DNA of 64,000 nt from Selaginella moellendorffii (taxonomy: Eukaryota > Plantae > Lycopodiophyta): assembly GCF_000143415.4 (NCBI RefSeq), contig NW_003314267.1, positions 1,810,100-1,874,099 on the forward strand. Reading direction: 5' to 3'. Within the stretch, counting starts at the first letter, position 1. Each line of letters starts with the position of its first letter. The position numbers were made by a program, and so were the translations under genes. Shown here piece after piece: positions 1 through 64,000 of the stretch. The notes beneath the pieces were generated by a model. That model did no database searches and had not been told where the DNA came from. It worked only from the letters and a program-made list of their open reading frames with translations.

Positions 1-478
1 CAATATTTGACGAACATTCTTTCATTTATCCGAGTAGAGTCTGCCGAACACCTGGGTTGCATATAAATGGGAGAACAACAATGCTACAACTCTCATCATC
101 ATCCACTTGTGGAGTACAAAGTGAATGATTTGGTATTAGTCCATTTTCCCCATCTTACGATATATAGTTTATCTAAAAAACTCCTTGCTCAGTGGAAAGG
201 ATTGTATTAGATGTTATAGCAAGTTGGACTATAAGTTTATGAAGTTTGGCATGACATTTAACAAATTGATCCTTCTTCATACAAAGGGATTAAAAAGAAT
301 TAGTATCACCTATACATCTATAAATGTCTTTTTTTGATATTCCTTTAGATCCCAGCTCATCTACAAGAAAATTTTAATGATCTTTCATTATTCTGAGAGG
401 AGGGGATAATATAATGTCCAAATGTAGAGCTATATTTTTTAGAATGCATATTTTTTATATTCCCTTTTTATATTCCAC
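1..478 (+). mobile_element. Degenerate 3' end (integrase tail, polypurine tract, eroded LTR) of a family-A Ty3/gypsy element
   Basis: 1-400 aligns by eye with the reverse complement of 23170-23610 (QYLT..RVESAE..YNSHH..EYKV.DLVLV.FPHLT), with stops. Polypurine tract GAGAGGAGGGGA at ~395-407, followed by an AT-eroded, internally deleted LTR remnant. Confidence 0.85.
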
Positions 479-566
479 TATTAATTAAGTTAAGGATTTA
501 CATTTAACATATGTTGTACAATTTCACTATAAAATTAGTGAAAAGGAAGATGAACCCTAAAATGCG

Positions 567-2768
567 ATGGACGACAGAGGTATGTTTTGTAGCGTCCCAG
601 TTGTTGCCGAATCTTTATGCGGCGCCTTGTCTCTTGCCCCGACCGGATGCAACAGCCCAGTATCTCGGCAAGCCTCCAACGCGAATCTTGTCACGCATGA
701 CGCAACCCACATCGAATCTGTCCACGCATCATTGAAAGCTTGCATCAGCACCAGGGATTTGCAATGGGGGAAAGTGATCCACTCGCAAGGAGCGATCCTC
801 CTCTCCAGGAATGTTAATCTGGCCAATTCCCTCATCACCATGTACTGCAAATGCGGGAGCCTCGACGACGCTCGCAGCGTTTTCGATGGGATGCTACTCC
901 GGGACGTGGTTTCCTGGAACGCTTTGATGCAAGGGTATGTGGACGCTGGCCAGGGAGGCAAGGCCCTAGAGATTTTCTCGCGGATGATGGAAGATAGCGG
1001 CTGTGACCCGGATGCTCGGAGCTTCGTAGCTGCGATCAAGGCTTGCTCCAGCGAGTTCCAAGAAGGAGAGTCTTCGACAGATTCGGATGGGAAAAAGCTC
1101 TCTATCAGGGGGAAAGCTCTCGACAGAGGGCGATGGATTCATTCTCAAGCTGCAAAGTTTGGCTGCGAATCCAACATGTTTGTTTCGAGCTCGCTCATCG
1201 ACTTTTATGCCAAGTGTGGGCGTTTGGTTGACGCGCGCCGGGTTTTCTCCAGAATGCGAGTTCGCGACGTGGTAACTTGGAATGCGATCATTCTGGGACA
1301 TGCCGAGAACGAGGAGCCGGAGCTGGCCTTGGAGTTCTTCTCGAGGATGCAAAGGGAGGGGAGTGTTCCAAACTCTCGAACTTTCGTCGCGGCGATCAAG
1401 GCTTGTGCTGTTCTTGCCGAGTTTGAGTCGAGCACTAGAGTGGAGAAGTCTGATGTGAAGGTGGCGAGCTTGGAGAGAGGCATGGCTCTTCACTCGCAAG
1501 CGGAGAGAAGTGGCAGTGTCTCGGACGTGTTCGTGCGGAATATTTTGGTGGATATGTATGCAAAGTGTGGAGACGTAGAGGATTCCCGGCGTGTTTTTAA
1601 CAGAAGTTCCCATCGCGACGTTGTTTCCTGGAACGCTATGATCCTGGGATACGCAGACAACGGAGAGGAGCATCTAGCTTTGGGGCTTTTCTCGAGCATG
1701 CCCAAGCCAAACTCTCGAAGTTATGTTGCTGCTCTAAAGGCTTGCAGTGCTCTGGCAGCTAAAGAACAAGGCAAGGAGTTTGATGGAAAAGCTGGCATCA
1801 AAATCGATTCTTTGGAGAAAGGCATGGCTCTCCACGCTGGAGCAACGATATCCGGCTGCGAACTCGATCACTTTGTAGCAAACACTCTGGTAGACATGTA
1901 CGTGAAGTGTGGTAGCACTGAAGATGGCCGCAGGGTCTTTGAGAAAATCCCACACCGGAGTGCTGTTTCGTGGAGCGCTTTGATTCTGGGTTATGCAAAC
2001 AACAGACAGGGGGAGCTGGGACTCGAGCTTTTCTTGCAAGAAATGGAGAAAACTCCGGGTTTGACACCAAACGCTCAAGCTTTCAACTCCGTTTTAAAGG
2101 CTTGTGCGAGCGTTGCCAACTTGAGAAGCTCCAAGTTTTTTCACGGAGAGATTTGCAAGAGTGGATGCGAAAGTATCCCTGCGCTGGGGACGAGCCTGGT
2201 GGACTCTTATGGAAAATGCGGCAGTTCGAGCGAGGCACAGCGAGTGTTTGATCTTCTCGCGAGGAACGATGTGGTAAGTTGGACTGCTCTTATTTCTAGC
2301 TACGCTCATCAAGGTGATACTGAAAAGGTTTTGTGCTGGTTTCGCAGGATGCGGGACGAAGGAATTCAAGCAAATGAGGTAACTTTGCTGTGTGTTCTCT
2401 CGGCTTGCAGTCGTGCGGGATTGAGCGACCGAGGGAAGAAATACTTTGAGGCAATGGTTCCAAAGTTTGGTGTCACTCCGAGCATAGAACACTTCCACTG
2501 CATGGTGGACATGCTGGGACGAGCAAACTCGCTGGAGGAGGCGGTGTCCATGGTAAGCTCGATGCCATTTCGAGCGAGCTCGGTGTCATGGATGACAGTG
2601 CTAGATGGTTGCAGGAAGTGGAAGAATGTGGAGGTGGGAAAGCTCGCGTTTGAATCGCTGCTGGAGCTGGACAAGCGAGATTGCGGTGCGTACGTTGTCA
2701 TGGCAAACATCTATGAGAGTGTGGGGATGTTTGAGCAGGCAAAAAGCAGCAGAGAGAAAAGAGAATGA
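567..2768 (+). CDS. PLS-class pentatricopeptide repeat protein, E domain, no DYW
   Basis: Intronless 733-aa ORF with repeated NSLITMYCKCGSLDDARSVFDGM..RDVVSWNAL motifs. Ends EHFHCMVDMLGRA...WMTVLDGC...AYVVMANIY. Confidence 0.93.
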   Translation: MDDRGMFCSVPVVAESLCGALSLAPTGCNSPVSRQASNANLVTHDATHIESVHASLKACISTRDLQWGKVIHSQGAILLSRNVNLANSLITMYCKCGSLDDARSVFDGMLLRDVVSWNALMQGYVDAGQGGKALEIFSRMMEDSGCDPDARSFVAAIKACSSEFQEGESSTDSDGKKLSIRGKALDRGRWIHSQAAKFGCESNMFVSSSLIDFYAKCGRLVDARRVFSRMRVRDVVTWNAIILGHAENEEPELALEFFSRMQREGSVPNSRTFVAAIKACAVLAEFESSTRVEKSDVKVASLERGMALHSQAERSGSVSDVFVRNILVDMYAKCGDVEDSRRVFNRSSHRDVVSWNAMILGYADNGEEHLALGLFSSMPKPNSRSYVAALKACSALAAKEQGKEFDGKAGIKIDSLEKGMALHAGATISGCELDHFVANTLVDMYVKCGSTEDGRRVFEKIPHRSAVSWSALILGYANNRQGELGLELFLQEMEKTPGLTPNAQAFNSVLKACASVANLRSSKFFHGEICKSGCESIPALGTSLVDSYGKCGSSSEAQRVFDLLARNDVVSWTALISSYAHQGDTEKVLCWFRRMRDEGIQANEVTLLCVLSACSRAGLSDRGKKYFEAMVPKFGVTPSIEHFHCMVDMLGRANSLEEAVSMVSSMPFRASSVSWMTVLDGCRKWKNVEVGKLAFESLLELDKRDCGAYVVMANIYESVGMFEQAKSSREKRE

Positions 2769-3696
2769 TCGAGTGGATCGGGACCGAAGAACAGCAGAGG
2801 ATGAAACACTCGCAGGTAGATGTCTTTCTCTTCACGAGCAATCTACGTTGCATTGAGCAGCCGCGAGAGCGAAGAGCACCGCGTTCAGCTGGGAATTATT
2901 AAACCAAGGTGGAAGAATTCACTCGTGAGAAAGCTCCGGGATACAGATCCAGGTTCTAGCGTTTGGATCGACAAAAGAGTGAACATAAACAACAACTTGA
3001 CGAAGAAAACACACAGGAACAGGGACACGGACAGGAACAGGAAACTGGAACATGGAGAATTCAACACGGGATGAAATGGAAAGGCAGGGAAAAAGGATTT
3101 TTCTTCCTCCAGATGCAGACAATGCTTCGCCGTGTCTCGATCAATGACCGCTCAAGGCTCTCGATGCAATCAAAGTATACACTACGACACGCTCAGCGCT
3201 CCTCTCCGCTCGTAGCAATCCGACAAAGGCGGCGCTTTTGTTTCACTCGAACACGCAAACGCCTCTTCCGGGACAGTTTTACACTTGATCGATCGCGAGC
3301 AACGCCAACTTTCGCGTGTCCGTGGGAATCCTTTCGTCCTCTTGTAGCAGCCAGCGGGTGGAGATTTTTGTGTGAGAGCCGGGAGCTGGATCGAATCCAT
3401 CTCTCGAACCCCGTGACAGATCTACGCCGGCATTTCTTTCCGACACATTCCCCGCGTGTCAGTTTCCTCGCGTCCTTTTCTTCCTCTCGACCAACTTTCT
3501 TTCTTTTTTCTTCTTCCTCGTCACTGTTCCTGGCAGTGTTTGTTTTCTTCCGCTCGAATCCGCTGCTATATTTCTCCCACGACGCCCTTTCATTGAATTC
3601 ATTGTACAGTCATCTTCTTTTTTTTTCTTCCTTTTTTTCTTCCGCTTCTTCTTCTCTCTCCCCCAATTCTCACAAAAAAAGAAAAAAAGAAAAAAA

Positions 3697-5361
3697 ATGT
3701 TTCATCATCCATTCCAAGAAGATCACATACCTTCTCACGAGTTTATGCTTCAACCTGAGGAGCTTCTTATGGATATGGAACTTTGTCCTTCGAAAAAGGA
3801 GCTCGAGGCTCTTTTTGTTTATGGCGGCGAGCCCGACTCCGTCTTGGATCTCGGCCCTTACATCAGTCCTCTCAATAGTCCCAGCTCCGAGGCCTCGAGC
3901 ACCATTTTCAACACACATGGATTCTCCGACGAGCCTTGGGAGTATGAGACGATCGAGGACATGAATTTCGACTTGGATCTCTTGTCTCCCACTTCGACAA
4001 CTTCCAGCAGCGATATCTCCCTCCAGGATCCAGCCGATGATGATACTTGCGATGATCATCTCAACATGCTCGAAGATCTACTGCTGGACGACGATGATCA
4101 CGATGGTCACACTCGGCAGGAACTGGAAGTGGAGCAGCAGCAAAACCACGACGTGGATCAAGGCAGCAAGCTTGACGCTCCACGAGAGGAAGAAGAAGAA
4201 GAAGAAGGAATAGAAGAGGTCGAAAGAGCAGGAGAAAAACAAGACGAGGAGAAGAGAGGCCTGGAGATCGTCCACTTGCTGCTAGCATGTGTGGAGAACA
4301 TCCAAGGCGGAGACATGGCAACATCAAAGCTCATACTGGATCATCTCGCTGCTTCCAGTCGCGATCATCCTCCACACCTCTCAAGCCCGATCGAGAGAGT
4401 CTCCACACACATCTGCAAAGCTCTGAGCGAGAGAATCACCAAAACATCCATCTTCGACGCCACCACCAGCGATGATCTTGCCTTTGCGCGCCGAGCCTTC
4501 TACCAACACTTCCCATTCCTCAAGTTCGCGCACTTCACTGCAAACCAGGCCATCCTCGAGTCCCTGCGAGGCTGCTCCAAGCTCCACATCGTGGATCTCG
4601 ACATCGATCAAGGCATGCAGTGGCCAAGCCTCATCCAGGCGCTCTCGCAGATCGAAAACGCTCCATCTCTTCGCATCACCGGCGTCGGATCCAGCCTCGC
4701 CGAGCTCCAGAGCACCGGACGCCGGCTAACCGAGTTCGCCACGTCCATCGGCTACCACAAGCTCGACTATCACCCCGTCCGGCTAGACTCCCCCGACCAG
4801 CTCGATCCCTCGGCCTTCTCTCTCGGCGACGATGACGATCAAGATCTGGGCCTGGCCGTGAATTGCTCGATGTTCCTCCATCGTCTCCTCGGCAACCATC
4901 CAGCGCTGGAACGCACACTTTGCATGATCCGGGCATGGAATCCACGCATTGTCACGGTGTCCGAGATGGAAGCCAACCACAACACTCCGAGCTTCGTGGA
5001 TCGATTCGTGGAGGCTCTCCATTTCTACTCGGCGGTGTTCGATTGCCTGGAGTCGGCTCTGGCACGGACGGACCCGGACAGGATCTACATCGAGGGCGCC
5101 ATGTTTGCCGGAGAGATCCGGAGCATTCTTGCCTGCGAGGGCGCCGACAGGATCGTCCGGCATGCCCGGAGCGAGAGCTGGAGGGATTTCATGCGGTGGT
5201 CGGGGTTTAAAGATGTTGGACTGAGCGATCACTCGCTCTATCAGGCTCACGTATTTCTCACATTGTATTCGCAGGCGTATAGGCTGACGAGGGAAGAACA
5301 GGCACTTATACTGGGCTGGCATGACACTCCCGTAGTGTCCATCTCCACTTGGAGCTGCTAA
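3697..5361 (+). CDS. GRAS-family transcription factor (RAM1-like by eye)
   Basis: Intronless 554 aa. LHRI (GLEIVHLLLAC), PFLKFAHFTANQAILE, VHIID-type LHIVDLDIDQGMQW, RFVEALHFYSAVFD, ACEGADRIVRH and SAW-type ending STWSC. Acidic N-terminus. Confidence 0.95.
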   Translation: MFHHPFQEDHIPSHEFMLQPEELLMDMELCPSKKELEALFVYGGEPDSVLDLGPYISPLNSPSSEASSTIFNTHGFSDEPWEYETIEDMNFDLDLLSPTSTTSSSDISLQDPADDDTCDDHLNMLEDLLLDDDDHDGHTRQELEVEQQQNHDVDQGSKLDAPREEEEEEEGIEEVERAGEKQDEEKRGLEIVHLLLACVENIQGGDMATSKLILDHLAASSRDHPPHLSSPIERVSTHICKALSERITKTSIFDATTSDDLAFARRAFYQHFPFLKFAHFTANQAILESLRGCSKLHIVDLDIDQGMQWPSLIQALSQIENAPSLRITGVGSSLAELQSTGRRLTEFATSIGYHKLDYHPVRLDSPDQLDPSAFSLGDDDDQDLGLAVNCSMFLHRLLGNHPALERTLCMIRAWNPRIVTVSEMEANHNTPSFVDRFVEALHFYSAVFDCLESALARTDPDRIYIEGAMFAGEIRSILACEGADRIVRHARSESWRDFMRWSGFKDVGLSDHSLYQAHVFLTLYSQAYRLTREEQALILGWHDTPVVSISTWSC

Positions 5362-5432
5362 ACACTTCAATCCAAAACTGTGTATATAAACACTACAGGT
5401 AAAACTTTTTTTTTTTCCTTTCTTTTTGAAAT

Positions 5433-5790
5433 AAAGGGAGAGAGAACAAGCAAAAAAAAAAAAAAAAACAGTGGTATGTTCTCTATAACTATGGGGAGCC
5501 GAAAGTGATGACCTCTTGTGTCCTTCAGCTTCTATCTTTTTAAATAATCAAGGCTTCTGTTTTTATATGGTTTCATGGTTTACTTCAATGTATGCATAAA
5601 CATGGCTAGAGGTAAATTATTTTATTTTATTTTTCACACAATTAAAGAGAAGAAAAAGGGAGAGAGAACAAGCAAAAAAAAAAAAAAACTTTTAGAGGAG
5701 CTGAAAGTGAGACCTCTTGTATCCTTCAGCTTATCTTTTATTTTGTAAATAATCAAGGCCTCTTATTTGATATGGTTTCATGGTTTTGTG
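5433..5790 (+). repeat. Local direct duplication (~150 bp x2) between the GRAS and PPR genes
   Basis: AAAGGGAGAGAGAACAAGC(A)n...GAAAGTGA.GACCTCTTGT.TCCTTCAGCT...AATAATCAAGGC...TATGGTTTCATGGTT occurs at ~5433-5582 and ~5655-5787. Confidence 0.8.
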
Positions 5791-5800
5791 ATTTTCATGG

Positions 5801-7678
5801 ATGAGAAAGCTAGAGTGGATTGACGTGATAAGAGGCTGCAAGAGTCTATCAAGGGCGAGAGAGATCCATAGGCAAATTTCGAGCAGCCAAGGAGGGGCCA
5901 GGCACTTTAGCAAAGATCCAACTTTTCTCTCTAATCTCCTCATCCAGATGTATGGCAAATGCGGTGGCGTGGGCGATGCGCTGGCTGTTTTCCAGGCCCT
6001 TTCTCAAAAAAACACTCACACTTGGAATTTGATGCTCCAGGCGTGTCTCGTCAACAGTGGTCTCGAGCAAGCCAAGGAAATCTTTGGAGCTATGCCGGAT
6101 CCAGATGCGTTGTCTGGAGAAGCGATGGTGAAAGCATTGATTCGAAACGAGCAGCCGCTGGAAGCAAAGAGATGTTTCGAGCGTCTGGGACAGCGAGACG
6201 AATCTCTCTGGGCACTGATTTTTGCAGCACTTGCCCAAAAGTGGTATCTTCTTGCGGCGGAGGAGGTCTTTGTTAGAACACCTCTTGTAAACGATCTGAC
6301 CTGGGGAAACATGATAAACATGTATGGAAGAAATGGAAATCTAGATGAAGCTAAACATTTGTTCGTCTCCATGCCGGAAAAAAACCTTGTCGTGTGGAGT
6401 TCTTTGATCACTGCCTATGCCCAATACGGGCATTTCGTCAAGTCGATAGAGATGTTTAAAAGAGTCCCGGCTTTGGATCTTGTCTTGTGTTCGGTGATGT
6501 TGCGAGGCTTTGGAGAAAATGGAAATGTTGAAGAGGCAAAAATCTTGTTTGATTCCATGCCAGAACGAAACCAAGTGTCTTGGTGTGCTATGACCACCGC
6601 AGCCTCGCGGAGCGGGAGCATTGAGGAGGCCAGAGAAGTGTTCGATAGAATCCCAGAGTGTGATCTCGTTGGATGGAACGGGATCTTAGCAGCGTACTCC
6701 ATGCGAGGAGAGGCCGAGGTGGTAAAGACGCTGTTCGATCGAATGCCCGAGAGAGACGAGATCTCCTGGAACACACTTTCAGCTGGGCTCTTCGAGAGCT
6801 CCAAGACGACCCTGGAGGTGGTGAGAGAAACGTTTCGGAGAGTTCCAAAGCATAGCGTGGGATGCTGCACAGTGGCGATCACCGCCAGTGGCGACGCGAG
6901 AGAAGCAAAGCTGGTGTTTGATTCCATGAGGCATCGCGACGTTGTGTCATGGACGTCGCTCTTCAAAGCCCACTTCCAAGGTGGCGAGCTCCAAGAAGCC
7001 AAAGAAGTCTTCGAGAGAATGCCTGTGTATGACTTGGTTTCCTGGAACGCAATGCTCACAGGATTCTCACAGAGTGGCCGCATGGACGACGCAAGGCTGG
7101 TTTTCTCCAAGCTCCCGGAGAAAAACTTGGTATCCATGACGACGATGCTGGCAGGATTTGCAAAGAGCGGCCAGCTTACCACGGCGAAGAGCGTGTTTGA
7201 CGAGATGCCGGACATGAACGTCCCGACTTGGAACTCGATGATCGCAGGCTACGCTCAAAACGGGCACTTTCGCGAGTCGATGGAGACGTTCCAGTTGATG
7301 CAGCTGGAAGGTTTCAGGCCCGACGATGGCACGTACAGCAGCGTGATCCTGGCAGGAAACCACGCAGGAACTCTTTCGGTGGCTCGATCCCGGTTTGTGT
7401 CGATGGTGGACGACTATGGCTTAGTTCCGAAGAAGGAACACTACAGTTCCATGGTGGACGTGTTGAGCCGAGCCGGACACTTGACAGAAGCGGAGGATCT
7501 GATCGTAAGCATGCCTTTTGTTGCTGATGATCGAGACTGGAGGACTTTACTCGGCGCCTGCAAAGATCTGAATGATTCGGAGCAAGGAGGCCGCGCTGCA
7601 AAGTTTGCGCTTGAGTTGGAGCCTGAAAGCTCTGCATCATATGTGGTGTTGGCAAATTTGTGCAAGTTAGAAGCATAG
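5801..7678 (+). CDS. PPR protein with tandem short (SS-type, ~31 aa) motifs and truncated E domain
   Basis: 625-aa intronless ORF with repeated AK.LFDSMPERN.VSW motifs. C-terminal EHYSSMVDVLSRAGHL...WRTLLGAC...YVVLANL. Confidence 0.93.
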   Translation: MRKLEWIDVIRGCKSLSRAREIHRQISSSQGGARHFSKDPTFLSNLLIQMYGKCGGVGDALAVFQALSQKNTHTWNLMLQACLVNSGLEQAKEIFGAMPDPDALSGEAMVKALIRNEQPLEAKRCFERLGQRDESLWALIFAALAQKWYLLAAEEVFVRTPLVNDLTWGNMINMYGRNGNLDEAKHLFVSMPEKNLVVWSSLITAYAQYGHFVKSIEMFKRVPALDLVLCSVMLRGFGENGNVEEAKILFDSMPERNQVSWCAMTTAASRSGSIEEAREVFDRIPECDLVGWNGILAAYSMRGEAEVVKTLFDRMPERDEISWNTLSAGLFESSKTTLEVVRETFRRVPKHSVGCCTVAITASGDAREAKLVFDSMRHRDVVSWTSLFKAHFQGGELQEAKEVFERMPVYDLVSWNAMLTGFSQSGRMDDARLVFSKLPEKNLVSMTTMLAGFAKSGQLTTAKSVFDEMPDMNVPTWNSMIAGYAQNGHFRESMETFQLMQLEGFRPDDGTYSSVILAGNHAGTLSVARSRFVSMVDDYGLVPKKEHYSSMVDVLSRAGHLTEAEDLIVSMPFVADDRDWRTLLGACKDLNDSEQGGRAAKFALELEPESSASYVVLANLCKLEA

Positions 7679-7700
7679 ATCTCAGCGAAAACCATTACCA

Positions 7701-9683
7701 TTAATTCAAACTTTCCTCGAGCTCCACATGTATATCGAAAACCTTGTCATCGCGCTGGACTTTAAGAACGACTCGATCTCCAATCTCATGATCGTCCAGA
7801 GCTTTCGCTAGTTCCGGTGGGTTTTTAATCTGAGGAAGCCATGTTGGGTGAAATGTCTATACTCCAATCAAGACCGGATTTCCTTACAGAAAGATTGTCG
7901 ACTGCAAGAATGACATCTCCAAGCAGAATGTTTCCCGCAATTCCACGCCGCGTTGCCACTAAACCAGCCTTGGCAGCAGTGCTCGAAGGTAAAACCTGAA
8001 ATTATGATATGTTTCGAAAAGTATGAAGAAGAAAGAGATCACGTACCGAAAGAACTAGTGAGCCTTTCTTGACGTTAAGCTGTTTTGCAACAATGTCTGG
8101 TGCGACTTGAATTTTCAAACCAGCATGCATGATCTGACATAAAATACAAGTTAGAGAAACTTAAGGAGGCCAAAAAATCAACCTTTCCATATTTGATCAG
8201 CTGAGGCACCACTCTCGACACTGCATCCACTGGAATAGCGAAACCAATTCCCGCGGACGTGCCTAAGTGGTAAGAAATCATATCGAGAACAATAAAAAAA
8301 ATAATCAACCAGTTTACCTGTTCGAGTGAAAATCGCAGCATTGATTCCGATCAGCTTTCCCTCAGAGTTTAATAACGGACCACCACTGCTCACAAAAATG
8401 GTCAGAGTAGAAAGGAAAGAGAAAAGAACTCACCTATTTCCTGGATTTATGGCAGCATCGGTTTGGATGCCTCCGCCAATTATCACACCGGTCTGGCTGT
8501 TTATGTCTCGATTCAAACCACTTACAACCCCCACCGTGAGTGTGTGATCAAATCCAAATGGATTCCCTATGGCCAGGCAGCGCTGGCCAACTTTTAAGTT
8601 CGAGGATTTTCCCACAGAGATTGGATGGAGAAGTGCTTCAGGAGCATCAATCTGTAAAAAGAAAGACGTGGTAAATTCTCTGCCGAAAAGAACAATCGAT
8701 GAAACATCATATACTTTGAGAACAGCAAGATCTTTGGTCTTGTCTGCGCCAACCAAAGTCGCTTGGAAAGTCTTTTGAACCCTGGAAGACGGAAAAGCAT
8801 CCAGTAAGTCGTCAATGGCGAAACCAAAAACAAGCCATACCCGTCCTCCACAAGAAGTGAAACTCGAGCCACAGGTTTTTTCTTTCCGAGGCCTTTGGAC
8901 AAGGCGCTACCAATAACTGTAACACCAATCTTAGGCGAAAAACAAAGGAAACAAGAACTAGAACTGACCGTGATAGTTTGTGACAATGTGACCATCTTTG
9001 TCCCACACAATTCCTGTTCCATTACCTTCTGGAACCTAGCAAGAAGCAAGAAACTCTTTTCAGCGGCTGTGATCTCAGTTGCATCAAACATTTACCTCCA
9101 CTGATCCAGTCAAGTTGAGCTCCGGTTTAAGTGTGGTGTCGAAAACATTAACCACGGAGAATGTGTTGTTTTCAAAGAGTTTGGCAATCCGTTCCTACAG
9201 CCTGCCAACACAACTCCATCAATCTATCCAAAAACGAAGCAAAGAAAGAAGCTTTTCTCCTTTTATGTGCTCACCTCACTGGGTGGAAGATCGCCGCGAG
9301 GAGCTACAGGTGGAGTAACGTCCTCCAGTGTGACAGTGGAATCTCCCAAAGCAAGTGCTGTAAAACAAATATCAAAGCTGGAAAAGAAAAAAATCCTTGC
9401 ACCAGAGAACGAAAAAAACAGGTAGAAAATTTGTGCAAGAGCATAGAAACGAAATCGATGCACGCAAGTGCAAAGAACGAAAAAAATCAATGAGGATTTC
9501 ATACCTGGGAGTGTAGGCAGGGAGAATCCAAAGATGAGCATTCCAGCCCCAACAGCGCGCCTGGAATTCACAGCCCTGGCGCTGCAAGAAACAAAGATTG
9601 CGTGAGCATTCCATTCGCAATCTCGCTACTCACTGGCAATGCGAGGCATTCTCGCAGGCCGCGCGCGCCGCCAAAGCCCTCAT
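7701..9683 (-). CDS. DEG8: Chloroplast thylakoid-lumen Deg/HtrA serine protease, DEG8-type (multi-exon)
   Basis: Exons encode KDLAVLK, AIGNPFGFDHTLTVGVVSGLNR, IQTDAAINPGNSGGPLL, GTSAGIGFAIP and a PDZ tail ...GDRVVLKVQR..ELEESLN* (TAA 7701-7703). N-terminal SRR twin-arginine motif. Start at 9683 is inferred from splice phase. Confidence 0.88.
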
Positions 9684-9805
9684 CTAGTCTAGCTAAGATA
9701 TTTCACCCTTTAGGATATTCATGAATATACCTAATAGGTCAATTTGATTCCCGCCAACACAATGAAATATACTTTTTAGATTAGGGCAAGCTAGGGTTTC
9801 TGTAG

Positions 9806-10840
9806 ATGGAGCGCAGGGGAAGGCGCTCGCCGGATCGGGAGCGCGGCGAGAGAGGGGACAGGCACGGCAGGCGCTACGAGGGCGAAGGATTTGGCAGCGA
9901 CCGCAGAGAGAGGCGCTATGATTCTGGCGACGATTTCGATCGCGGGGACAGGAGGTTTTTCCAGCGTGAGGAAGGTAGAGATTTCCGGCGTGAGAATGTA
10001 GGGAGAAGAGGGGATGGAGCAGCAGCAGCAAGTCAGGAGCTTCCGGAGCTCTACTCGATTTGTAGGGGACGAGTTCACTCGGTGAAACCCTTTGGTTTGT
10101 TTGTTCGTCTAGAAGGCTATCGAGCTCACGGGCTCGTCCATCTCTCGCAAGTGAGCAATCACGAGGTCACGCAGCGGGAAGACTCGGACGAGGTGAAAAT
10201 GCAAGCTTTGGCAGCGATTGCCGGGCAAGGAGAGGAGATATGGGTGAAGATTATCGCCGTGAGACGAGAGGAAGATGGAAGTGTGAAGATCGGTTGCTCG
10301 ATGAAACTTGTTGGGCAGACCGATGGAAGAGACTTGGATCCAAACAATCTCCAGGCCGAGCTCAACGAATCAAGGCCATCTCGTCCTGCTCGTTCCAAAG
10401 TGAGATTTTTATCTTTTCTCTTCGTAGTTCTGATGTATTTGGGAGTGTGGCAGGTTACTCTTGATGCTGTTTACAACGTTTCTTGCTCGCGGTGCGGCGG
10501 TCACGGCCACTTGAAATCTGAATGCTACGCCACCGGTGACAAAACTTACGAGCTGCTTCCAGAGGAAGCTCTGGAGGATTCAGTGCCACAGCCATTGACA
10601 CAGCCATCGACAGTGCTTGCGGAAGAAACTCTAGACAAGGAGAAGAACAGGCACAGCGCATCCAAGTCGAGCAAGAAACGAAGCCATCTCCCAGACAGCG
10701 TTACTACTGTGGAAGAAGCCAAAGCTCTCATCGCGAGCCTCAAGGACGAGAAGAAGAAAAAGAAGGAGAAAAGAGAAAGCAAGCGCCACCATAGCAAGCA
10801 TCACAAGAAGCGGAGGAAAGAGGAAGAATCAGCGCACTAA
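9806..10840 (+). CDS. S1 RNA-binding plus CCHC zinc-knuckle protein (pNO40/ZCCHC17-like)
   Basis: ELPELYSICRGRVHSVKPFGLFV...GLVHLSQVS (S1 domain), GRDLDPNN, CSRCGGHGHLKSEC and a Lys-rich tail. Probable 54-nt in-frame intron at 10400-10453. Confidence 0.85.
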   Translation: MERRGRRSPDRERGERGDRHGRRYEGEGFGSDRRERRYDSGDDFDRGDRRFFQREEGRDFRRENVGRRGDGAAAASQELPELYSICRGRVHSVKPFGLFVRLEGYRAHGLVHLSQVSNHEVTQREDSDEVKMQALAAIAGQGEEIWVKIIAVRREEDGSVKIGCSMKLVGQTDGRDLDPNNLQAELNESRPSRPARSKVRFLSFLFVVLMYLGVWQVTLDAVYNVSCSRCGGHGHLKSECYATGDKTYELLPEEALEDSVPQPLTQPSTVLAEETLDKEKNRHSASKSSKKRSHLPDSVTTVEEAKALIASLKDEKKKKKEKRESKRHHSKHHKKRRKEEESAH

Positions 10841-10958
10841 GGCAAGCGGTGGTGTGGAATATCCGCGTCTTTATGGCACTCGCAGTGCTGACGCGATGCG
10901 ACGGCGACCGTCAGATCTCAAACTCTTTCTTCGCGGGGAGAGAGCTATTTAGTGGGCG

Positions 10959-21281: not shown

Positions 21282-21698
21282 CTAGAAGGATCTTCCATCG
21301 CTTCCAGCACTCGGCATTCCCTGGTAGTCAAGCTTGACACCCACCATGGAACTCACTGCCCTAAACTTCCCCCGGATTGCGTCGAGCTTCTCCTGGAGCT
21401 GCTCGTTCTGGTGATCCAGCACGGGGTAATCCCTCACCAGATCCCTCAGCTGCTGGATTCCCCGCGCGGCCCTCGCCGAAAAAGCCGATTCGTCCCTCTG
21501 AAGCAGCGAAATCCACAGCTGCGCGCAGCCACCGTAGAATCCCAGCTCCTCGCCCACCTGGAATCCTATCTTGAGCCCTACTTCGCGGCCCTCGATCTCC
21601 CCGGCGATCACTCCCTCCGCGAAACCCTCATCGAACCCGGCCTTGAGCTGCGCCTCATCCAACCCCACCGTCGTTGCAAAAATGTCGCTCTCTTCCAT
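21282..21698 (-). CDS. LTO1/ORAOV1 (Yae1_N family) protein
   Basis: Deca-GX3 motif GFDEGFAEGVIAGEIEGREVGLKIGFQVGEELGFYGG, then IRGKFR. 138 aa. Confidence 0.85.
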   Translation of the reverse strand: MEESDIFATTVGLDEAQLKAGFDEGFAEGVIAGEIEGREVGLKIGFQVGEELGFYGGCAQLWISLLQRDESAFSARAARGIQQLRDLVRDYPVLDHQNEQLQEKLDAIRGKFRAVSSMVGVKLDYQGMPSAGSDGRSF

Positions 21699-21819
21699 TG
21701 TTGATTAATGGATATTCCGAAGAACCCTAAAAGGCTGCCACGTCAGACATTGATAAAATCTTAATTAACTTCATTATTTATATTTTAACTTTTTTTAATA
21801 ATAATAACAAAGGTTTCAA

Positions 21820-21876
21820 TGTGAGTGCATGGAATATAGAAAGGGAATACAAAAATGTGTATATCAATTAACTCAA
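21820..21876 (-). repeat. Truncated family-A LTR fragment
   Basis: TGTGAGTGCATGGAATATAGAAAGGGAATACAAAAATGTGTATATCAATTA matches the LTR end at 22996. Confidence 0.75.
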
Positions 21877-24800
21877 TTGTCTTTTGGGTAGTTGATATGG
21901 CAAAAAATTGTATTATATTATAAAATATATAAATTACACAAATGTGTTTAATTATAATAGCGATTTTACTCATTGAAATGGCAAAATCATTTAGGGTAAT
22001 GTTGCTATTTGCAAAAGTAGTGAAAAACCCTTTGCTCCTGAATTATGTGATAAATTTTTTATCCCACTATGTATACATAGTAAAATCTAAGTCAATGTCA
22101 TGTTTGTAAATTTTTAATTTCCCATTAGTTTTATTCAATAGATGGTTTAATACATTTTTGTATACATGAATCAAGGTAAAGTATAAAAATAAAAATTAAT
22201 TGATTTCATTTGTTACAACATGTAAGATTTAACTAAATATTATTTGAATGGTAATCCTGTAAAGTTTATTATGTAAAATGGTTTTTTTACTTATTTTATA
22301 TAGAAATCTTCCATAGCCAAAGATGAAATCTACACTCGCACAAAACATCATTTAAAGTAACGGTGTCCTTTATGATTGTAGAATGTCATGGCCCATTTGC
22401 AAGAGGATTAAGTAGATCTTTCTCTTTTAAAGACTAAATCATTTTGGCTCAAAGTTGGATCATTATTAAGATTGTAAAAGGAGAATTAGTCACATATAGA
22501 TATGATGGCTGTTTCAAATAGTAATTCTACTTTAACTGCTTTGTTAGCCATAATAAACATTCTAGAAAGCTATAGTATTGTTAGGCTAGGGATTTATAAA
22601 GCCAATTCCCTCAAAGTTCATAACCTCTTTTTGATCTGTGGCTGCTAAAAAACTAACACATAATTTATTAAGTTTACATGGTATAAGGCACTTAAAAAGA
22701 GTAGATCACATATGTGGTATGCCCTACACATGTGCCATTTCTATATAAATATTATAATGCACACAATTATATTTTGATTGGTCAAATGCACATATATTGT
22801 AATATGCATTCAACATATTTGTATTATAATATTGTGTGCAATTGAAAATAAGAAAAATATATCTACACATATGTAAATAAATATAAACCCATGTGCAATC
22901 ATATATTCATTTCTATAGAGGGAAATATAAAATTTTAAAGGAATTATAATAAATAAATAGATAAATAAATAAATAATCTTATTATGTTTAGAAACTGTGA
23001 GTGCATGGAATATGGAAAGGGAATACAGAAATGTGCATATCAATTAGCCCAAAAACCCTAGCTTATATACAGGAGCGAATGGTCCGGATTGAAACCAATT
23101 TGACGGCTACCAAAATCCCACTACACTAATATTAGTATACGGCATCATAGCCGTACACTTGGCCCTCACATCATCCCCTCCTCTCGGAATAATGAAAGAC
23201 CATCAGGGTTCTCTTGTAGATGGGCCGGGATCTGGAGGAACATCAGGAGGAGGCATCGGTGGATCTGTAGATGGTATTAACCGTTCCTGATCCCTTTGTA
23301 TGAAGTGTTTTAACTGCTGCACATGCACAATCTTTGGAGGATCGGCCTGCTGGATGTCATGCCGAACCTCATAAACTTGTGGTCCAACTTGCCGCAACAC
23401 CTGATATGGTCCTTTCCACTGTGCAAGGAGCCCCTTAGATAAACCACATACCGTAAGATGGGGAAAACGGACTAACACCAAATCATCCACTTTGTACTCC
23501 GTAGGTGGACGATGATGGGAGTTGTAGCGCCGTTGTTGTCCCACTTGTATGTGGCCTAACTGTTCGGCAGACTCCACTCGGAAAAGTGGAAGAATGCTTG
23601 TCAAATATTGATCCCATAACCTAGCATCCGCAGCTCGTGGCAATTGCGAAGGTAAACCCAGCTTCGTTGGTAATATTGGATCATGACAATATAAAATTTT
23701 ATATGGTGAAGCACCAACAGAACTCTGCACCCCAGTGACATATGCATACCAAAAAGACGGTAAATAACCATCTCAATCCGAATGCTGAAAGTTCACATAC
23801 TTTGCAATCATCCCCTTGAACGTCCGAATGAGCCGTTCCACCAGACCGTCTGATTGTGGATGATAAGCACTCGTGAAGGTGTGGCAAATCCCCAAAGGAG
23901 ACGTCAAAACATGAAATGCCTCATCCATAAATGTGGGACCATTATCTGAAAGAATCCGCTCTGGACAAGAATGCTGAAACACCACTTGATTGAGGAAGAA
24001 GTATCCAACAGCAGTTGCAGAGGTGCTAGCAAGAGAAAATCCACAGATGCTGGAACGACAGGCTCGTCAGAAATATGAGAAGAGAGTGAAAATGGAAGAG
24101 GAGCTCGAGAAAGGGCATCAGCATCAGCCATAGAACTCCCTGGGCGGTGAACAACATCAAAATCATATATCTGAAGCTTCAAAGCCCACCGAGCAGTACG
24201 ACCAACTAGGTTCTTCCGCTTTAATAACGAAGTAACAGCAGCATGGTCACCTTCAAGTAACATCCGAGAACCATGTAGATATGCATGGAGTTTCTCAAAA
24301 CCCTAGATTGCTGCTAAACACTCTTTCTCTGTCGTGGAGTAGTTCATCTCCACTGGTTGTAATGTACGGCTTATATATGCAATGGGATGGCACTGACCAG
24401 GCACACTCGAGCTCTCTTGCATTAACACACCTCCAAGACCAATGTCAAAAGCATCCACGGGCAAAATAAAAGGTCGAGTGTAGTTAGGATATGCCAAAAC
24501 CGGAGGAGTTGTCAATAACTCTTTGAGATCCCCAAATGCCCTCTCACAATCCAGAGACCAAATGAAAGATGACGTTGATGACTTCAACAACGCTCGCAAT
24601 GATGTAGTGCGATCAGAAAGATGATCCACAAAACACCCGAGATACTGCACCTTGCCCAAGAAGCGCTGCACATCATTCACACACTTCGGAGTAGGGAACT
24701 TTAGAACAGCCACAAGTTTGTCAGGATCAACTTGCAAACCCTCACGAGAAATACGGTACCCAAGATAAGTTGTGTCCTTGGATCCAAACACACACTTCGA

Positions 24801-26584
24801 CCGCTTCAGCTTTAAACTAACGTCGCGTAGCCGATCCAACACTTTACAAACATCACGAATGTGCTCCTCCCACGTCCCCTCCAAGTGGATCAAGACATCA
24901 TCAATGAAGTCAGCAGTCACCTCCGGCATATCGCAAAAAATCTCGTCCATTATCCGTTAAAAAGTTGCTGGAGCATTGTTGAAACCAAATGGCATCACCA
25001 AGAACTCATACAAACCAAATGGTGCACGAAAAGCAGTCTTAGGTATATCTTCTTCGGCCATCGGTACTTGCCAGTACCTAGAAGCAAAATCTAGCTTGGT
25101 GAACCAACGACTTCGCCCCAAACGATCTAAGAGATCAACAGTGTGAGGAAGAGGGTACACATCTGGGATCGTTATGTCGTTTAACGGACAATAGTCGATG
25201 CAGAAACGAATACTTCCATCAGGCTTCGTCACAAGATGAGGTTCACATGCCCAAGGACTCCGTGACTTTCAAATAACACCCTTCTCCAACATCTCCTTGA
25301 CATTTGCATGTAAAATTTTGATCTCCTTTGGTGACCGACGACAAACATGAACCTTGATTGGACGAGCATCCCCAGTTGGAATCAGATGACGTGTGGCAAT
25401 CTTGGCTCCAGACGATAGGTCAAAGTCAAAGAGATCAGAATACTCCTTCATGAGCCGGTAAATTGCTGCAACACAAAGATCGTCGGAGGGATCGGAAAAG
25501 GGAGGAGCAGAACAAGATGGAAACACAGGAGGAAATAGTGGGGAAACAAAAGTAATGGAAGCAGAGGTAGAAGTAGAGGGACGAAGAAGTACGGAAGTGA
25601 GAGGAATGGATGAAACATAAGGAAGTATGAGACAAGGGGGAGAAGCCTCAAAGTCACACTTGGCATGATTGCGCTGCAACCAATCCATACCAAGAATGAG
25701 GTCAAAAACTTGACTCGGCACCACCCGCAACGACTGCAACTCAAGCTCGAGATCGCCCACACACACAACCAAGTCTGCACCATCCTGTGCACATGCATGT
25801 GTACGGCCATTGCTATAAAGAATGAAAACTGGTTCTGCTGCATGACGCAAGTGTAGACGACAACGTGTGGCAATAGGTCAAGCAATAGAAGATAAACTCG
25901 AACCTGTATCAACCAACACGGAGAGAATAATAGGAGACCTCTTGTTATAAAGACGAGCTTGGAAAGTAAACACTGGATGAACTAGTGCTGAGTGAACCCC
26001 TTGATGATACTCCCGAAAGAAAGATGGAGGGGTCACTGACTTATTCGCGCAAGGTCCCTCCGTTACTCACGTGACTCCTTGTTTCCCAGATGCATCTCGG
26101 TGTCCAAACCTTCCATTGCAGTTGTCAGGAATCCCCCAATTCTTGCCATATTCCTGACTCTCACCTGATTCCTGACCTGCAAACCACATTCCTGACTCTT
26201 GAGACACTTCCCTATTCCTGACTCTCTGATTTCCTGTACAATTCTTGAGTCTCGAGCCAGATTCCTGATGATGATGTGGCGCCTCCTCGACCTCAGCTAT
26301 ATTTAGGCCGTCCTTGATCTAAGAGTGGTGGAGCTTCATCAACCTATAGTATATATAGGTTAGCCTTGTTCCATTTCTCCACAATCTGAATCAACACCAG
26401 TCTAAGGCCTCTTCTTTGTTATTCACTAGCTTTTCTCTTTGTCTTTTGCATTTTCTAGTCTTGATCTTGTTGGGGGTCTTGACAGTTTGATTCAGATTGT
26501 GGTTTTTCGTTTTTTGCTTTAGCTCGTTTTGATCGTTTGATTGCCTTTGCCTTTTTTCCCTCTTTTTTTCTTTCTTCTTTTCCA

Positions 26585-28154
26585 ATGGAGTCTCCACGCC
26601 ATCCTGACTTCTTTGCTGAAGTCCTTGCAAAAATCCAGTCTGAGAATACCGAGCTGAAAGTGACCCTTCTTCGCATGCAGCAAGAACTTGCTTCACTTTC
26701 GGCTCAAGGATCTAGCAAAGTTCCTGAACCGAAGGTGAGTTTCCTGTAAGCAACCAAAGGGAACGACTCGAGAGACGATCCATGGGGTTCAAATATAGAG
26801 GGAAAGGGCCCATGAATAAGAGTGCACCCCCTTTTCCAATTGGTTAAGGGTCTTGGGATATTTGGGGTTAAGCGTCCTTGGGTTTGAATAGTACTGGGCT
26901 GGGTGACCTCCCGGGAAGTCCAAACTCAGGAGCTTACATTTGGTATCAGAGAGGTCTCGGGTCCGACTCTGTTGGTTGGCTAAGGGAATCGCACCACATG
27001 TTGATTGACATCTGGCTGGTCCAGTTTGCTCCCACTGGGCTCGACCCGAGGGGTAGGGTGTCAAGAGAGCGGGGCTCTCAGGAGAGCTGCGGCTCTCAGC
27101 TTCCGTTCACGAGGGCGTGAACTTGCAGGGAAGCGTGGTGGATTGTAAGCAACCAAAGGGAACGACTCGAGAGACGATCCATGGGGTTCAAATATAGAGG
27201 GAAAGGGCCCATGAATAAGAGTGCACCCCCTTTTCCAATTGGTTAAGGGTCTTGGGATATTTGGGGTTAAGCGTCCTTGGGTTTGAATAGTACTGGGCTG
27301 GGTGACCTCCCGGGAAGTCCAAACTCAGGAGCTTACATTTCCCAGCGAAATTTTTAGGGAAGCGTTCGGAGCTTCGCGGATTCCTGAACCAAATGGAGCT
27401 GATCTTCGCACTTCAACATCAGCGGTACCCCACTCCCGAGTCTCAAATCGGTGCGATTGGGACGTTGCTCGAAGGTGCAGCTTTGTCATGGTTTTCTCCT
27501 CTCCTGGAGAAGAGCATGAAAGGGGTCGTGGTTCCGGAGCTGATGGATCTTCAATTGTTCAAAGAGAAGCTCGAAGCATGTTTTGGCGAGACGGATCGGG
27601 TTTGGGCTGCCACCACAAAGATGAGACGTCTTTCTCAAGGGTCTCATCCTGCCTCGATCTATGCTGCAGAGTTCCAACTCCTTGCCTTGGACACTCAGTG
27701 GGATGAGCGGGCCCTGATTGATCAATTTCGTTTCGGCCTTAACAACAGTGTCAAGGATTTGTTGCTCACCATGGAGGATCCCACGGACTTGTCGGACGCC
27801 ATCAACAAAGCTGTTCGATGCGACAATTGTCTCTTTGAACGTCGTCAGGAAAGTCACCGTGCCGCCGTTTTCCCGTCCCAGACTCAGGAATCCCAACTTG
27901 AGTCTTCAGGGCATACTCTTGAACCTACTGCTCCGGTCCCGATGGATATTTCTGGTACTCCCCGACTCATTAGAGGGAAGTTGAGTCTTGCTAAGAAGCA
28001 ACGTCGAATATCTCATAATCTTTGCCTCTACTGTGCTGATCCTAATCACAAAGCAGTTGTGTGTCCCAAGAAGCCTCCCCGACTGCTCGAGTTCACTCTG
28101 CCTCAAAGTCCACCTCTGTTGCAGTCGGGAAACGACCCTGTCCAAACAGAGTAG
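26585..28154 (+). pseudogene. gag: Element B gag, interrupted by the TRIM
   Basis: MESPRHP...PEPKVS|FPAKFLGKRSELRGFLNQMEL... rejoins in frame once 26745-27342 is removed. CLYCADPNHKAVVC zinc knuckle. Confidence 0.88.
26745..27337 (+). mobile_element. Cassandra-type TRIM with 5S rRNA-derived LTR core
   Basis: Two 194-bp LTRs, identical by eye (26745-26938, 27144-27337). TSD TTTCC; PBS TGGTATCAGAG (iMet); 205-bp non-coding interior. Each LTR contains GTTAAGCGTCCTTGGGTTTGAATAGTACTGGGCTGGGTGACCTCCCGGGAAGTCC, matching the 5S internal control region. Confidence 0.93.
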
Positions 28155-31100
28155 GAGCTGTCTGTTTGGACTCCCCGAATAAAAATCACTTCTCTTCTTT
28201 ATCAAGCTCCTCACCACCTTTCATCAAAGCCACCACCAATTCCCGCAACTTCCGCATCCCATGTCTCCTTTCTTTCACCGGACAATCAGGACTCAAGGCT
28301 CTGGCGCTACTGGACTCGGGTGCAACTTCCTGCTTCATGGACACGGACTTTGCTGCTCGACATCACGTTCCTCTTTCTCCTACCATACGGGATCTGCGGG
28401 TTGAAGGTATTGGCGGGCATTTTGTGTCTCCCTCTTCTGGACTTAGGGAAACATTGCCCGTTCGAGTACATATCGGCTCCACCGTCACCGATATCGCCTT
28501 CAACATCATCAACAGCAAGTCCTCCTCTGTGGTGCTTGGCCTCCCTTGGTTCCAACTACATCAGCCTCAGATCTGTTGGAAGGAATTAAAGCTTGTCTCT
28601 CCCACATCACCATCTTCCATGGCTTCCCTTGCTGTTCATCGAGTCCGAATCAGGAAAAGTTCCCTAAACTCAAATCGGGGATCTATTCCTGACTCTACGA
28701 AGTTTTCACCCTCTTCTTTTTCCTCTCTTCCATCTTCCACTGGACAATATCCTCATCTCATCATTCCATTTAGTCGTATGCCTTCTCCTATCTCCACAAT
28801 CACTATGAAAGAACTCCTTCATGAAGAACCTCTTTTCCTTTTTGCTTTGCATGTTTCTCCTGTCAGTCTTCCTGAGAAGTATCATGATTTTGGGGATGTG
28901 TTTGACAAGAAAAAAGCTAGTGTCTTGCCTATTCATCGGCCTTATGACTGTCCCATTGATTTACAGGAAGGAGCGTCACCTCCGTGGGGGCCTATCTATG
29001 GGTTATCCCTGTCCAAGCTTCAAGCCCTCAAAGAGTATGTGGATCAGAACCTTGCCTCGGGGTATATTCAGCATTCACAGTCCCCGGCTGGAGCACCTGT
29101 ATTCTTTGTCAAGAAGAAGGACAGGAGTTTGTGGCTAGTCATTGACTACCGAGGTTTGAACAAGGTGACTGTTCGGAACCATTATCCGCTGCCCCTGATC
29201 TTGGACCTATTGGAACGCCTCGGCGGTGCCCGCTTCTTCACCAAGATCGACCTCCGTGGAGCATACAACCTGATCCGGATCCGGCCTAGTGATGAATGGA
29301 AGATTGCATTCCGAACCCGCTATGGCCACTTCGAGTACACTGTCATGCCATTTGGCTTGACAAATGCTCCAGCAGTTTTTCAACTCATGGCAAATGACAT
29401 CTTTCGGGAGTTTCTTGATCAGATGGTGATCGTCTACCTTGATGACATCCTCATCTACTCAAAAACTCAGGAGGAGCACGACGAATATGTACGTAAGGTG
29501 TTGGCGAAGTTGCGAGAACACGGCCTATACGCGAAGCTTGAGAAATGTTCCTTCGATCAGCAGTCTGTGGAGTTCCTTGGGTACATTGTCACTCCTGAGG
29601 GTATCACGATGGATCCTGCCAAAGTCAAGACTATTCTCGAATGGGAGCTTCCCCAATCAATGTCGGACGTTCAGGTTTTCCTTGGCTTCGCCAACTTCTA
29701 TCGCAAATTCATTGATCACTACTCTGACATTGTCCTTCCTCTCACGCATCTCACTCACAAGGATGTTCCCTTCCCTTGGTCTGCTGCTGCCCAGCAGGCC
29801 TTCGACACACTCAAGGCGGCCTTCAGTTCTGCTACCGTCTTGATCCACGCTGATCCTTCACAACCTTTCTTCATCGAGGCTGATGCGTCCGACTTTGCCA
29901 TTGGTGCTATGCTGTCTCAACTCGGAGCGGATCAAGAACTTCATCCGGTCGCTTTCCATTCTCGGAAATTCCAGCCGGCGGAGATCAATTATGAAATCCA
30001 CGACAAGGAGCTCCTTGCTATTGTGGATTCCTTTGGAGAGTGGCGTTGTTTCTTGGAGGGGGCAGGCCATCAAACAATGGTCTGGATGGATCACAAAAAT
30101 CTCAAGTACTTTGCCACTTCCCGAGTTTTGAGCCGTCATCAAGCAAGGTGGGCATAATTCCTGAGTCGATTTGACTTTGTTATTAAGTACACACCTGGAA
30201 AGCTTCAAGGCCTTCCTGATGCTCTTTCAAGGCGCTCCTATCTCAGTCTCAGGCCTGGTAATCCTGCCTTCCATCAACAAGATCAAGTTATCCTCGGTCC
30301 TGATCGGCTTCAAGTTATGGCAATTTCCCTGGCCCCTCAGGACTCCTCCTTGATGGATGCGATCAGAAACGATCTTCAATCCGATGATCTCGCCAACGAC
30401 ATTTTCCCCCATCTTCAGGCTGGACACCCAGTGACTCCCGACTGCCGGCGATTTGACGAGTTCGAGTTCTTAGATGGCTTATTGCACCGTGGGGAGTAGC
30501 TTTACATTCCTGAAGGTGATGCTCGAAGGTTGGTTCTGATGGCGTGCCACGATAGCCCGACTGCTGGTCACTTCGGCATTGCAAAAACCTATGAGCTGGT
30601 TGCACGGGATTTTTGGTGGCCTCACATGGATGACTACATCAAAGCCTTTGTTACCTCCTGTGACACTTGCGCTCGGAATAAGGTACCTCGCCACCTTCCT
30701 TTAGGTTTGCTTCGATCCCTCCCGGTCCCTTCAGGTCCTTGGGAATCCATCTCCATGGATTTCTTGAGTGATCTTCCCAGTTCTGGAGGCTTCAATAGCA
30801 TTTTAGTTGTGGTGGATCGCTTCACAAAGATGGCGCACTTCCTGCCATGTACCAAGGAGTTTTCGGGCGAGGACATGGCAAAACTGGTATTCAGAGAAAT
30901 TTTCCGACTTCATGGGATTCCTGCAGATGTGGTTTCGGATCGGGGACCTTAGTTCATCTCTCATTTCTGGCAACGGTTTTTGCAACTGCTAGGAGTGAAG
31001 GCCAACCTCTCCTTAGCGTATCATCCTCAAACTGATGGACAGTCCGAGCGAATGATTCAGACGTTGGAACAATTCTTGAGGTGCTTCATCAACTATCATC

Positions 31101-31900
31101 AGGATAACTGATTCGATATCCTTCCCCTTGCTGAGTTCTCCTATAACAACTCTATTCACTCCTCTCTTCGAGTTTCCCCCTTCTTTGTGAACTCTGGTCG
31201 AAATCCTCGATTTAATCTCTCACTTCCTTCTCCACCCGACTCCTCTTGTTCAAATCCCCGCTTTGAGGCATTTGTCTCCAATCTCCAGGAACTCCACAAC
31301 TCCATCTCCTTCCATCTCCATCGTGCTCAGGAATCTCACAAAACATTTGCCAATATCCATCATCAGGATTGTCCCCCTTACAATATCGGGGATAAAGTCT
31401 GGCTCCTCAGGAGAAATATCTCCACCACCAGACCCTGTCCAAAACTCGATTTCAAACACCTTGGTCCATTCCCTATCACTGCCATCATTAATCCTGTCAC
31501 TTATCACCTTGCACTTCCTTCCTCATATCAAATTCACCCCGTTTTTCACTCCTCTCTCCTTGAGCCTTATATTCCTAGTCCTATTCCAAATCGGGTCATT
31601 CCTCCGCCTCCACCAGTGCAGCTCGAGGATGGGTCTGAGTATGAGGTTCAGGACATCCTTGATTCCAAGATTTCACGGTCTAAACTCTACTATCTGGTCG
31701 ATTGGAAGGGTTATGGACCTGAGGAATGCACTTGGGAACCTGCGGACAACCTGATTCATTCTCCTGACCTTGTTCAGGACTTCCACCGCCGCTATCCTTC
31801 TCGTCCCAGTCCCCATTCTTTTTCTCCATCTCCCATCCCTCGCCGCTCATCTCATCTTCCTCTTTGTTCACGTTCACGTCCTTGTTCCTCTCGTTCTTGA
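28127..31900 (+). pseudogene. pol: Element B pol (PR-RT-RH-INT-chromodomain) with in-frame stops
   Basis: -1 frame relative to gag. Premature stops at 30155-30157, 30497-30499, 30950-30952 and ~31109; domains as listed for element B. Confidence 0.9.
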
Positions 31901-33075
31901 GGAGGGGGTGCTGTAAGGAATCCCCCAATTCTTGCCACATTCCTGACTCTCACCGGATTCCTGACCTGCAAACCACATTCCTGACTCTTGAGACACTTCC
32001 CTATTCCTGACTCTTTGATTTCCTGTACGATTCTTGAGTCTCGAGCTAGATTCCTGATGATGATGTGGCGCCTCCTCGACCTCAGCTATATTTAGGCCGT
32101 CCTCGATCTAAGAGTGGTGGAGCTTCATCAACCTATAGTATATATAGGTTAGCCTTGTTCCATTTCTCCACAATCTGAATCAACACCAGTCTAAGGCCTC
32201 TTCTTTGTTATTCACTAGCTTTTCTCTTTGTCTTTTGCATTTTCTAGTCTTGATCTTGTTGGGGGTCTTGACAGCAGTAGCACCAATGGGACATTGCTGA
32301 CGCCAAGGTCTCCACCTAGGAAATGGAGGTCACCAATCCGGAAAACGCCGACAACGCTAATAAGTATGACCAACTTCATCACATGCCCAACAGCGAACAT
32401 CACGGCCACGACCACGTCCTCGCCCTTGACCTTGGACTCGAGCAGCAGCAGCATCAACCTCCATTGGAACAGGACCATCACCCACAGGAAGTGGAGCTGA
32501 AGGACGTGCAGTGAGAAGTGGAAGAGGCGACGTCTCATAACGTTGTGCCAAGCGAAGAGCATCGTCAAGGGTGGCGGGAGCAAGTGCATGCATAAGGCCG
32601 ACAAGATCTTGACGAAGTGCTGGCCACAACATTCCTAGCTTGATCCGCTCCGACATATTTGGTTCTGCACGAAGCAAAATACTTCGGAAACAAACACCAA
32701 ATTGCATCACTGACTTAGATGGCCCTTGGCGAAGACGATGCAATTGTTGGAAAGCATCATCACAGTCATTGGCATGTTCGAAGGCACGTTTGAAGACATC
32801 TGGAAGAACACTCCAATCCTCGCGAGTGGCTGCTCCCAAACCGTTGTACCAACAAAAAAAAAAAAAAAAAAAAAAAATGATTGGCGTGTTAGGGCGTGGA
32901 GGAGCACAACGTCCAGCACCATGGCTGCCGTGATCGGAGGCGCGGCCAGAGGAGGGAGAGCGCAAAGGGGAGAGCGCCCAATCTCCCCGCACTTGCTACC
33001 GACGGCGGGGGCATCCGCCGCGAGATCCAGGGAAGAATCACTCCAGAATCTCTCTGTTTTTTCTTTTACACTGCT

Positions 33076-36000
33076 ATGTCCAGGATGGAACGTCGTCCAG
33101 CACCCAGCAATAGTGGAGGACGAGCCAAGCCCCAGCCATTCACACTTGGAAGAGGCGCTCGAGGCCGCGGCCTCAGTATCAGACTGCCCCAGGGAGGTAT
33201 GCTGAAGGGAAGAGCCGCCAACAGCAAAACCCCAATCACTGGAAAGAGGACATCGCTGGGCTCTCCAGGGGACAGTGAGAAGCTAGGTTCAAGTGGCACG
33301 GCAGGAAGCAGTGAACACACAATCAGCGATCAAACAGGCTTGAGGCAGAAATCACACCACACGAACAGTGATTACCTTGCAGAGTGCGCAGCCATGGATC
33401 TTCATGAAGAAGTCGTGCAGGGTACCAGGGAGATGATGATCAGGGCCCAGCACACTCATCAGCTTCTCAAAGAAATGGCAAACACACCAAAGGATACGCT
33501 GGAAAAGCTAGTCTCACTGGAACAGGATGGCGATGCACACAGAAGTAGCTTGGAAACCAAGGAGGAGCCACCAGCACCAGACACAGTCCTTGAGTCCGAC
33601 TTAGGACGTCTTGGGAACCAACAGGAAGAAGATGAAGCAATGGACGAGGTGATCCTGCCTGGAAACACAGAAACACAGCATGGTTCCCCAGTACAACAAA
33701 GCTGTGCGCTGAACAGAGAAGTACAGGAAGTAAGTGGATTCCTAGGCTCGGGGGATCTAGCCAGTGGAGATGGACCACGGGAAGAGGTGGCCACAAGCAG
33801 AGCGCTGGACTTGAACTTCCTCACCCCCATCACTGAGTGCATGGGACGCAGAAAGGCTCTCAACGTGGGGAAGACGGCCTCTGGAAAAAGCAAAGGTAGG
33901 ACATGCCCTAATCCAAGTAAGAACAGGAGCGGCGTCACCACTAGGGCAGCAGCAGCAGCGATGAGGGCAGCCACGGTTATGGAGATACCAATAGGTTGTC
34001 ATGCACAGGAGTCAAGGGCGGATCCAGAAGAAGAGAAGGGTGTGGAGACGCCAAATGAACAAGCGAGAGGGCACAGGGAAACGCCAGAGGTACACCAGAC
34101 CGAGGCAAAGGAGCAGGTCCAGGGGGAAGAGGTGAGCCGCTGCCTCACCAAGGCCACAAGTGAAAGCCAGGGCCAGTCCAAGAGAGGGTCACTCAGCCAG
34201 AAGTTTTCTCATAGGTGCCTCTCGGATCTAACCAACAAAGTGAGAACATCTCTACCGGGCTCTCCGGGGAAGTCGGTAGGATCTCGACTTAAGAGCAGGA
34301 CGTCTCCCAGTCCTCAGCCTGACTGTGAGCCCCAACTATTGGTGCTGCAACAATATATGCCACACCAGACAGAAGAAGGACAGCTGCAATGGGATCCCCA
34401 AACCTTTGCGAAGGCTCTGTGGGAGGCCACTCAGAACGAAGTTCAGCTCGACCAAGATATACTCACTGCTGAAGTATGGCACCAGGAGACTCACCCTGAG
34501 GGAGAAGACCGAACTCTTGGCCCCGCTCTCAGGGAAGCCCTCGATCTCGCGACTGAGGCACTAGTCGCACCAAAAGAACAAGAGTACTCAAACAGCCAGG
34601 AGGCCCAACAAACTAAAATACAAGAGGAAGTGACAAGCACGTGGAAGGAGCAAGAGGAGCAAGAAGTGGAACAACAAAAGGACCAGGACAAGGAGATCCC
34701 GGAAGCTAGCAAAAAGGTGGAGGCTCAAAAGGAGCAATCGATTCTAGGGAAAAGAGGGAAGCCGCTGGCGATACTGCTGGAAGAACAGGAGGAGGAGATG
34801 AAGCGAATGGGACAGGAGAGGGAAAGAGAGGCCAAAAAAAACAAGATGGAGAAAAAGAAGGAACGCAAGGTGGCACGCAGGAAGTTAAAGACCCAAAGTA
34901 GCTCAAAGGAGGCCCTCCCGTGGGCAAAAGAGGTGGAGGAGTTTCTCCAAGAGGAGGAAACGTGTTCGGAGGAGGACCAGGAGCAGCAGAAGGATAGCGC
35001 AGCAAAAGGAAAAGCACAGGGAGCCTCGACAGGACATGGCTGGGACAAGGTGGAAGTCAAGTGTCAGACCGCACCACGCCAAGGCCCAGAGGACCCAAGA
35101 GAGCAAGGTGACTTGGGAATTGAGCGGGAACAAGAAGGCTGCTACACACAAGGAAAGGTGGCAAAGGAAGTCCTGCACACAGAAGCCTCTAAGACAGAGC
35201 CTCACACCGGAGATTCAGGGAAACGAGCTGGAGCAGCGCTAGATGCCAAGGTGACAGCAAAGGCGGTCAAGCTGGGTGAGACACTCAACCAGGTGGTGGC
35301 GGCCAGAGAGGAAGAACTACGCCATAGGGCAGTGATTGCAGTATTCAGGGGGAAGTTTCCCACTGGCCGCATGGCCATGGACTGGTTGAATGCTACGTTG
35401 GAGCAGGGGATCACAATCAAGAACCTGCTCCCACATGGACGTGGATGCTACACAGTGGTGTTTGAGACAGAGGAGGCGCGAGCTCGGGCAGAGGCGCTAC
35501 ATGGACTCATCGACGATAGCTGGGCGGTGTCCTTTCACCCGTGGATTCCAAGGTTCACGGCAGATGACCAGGCACGCCTGAAGGGGGGAAGTGTCCCACT
35601 TAACGTGGCGTTGTGGGACATCCCAATGGAGATGAGGATCAAAGAGGTGATAAGGGAGCTTGTAGAGAGAAGCATTGGGCAGATCGCCTCGGGCCTAGAC
35701 ACCGTGGATGCAGAGGGCATCCTAGGCCCTGTCAGACTGAAGGTCTTTGTCTCGTCCCCAGCAGAACTCCCTATGGAGATAGCAATCCTGGGACAATACG
35801 TTCGTATACTGGTGGAAAACGCAGCACCACGCTGTGGCTTTTGCCTACAGTCCGGGCACAGCGAGAGCGCGTGCACGACCAAACGTCCCAAGCTTGCTCC
35901 AGGACGTCCCTTTGAACTTCCAGAGGCCGTGGAGAAGCAACTGAAGCAGCGTCCTCCAGAGCAGGCTCCACACATCCGGTTCCCAAGCGCACCACCTTTC

Positions 36001-36381
36001 TCTGGACCTGATTCACGGCCCAGAATGTTCGAGAGCCCGATCGCTGAGATAGATGGTGAAGGTTTTCAGCAGGTTCTTCCTCGAACGGTGAACATGGCAG
36101 TCAGATGGATCCCACCCAGGAGAGAACTGACAACCACAGAGGCGGGAGACTGGCTGATGTACCGAGGACACACCGCTTTCCCAGAGGTCATCACGCTTGG
36201 CGATTACCAGACCCGGATGGAACGCGCCATCACAGAGTGGACAGGATTTTCAGAATACGTAGTGCGGGGATTCTCCTGGACCAAGTACAAGGGGAGGCTC
36301 ACTGCAGTATGGACCATCTCCTCGGAATGGAGGGCTAGGCCTAGCAACACGGTTTTCTCCTGGAAATACGTTGCACCATGA
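33076..36381 (+). CDS. LINE ORF1 (long low-complexity/coiled-coil N-terminus, DUF4283-like RRM, CCHC knuckle)
   Basis: First ATG at 33076 (~1101 aa). GCYTVVFETEEARARA...FHPWIPRF...VALWDIP and CGFCLQSGHSESAC. Confidence 0.85.
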   Translation: MSRMERRPAPSNSGGRAKPQPFTLGRGARGRGLSIRLPQGGMLKGRAANSKTPITGKRTSLGSPGDSEKLGSSGTAGSSEHTISDQTGLRQKSHHTNSDYLAECAAMDLHEEVVQGTREMMIRAQHTHQLLKEMANTPKDTLEKLVSLEQDGDAHRSSLETKEEPPAPDTVLESDLGRLGNQQEEDEAMDEVILPGNTETQHGSPVQQSCALNREVQEVSGFLGSGDLASGDGPREEVATSRALDLNFLTPITECMGRRKALNVGKTASGKSKGRTCPNPSKNRSGVTTRAAAAAMRAATVMEIPIGCHAQESRADPEEEKGVETPNEQARGHRETPEVHQTEAKEQVQGEEVSRCLTKATSESQGQSKRGSLSQKFSHRCLSDLTNKVRTSLPGSPGKSVGSRLKSRTSPSPQPDCEPQLLVLQQYMPHQTEEGQLQWDPQTFAKALWEATQNEVQLDQDILTAEVWHQETHPEGEDRTLGPALREALDLATEALVAPKEQEYSNSQEAQQTKIQEEVTSTWKEQEEQEVEQQKDQDKEIPEASKKVEAQKEQSILGKRGKPLAILLEEQEEEMKRMGQEREREAKKNKMEKKKERKVARRKLKTQSSSKEALPWAKEVEEFLQEEETCSEEDQEQQKDSAAKGKAQGASTGHGWDKVEVKCQTAPRQGPEDPREQGDLGIEREQEGCYTQGKVAKEVLHTEASKTEPHTGDSGKRAGAALDAKVTAKAVKLGETLNQVVAAREEELRHRAVIAVFRGKFPTGRMAMDWLNATLEQGITIKNLLPHGRGCYTVVFETEEARARAEALHGLIDDSWAVSFHPWIPRFTADDQARLKGGSVPLNVALWDIPMEMRIKEVIRELVERSIGQIASGLDTVDAEGILGPVRLKVFVSSPAELPMEIAILGQYVRILVENAAPRCGFCLQSGHSESACTTKRPKLAPGRPFELPEAVEKQLKQRPPEQAPHIRFPSAPPFSGPDSRPRMFESPIAEIDGEGFQQVLPRTVNMAVRWIPPRRELTTTEAGDWLMYRGHTAFPEVITLGDYQTRMERAITEWTGFSEYVVRGFSWTKYKGRLTAVWTISSEWRARPSNTVFSWKYVAP

Positions 36382-39300
36382 CTACGCTAACAGTGCTTAC
36401 GTGGAACTGTCGGGGACTCAGCTCCAACGACAGTAGGCTCAACAAGAGAGTGCAGCTAAAGTCCCACATCTGGGAGATTGGCTTAGAGGGGAGGATCGAC
36501 ATACTGTGCATCCAAGAGCACAAGATGGTGAAGGCTCCTGATTTCAACCTGGGCATGCGTGGGAGAATTTGGTGGAATCCGGCCACGCAAGCGAGGACAC
36601 GATGTGGAGGAGGAACAGCGATCATCGTCTCGACCAAGTGGTCAGCACAGGTACGCAACCACAGGGTACTGGTCCCAGGGAAAGCACAGCTACTGGTCAT
36701 ACACCTCCACTTTGGGCGTGTTGGGATTGTCAACGTGTATGCACCGACTCGAAGAAGGGAGCGTGCACAGATGTGGGCAGATATCCAGCAGAGCACTCAA
36801 GGAGTGGCGGACGAATGGCTTGTGGTAGGGGACTTCAACATGGTGGAGGGTTTGAGTGACCGGCGAGGTTCACTGGAAACCATCCAGGGGAGAGAGAGAA
36901 AGAGTTGGACAGCGCTAGTCGAAGCCCTGGGAGTCTTGGACCTTCAGCACGCAGAGGGATTCGCTGCACACTCCCACCCATTCACGAGACGCCAATCGGT
37001 GGGGTGCCAAGCTCGGCTGGACAGGATCTACGCTTCTACCAGGCTGCGACAAGATGGAGGGGGACTCAAAACGTGGCCCGCATTTGCCACCTTTTCAGAC
37101 CACGACCCACTCCGAGGCATTCTCAAGCTACAGGCGGTGAAGGGAACGGGGGTGCAGAGGAAGATCACCAAAGCCACAATGGCCGACCCGGTAGCAGTGA
37201 AGCTCGTCCGGGAAGCACTTGACAGCAGCAAAGGGGAACTCATCTTGGCGCTAGGCACTTGCTCCACTAAGCTCCGGGAAAGGCAGGCAGCACTCAAAGG
37301 GAAAGTTCTGAAAGAGGTGAGATTGGCAAGACAAAAGGTGGCGGCGGCCCAGAGAATGGTCCTACGTACAAGCGACAAGGCCAGATGGACAGCAACACTG
37401 GATGAGAGGGAAGCCGAGCTGCGGGACAAAGAATACGCAGCATGGAGTGCCGGACTCCGTACCATGGAGGATTGCTGGGCAATGAATGAGCGGCTTCTCA
37501 ACAAAGCTTTCTACAAAGGGATCCGTCCAGTCACCGACTCCCCCCCTATCCTGGGACTGAGGAAGGACGAAGGTGAAGTGGTCGAGGACCAACAGGGAAT
37601 GCAGGGGCTGGCACAAGAATTTTACCAGAAGTTGTACACGGCCCAGCCCTGGTCCCAGGATAGGAGAGACGCCGCAAGCAGGGTGCTGTCCACTCTTCCA
37701 TGCAGAGTTCCCGACGAATTCCTGGAGGTGCTGGGGGTCGACTTTTCCTTGGAAGACCTCCACCGAGCCTTGGAGCAACTGAATGATGACAAGATGCCAG
37801 GTATGGACGGCCTCCTTCCAGCATTCTATGAGGAGTATTGGGATGACGTTGGCCCAATGCTCCTGGAGACATGGCGAGATGCACAGCATACAGGGGTGCT
37901 GCCGGGAGAGATACTGGAGGGACAAATCGCATTGATTCCGAAACGAGGTGACCTTCAGGAACTTAGGAACTGGTGCCCCATAACCATGCTCAACACGTCG
38001 TACAAGATATATGCAAAGGCGATGGCACTCAAGTTGCAGTCAGCCATGCCCCGCATCATCAGAGAACAACAGACTGGATTCGTGCCGGGACGACAGATCG
38101 CAGAAAACATATGGACTTACCTTCTGGCACAGCGGTGGGCAAACAGCTCAAACCAACAGATTGTAGCATGGCTACTAGACTTTGAGAAGGCCTACGATCG
38201 GGTCGATTGGGACTTTTTGGAGGAGTGCATGCGGAGGATAGGGATCCCGGCAAGGACGGTCTCACGAATCTCACTTTTGTATAGGGGAGCCTCAAGCCAG
38301 GTCACACTGAATGGAGAGGTAGGCCTGACCTTCCACTTGGGACGATCAGTGAGACAGGGATGTCCACTCGCCCCCTACCTGTTCCTGATAGTGGCAGAGA
38401 CACTGGGCTCTTTCCTTGCGCATGGAGGGGACGTAAAAGGCTTGGTGCTGCCCTCTGAACGGCTACAACTCCCGGGAACTCAAGTGGTGGCGCAAGAACT
38501 GCAGGACGGAGCGTTTGCAGATGACACCGCACTCTTCCTACTTGCCACCCCGGGGAACCTGGACACAGCAAGGTCCAAGCTGGAGATCTTCAACATGGCA
38601 GCAGGGGCAGCCATAAACTGGAACAAGTCAGTAGGCGTGAACTGGGGAAAGCCGGGCATCGAGACTTGGGGGCAGGAGATAGGCTTTCAGTGGCTTCGCC
38701 CTGGGGAAGACACTCGGTACCTCGGCATCCAGGTTGGAGTCCAGTACAGTGCGGCTACACAGGACGACACGCTTCTCAGGAGGATCCGGACTGCAGTTCA
38801 GAAATGGACACCGAGGAAACTCGGACTCCCAGCTCGGATTGTAGTGGTCAAGAGCATGATCCTCCCCAGCATCTGGTACCACCTCTCGATTTGGCCAGTG
38901 CTAGAAACTACACTGCAAAAGGTGAGACAGATGGTGCGAACCTATGTGTGGCGTGGAGCGTTGGCTGCAGGGCGAACCATGGCCAAGGTGGCGTGGCAAT
39001 CTACAGCGAGGCCGCGCATCCTAGGGGGGCTCGGGATCATCGACCCCAGTGACATGGCGAAGGCGATGAGGTACAAGATCTTTCTCATGGGCTTGCAACA
39101 GGGGAAACAGCCATGGCGACTCATGTTCCGGCAAAGCCTCCTAGCGATACGCCCCAAACACAATGCAGCCAAACCGTGGGAGGAGGACCCACGGTGGCTC
39201 TTTGCAGAAGGACCGACGCAGGTAGTGAGAGGGGGAAACTTTGTCCAGAGCCTTCATCGACTGTGGAGAGCCTTTCCGCTGGAGCAAACACCACCGACCA

Positions 39301-40889
39301 GGGCTGAGGAGTGGCTTAACCAGCCTCTGTTCTTCAATGCATTGTTCAAAATGGGAGGTGTGACACTGGGACGAGAGACACACCACACGATCTGGAGGAA
39401 AATGCATGCAAACGGATTCTGGACAATGAAGCAGCTGGCGGGAGTGATTGACAGGGATTGGTGGCGAACAGCGAGAAGGACTCAAGTGTTTGGACCTTGG
39501 AAGCGACGTAACATCCTGCTGGACGTTCTGCGACTCCTCCGAGTGGTGAACAACACGAAAGCAGGGAAGAAGTGGCCGAGAAGGTGCCTTCAAGCAGGCG
39601 ACTTTGTGGCGATCCAGCGGCAAACTGAGTGGGAGGAACATGATGCTGTCCGACATCCACTAGGGACGTGGACTCGAGCATTCACCGCGCCTACACCACC
39701 ATGGGAAGAAGGGGACGTTGAGGTGTGGTTCGTCACTGCACCAGAGCTCAACATAGGACTGCCATTTCGCATCACGAGAGGAGACACACTTCTCCCGATG
39801 GGTGAGAAACAAGAGATGCCGGATGTCACGGATGATGAGGTACGTGGGAGGATTCGTGTGCTTAGGCAATCACCCAAGAGGCTGGACGTGGTGGACTCGG
39901 AAGACCTACTGGAGGGCGATGGATCACTGATATGGTGGCGACAGCAACTACTAGAAGATCTGGACTGGGACCCAGCCGCATGGCGACGAGGGACGAGAAG
40001 CTTTTTCTCCTATGCAGTCAAGGAAGCGCGGAATGGACTACTGCAATCGCGAGAGGAGGCAAGAGAGGAGATTCCGAAGCTGTGGCAGAAATGGATAGCA
40101 CAGGGGATCGATGCGGAGCAAGTGGTGGACAACACGATCCACTTCTGGAAGTTGCCTGTGCAGGAAAAAGTGAAAGTCACCTCGTGGTTGGTAGCGAACA
40201 ACAGGCTTCCGGTTGGACAGAGATTCCAGGACGACGCAAGTCGCAGGTGCAGGGAGTGTGGCGAAATTGAGACAGTCAAGCATGCGCTGTGGGAGTGTGA
40301 CACCGCAAAGGAGGTGTGGCACCAGATTATTAAGGCAGGGAAAGAGCTGGGCGTGACACAGGATTTCGAGGCCCGCAGTGGGGACGTGCTCCACTGGTTC
40401 GAGGAAGCGAGGGGTCCTGCCCAGGGCCCAGCCCTGCGACACATCAGGTGCAGAGGACGACACGGCTGGGGTATTCAAGTCCGCTGGGACACGACTGGGG
40501 CGGAGGTAGGAGTCCCCGTGTGGGAGGCGCTTGGCCATGCTCGATGGGCCATATGGCGTGCGACGGGAGTCCAGGTCCTTTGGGAAGCACGTAACCGGGC
40601 GCGCTTCGACGGGACACAGGTCAGAGTGTCACAGGTGCTGGCGGAGTGGTGGAGACTTACATTGGCGGCAGTACGGCTTCACCATGCTATCCTCCGGGAT
40701 AGGGGGAAGCTTGAGAGGCTCGAGGAGTGGCAGAAAGCATGGATGCCATGTTTTGGTAGAGGAGATCACAAGGAGGTTCGTTGGAGATGGCGCCCCCCGG
40801 AGTCGATCTTGCGGTCAGCACGAAGGGGGGACGTGGATCTGGACGCGATACGACGGAGACGACCGCAGCCGCTTTTACTGCAGGCCTAG
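36378..40889 (+). CDS. LINE ORF2 (APE endonuclease, reverse transcriptase, zf-RVT)
   Basis: TWNCRGL, LCIQE, NVYAP, GDFN, RLDRIY, SDH; PGMDG, LDFEKAYDRV, RQGCPLAP, FADD; CRECGEIETVKHALWEC. 1503 aa, uninterrupted. Confidence 0.96.
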   Translation: MTTLTVLTWNCRGLSSNDSRLNKRVQLKSHIWEIGLEGRIDILCIQEHKMVKAPDFNLGMRGRIWWNPATQARTRCGGGTAIIVSTKWSAQVRNHRVLVPGKAQLLVIHLHFGRVGIVNVYAPTRRRERAQMWADIQQSTQGVADEWLVVGDFNMVEGLSDRRGSLETIQGRERKSWTALVEALGVLDLQHAEGFAAHSHPFTRRQSVGCQARLDRIYASTRLRQDGGGLKTWPAFATFSDHDPLRGILKLQAVKGTGVQRKITKATMADPVAVKLVREALDSSKGELILALGTCSTKLRERQAALKGKVLKEVRLARQKVAAAQRMVLRTSDKARWTATLDEREAELRDKEYAAWSAGLRTMEDCWAMNERLLNKAFYKGIRPVTDSPPILGLRKDEGEVVEDQQGMQGLAQEFYQKLYTAQPWSQDRRDAASRVLSTLPCRVPDEFLEVLGVDFSLEDLHRALEQLNDDKMPGMDGLLPAFYEEYWDDVGPMLLETWRDAQHTGVLPGEILEGQIALIPKRGDLQELRNWCPITMLNTSYKIYAKAMALKLQSAMPRIIREQQTGFVPGRQIAENIWTYLLAQRWANSSNQQIVAWLLDFEKAYDRVDWDFLEECMRRIGIPARTVSRISLLYRGASSQVTLNGEVGLTFHLGRSVRQGCPLAPYLFLIVAETLGSFLAHGGDVKGLVLPSERLQLPGTQVVAQELQDGAFADDTALFLLATPGNLDTARSKLEIFNMAAGAAINWNKSVGVNWGKPGIETWGQEIGFQWLRPGEDTRYLGIQVGVQYSAATQDDTLLRRIRTAVQKWTPRKLGLPARIVVVKSMILPSIWYHLSIWPVLETTLQKVRQMVRTYVWRGALAAGRTMAKVAWQSTARPRILGGLGIIDPSDMAKAMRYKIFLMGLQQGKQPWRLMFRQSLLAIRPKHNAAKPWEEDPRWLFAEGPTQVVRGGNFVQSLHRLWRAFPLEQTPPTRAEEWLNQPLFFNALFKMGGVTLGRETHHTIWRKMHANGFWTMKQLAGVIDRDWWRTARRTQVFGPWKRRNILLDVLRLLRVVNNTKAGKKWPRRCLQAGDFVAIQRQTEWEEHDAVRHPLGTWTRAFTAPTPPWEEGDVEVWFVTAPELNIGLPFRITRGDTLLPMGEKQEMPDVTDDEVRGRIRVLRQSPKRLDVVDSEDLLEGDGSLIWWRQQLLEDLDWDPAAWRRGTRSFFSYAVKEARNGLLQSREEAREEIPKLWQKWIAQGIDAEQVVDNTIHFWKLPVQEKVKVTSWLVANNRLPVGQRFQDDASRRCRECGEIETVKHALWECDTAKEVWHQIIKAGKELGVTQDFEARSGDVLHWFEEARGPAQGPALRHIRCRGRHGWGIQVRWDTTGAEVGVPVWEALGHARWAIWRATGVQVLWEARNRARFDGTQVRVSQVLAEWWRLTLAAVRLHHAILRDRGKLERLEEWQKAWMPCFGRGDHKEVRWRWRPPESILRSARRGDVDLDAIRRRRPQPLLLQA

Positions 40890-42489
40890 TCCCACTTTAG
40901 ATGAGGGAGACCCCACTAGGTAGCATGAGATTCGGGCAGCATGCCCGGTTTTTGTATTAGTCCCTACGGGACATTGGGGAATGTACATACACGTTTCACC
41001 AAACCGTTGTACCAATGCAATGCCGTCCTTTGGAGACACGTGGGAAACTCACGCAAATGTCGAACATCATCCCAAGAATGATATGTGGCAATCACCGTAA
41101 AGTGATCAAACCAATGGTACACATCATCCCCAAGATTCCCGCGAAAGAACTCCGGCCGAACGAGAGGATTGGCACCAAGAGCAGGAGGAGTTGTACCATG
41201 TGCTGTGAATGCCGCCATCAACTGAGTTTGGTTGTTCAATTGCAAGTGCATAGCATCAAGTAATTGTACCAACTTCTGCTCCAGAGTCAAAGGAGGAGAT
41301 TGCTAATCTACCATAGATACGAATGAAAAAGAAAGAGCAAAAGAAGAGAAATGACAAAAAGCTAGAAGGAAATGGTAGATTTAGACAATGCAAAAAGCTA
41401 GATCTAAACCAAAATCCTAAAGGAAAGAACAAAAGAAAGAAAATGGAAAAAGCTAGATCTAAATTGAAATCCCAAATCCAAGCACTCCCCAGGGACAATC
41501 AAAGGTGCCCCTCAACTCCACCAATGTGGGTGCATGGAATATGAAAAGGGAATACAGAAATGTGCATATCAATTAACCCAAAAACCCTAGTTTATATACA
41601 GAAGCGAGTGGTCTGGATTGAAACCAATCTGATGGCTACCAAAATCCCACTATGCTAATATTAATATACGGCATCGTAGCCGTACACTTGGCCCTCACAA
41701 ATTAATTTTTTCATTAAAAATTTCCAAATAAGTAGCAAGATAAAATATAATAGAAGTTCAAATTAAATCTAAATATAATGATCTAAACTTAAACATGATG
41801 ACAATAAATATAAAATATAATCCATTATAAAAAAAGTCATTTATGCATATAGCACAAGCTATGCCATTTTAAATATTTTGAGAAAAACTACTACAGACAA
41901 CTATTATTTAAATGATAATAGTTATTGTTATCCAAAATGCATATGTGATTCTAAAAGCATCATTATTCTATAAAAGTCAAATGGTGAATTTAAGTGATTT
42001 ATAATTTGTAATATTGTATATACTTAGAATATATTTGGATATTTTGGGAGATTCTACCATCTAATCTTGTATTTATAACTTATAAACTCCTAGTATATTC
42101 TAGTTTATTCTAAAAAAACAATTGTGTTTATAAATTATAAACATATAATAATTACTTTTCGGGCTTAAAATTAATTCTATAAGTGATGCTCCAACACCTT
42201 AAAATATTAAAAAGTAAGAGTTGAACTATAAACACTCACAACATTGTTATTATAAAGTTCTTTAGTTATTATAAGTCCAACTACATGGTTATTTAGAGTT
42301 TATTGTGCAATATAATATACAAATGTGTAGAAGTTTTAATTGAATTACCCATTAATAAATTAGATTAATAAATAACACTAAACATGAACATACTGGTAAA
42401 GAATTTAAGTTATTTAAATTATATCTCATTTATTCTACACTAAAAAATATTCTTACCATACATAAAAAAAAAGTGCTCTGGTCAGAGCT

Positions 42490-45012
42490 TTAGAGGCTTT
42501 GGGACAGGCGCACCTCTTGGGGCAGCAGCCTGTAGTCGATCTCCAGCTCCTGGAACGAATCCTTGAGATGGATGAGGAGATCCGAGCGGCGGATCCACTT
42601 CTCGCCCGCGTTCTGGTGATTCATTGTGTGCTGGAGCCACAGGGACATCCGGACCCTGTTCATGTCCTCGATCTCGCGCATCACCACGTCGTGCTTGGGA
42701 TGCCAGTGGTGGAGGTGGCTGTCGATGTACCGCTTGATCCTCACCTTGAGCGCGTCGATCTTCTCGGCAGGGGTGGAGATGTGGAGGCTGAAATCGATGG
42801 CGTCGCCCATGTCGGGGCTGCGGTAGAAGTTGCTGATCGGTTTGGTCGCCAGCACGGAATTCGGGTAGTAGATCTTCTCGTTGTCGTAGCGGAGGAAGAC
42901 GGTGGTCAGGATGTTCATCTCTTCCACCACCATCTGCATTCGCATTTGCGAAGATCATGAGATCCAGTCAAGGCAAAAACAAGGAATTCATTCCAGACCT
43001 GGACTCCATCGACCACGCAACGATCGCCCACGTCGAAGGGATGCATCGCAAACAAGAAGATGATGGCCTCGAACACCGTCTTGCATGTGTTGCCAAAGAC
43101 GAACACCGCTAGAACCAGCTGGGACGAGAGCGCTACGAGCAAGTGCGTCGTCGCGATTCCCAGAATGAGCAGCCAGATCACGAGGATTATGATCCCCATG
43201 ATCACGTCCGTGATCCGGTGGAGCTTTTTTACCGCCGTCTTGGTGTCATTGAGCGAGAAGGAGAGCGCCCGCTTCTCGCGGTATACATTCACCTAGAGAA
43301 GAGAGAGATTAAGAACCCTAAAATATAACAGAGGACTTTAAACTCACCACAAAGTTGACGAGCGATTGCTTACTGATCTTGCCAGTCTCCATGGCGCCAT
43401 CGAAGAGCGCGAACGCCTTGATCGCGCACTCCTCGTCGCCCAGGAACCTCATGAGATCGACGAGGGAGAGGCAGCGGCATCCCGGGCGAGCGGCATTGTT
43501 GAAGATGTGCTTGGCCGCCGCCTTGGCCTGCCAGTCGCCCTCCAATCCGCCGCAACTGCCCCCGCAGGAATCCTCGTCGGAGTCGATGGCGTGCGCCAGC
43601 GTCGTGATCCGCGGCGATTTGGCGAGCCGGATGAGCCTCTTCATGTTCCAGGCCGAGACGTTCTTCTGATTCATGCGCTGAAGGTGCTCGATGCTAATGG
43701 GGCCGCCACTCTTGTGATCGCCACCGCCACCACCGCCAATGTTCCCGGATTTCTTGAGCAATCGCGGGTCAGCCTCGCTAGATCTCTTGCCAGCCTCGCC
43801 GGATCTCTTGAGCAGCTGGCTCGGATTGCCCTGGCTCTCCAGCAACGGCGGCCCCGAGAGAGACTCGAGGATGTACTCATTGAAAAGAGACTCCTGGATG
43901 CGATCGAAAAAGGTGTTGACGTGAAAGCTGAGCGCGAGCACCTTGACGAGGAGGATCTTGACGAGCCAGAGCGAGGCGGCGACGAGCAGGCAGATGAGGA
44001 TCCTGGTGACGATCTCGAGGGCCTTGCGCTCGCGCCGGATGGGCAGCGGGAGGTTTGGATCGAAGAGGAGGCGCCAGGCCAGGAGGATGATCCCAAACCA
44101 CAGGCAGTTTTGGACGCCCTTGTGGAGGCCATAGACGAAGTAGACGAGGCGCTTGCGCAGGATGAAGTTCCGCTCGATGAAGAAGACGAGGAAGCGGATG
44201 ATCCAGCCCGAGAGGAGGCGGCCGCTGAGGATGACGAGCGCGAGCACCGCCCAGCGCCAGAGATGGAGGCCCAGGAGCTTGCGGCGCTCGAGCACCGGGA
44301 TGTTGGTGGTACACACTAGGGCCCCAATGCTGAGCGCCAGAAACCCCCATTCCAAGAACACCCACAGATTCCAGGGCTTGTGGATGAGATCGTCGGGCAC
44401 GTCCAGTGGATCGTCCTCCGCCGCCCCGGTCGCCGATCCTGCCGCTTGAGCGTCCGGGGATTTGTTGAGAACTCCCGAGGATTTGAGCAGCCCAGACCGG
44501 AGAGGTGGCGGCGGTGGATCCCCGAGCCTGGATTTGCAGCGACCGTAGGACGGGATCCTGGAGGCTGCCTTGGCGGAGGATGGATCGAGCGCTCCAGCTT
44601 CGGCGGCGTCAGGGTATCGATCGGACGTGGAGCTGGAGCGGCGCCGCAACGAGGCCTTAGTACTGGGTGATTCCCAGAATGTGAGGTCGCCGTCCGCGCC
44701 CACGCCCGGATCGAGCTGGAAATCCCCGGATTCCTTCTGGTGCCTCAGGAATTCGCCGATGAGCTTGGTGGGAGGATCGATCGACTGCGCAGCCGAGAGA
44801 GTGGCGGGATCGTCTTGGAAGAAATAGCTGTTGCTCCGTTCCAGGGATCCCTCTTTCCGCTCGTCCTCGGCAATGTGGGTGGAATTTCTCGCGAGGCTTG
44901 GCTGCCCGGTCGGGGATGGAGCGTCCTCGTCGATCCGGAGAATGACCCTGTCCAGCTTACTCCCAGCATTGGCCTCGCCATTCATCATCATCTCCTTGGC
45001 CACAGCACCCAT
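42490..45012 (-). CDS. MSL: MscS-like mechanosensitive channel (MSL4-10 group), 3 exons
   Basis: FFDRIQESLFNEY, VSAWNMKRL, SLNDTKTAVKKL, FLFAMHPFDVGDRC, MVVEEMNILTTVFLR, YPNSVLATKPISNFYRSPDMGD. Confidence 0.94.
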
Positions 45013-45624
45013 GGATGGATTCCAATCAATCTTTTCCTTGTGAATCCGCGATCGAGTGTCTCCTCTCTCGCGCTCCTTTCGATTGAATCGATCGATAGCG
45101 CCGAAATTCCAAGACAGGAGTCCCGAAATCTAGCTCGAGCTCCTGTTCTCCGCGACAAGGAAATAAATGCGAGGGGGGAGGGAGGGGAGAAGATTATTCT
45201 ATTGCGTGGAAAACACCTAGGCGGACAAGAGAGATCGATCGAATTCTCGTCCCATTCCACGCAACGCCAAGGAGAAAGCGATCGATTTGGACGGATTATA
45301 ATGAAGAACACATGAGAGCGCGAGTGCGCGAGTGCGCCTGCTTGGTTCCCAGGCGAGGTGTCAACGAAACGCAGATTTTGCGGTCAATCTTTCTCTCTCG
45401 GCAATTGGGTAGATAGATACATTCGCCGCCCCGCACGAAAACCAACTTCGTACGTGGCGCCACGCCACCCCTCCACGTGTCGTTATAGAAAGCCACTTTT
45501 TCCGATCAGGCGAATATGCCGCACGATGGTTGCCGGTTGCCAAATCCAAAGAAAGTTCCTCGGTTAAAGTTCTCTTGGTGGAGCCTAAGAATTTGGGTGA
45601 TTTCCAGAGAGAAAGTTAAAAAGA

Positions 45625-46045
45625 AGATACGATGAATATGGAGGGGTCAGATTGGTTAACGTGGATGGCAGTGTGAAAAATGTGAAACGTCCAACCCTTT
45701 GGAAACACATAGCCTGGGACTACCCCCAGGGACAAAAAGGATTGTAAAAATTCAATAGCAAAGTTACTTCTTACACCATTGTATTCTATTTCTCTGACTG
45801 GAATTGCATTGTCTCGTCAACAAGACTTGTATCATCCCATGTCAAAGAGACTTTCTCGAAGAATTCTTTGGCCTTCTCCCTGCTGCGCGACTGAGATTGA
45901 TGTGACAAGAAGAAAAAGCGTTGGTTTGTTGCCAGATGTTGTCACGAAGTCAGCAAATCCAGGCCCTACGAATGGCTTTGGTATGAGGATCCAAAAGGGG
46001 AAAGGGGAGTCAAGAGAGGTCGTCATGCGTGATCTTGCAAATAAC
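45625..46045 (-). pseudogene. Degenerate partial duplicate of the adjacent P450
   Basis: Copies of KITHDDL, ILRE and GYVFPKGWTFHIFHTAIH exon pieces, with deletions and stops. Confidence 0.75.
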
Positions 46046-46305
46046 AGCTTCAGATTGACAAATTCCACAATCTCAGACACGAACACTTTCAACACGCGAT
46101 CCAACCCTTGGTGTATGGGGTAGCCGAATTTAAAAGAGGAAAAAAAGACCTACGTATGAAGATCAATGGAAGAATCACAAGCGGCTCCACAAGAGCGCCA
46201 GATCCTTTTTCACTCCACGAGGAACTTCCTCTTGTTTTTATCAAGAATCTGCGACAAAGCTTTTCTGAGTCATGGCCATCTCTCTAGGTAGGCTAGCAGC
46301 ACAAG

Positions 46306-48070
46306 TCATTTGCGGTTGATTTCCACAACGTATCCGTCTTCTGGGATTCGCAGTGGCCAGTTTCTTATTGCCCCGTTTGGAGCTTTCGGCTTCCAGCTGC
46401 GAGAAGGAATTGGAATTGTTTTTTCTTTTGATGGGAAACTTAATTACCTGTACTGTGTTACTAGCCTGTGAAAGAAAACGAGGATTTCCAGTTTAGCAAG
46501 CTCGGCACCAGGACAAGTTCGCAAACCGCATCCAAATCCAATGAGAGTTCCCGGTTTTTGTGGAACCTGCGGAGTATGGTTAAGGTTTTCTTCGTAGCAA
46601 ATCGAAAGAAAGTTTTAGTACGAGGAATCTGGAGGGGTCAAATTTATAAGGATCAGCGAAATAATCTTCGTTCAGGTGGATGGCAGTGTGGAAAATGTGA
46701 AGCGTCCATCCCTTTGGAAACACATAGCCTGGAATCCATTGAAAACAGGAGGAGCAAATTTTATAGCAAAACCACTAAGAGCTGCTTACCATTGTACTCG
46801 ACAGCGTGTTTCATCTCTCTGACCAGCATTCCTCCACTTGCCAATCTTAGAGTCTCCTGAAGAACACGCATAGTCACTGGCATTCTTCTTGTATCCTCCC
46901 ATGTCAAGTGAGGTTGCTCTCTTTCTCGAAGAATTTTCTGGTGTTCTTCCTGCAAGCGCGAACAATTAATATAAAAGAAGAAATGTCTTTTGTAGGATTT
47001 ACCACAACTTCCTTCAAGATTTCGGGATTTTCTTGCAAGCGTTTCATCATCCACACGAGCGTGAGAGGAGTAGTGTGCTGCCCTGCAAAGAGCAAACCAA
47101 CAATATTGTCCTCGATCTGCTGGTTTGTTGAGTTGAGGTCCTTGTCATTCATGAGCTTATGCAAGAGGTCGTCATGCGTGATCTTGGAAATCCTCCTCTC
47201 GTTTATCAATCGATCAAGGTGATAGTGAAGACGTTTCCGAGCCTGGATATGGTTTCAAATCAGTTCGCAAAGAATTTCTCCAAGACTTACCTGAAGCGCT
47301 CGATGGTAATCAGTAAACGGGAGATTTATGGGAAGCTTAAACAAGCCTCTAGAAGCCACAGTTACATCGTGCATGAAATCTCCCGTTTTGGTTTGAAAAA
47401 TCCGCGGGTCATCACAAATAAACGCGGTGACAACGTCGAAAGTTAACTGCAAGAACAGAAAGAGCTTAGAACTGGCAAAGCTCACAAATCACAGATACCT
47501 GTAGTGTTTCTTCCAAAACGGTAACACATCCCTTCCGTTGCCAAGAAGTCAATAAGTCCATAGCAATCTTGTCAAACCTTTGGACATGATTATTGAGAGG
47601 ATCACCACTCATGGAGCTCAGTATTGCTCGGTGATATCTTGCATGTGTTGCTCCTTCCACATGTCCCACACTTTCTTTTCCGACAATCAAGAAGCCCGAG
47701 TTTGAAGGGGAGCAACAATTCCTTGCTCCAGGATTTGTGAGGAAAAACTTTACAGCTTCGGGAGTACTGATAACAATACTTTGACGTCCGAACAAGTGAG
47801 CCGAAAAAATGTCCCCAAATCTGTTGGGAATGGCAAACGAAAACACAAAAAGCTTGAAAGCTGAGAAAGAAAAGAGAAAAATTACCTCTTGCGACGCTGG
47901 AAAACGAAATCCTCAGCTGTGCCTCGCAGAAGTTGTATTGTCTCGCCAAGAATGGGCCAGCCTCGATTGCCTGGTGGTGTTTGCACGGAGCCACTCTTTC
48001 TTTTTGACGATATAAGGAATGCAGCCACTGCAGGGATCACAAGCAGCAAGTAGAGACTCCACAGCGCCAT
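46306..48070 (-). CDS. Cytochrome P450, CYP85 clan (CYP707/CYP722-like), multi-exon
   Basis: Signal anchor plus PPGNRGWPILGET; I-helix LFAGQHTT; QETLR (ExxR); FDPSRF; heme motif FGCGLRTCPG. TGA at 46306-46308. Confidence 0.9.
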
Positions 48071-48331
48071 AACTTTCCTCCTTAGAACCTGATAACTTCG
48101 TCTTAGTTTTATCGTTTCCAAGCGTGCACTCGCAATGTTTCGGACAAAACGAGGACTTCATAACTTTTTCCGTTTTGGCGATTTCTCGAGGTAGCAAATG
48201 CCGACAATATTCATTTGTCATTTACTAATCCAATGGGAATCTGGATGAACTTCTATCACCTGGCTCGAGCAAGCTATTAACTTCATTTTCCAGCTAATTA
48301 TATGATGGATCGATCATAAAACAGCTTAGCT

Positions 48332-48410
48332 TCAAAGCAAGTGTTTTCGGAACCAAGCTATAAAGTTTTTGTGAGCCTCCTCCGCATTCTTCACAGTGCT
48401 TCACATCAGA
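48332..48410 (-). pseudogene. Remnant 3' end of a dienelactone-hydrolase-family gene
   Basis: Encodes VKNAEEAHKNFIAWFRKHLL*, nearly identical to 63672-63750. Confidence 0.8.
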
Positions 48411-48857
48411 GTCAATTTGGAGTCAATTCGGAGTCAAATGCGAGTTGAGTGGGACTCAGTGAAGTGGATTTGGAATGACATGGTGTGCACAATTCAAAAT
48501 TGCAAAACACTGCATTACATGTCATTGGCATGTTTGTCATATCATCATTGCCGTGAGATCAAGACGTGGAAGTGTACTTCATAAGAAAGAAGAAAGAAAA
48601 GAATTACATACTAAGGACTTAAAAATCATATGCAATCAACTTACTCGATGTCCTCAAGCACAATGACCTGTAGAAAAGTTAGAGGTGTGACCATGAGCTG
48701 TGGTTTAATTGGCAAAACCACAATTACTTGCAACACATCCTGTGGGAGCTGGTTCATTCATGATAAGTCTTGCAATATATATTATGACATATAATTCTCT
48801 TAAGCATTATAAATCATGAATTTAAACACAATATATTTTTGATATAATTTTTAATAT

Positions 48858-49027
48858 TGTGAGTGTTTGGGATATAGGAATAGGTATTTTGGTTTAGACC
48901 CCTGCTTATATACAAGAATGGATGGACTAAATTCAGTCCTAAATGGAAAGTCTATATATTATAGTATTATAATTAGTGTATTACCTAATAAATGTATATA
49001 CATATATATATATTTATAAACCTTACC
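48858..49027 (-). repeat. Eroded LTR of an A-related subfamily
   Basis: TGTGAGTGTTTGGGATAT...AAATTCAGTCC.AAATGGA...TATAAACCTTAC, similar to 55412-55576. Confidence 0.6.
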
Positions 49028-49067
49028 CCATCTTAAAGATGAAAAAGTGATAACAATAAATTAGGTG

Positions 49068-51390
49068 TGTGAGTGCATGGAATATGGAAAGGGAATATAG
49101 AAAATGTGTATATTAATTAGCCCAAAAACCCTAATTTATATACAAGAGCGAGTGGTCCGGATTGAAACTAATCCGATGGTTACCAAAATCCCATTACACT
49201 AATATTAGTATACAACATTGTAGTCGTACACTTGGACATTATATCATCCCCTCCTTAATAATGGAAGACCATCAAAGTTCTTTTGTAGATGGGCCAGGAT
49301 CTAGAGGAATGTCAAGAGGAGGCATTGGTAGATTTGTAGGTGGTATCAGTTGTTCTTGATCCCTTTGTATGAAGCATTTCAACTGCTACACATATATAAT
49401 TTCTGGAGGATTGGCTTACTAGATGTTATGCCAAACCTCATAAACTTGGAGTCCAACTTGCCATAACACCTGATATGATCCCTTCCATTGAGCAAGGAGC
49501 CCCTTAGATAAACCATGTACTGTAAAATGGGGAAGATGAATTAACACCAAGTCATCCACTTTGTACTCTGCAAGTGGATGATGATGAGAGTTGTAGCGCC
49601 ATTGTTGTCCTATTTGTATGCAACCTAAGTGTTTAGCAAACTCTATTCGGACAAGTGGAAGAATGTTCGTCAAATACTAATCCCACGACCTAGCATCGGT
49701 AGCTCGTGGCAATTGCGAAAGTAAACCTAGCTCCATTGGTAATATTAGATCATGACCATATAAAAGTTTATATGGTGAAGCACCAACAAAACTTTTGCAC
49801 CCCTGTGATATATGCATAACGAAGAGACAGCAAATAACCATCCCAATCTGAATGCTGAAAGTTCACATACTTTGTGATCATTCCTTTGAATGTCCAAATG
49901 AGCCATTTCACCAAACCATTTGACTGTGGATGATAAGCACTTGTGAAAGTGTGGCATATCCCCAACCGAGATGTCAAAACATAAAATGCCTCAGCCATAA
50001 ATGTGGGGCCATTATCTGAAAGAATCCGCTCCAGACAAGAATGTTAGAATACCACTCAATTGATGAGGAAATATTCAACAACAGTTGCAGAGGCGCTAGC
50101 AAAAACATCAACTTCCACCCAACAAGTCAAATAGTTAGAAACAATAATAACATATTCATCACTAGTAGTTGATCGTGGAAAAGGTCTTATAAGATTAAAT
50201 GCCACTAACTCAAATGGACGGGAAATTGCAATGGACTCCAACTGTCCTTCTGCGACATGAGGGGGAGTATTACAAGCTTGGCATCAAATGCAACTATGCA
50301 TATACCGGATAACATCACGTTGCATTTCCGGCCAATAGAAAGACCTAAGTAGCTTCTTGGTCATACGACGATGTTCTATATACCCGCCTAGAATAAGAGA
50401 ATCATGGTAGGTATAGAGAAACCGTGGAATAAAGATGAAAGGCACCACCAGCAGTAAAGGATCATCAAAATTCATCCCCACAAAATAAAGAAGGCCATTT
50501 TCAAGGCAATATTGAGAATGTAAATGCCAGAATGACAAATCATCAGCAAATGATGTAACCCATCTCGAAGCCTTCGAATCCATGACTCAATCTTTTGAGC
50601 CTCACGAACCTCATCAAAAGAAGATAGATCTTGCTCTGCATTTTGTGGACACTGAATATCAAGTATAGCAACTGCCAGCAGTATAGAATTCTCTTCTAGA
50701 AAATCCATAGATGTTGGAATAACAAGCTCGTCAGAGACATGAGAAGAGAGTGGAGAAGGAAGAGGAGCTCGAAAAAGGGCATCAGCATTAGCTATAGAAC
50801 TCCCTGGGCAATGAATAACATTAAAATCATATATTTAAAGCTTTAAAGCCCACTAAGTAGTATGACTAACTATGTTCTTTCACTTCAATAATGAAGTAAT
50901 AGCAGTATGATCACTTTCAAGTAACGTCCAAAAACTATGTAGATATGCATGAAGTTTTTTAAAACCCCAGACTGCTGTTAAACACTCCTTTATCACAGTC
51001 CCTTGGAGATATGTGGGAAACTCATGCAAACGTCGAACATCATCCTAAAATTGATATGTGGTAATCACTGTGAAGTGATTGAACCAACAGGACACATCAT
51101 CCCTAGGATTCTTGCGAAAGAACTCCAGCCGAACGTGAGGATTGGCACCAAGAGCAAAAGGAGTTGTACCATGTGCCGTGAATACTGCCATCAATTGAGT
51201 TTAGTTATTCAATTGCAATTTCATAACATCAAGCAATTGTACCAACTGCTATTCCAGAGTCAAAGGAGGAGGAGATTGCTGATTTGCCATGAAGATGAAC
51301 AAAAAAGAAAGAGCAGAAGAAGAAAAATAATTAAAGAAAGTTAGAAGGAAAGGGAGATTTAGACAATGCAAAAAGTTAGATTTAAACCCT
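49068..51390 (-). mobile_element. Second family-A Ty3/gypsy copy, internally deleted and 5'-truncated
   Basis: 3' LTR at 49068-49243, PPT, integrase (FYWPEMQRDVIRY, RPFELVAF, SAYHPQSNG), end of RNase H fused at ~50990 directly to the gag N-terminus. Protease and RT are absent. Confidence 0.88.
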
Positions 51391-51594
51391 CTATGTGCCA
51401 TGTGTTATATGCCATATGCCACATGTCACATGCCATGTGTCCAATAATAGTGAAGAAAAACCTAAATTTTAAGTCTTTAGCCATTGAATGAAGGAATGGA
51501 GCCAAATTCTTAAACATAAAGCTAAGGAGCAAAGAAATCAGAGCATAGAACAACTCTCAAGCATTTAGCCCAAGGAGCGAAGGGATAAACAGTC

Positions 51595-52302
51595 TGTGAG
51601 ACACAAAATCCCTAGGCCCCAAAGTGGAGCCGGAAAGGGTGCCACGTGGCAGTGGCTGAAGCGAGAGCCAAACAAGCGTAACACGTTTGGACCAAAAGCT
51701 CCGACTTGAAAAGTCAAGAGCGGGAGTGGAACTCCCAAAGAAGGGCTCGAGGAACGAGCACGAAGCGAGCAAAAAGCGAGGCTCCAAAAAGGGACCCAAA
51801 AGGACCAACACATGACACGTGGGAGTGTTCGAGATGGACCCGAGTTGGAGTCCGAAGTGGAGTCCGAGATGGACCCGAGTTGGAGTCCGAAGTGGAGTCC
51901 GAGATGGACCCGAGTTGGAGTCCGAAGTGGAGTCCGAGATGGACCCGAGTTGGAGTCCGAAGTGGAGTCCGAGATGGACCAGAGTTGAAGTCCGAAGTGG
52001 AGTCCGAGATGGACCCGAGATGGAGTCCGAGGTGGACCTGAGATGGACCCGAGTTGGAGTCTGAAGTGGAGTCCGAGATGGACCCGAGATGGAGTCCGAG
52101 GTGGACCCGAGATGGACCCGAAATGGAGTCCGAGATGGAGTCCGAGGTGGACCCGAGATGGACACGAAATGGAGTCCGAGATGGACCCGAGATGGAGTCC
52201 GAGATGGACCCGAGATGGACCCGAGATGGAGTCCGAGATGGAGTCCGAGATGGAGTCCGAGATGGAGTCCGAAGTCGAGACCGACACCGGGACCGAGACC
52301 GG

Positions 52303-52334
<32 letters not shown>

Positions 52335-53438
52335 TCGGGACCGAGACCGAGACTGAGGCCGAGACCGAGCCCAAGCCCAAGTCCGAGTCCGAATCCGAAT
52401 CCGAGTCCGAGTCCGAGTCCGAGTCCGAGTCCAGAGCCTGAGAGGGTGAAAGCCCAAAGCGTTCGTCTCCCAGACCCTGGGGGGTTTGGTGAGCTCCAAA
52501 AGTATAGTAGGGGGAGGACTGCAATGGAGCCAGTTTGGCCAGGAAAGGCCAGTTTGGCCCAGGAAGGCCAGACCCAGTGTTGGGTGATGAACTGACCACT
52601 GGGAAGTCTAAGACTAGAGTGAATACGGACCGACAAGCGGGGTAGCTTGGTGAAGTGTTCAAGAGCCGGCTCTAGTTCCCCCGGGAGATCGACTGGCCGA
52701 TGCTCCCAGTCCAAGTGTGGGTGGCACTACCTACTTGGATACTAGGCGTGGCTCAATGGAACCTTGCTCTAAGCCCATGGCTAGAGCACCTAAAGGCGAA
52801 AGGCGGGGAGAGTACCCAGGTGGCTCGCGTAAGGCCACGGTGTTCCGAAACGTTGTCCCAAAGGCCTAGACTGTGGAAAGGAAGAGGAGCAGTCCTCTGG
52901 GGTAGTGACCAAGGACACAGTCAGGTGGTGAGGAAGTCCCAGAGGACCATGGGACTTAGGGGTCGGGCCTGTGGGTCTCGATCCAGTGCCAGTGTTAGCA
53001 AACACGGCCAGGGGCAGGAAGGGACTTGGTAGGAACTGACAAAGGGACTTTGGGGAAGGCAATTCCCCAGGTCTGTGGGCATCCTAAGGATGCTAAGGAG
53101 TGGATCTAGTATGACCACTCGTGGACAGATGGCCCAGTCTTGGAGAGACGGGATGGTGATGCAAGTGGTATTGGACCACTAGTGCAGTAGAGGCGAATGG
53201 GCATGGCCTTAGCGTAACGGGCCGAGATGTTAGTGGTACCTTTGGGTGTCGGTCTTGGGATCGGACACGTGGAGCACTTGGACCAAGTGCAAAGGTTGAG
53301 TGGCATGGATGCCATTCTCGGGGCTAGCAAGCCCCAAGTCCTGAATGGGACTTATGGAGGTTGTGAATGAGACTCCTCCAAGTGGTCGGAGGTGTGGTTA
53401 AGTGACTAAAGTAGAATGGAAAAAATTAGTCGCTTACA
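51595..53438. mobile_element. 1844-bp solo LTR-like insertion
   Basis: TGTGAG...CTTACA termini flanked by a perfect 5-bp TSD CAGTC (51590-51594, 53439-53443). GC-rich and non-coding. Confidence 0.8.
51829..52435. repeat. Compound tandem repeat array
   Basis: 35-bp units (GAGATGGACCC-GAGTTGGAGTCC-GAAGTGGAGTCC) grade into 11/12-mers, then into (GAGACC)n and (GAGTCC)n hexamers. Confidence 0.95.
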
Positions 53439-53710
53439 CAGTCTTAGAGCTTCCAACATCCTAATGTTAGGACTAACACCCAAAACAAAGCCAAACAAAA
53501 TTTAGTATTATTTCAACATACTAGTGGCTTAACGCAATGATATGAGTACTCCACCAGTTAGTATGGTGTGGAACTTGGGCTTAGACCTAAGACAGATGCA
53601 AAACAAAGACAAGCATGCAAACAAGAACTAAACTATACCTCAAGTTGGTCAGCCATGCTTAACCTACCCACCATCTCTACTATCTTACTATCCTTATTAT
53701 ATATTTAGTA

Positions 53711-53732
53711 CCCCCCCCCCCCCCCCCCCCCC
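53711..53732. repeat. Poly(C) tract (22 nt)
   Basis: Directly visible. Confidence 0.9.
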
Positions 53733-54616
53733 TTGGTTTTTAGGAAAGGAGACTTTGGGCTTTCCCCCTTAGTACCAAGAATTAACCTCTAGGACACGTT
53801 TGAAACTTATTAAATATGGAATGATGTTAGATTGCAAATTTGGGCACAAGACCAACACCATTGTGTCCAAAAAAATCTCTACATTCTGTAGATATGCCAA
53901 ATTAGCAAATTTAAACACTTTCCCTAAATAATAATTAAGACCAAATAGGACAAACACATAGTGTTTGGCAGTAAGCTCTCATCTGGCAAATATTAAGAGA
54001 CTAAGCTTAATATCATGGGGGTTTTTAATACTAGCAAATGCAAGCCAATATATGAGTTTCTCATACTGGGCCAAGTATGCTTAGCAAGAAACACATAAGA
54101 GTTTCTACTTTATGTTTATTTGGTAAAAGTATATATATGATGACCAGTTTCTCAACTAGTTTAGGTCGAGATTGATAAAGGGTCTAGCAATACTAATTTC
54201 CTGCTGTTGTGGCAATAAAGAAAGAATATTTAAAAGGATTACTTGACAGATAATTTTTGATACTCACAATCACATTTACGACATCAAGGAAACACATAAA
54301 CCCTTAAACAACAATGATAAAATAAAACTCTCAACAACACTCATAATTAGGGACACACATTCAACTTGAAGCTCTGGCCAAAGTAATTCAACCTTTGGAA
54401 TAAGGAATACTCGATACCAGAATTAATAAAATACTCTATCAAATAAACAAAAACAAGATTCTCAACTTTACATATATACTCAACATCTAGATTAATATGA
54501 GAAGGATAGAAAACACTATTGTATAATTTCAATTTTAGGGTTTGAAATATACTTTATTCAAGGATATATTATATTTTAAGTAACCATTAATCAATTGAAT
54601 AGAACACATGCTATTA

Positions 54617-54763
54617 GCTCCAATACCACATATAACACACCCTTCTCTCTCTCTTTAACCCAATTGGAAAAGGGATAATTACTTGATGAGAAAACCCTTA
54701 ATAGTTATTTTATCCTATAATGACAATATATCCAAATTTTATCCCATTATCATATGCACTACA
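54617..54763 (-). mobile_element. Family-D LTR with adjacent degenerate iMet PBS
   Basis: Similar to the solo LTR at 59969-60130. Left flank GCTCCAATACCA resembles the reverse complement of TGGTATCAGAGC. Confidence 0.6.
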
Positions 54764-54879
54764 GAAAGTGGCTTAGACCAAGAAAAAGTTAGAAAAGAGT
54801 AGAAAGTAAAGAGAAACGATCAAATAATAGATAAAAAGATTAACACTTACCCCATGAATTCTCTAACTCATCTCCAAAG

Positions 54880-55576
54880 CTATCTCCATAATAATTAAGT
54901 TCTTTATCACAATTTGGAATCCATTCAAACTTGTAAATATCGTATTCCCGATCTTTAAATATTCTTCAAGAACCAGACTAGATCATCTATAACTCATTAA
55001 TCAATATTACGATCACACTCCATATTAATGAGAGATGGTAGAGCACCAAGAACAAGACAAACCATATAATCACATCCTATAGAAGTTAGAGACAACAACA
55101 CACCAAAGATGGGCAACACCAATATGAACACACCCCATAACACCAAAAGCTCAATCCAATGTAGTACTATCAACAGCCTCAAATGACATGCTCCTTGATT
55201 GATGACGGTGTGGCATGGTAAAAGAAGATAATAAAATAAAGATCACAACAATAGCTAGAATTTTAGATCTTGCAAAAAGCTAATACAGATTTAAATTTAA
55301 AAAATAATGAAAAATTTAAAACAAACAGCATAATCCCAAACACAAGAGCAAAATATTGTTAAAAAGCTTTGCCCTTCAAAGACAAATTGTAGTGCTCTTC
55401 ATCTCCACCAATATGAGTGCTTGGGATATAAAAATAGATATATTATTAAGGTTTAAACCCCTTCTTACAGACAAAAATTGATTGACCAAATTCAGTCCCA
55501 AATGGACAGTATAATTAATATATTACTTAGTCAGGGTAATACATGTATATATATACATGTATTTATAAACCTTACA
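54880..55576 (-). mobile_element. Eroded 5' end (LTR, tRNA-Ala PBS, leader) of an A-related element
   Basis: CATCTCCACCA immediately left of the LTR-like 55412-55576. Confidence 0.55.
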
Positions 55577-56939
55577 ACATATAATTCTCTTAAAACATAA
55601 AATTTTTTTGGTTTGCTTAATTGAAACTGTAGGGTAGTGGATATATCTAGAATAGGCTTAGATATTCTAGGATATTCTACCATTTAATAGTTGTTATTCA
55701 TTTAGGTTGTATTTATAATTTATAAACTTTTTTACACACTTGTTAGTATATTCTTATTTATTCTACCATCAAATGGGTGATATGCAATGAGCTTAATCTT
55801 TTTTTATAAATTATAAAAATGTTTGTAATTATTGATTAATTATATTATTAGATTAATAGTTCAATAATAATGACACTACTATTAAGAAAACCAAATGTTG
55901 CTGCATGTAGCACACAGAGTTGTTATTCTTAACATAGATAGTTATTGTGATTTCTATTAAATTCTATTATCTGTATTCAATTTTTTAAAATGTGCTATTA
56001 TATCAAGCCCATTATAGGTAGATTTTAAACACAAAAAGATATATATTTCATAGAATATTTATTGTTAATATATTTAATATTTTCAATTTAGATTAGATAT
56101 ATAACTACAATGAAAAATATATTAGGTTCTTCTTATAAAAGGTATATAAAAAGCACTTTTAAAAATTTTAGTGGTTTTGTTAAGGCAATAGATACACAAT
56201 AGCTTTGCCAAGGTACACAGTGGCTTTTAGCACCATGGTTCCCATACTAAGGCCATGGATCTAGGCAGCCTTGAGTGCCATAGGTGACATGGTTACATTG
56301 AGCTAGCTCTAATCCCTTAAGGGATGTTAGGAATTTAAATGTTTGGTGTGTTTAGTTATTTACATTTGTGAAGAATGTAACTAAACCTTAAATCCAATCT
56401 AAACTAAGGAGGGGAATTGAAAGAGAGTTTATGAACCCATGGAGGAATGATTAACATTTTGTTGCTTGTGTAGTGAGTGGTTAAATCCAAGTAGAATTAA
56501 GTAAGAGCTAGTATAATAGATATGAACTTTGGCAAAGAAACTTAATTAAAACCAAAATAAAGGTGGTCAGACAAATGAGGTAAGTTGGCAAATTAAAAAA
56601 TGAAAACTTATGATTTATATCATAGTGTTATGTTAGTTAAAGAACATCATCAAGGGTGCTAGGGCAAATGTATACACAGGCCTTACAAGATCTTGATAAA
56701 GTGTTGTTCATGACATGCCTAACTTAATGCACTCATGGGGTGATTTTGATATTTGCATGAGTTTCTTGTTTTCAAAACATAGCATTGTAGTGGTACAATA
56801 GTTTGCCTGTGGCCACTTTTTTTGATGGAAACCTTCTAAACATTTTCAAGTATGTATTTGGACATGTTAATTATTATACAGATGAAGTATATTTTCTTCA
56901 TCAAGGGACTGTTTGAGTCCATTATGCATTTTTGTGTTT

Positions 56940-57380
56940 TTCAAGACTTCCAAAGAAGAAATCCAAGGATTAGTAATAAAAGTAGAAGGAACTATACTAT
57001 ATATTATATATTGCTATTAGTTGTATTTGATTGTCCAATTGAAATAACATAACATCAAATAATTAAACCAACTACTGCTCTAAAGTTAAAGGAGGAGGAA
57101 GAAATAGAAAAGCTATGAAAACAAGAGAGATTTAGCCTATGCAAAAAATGAGATTTAAAAAAAATTCAAAAATCCAAGTACTCCTCAAGGATAACCCCTC
57201 ATCTCCACTAATATAAGTGTATAGAATATAGAAATAAATGAAAGCCATATTTGTATAGTATTACACTATATAAACTAGAAACACAAAAATTTCCTCTAAA
57301 GCACTACAACTCATGGCTGCTAAAATCCCACTATATTAATAATAATATATGGCATTGTATTTGTATACCTAGACCTCACA
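56940..57380 (-). mobile_element. Eroded family-A 5' LTR, PBS and gag start
   Basis: Ends AAAATCCCACTA...ACCTCACA like the A LTR. CCCCTCATCTCCACTA PBS. 56950-57100 resembles 41140-41300. Confidence 0.7.
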
Positions 57381-57760
57381 CTTTATTCATAAATAAACAA
57401 AGAAATAATATTGTATGATAACTTAATTGTCCTACTTTCTAACATAACCTAAAGGCAAATATTGCTAATATAAATTTAAACTTATAATAAAATTTAGTAT
57501 TAATTTATGAAAGAGATTTATAAGTTAAATTTTATTGCATCAGGACCTAATAAACAGTGTTTTTGCACCTACCACCTGAGACAAGTCGTGGAACTCGAAA
57601 TTACTTGCCTGTATGACCTGCCAATGCAGATGGAATGACCTGTCAGTGGCTTTAAATGCTCACGCGGAGATTTGCTCTTCACCGCGTGCAAGTCAAACTC
57701 ACGAGAGTTTTAACTTGGATGCACAGCTTGTCTGAAGAATTATCTTTTGAGGGCCCATTC

Positions 57761-58134
57761 ATGTCGTCTCCAACTGTAGCAGCACAAAAAAACCTCCTCG
57801 TTGCCACGCTTGTGCTTCTTCTCGTAGCGATTTCTAGCGGGAACACCAACAGCAAATCACCCGTGGTATGTATGAAAATCTTCCAGCTTACCTAAGATGT
57901 TTGATGGTTTTCCAGAGCAAAGGCAGGATGTTTCGCCAAGACTATCCCGATGTCGATCCAAGCCCTCGGTCATGGGTACCAGTGAGACCGGGAAAAGTCT
58001 CCTACAAAAGGCTCGTTCCTAGCCCTCCTCCACCTCCAAAAAGTTCGCTCTCGCCTCCGCCGGCACCAAGTCCTCTCCCGGAACCACAGGGACGTCGGAG
58101 GACCAAAAGGACGTTGCCAAGCTCACGAAATTGA
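57761..58134 (+). CDS. Small secreted peptide precursor, TWS1/CIF-like (2 exons; intron 57866-57915)
   Basis: Spliced MSSPTVAAQKNLLVATLVLLLVAISSGNTNSKSPV-SKGRMFRQDYPDVDPSPRSWVPVRPGKVSYKRLVPSPPPPPK...*: signal peptide, DY motif, Pro-rich tail. Phase-0 GTATGT..TTCCAG 50-nt intron. Confidence 0.72.
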
Positions 58135-59968
58135 CGTCTTCACCAGCCAAGTGTATCAGAGTTTCCAGTCGTAAAGCCAACGAGTGATTGCAGAGCCAGC
58201 CTCGCTCCTGACTTGTTCCAATGGATTTTTTGGAAATTCTAAGTCGAAGTTTCCTTCTTCCGGCTTGAATTACACCTAGTCATGCTGCGACACCTCGAAG
58301 AGCTTGCCTGCACAGTCGTCTTCCGGCTTGAAAGATACCGAGTCCACCTCAAAGAGCTTGTCTGGACTGTCGTATCCTTGGTTGTATCCGACCTCCGAGA
58401 TATCAAACCGCCAGCCGACCTGAGTTCTTCTTGATCTGAGTTCTTCGCAGTCGAATGGCCGTCGTCTTCAAGCTGTGAATCGTTTCCATCTATCGAATGC
58501 AGTCCCAATGTATCCTCGTGACTTCAAAGCTCAATTTTTCTTCTTCCGGAATATAGCGACGAGAGTAAGTCCTGGAACAGCTGGCCTGGACTCTGTCTCG
58601 ATACTCTGGCTTGAGAGATCTACATTCCGGAGCCGTCCAGCACTCCATGCCGATCTTGGCATCTCCTTGACGTTCCAGTTTTTCAGGTCTGAATCTCCGT
58701 CGGCTGTGAATGACTCTCAACATGCCCCGCCCAATCTGCATTATTGTCATCCGGAACTCCACGCTAATTCCGTCATCTCCTGGATATTCCAGTTCTTCAA
58801 AGTGAGAATTTCTTTTGTCTTCAAGCAGCAAGGGACTTCAAGTGGAAGTAGTTTATGGCCTTTTTGCTCGCACGAGATGGCCGGATTAACGACTCTAGGA
58901 GGCCTGGAAAATAAAATTTCCGGATTTCTAGATTTTGGGAGAATCTGTTTTTCCCAAGTGCCCAATGAACTTTTGTACCATTAAAGAATTCTCAACTGGA
59001 TACAAAGAATCACAACATGATGTGAATATCGTTTCTTTATACATGGTTTTTTAATATTTTTTTTATATGTTTTTCATGTAACTCTCGCAAAAACTATATA
59101 GTTTGAAGAAAATGAAACTAGGTGAACCAATTATGCATATAGTTTGCATATACATGTTTTGACATGATTTTATCAAAGCATAGTTATAAAACTAGAAATG
59201 AATCTAGTTATCAGAAGTATATTATATATTTAATAATTTGCTGTGTGTTGCATGCAATAAAGTTTGGTTTGCTTATTAATATTTCTTCTTAGTTATTAAT
59301 CATATTGATCAATTGAAAATTTCATAGTTATGAACATATTTATAATTTGGATTAATCTTAAACATTAGAATAAACTAGAATATACTAGAAAGTGTTTAGG
59401 AATTTTATAAATTATAAATACATGATTAATATAAATAAATAAAAACCATTAGATGATAGAATATCCAAGAATATTTTAGGTATATCCACTACTATATTTA
59501 AGCAAACAAAAAATGAACCTACTTTTTACTGTAGTTAAAATATGATTATTGCCTAAACTTTGAAAGACACTTCATTTATTTTATTTGAAGGGCTGAGATT
59601 AAAGATGCCCTTCATGTTGCAAGGTTCAAATAAAAAATTACACTTCTTAAGAAAGGTAGAAAAATATTTTAACTATCAAAACAATATGTATCAATTAATT
59701 ACTTGTGATGATAAATCAATTTAGGATAACAACATTAAAATTTCTGTATGGTTATTATGATTATTCTTATAGCATGGTAATAAAAGACATAATAAAATTT
59801 TCCATCCAAATCTGTTAATTATTGTAGAACATTTAAATCACCATTAAACACATATAACTCTACCACCAAATTTAGCCATTAATTACCCTTTTATGGCAAT
59901 AAATATATGGTTATGCATGGGAGCATTATATATTTACATATATGCAAATTTGTTTTTTTGGTTTTAAG

Positions 59969-60130
59969 TGTAATGCACATTATCTCTTTCCCCTTAAACC
60001 AACTGGAAAAGGGATAATTGTTTGATAAGAGAACCCTTAGTGGCTATTTTATCCCCATTTATCCCCCAATGTTCTAAAGATTCACGGTGACAGTATATCC
60101 AAATTTTATCCTATGATCACATGCACTACA
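59969..60130 (-). mobile_element. 162-bp solo LTR (family D)
   Basis: TGTAATGCA...TGCACTACA termini with TSD TTAAG (59964-59968, 60131-60135). Confidence 0.82.
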
Positions 60131-60999
60131 TTAAGTTACATGCAAAAATATTATGCACACAATCACATTTCAATTGCTATATAAGAAAATGAAACATGAT
60201 TATGTGTATAATTTTTTTATAATGGGATATGCCATGGAGCATGACATCTTAGATTGTCATGCAAGACATCTCAAACAACATAAAATCACCACAAATTTAG
60301 CAAGGCTTTTTCAGTTTCATTCTTGTGTTTTTTAGTGTAAATTTGTGATTTTTTAATTGTGATCAATCTCTCTCCTCTTTTGCACATTATATCATTTGCC
60401 TTTCATTTCACATGGCTATGCCTCATTTCCCATAGCTTGGAGGTATATTCAATTGTAACATGCACTAATGTAAGTATAGTGCTTTGATTGCTCTTTCAAG
60501 TGCTTTTTATTTATCATGAGTTATTTGCAACAACACTTTAATTTAGATAGCGATTGATTAGTGTAGAGGTGGGCGTGATTGATTAAAAGTGCAAAAGTGA
60601 GTGTAAAATGTTTTATTGAATATTTAAGGTGTTGAATGCAATGGTTTTTCTGTGAGAAAGTGGATCTTTTTGTCAATACAATAAAACATCAGTTTTATTG
60701 ATTTTTCACATTCTTAATCACACATACATATTTACAATGATTTGTTGTGCTTGGGCATGTTAGTTTGTTATACTAGAAGGTATTTGGTGTAGTTTTATTA
60801 TTTTTACTGATATATAAAATTGATATGAGTTTTGGTAAAAAAAAAAAAAGTGAAACTGATATGCATTTTATATAGTAGTTTTACTTCATGGTTTTTCTTA
60901 CTAGTTTGATATGTAGTTTATAACAGTTATTTTATATACTAGTTCAACATATAGTTTGATATATAACATTTCTAGTTCATTACAGTTTTGTAGGTTCCC

Positions 61000-62735
61000 T
61001 ACTGGCATCGTGGAGGAGATAAAGTTCCAGTGCCTTATCTGAACCCAGCCGCTGTAGGCCAAGAGTTGCTTTGTTCTTCAGCTGGTTCAACAGTGTCACG
61101 TCGTCTCACCATCTCAGCCAATAAGCGCTGCATACGAGCCTGCAGCTTCTCATTAGGCAGGTGACTGCAAACAGACACGTCAGTGGAGAAGCAAAGGAAT
61201 ATTTCATTTTCTTACCTTAGTTCTTCCTCCTCCACTTCAGGAGCCCCACTCACGCGGCCTTGCAACTTGATGAAGGCGTTCCGCCTCCAAAATGCTCTTC
61301 TGGCATCGTCGGGCCGCCATGATAGTACTTTATCACCAACGACGACTCTTAGCATGGCCTCCATAAAGAAATGAGACTCCGGACTCGAATAGCTGGAGTT
61401 CCCAGTTGGTAAGGGGTACCACTAGAAAGAACAAAGTACAAGATTGAATTGCGCAAAATTAAATTGACCATACCTTTTCAGCGATATAGAAGTCCCCCAC
61501 AAGGTATTTGTTCGTGGGATATCGCTTGGGATGATAATCATTCCAAAGTTCCAGTTCTGCGATTCCATCGTCAAGGGACTTGATCAAATCCGATTCGCTC
61601 TTGGGCTCTACTCCTTTCTCGTCGCAATGTTCTGCAAAATACTGATGAAGAACAAGGTTTCAGGCACAGCCTCATCATGTACCGGTATAGCGAAGATACG
61701 AGGCTGGCGAGATTGTGTTTTCGGAGACTTCCACGAGGCCATGCACGTCTAGAACACCATACGTGTAAGAGGAGCCACCAAAGATAGGAAGGTAGACTGG
61801 GTCGTAGTGGCCATGGGCAATGTTGTGCCGAACTTCGACTCGGCCATACCCAACATTCTGTGAGCATAGAAACTAAAATAAGCAAAAGAAATGAGAAAAA
61901 TGGAAGCCTGCACCTGAAAGACTGCTTGGTCGCATTCATTTGCCTTACACTCAGCGATGAAGGGGCACAGCTCGGACTTCAGTTGGCCCTTCTTCCTCTT
62001 GGATAGCTTTGGATCTTTGAAAACGCAAGGCTTGTGTGTCCTGAACTTGATGTCCGTCCTCGCGTGCTCCGGCAAACCAAGCTCATCCTCGTTCGCCTCG
62101 GTAACTCCTTCCCTCTCAGATCCCGTAGAAAAGCTGGAAGTATCCTGTAACAGTCATATACTTCCTGTCATCTCTCATTACATGCAAGCATACGTACCAT
62201 GATGCCAATCTCCACAGCGAAGCCTTGGAGAGCGTCGTCGTCAAGCTGCTGCAAGTGCTGGACCGTTTGCAGCCCATTCATGTCACCACGCATTCGGAGC
62301 CTTTCCTTAAGATCCCGAAGCTCCGTTTCGGAGGGGGTGGACATCCAGTAGAACATCTCAACAAGGGCGAGATGCCACGGCCGCATGTTCCCCTCGGTTC
62401 TCTGCTTGGCGTAGACGCTAGCATCACAAGGCCCTCAGTTAGTATCAAACAAGCCCAGGAGCAAAAGGGTTCTCTCGGACAACGAACCTTTCCACCACTG
62501 CGAGGCGCTCCCACAGGAGGCTTGCGACGGTATCCACTGTGTCTTTGGCTATCAAGCCGCCAAAGAATTTGTTCTTTGTGCCCAGTGCTTGCAGCGAGCC
62601 CTCCGTCTCCCAGATCGTGACAAAGGGCTCCACTGCCCGCAACACCCCAATGTGGTACGAGCTTTCTGGCACATCGAATGGATTTCCTTCCCTTCCCTTA
62701 CCAGTATCGGCGCTGCGCTTGCGCTTCCCCGCCAT
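61000..62735 (-). pseudogene. Multi-exon gene relic of unrecognised family
   Basis: GC-richer island. ORF pieces MAGKRKRS..., RPWHLALVEMFYW..., PEHARTDIKF... are joined by plausible ~50-nt GT-AG introns but broken by stops. Confidence 0.4.
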
Positions 62736-63185
62736 TAGGGTAAACGATAGTTCTTAAAATTTACATATGCCATGATCGGACGGTCGGTTATGCATGTTTA
62801 CCTTTTGGGTGAGTTTCTTTTTTAAATAACTTTTGCTTAGCTAGAATATTCGACAAATATTGCTGGGAAACAACTCAAGGTACCTATATCATTTGAAGAA
62901 CCTGGTTTTGCCTGCTCGATTTTCAGGCTCAGCAGCAATGTCCGAGCAGACTCTCATCGACCAATAGCTGAGCTCAATGATAAAGATTGATTCCAGGAGA
63001 TGGATATATTCTTTTTTTCGCCTCCCGATAGCCCTCTTCCTCCATTTTCTCGTTCTTCGAATCCTCTCCTACCGCAAGCCCCTGGCGGCGCCGGAGAACG
63101 CATCGATGCTGCCAGAGATGTTCCCGAGCAATCTGTTAAAAAAAAAAAAGCTTGAAGCGGAGAAGAGAAACAAAAAAAGAGAAAA

Positions 63186-63363
63186 TTACCTCTTGCGACG
63201 CTGGAGAACGAAATCCTCAGCTGTGCCTCGCAGAAGTTGTATTGTCTCGCCACGAATGGGCCAGCCTCGATCCCCTGGCGGTGTTTGTATGGAACCACTC
63301 TTTCTTCTTGAAGATACAAGGAATGCAGCCGCCACAGGGATCACAAGCAGCAAGGAGAGCCAT
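63186..63363 (-). pseudogene. Orphan, frameshifted first exon of the P450 duplicate
   Basis: LLLVIPVAAAFLVSSRRKSGSIQTPPGDRGWPIRGETIQLLRGTAEDFVLQRRKR matches exon 1 at 47886-48070. The ATG is out of frame after a small deletion, and no downstream exons follow. Confidence 0.85.
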
Positions 63364-63671
63364 AACCTCTCTCCTTGGAACCTGATAGCTTCTTGCAATG
63401 TTTCGGACCAAAACCTGATAGCTTCTTGCAATGTTTCGGACCAAACGAGGACTTCTGTAACTTTTTCCGTTTCGGCAATTTCTCAAAAGAAATGCCGCCT
63501 ATATGTTACTCATCAAACGAGAATCTGGAACAAGCTAAATGTCTTTTGACAGCATAAGAAACGTTGGCATCACCTCGAGCGAGCTATTTAATCTGCATTT
63601 TCCAGTTATTGACACGTCTGTAAATCCACAAAATTATAAGATCGATCATAAGCAGCTAGCTTAGCTTAGCT

Positions 63672-64000
63672 TCAAAGCAAGTGCTTTCGGAACCAAGCTA
63701 TAAAGTCTTCGTGAGCCTCCTCTGCGTTCTTCACGGCGGTTTCGCTATTCACATCGTAGCGGACAGTCCAGCCATGAGCAGTTCCTGGGAAAACCTTGAC
63801 AAAGTGATCCTGCGGAGGCAAGGGATTGTCAGATGAACATAGAGAAAGAACAAGAAAATGAGTGGAAGGAGAAAACTTTACCTGGTTTCCATGCTCGAGG
63901 TGTTTCTTAAATTCATTCACCATATCTACTGGCGTTACATGATCGGTTTCAGCGGCGAGGATCGCCAGTGGTGCCTTGCATGCTGCATAGAAAATTTCTC
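63672..64000 (-). CDS. Dienelactone hydrolase family (carboxymethylenebutenolidase-like), last exons; gene continues beyond the window
   Basis: KAPLAILAAETDHVTP and HFVKVFPGTAHGWTVRY..AEEAHEDFIAWFRKHLL* (catalytic Asp and His motifs). Confidence 0.85.
   Translation of the reverse strand, partial: EIFYAACKAPLAILAAETDHVTPVDMVNEFKKHLEHGNQVKFSPSTHFLVLSLCSSDNPLPPQDHFVKVFPGTAHGWTVRYDVNSETAVKNAEEAHEDFIAWFRKHLL

Follow-up and report, generated by a model that had tools for sequence, protein, structure and literature searches.

A two-exon gene of Selaginella moellendorffii encodes a small secreted proline-rich protein of 107 aa, as judged by comparing its exon translations with a database protein, and a paralogous locus has kept the gene while its Asp-Tyr (DY) core has changed rapidly. 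The gene structure, a hydrophobic N-terminus, a skeleton of DY and prolines, coding constraint beyond the core and rapid divergence at alternating positions within it can all be read from the DNA. Our favoured interpretation, held tentatively and with somewhat less than even confidence, is that the gene, recently duplicated and diverging fastest in its core, encodes a CIF/TWS1-type pro-peptide that is secreted, probably sulfated on tyrosine and extended at its C-terminus. Throughout, the window means the whole 64,000-nucleotide stretch of DNA that was analysed; the positions of the features are collected in Table 1.

Gene structure and annotation

Exons 1 and 2 were searched separately, and the joined product was taken only as the database protein P0001 (RefSeq XP_024526377.1, 107 aa), to which both exon translations are exactly identical. 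The locus of XP_024526377.1 (L003) coincides base for base with the window sequence, which belongs to scaffold GL377571.1, and the sequence cluster of the protein consists of the RefSeq entry alone. In RefSeq it is labelled 'splicing factor 3B subunit 4-like', a misnomer that evidently stems from the proline-rich tail. An earlier note on this DNA had proposed that the ORF track splits one gene in two and that removal of a 50-nt intron restores a product of ~107 aa; its coordinates are right, and that product is identical to XP_024526377.1. The motifs quoted there (KGRMFRQ, DYPDVDPSPRSWVPVRPG and a Pro-rich tail) are likewise all found in the exon 2 product. The gene is 'hidden', as the note had it, in that it is absent from the ORF track, but it had already been annotated as XP_024526377.1.

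The N-region of the product is short and holds one Lys; it is followed in exon 1 by a 13-residue hydrophobic run (best 11-residue window, Kyte-Doolittle 3.32) with SSG next to it. On hydropathy, this stretch is predicted to be a typical signal peptide, and the same exon is kept in the paralog, which bears out the signal peptide placed at the N-terminus by the earlier note. A short Ser/Asn/Lys-rich linker connects the signal peptide to SKGRMFRQ, after which comes the only DY of the precursor (residues 44-45 in the 107-aa product, present in 3/3 alleles). Asp stands at +2 from Tyr45 in all alleles and, in the window copy, also at +4. Sixty-two residues follow the DY, so the C-terminal extension measures about 40 residues; its Pro-rich stretch carries one SPPPPP, and its polybasic end is conserved. 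The Atlas model of the product is disordered (pTM 0.20).

The start codon may lie further upstream than annotated. The 121-aa RefSeq models of the paralog begin at an ATG homologous to 57719, and this ATG may be the true start in place of 57761, giving a product of 121 aa. Between the paralogs, the 14 additional codons differ at 5/42 bases and 3/14 residues (residues counted by hand), a level of divergence like that of unconstrained or neutral sequence. If the upstream TTTAAAT is used as a promoter element, the ATG at 57719 would fall inside the mRNA.

Paralogous locus and coding constraint

A word-index protein search with exon 2 matched only the RefSeq model and its paralog, P0002, whose cluster also holds P0005. 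P0002 and P0005 represent two haplotypes of one other locus, L001 (GL377618.1) and L002 (GL377572.1), with identical neighbouring genes. For both haplotypes the 121-aa models are misnamed 'formin-like protein 2' in RefSeq, another misnomer driven by proline content. When compared with each other (10001-10416), L001 and L002 show two residue differences, namely an Arg to Gly change in the propeptide, caused by one base change in the SKGRMFRQ region of the L002 haplotype, and an Arg to Lys change in the polybasic tail; their DY cores are identical.

Intron, reading frame, signal peptide, tail and the stretch leading up to DY are all preserved in the paralog. Its intron (L001 10148-10197) has the same length and boundaries as that of the window copy and differs from it at 5/50 bases, which is the neutral rate. 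Across the exons and intron (371 nt), not a single indel separates the two loci (P(0) about 0.05); the non-coding flanks differ at 36/435 aligned bases (8.3%) and contain four indel events. Replacement changes are scarce relative to silent ones in exon 1 (pN 0.026, pS 0.175; Fisher p=0.014) and in the coding sequence outside the DY core as a whole (pN 0.035, pS 0.13; p=0.013). Judged by these substitution counts, the coding sequence outside the core is under purifying selection.

The same comparison bears on splicing. If exon 1 is left unspliced, its frame reaches a stop within 10 codons, inside the intron, in both paralogs; moreover, the exon-2 frame stays open for 16 codons of the intron, and these have acquired four replacement changes and one silent change (hand count), as would be the case for neutral sequence. 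Given the stop in the unspliced frame and the neutral intron, splicing to exon 2 is the only arrangement that accounts for the constraint on the signal-peptide exon. On this comparative evidence, the two-exon locus is a genuine spliced gene, beyond a chance pair of ORFs.

Table 1. Positions in the window of the peptide gene, its parts and the features around it (+, forward strand; -, reverse strand)
Feature	Positions	Strand	Remarks
Inverted repeat, left arm	55605..55765	.	72% identity over 167 bp to right arm
Segment shared with paralogous locus	57589..58890	.	1.3 kb; blastn against L001/L002 9860-11294
TTTAAAT, possible TATA-like element	57651..57657	+	Read directly; identical in L001; putative promoter role
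In-frame upstream ATG and 14 codons	57719..57760	+	Alternative start or 5′ UTR; lies in ORF 57656..57895
Exon 1	57761..57865	+	ATG at 57761; 35 codons; signal peptide and start of propeptide; P0001 residues 1-35
Intron	57866..57915	+	50 nt, phase 0, GT..AG, GTATGT...TTTTCCAG
Exon 2	57916..58134	+	72 codons plus stop (58132-58134); end of propeptide, DY core, Pro-rich basic tail; P0001 residues 36-107
SKGRMFRQ, candidate N-terminal processing region	57916..57939	+	Octapeptide preceding DY; 0/24 bases differ from L001; putative processing
DY core, candidate sulfated mature peptide	57940..58029	+	30 codons; probably first 21-24 residues (57940-58011)
Pro-rich, then polybasic C-terminal extension (..GRRRTKRT..)	58030..58131	+	pN 0.055, pS 0.10 against paralog
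Broken fragment of paralog's convergent neighbour gene, 3′ part	58135..58890	-	Short broken ORFs only; no gene called in L003
Inverted repeat, right arm	59366..59513	.	Diverged; pairs with left arm

Divergence of the DY core

Within the 30 codons of the DY core, 18/90 bases differ between the paralogs, i.e. 20% against 8.3% in non-coding sequence, which is 2.4 times higher (p=0.002). Of these differences, 16 alter the amino acid and two are silent (pN 0.24, pS 0.084), and core pN stands above both the non-coding divergence (p=0.0003) and pN elsewhere in the gene (p=6e-6). The replacements fall between the invariant residues D, Y, D4, V5, P7, P9, R10, W12, P14, R16, P17 and G18, such that the skeleton DYxDVxPxPRxWxPxRPG is kept in the paralogs. 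When replacement and silent sites within the core alone were compared, the difference was not significant as a sign of positive selection (p=0.14), and the core may instead have undergone a local rise in divergence without selection, e.g. through gene conversion from an unseen third copy.

In paralogous peptide hormones, the mature peptide is usually kept while the remainder of the precursor varies. The pattern recovered here from the alignment of the two loci, a fast core in an otherwise constrained precursor, is the reverse, and the fast-diverging core is a new observation of this analysis. It points to core side chains that diversify on a fixed backbone, which would be compatible with a ligand bound largely through its main chain, as in GSO1-CIF2.

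Comparison with TWS1, CIF and other sulfopeptides

For comparison, we used the mature Arabidopsis CIF1-4 and TWS1 peptide sequences and their precursor lengths of 76-102 aa (PMC11534595). The window gene resembles this family in encoding a small precursor with an N-terminal signal peptide (107 aa, or 121 aa from the upstream ATG) and in having Asp-Tyr, the minimal TPST motif, at the start of the candidate peptide, where sulfation is predicted. As in CIF1-4, DY is followed by four residues and then PxP, with Pro7 and Pro9 present in both paralogs; in TWS1, by contrast, the central prolines are Pro8 and Pro10, and the window gene has one residue fewer between DY and PxP. Once a single gap is placed after DY, a hand count gives 8/22 identities to TWS1 (TWISTED SEED1, At5g01075, a ligand of GSO1/GSO2) for the window copy and 9/22 for the paralog. 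The ..VDPxP.. block of TWS1 is matched, as are the basic residue and PG that follow seven residues on, and the paralog reads PGPI, as TWS1 does. Ungapped, the core shares 7/21 residues with CIF1, including PSPR and Pro14 (hand count); the basic residue at position 10 is common to CIF1-3 and Pro14 to CIF1/2.

The extension behind the peptide is a further likeness to TWS1, in which it is removed by ALE1/SBT1.8, and to CIF4, in which SBT5.4 removes it, whereas the peptides of CIF1/2 end the precursor. Unlike that of TWS1, however, the extension of the window gene runs to about 40 residues, is more Pro-rich and has a polybasic end; a His at the C-terminal cleavage point is missing, as is the His-Gly cleavage site. 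The host plant, moreover, is seedless, and homology to TWS1 is not statistically detectable.

The core also departs from CIF1-CIF4, the Casparian strip integrity factors that act as ligands of GSO1/SGN3 and GSO2, in that Gly3 and a ..IPN or ..PH end are missing and a Trp12 is conserved in the spikemoss paralogs. A C-terminal His/Asn at about position 21-23 defines CIF peptides (PMC7007523); exon 2 encodes no His at all and a single Asn, which stands at the very end (peptide position 64) and is replaced by Thr in the paralog. Position 3 is Pro in the window copy and Arg in the paralog, rather than the Gly of CIF1-4 or the Asn of TWS1. Trp12 and Arg10/Arg16, which are invariant in the paralogs, have no counterpart in TWS1. 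GSO1 binds CIF2 mostly via main-chain atoms (PMC7007523), and divergent sulfopeptides can therefore be ligands.

The earlier note had called the peptide TWS1/CIF-like. The DY, Pro7/Pro9, the VDPxP and PG blocks and the extension agree with that description, but the His/Asn end and Gly/Asn3 are absent and no homologue was found outside the species. How far the motif rises above random DY-containing, Pro-rich sequence was gauged with composition-matched shuffles in which DY was held fixed and the residues after it were shuffled. Pro7 plus Pro9, a pattern fixed beforehand, was reached by 6-9% of shuffles, or by 11-18% if either register was allowed. The published query DYxxxxPxPPLxxPxPF (PMC8462819), also fixed beforehand, is matched at 3/7 non-DY positions, as in 8-19% of shuffles. 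Rarer arrangements were chosen only after the match had been seen: P7, P9, a basic residue at 10 and P14 (0.2-0.5% of shuffles), and the spacing of PxP, seven residues and PG (0.13-0.24%). Since the patterns fixed beforehand are attained by 6-19% of shuffles and the rarer spacings are post hoc, the motif neither clearly passes nor clearly fails against random sequence.

Other sulfopeptide families fit less well. Precursors of PSY, RGF/GLV and PSK share with the window gene a secretory route and a DY, and DYxD is common to PSY1 only; however, the gene lacks the ..N..H.P signature of PSY (DYxDPxxNxxHxP), the 13-residue length and ..HN end of RGF and the YIYTQ of PSK. Because these signatures are absent, CIF/TWS1 is, in terms of sequence, the best resemblance among known sulfopeptide families. 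The window gene is a plausible candidate member of that family.

Database searches

A Pfam scan of both exons returned no family, and a two-sequence profile run with HMMER against 1.84 billion representatives found no homologue outside S. moellendorffii. Two extra HMMER matches, P0003 and P0004, were rejected as relatives, as they are internally repetitive proteins whose E values are inflated by the repeats. In a PDB search with exon 2 and both 24-residue cores, no CIF2 chain was returned at E<=10, a result to be read with the proviso that the presence there of the modified CIF2 21-mer is unconfirmed, and chance matches scored above any CIF2 chain. The best PDB match, to the yeast alpha-factor repeats (W..L.LKPG...Y), amounts to about 5 bits per repeat and was taken as chance. 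The core segment at 57970-58011, W-V-P-V-R-P-G-K-V-S-Y-K-R, is similar to alpha-factor W-L-Q-L-K-P-G-Q-P-M-Y-K-R, the dibasic site after it included.

In the ESM Atlas, the nearest clusters were unnamed small streptophyte proteins at 0.88-0.89, under the 0.9 level that counts, and the core peptides did not occur in the paper texts searched. Among 169,000 six-frame residues of the DNA examined, DY....P.P occurred once besides the two real genes. This second match, at 13351 on the forward strand, has a DYG start like canonical CIFs, but no ORF with a start codon contains it, and it was set aside as chance.

Alternative explanations for the peptide

Kinship with CIF/TWS1 has to be weighed against a separate origin, in which the product would be a lycophyte-specific, tyrosine-sulfated or otherwise processed secreted peptide that acts on another receptor and has converged on DY in a Pro-rich context. 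Detectable homology does not extend beyond S. moellendorffii, the terminal His/Asn and the Gly3/Asn3 are absent, the patterns set beforehand are common among shuffles (6-19%), the invariant Trp12 and Arg10/Arg16 lack TWS1 counterparts, and a rapidly changing core would suit a fast-evolving ligand, for example in defence or reproduction. We nevertheless consider this explanation unlikely, if one to be taken seriously, given that CIF/TWS1 is the sole one of the four known DY/sulfopeptide families to show any fit, and that the post hoc pattern of PxP, seven residues and PG after DY was reproduced in only 0.13-0.24% of shuffles.

The tail invites a different reading, namely a hydroxyproline-rich structural or glycosylated wall protein (extensin/AGP-like) with no part in signalling and with an incidental DY. 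There is, however, only one short SPn block, with neither repeated extensin modules nor Tyr cross-link motifs; the eight residues before DY are unchanged relative to L001, with the one Arg to Gly change in L002; and a DY and core skeleton that stay fixed while the intervening positions change fast would be unexpected for a low-complexity wall protein. A wall protein thus appears clearly improbable, for all that SPPPPP and AP/SP dipeptides in the tail, a RefSeq name drawn from Pro-rich proteins and the disordered Atlas model (pTM 0.20) are in keeping with one.

Origin of the window copy

The whole small gene lies in the 1.3-kb segment shared with the paralogous locus, and the two loci cease to be homologous beyond 57589 on one side and 58890 on the other. 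A neighbour gene lies tail-to-tail with the paralog (L001 10422-12164; 407/343-aa product), the window contains a broken fragment homologous to its 3′ part, and the wider gene neighbourhoods of the two copies differ. The broken fragment and the differing neighbourhoods make it probable that the window copy arose from the paralogous locus by a recent duplication of 1.3 kb of DNA.

The gene sits in a 3.9-kb AT-rich stretch bracketed by inverted repeat arms, and a copy related to the arms is present at 42012-42113. No target-site duplication was found at the arms (55605-55765 and 59366-59513). Pack-MULE elements have long, similar terminal inverted repeats and a 9-11-bp target-site duplication around captured gene fragments. 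At the present locus, a captured gene fragment is present, the arms are 72% identical and a target-site duplication was not found, and capture of the gene by a transposon (Pack-MULE-like or MITE-flanked) is possible, though weakly supported by these features.

The window copy might accordingly be a recent transduplicate, possibly carried by a transposon, that is silent or decaying, with function residing in the parental L001/L002. This would explain why homology breaks off at 57589/58890 and takes in a broken piece of the paralog's neighbour gene, why the surroundings are AT-rich with inverted repeat arms on either side, and why pN in the rest of the coding sequence (0.035) reaches roughly half of the neutral value of 0.083, a level to be expected if one copy drifted while the other was constrained; that the protein cluster holds the RefSeq entry alone also fits. 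Decay is nonetheless quite unlikely in our estimation: the gene retains an intact ORF, start and splice sites, with 0 indels in 371 nt (P(0) about 0.05), the excess of changes in the core consists mainly of replacements (16 vs 2) and lies above the neutral rate, for which drift alone is insufficient, and the supposed carrier has arms only 72% identical and no target-site duplication that we could find. That the locus is non-coding, a gene-prediction artefact over a stretch rich in Pro codons, is very improbable, as reading frame, splice sites and signal peptide are preserved in three alleles at two loci and silent changes significantly exceed replacements outside the core, although the want of relatives outside S. 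moellendorffii is what an artefact would give.

Proposed processing and perception

For a pro-peptide of CIF/TWS1 type, we infer sulfation, processing, receptor and biological role as follows. The signal peptide would direct the precursor to the ER and probably be cleaved off behind SSG, at about residue 27; Tyr45, which lies in the only DY and has Asp at -1, +2 and +4, would be sulfated by tyrosylprotein sulfotransferase in the Golgi. Prolines may be hydroxylated. By analogy with TWS1 and CIF4, subtilases would cut just before DY and strip off the Pro-rich polybasic C-terminal extension, releasing a sulfopeptide of CIF/TWS1 type of about 21-24 residues. The peptide would then be bound by a GSO/PEPR-clade LRR receptor kinase and would signal breaches in an extracellular barrier, whether the cuticle, the Casparian strip or the spore wall.

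Evolutionary context

According to Furumizu et al. (2021, PMC8462819), S. moellendorffii possesses TPST as well as representatives of all seven LRR-RLK XI clades, two of them in the GSO/PEPR clade; on the basis of sequence patterns, CIF/TWS1-related candidates are proposed in that study for non-seed plants down to bryophytes, alongside GSO-clade receptors. The putative MpCIF of that study is comparable to the window gene, being a DY-and-prolines pattern match in a small secreted precursor from a species with GSO-clade receptors and TPST, and it too lacks the terminal His/Asn. The window gene, however, fits just three of the seven non-DY fixed positions of the query pattern used there. The earlier note had argued for a barrier-surveillance module older than seeds; the idea itself had already been put forward, since that same study proposed both the non-seed candidates and the GSO-clade receptors, and it is less new than was stated.

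BLAST-based surveys trace CIF/TWS1 peptides back no further than seed plants, with CIFs found only from gymnosperms on (PMC11855783, PMC13074997), and gymnosperm CIF homologues group with TWS1 (PMC11855783). Lycophytes have Casparian strips (PMC11855783), and CIF3/CIF4-GSO signalling coordinates tapetum and pollen wall formation (PMC9295805), which makes the cuticle, the endodermis or the spore wall plausible targets in a seedless plant.

A broader scenario, which we regard as possible but doubtful, is that a TWS1-type pro-ligand, i.e. a DY sulfopeptide kept inactive by an extension, already served a GSO-clade receptor in the common ancestor of lycophytes and seed plants, and that in Selaginella the ligand was duplicated and its side chains positively selected while the skeleton of DY, Pro and Arg-Pro-Gly was held. 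The window gene is so far a candidate for such a ligand, already annotated under a misleading name; together with its paralog, it provides two naturally divergent candidate peptides on one skeleton. All land plants have GSO-clade receptors and TPST. If the scenario is true, 'leak-detector' surveillance of barriers predates seeds. Proof that a GSO receptor binds a lycophyte ligand would date the barrier-integrity module and reveal whether the first barrier that it served was the cuticle, the endodermis or the spore wall.
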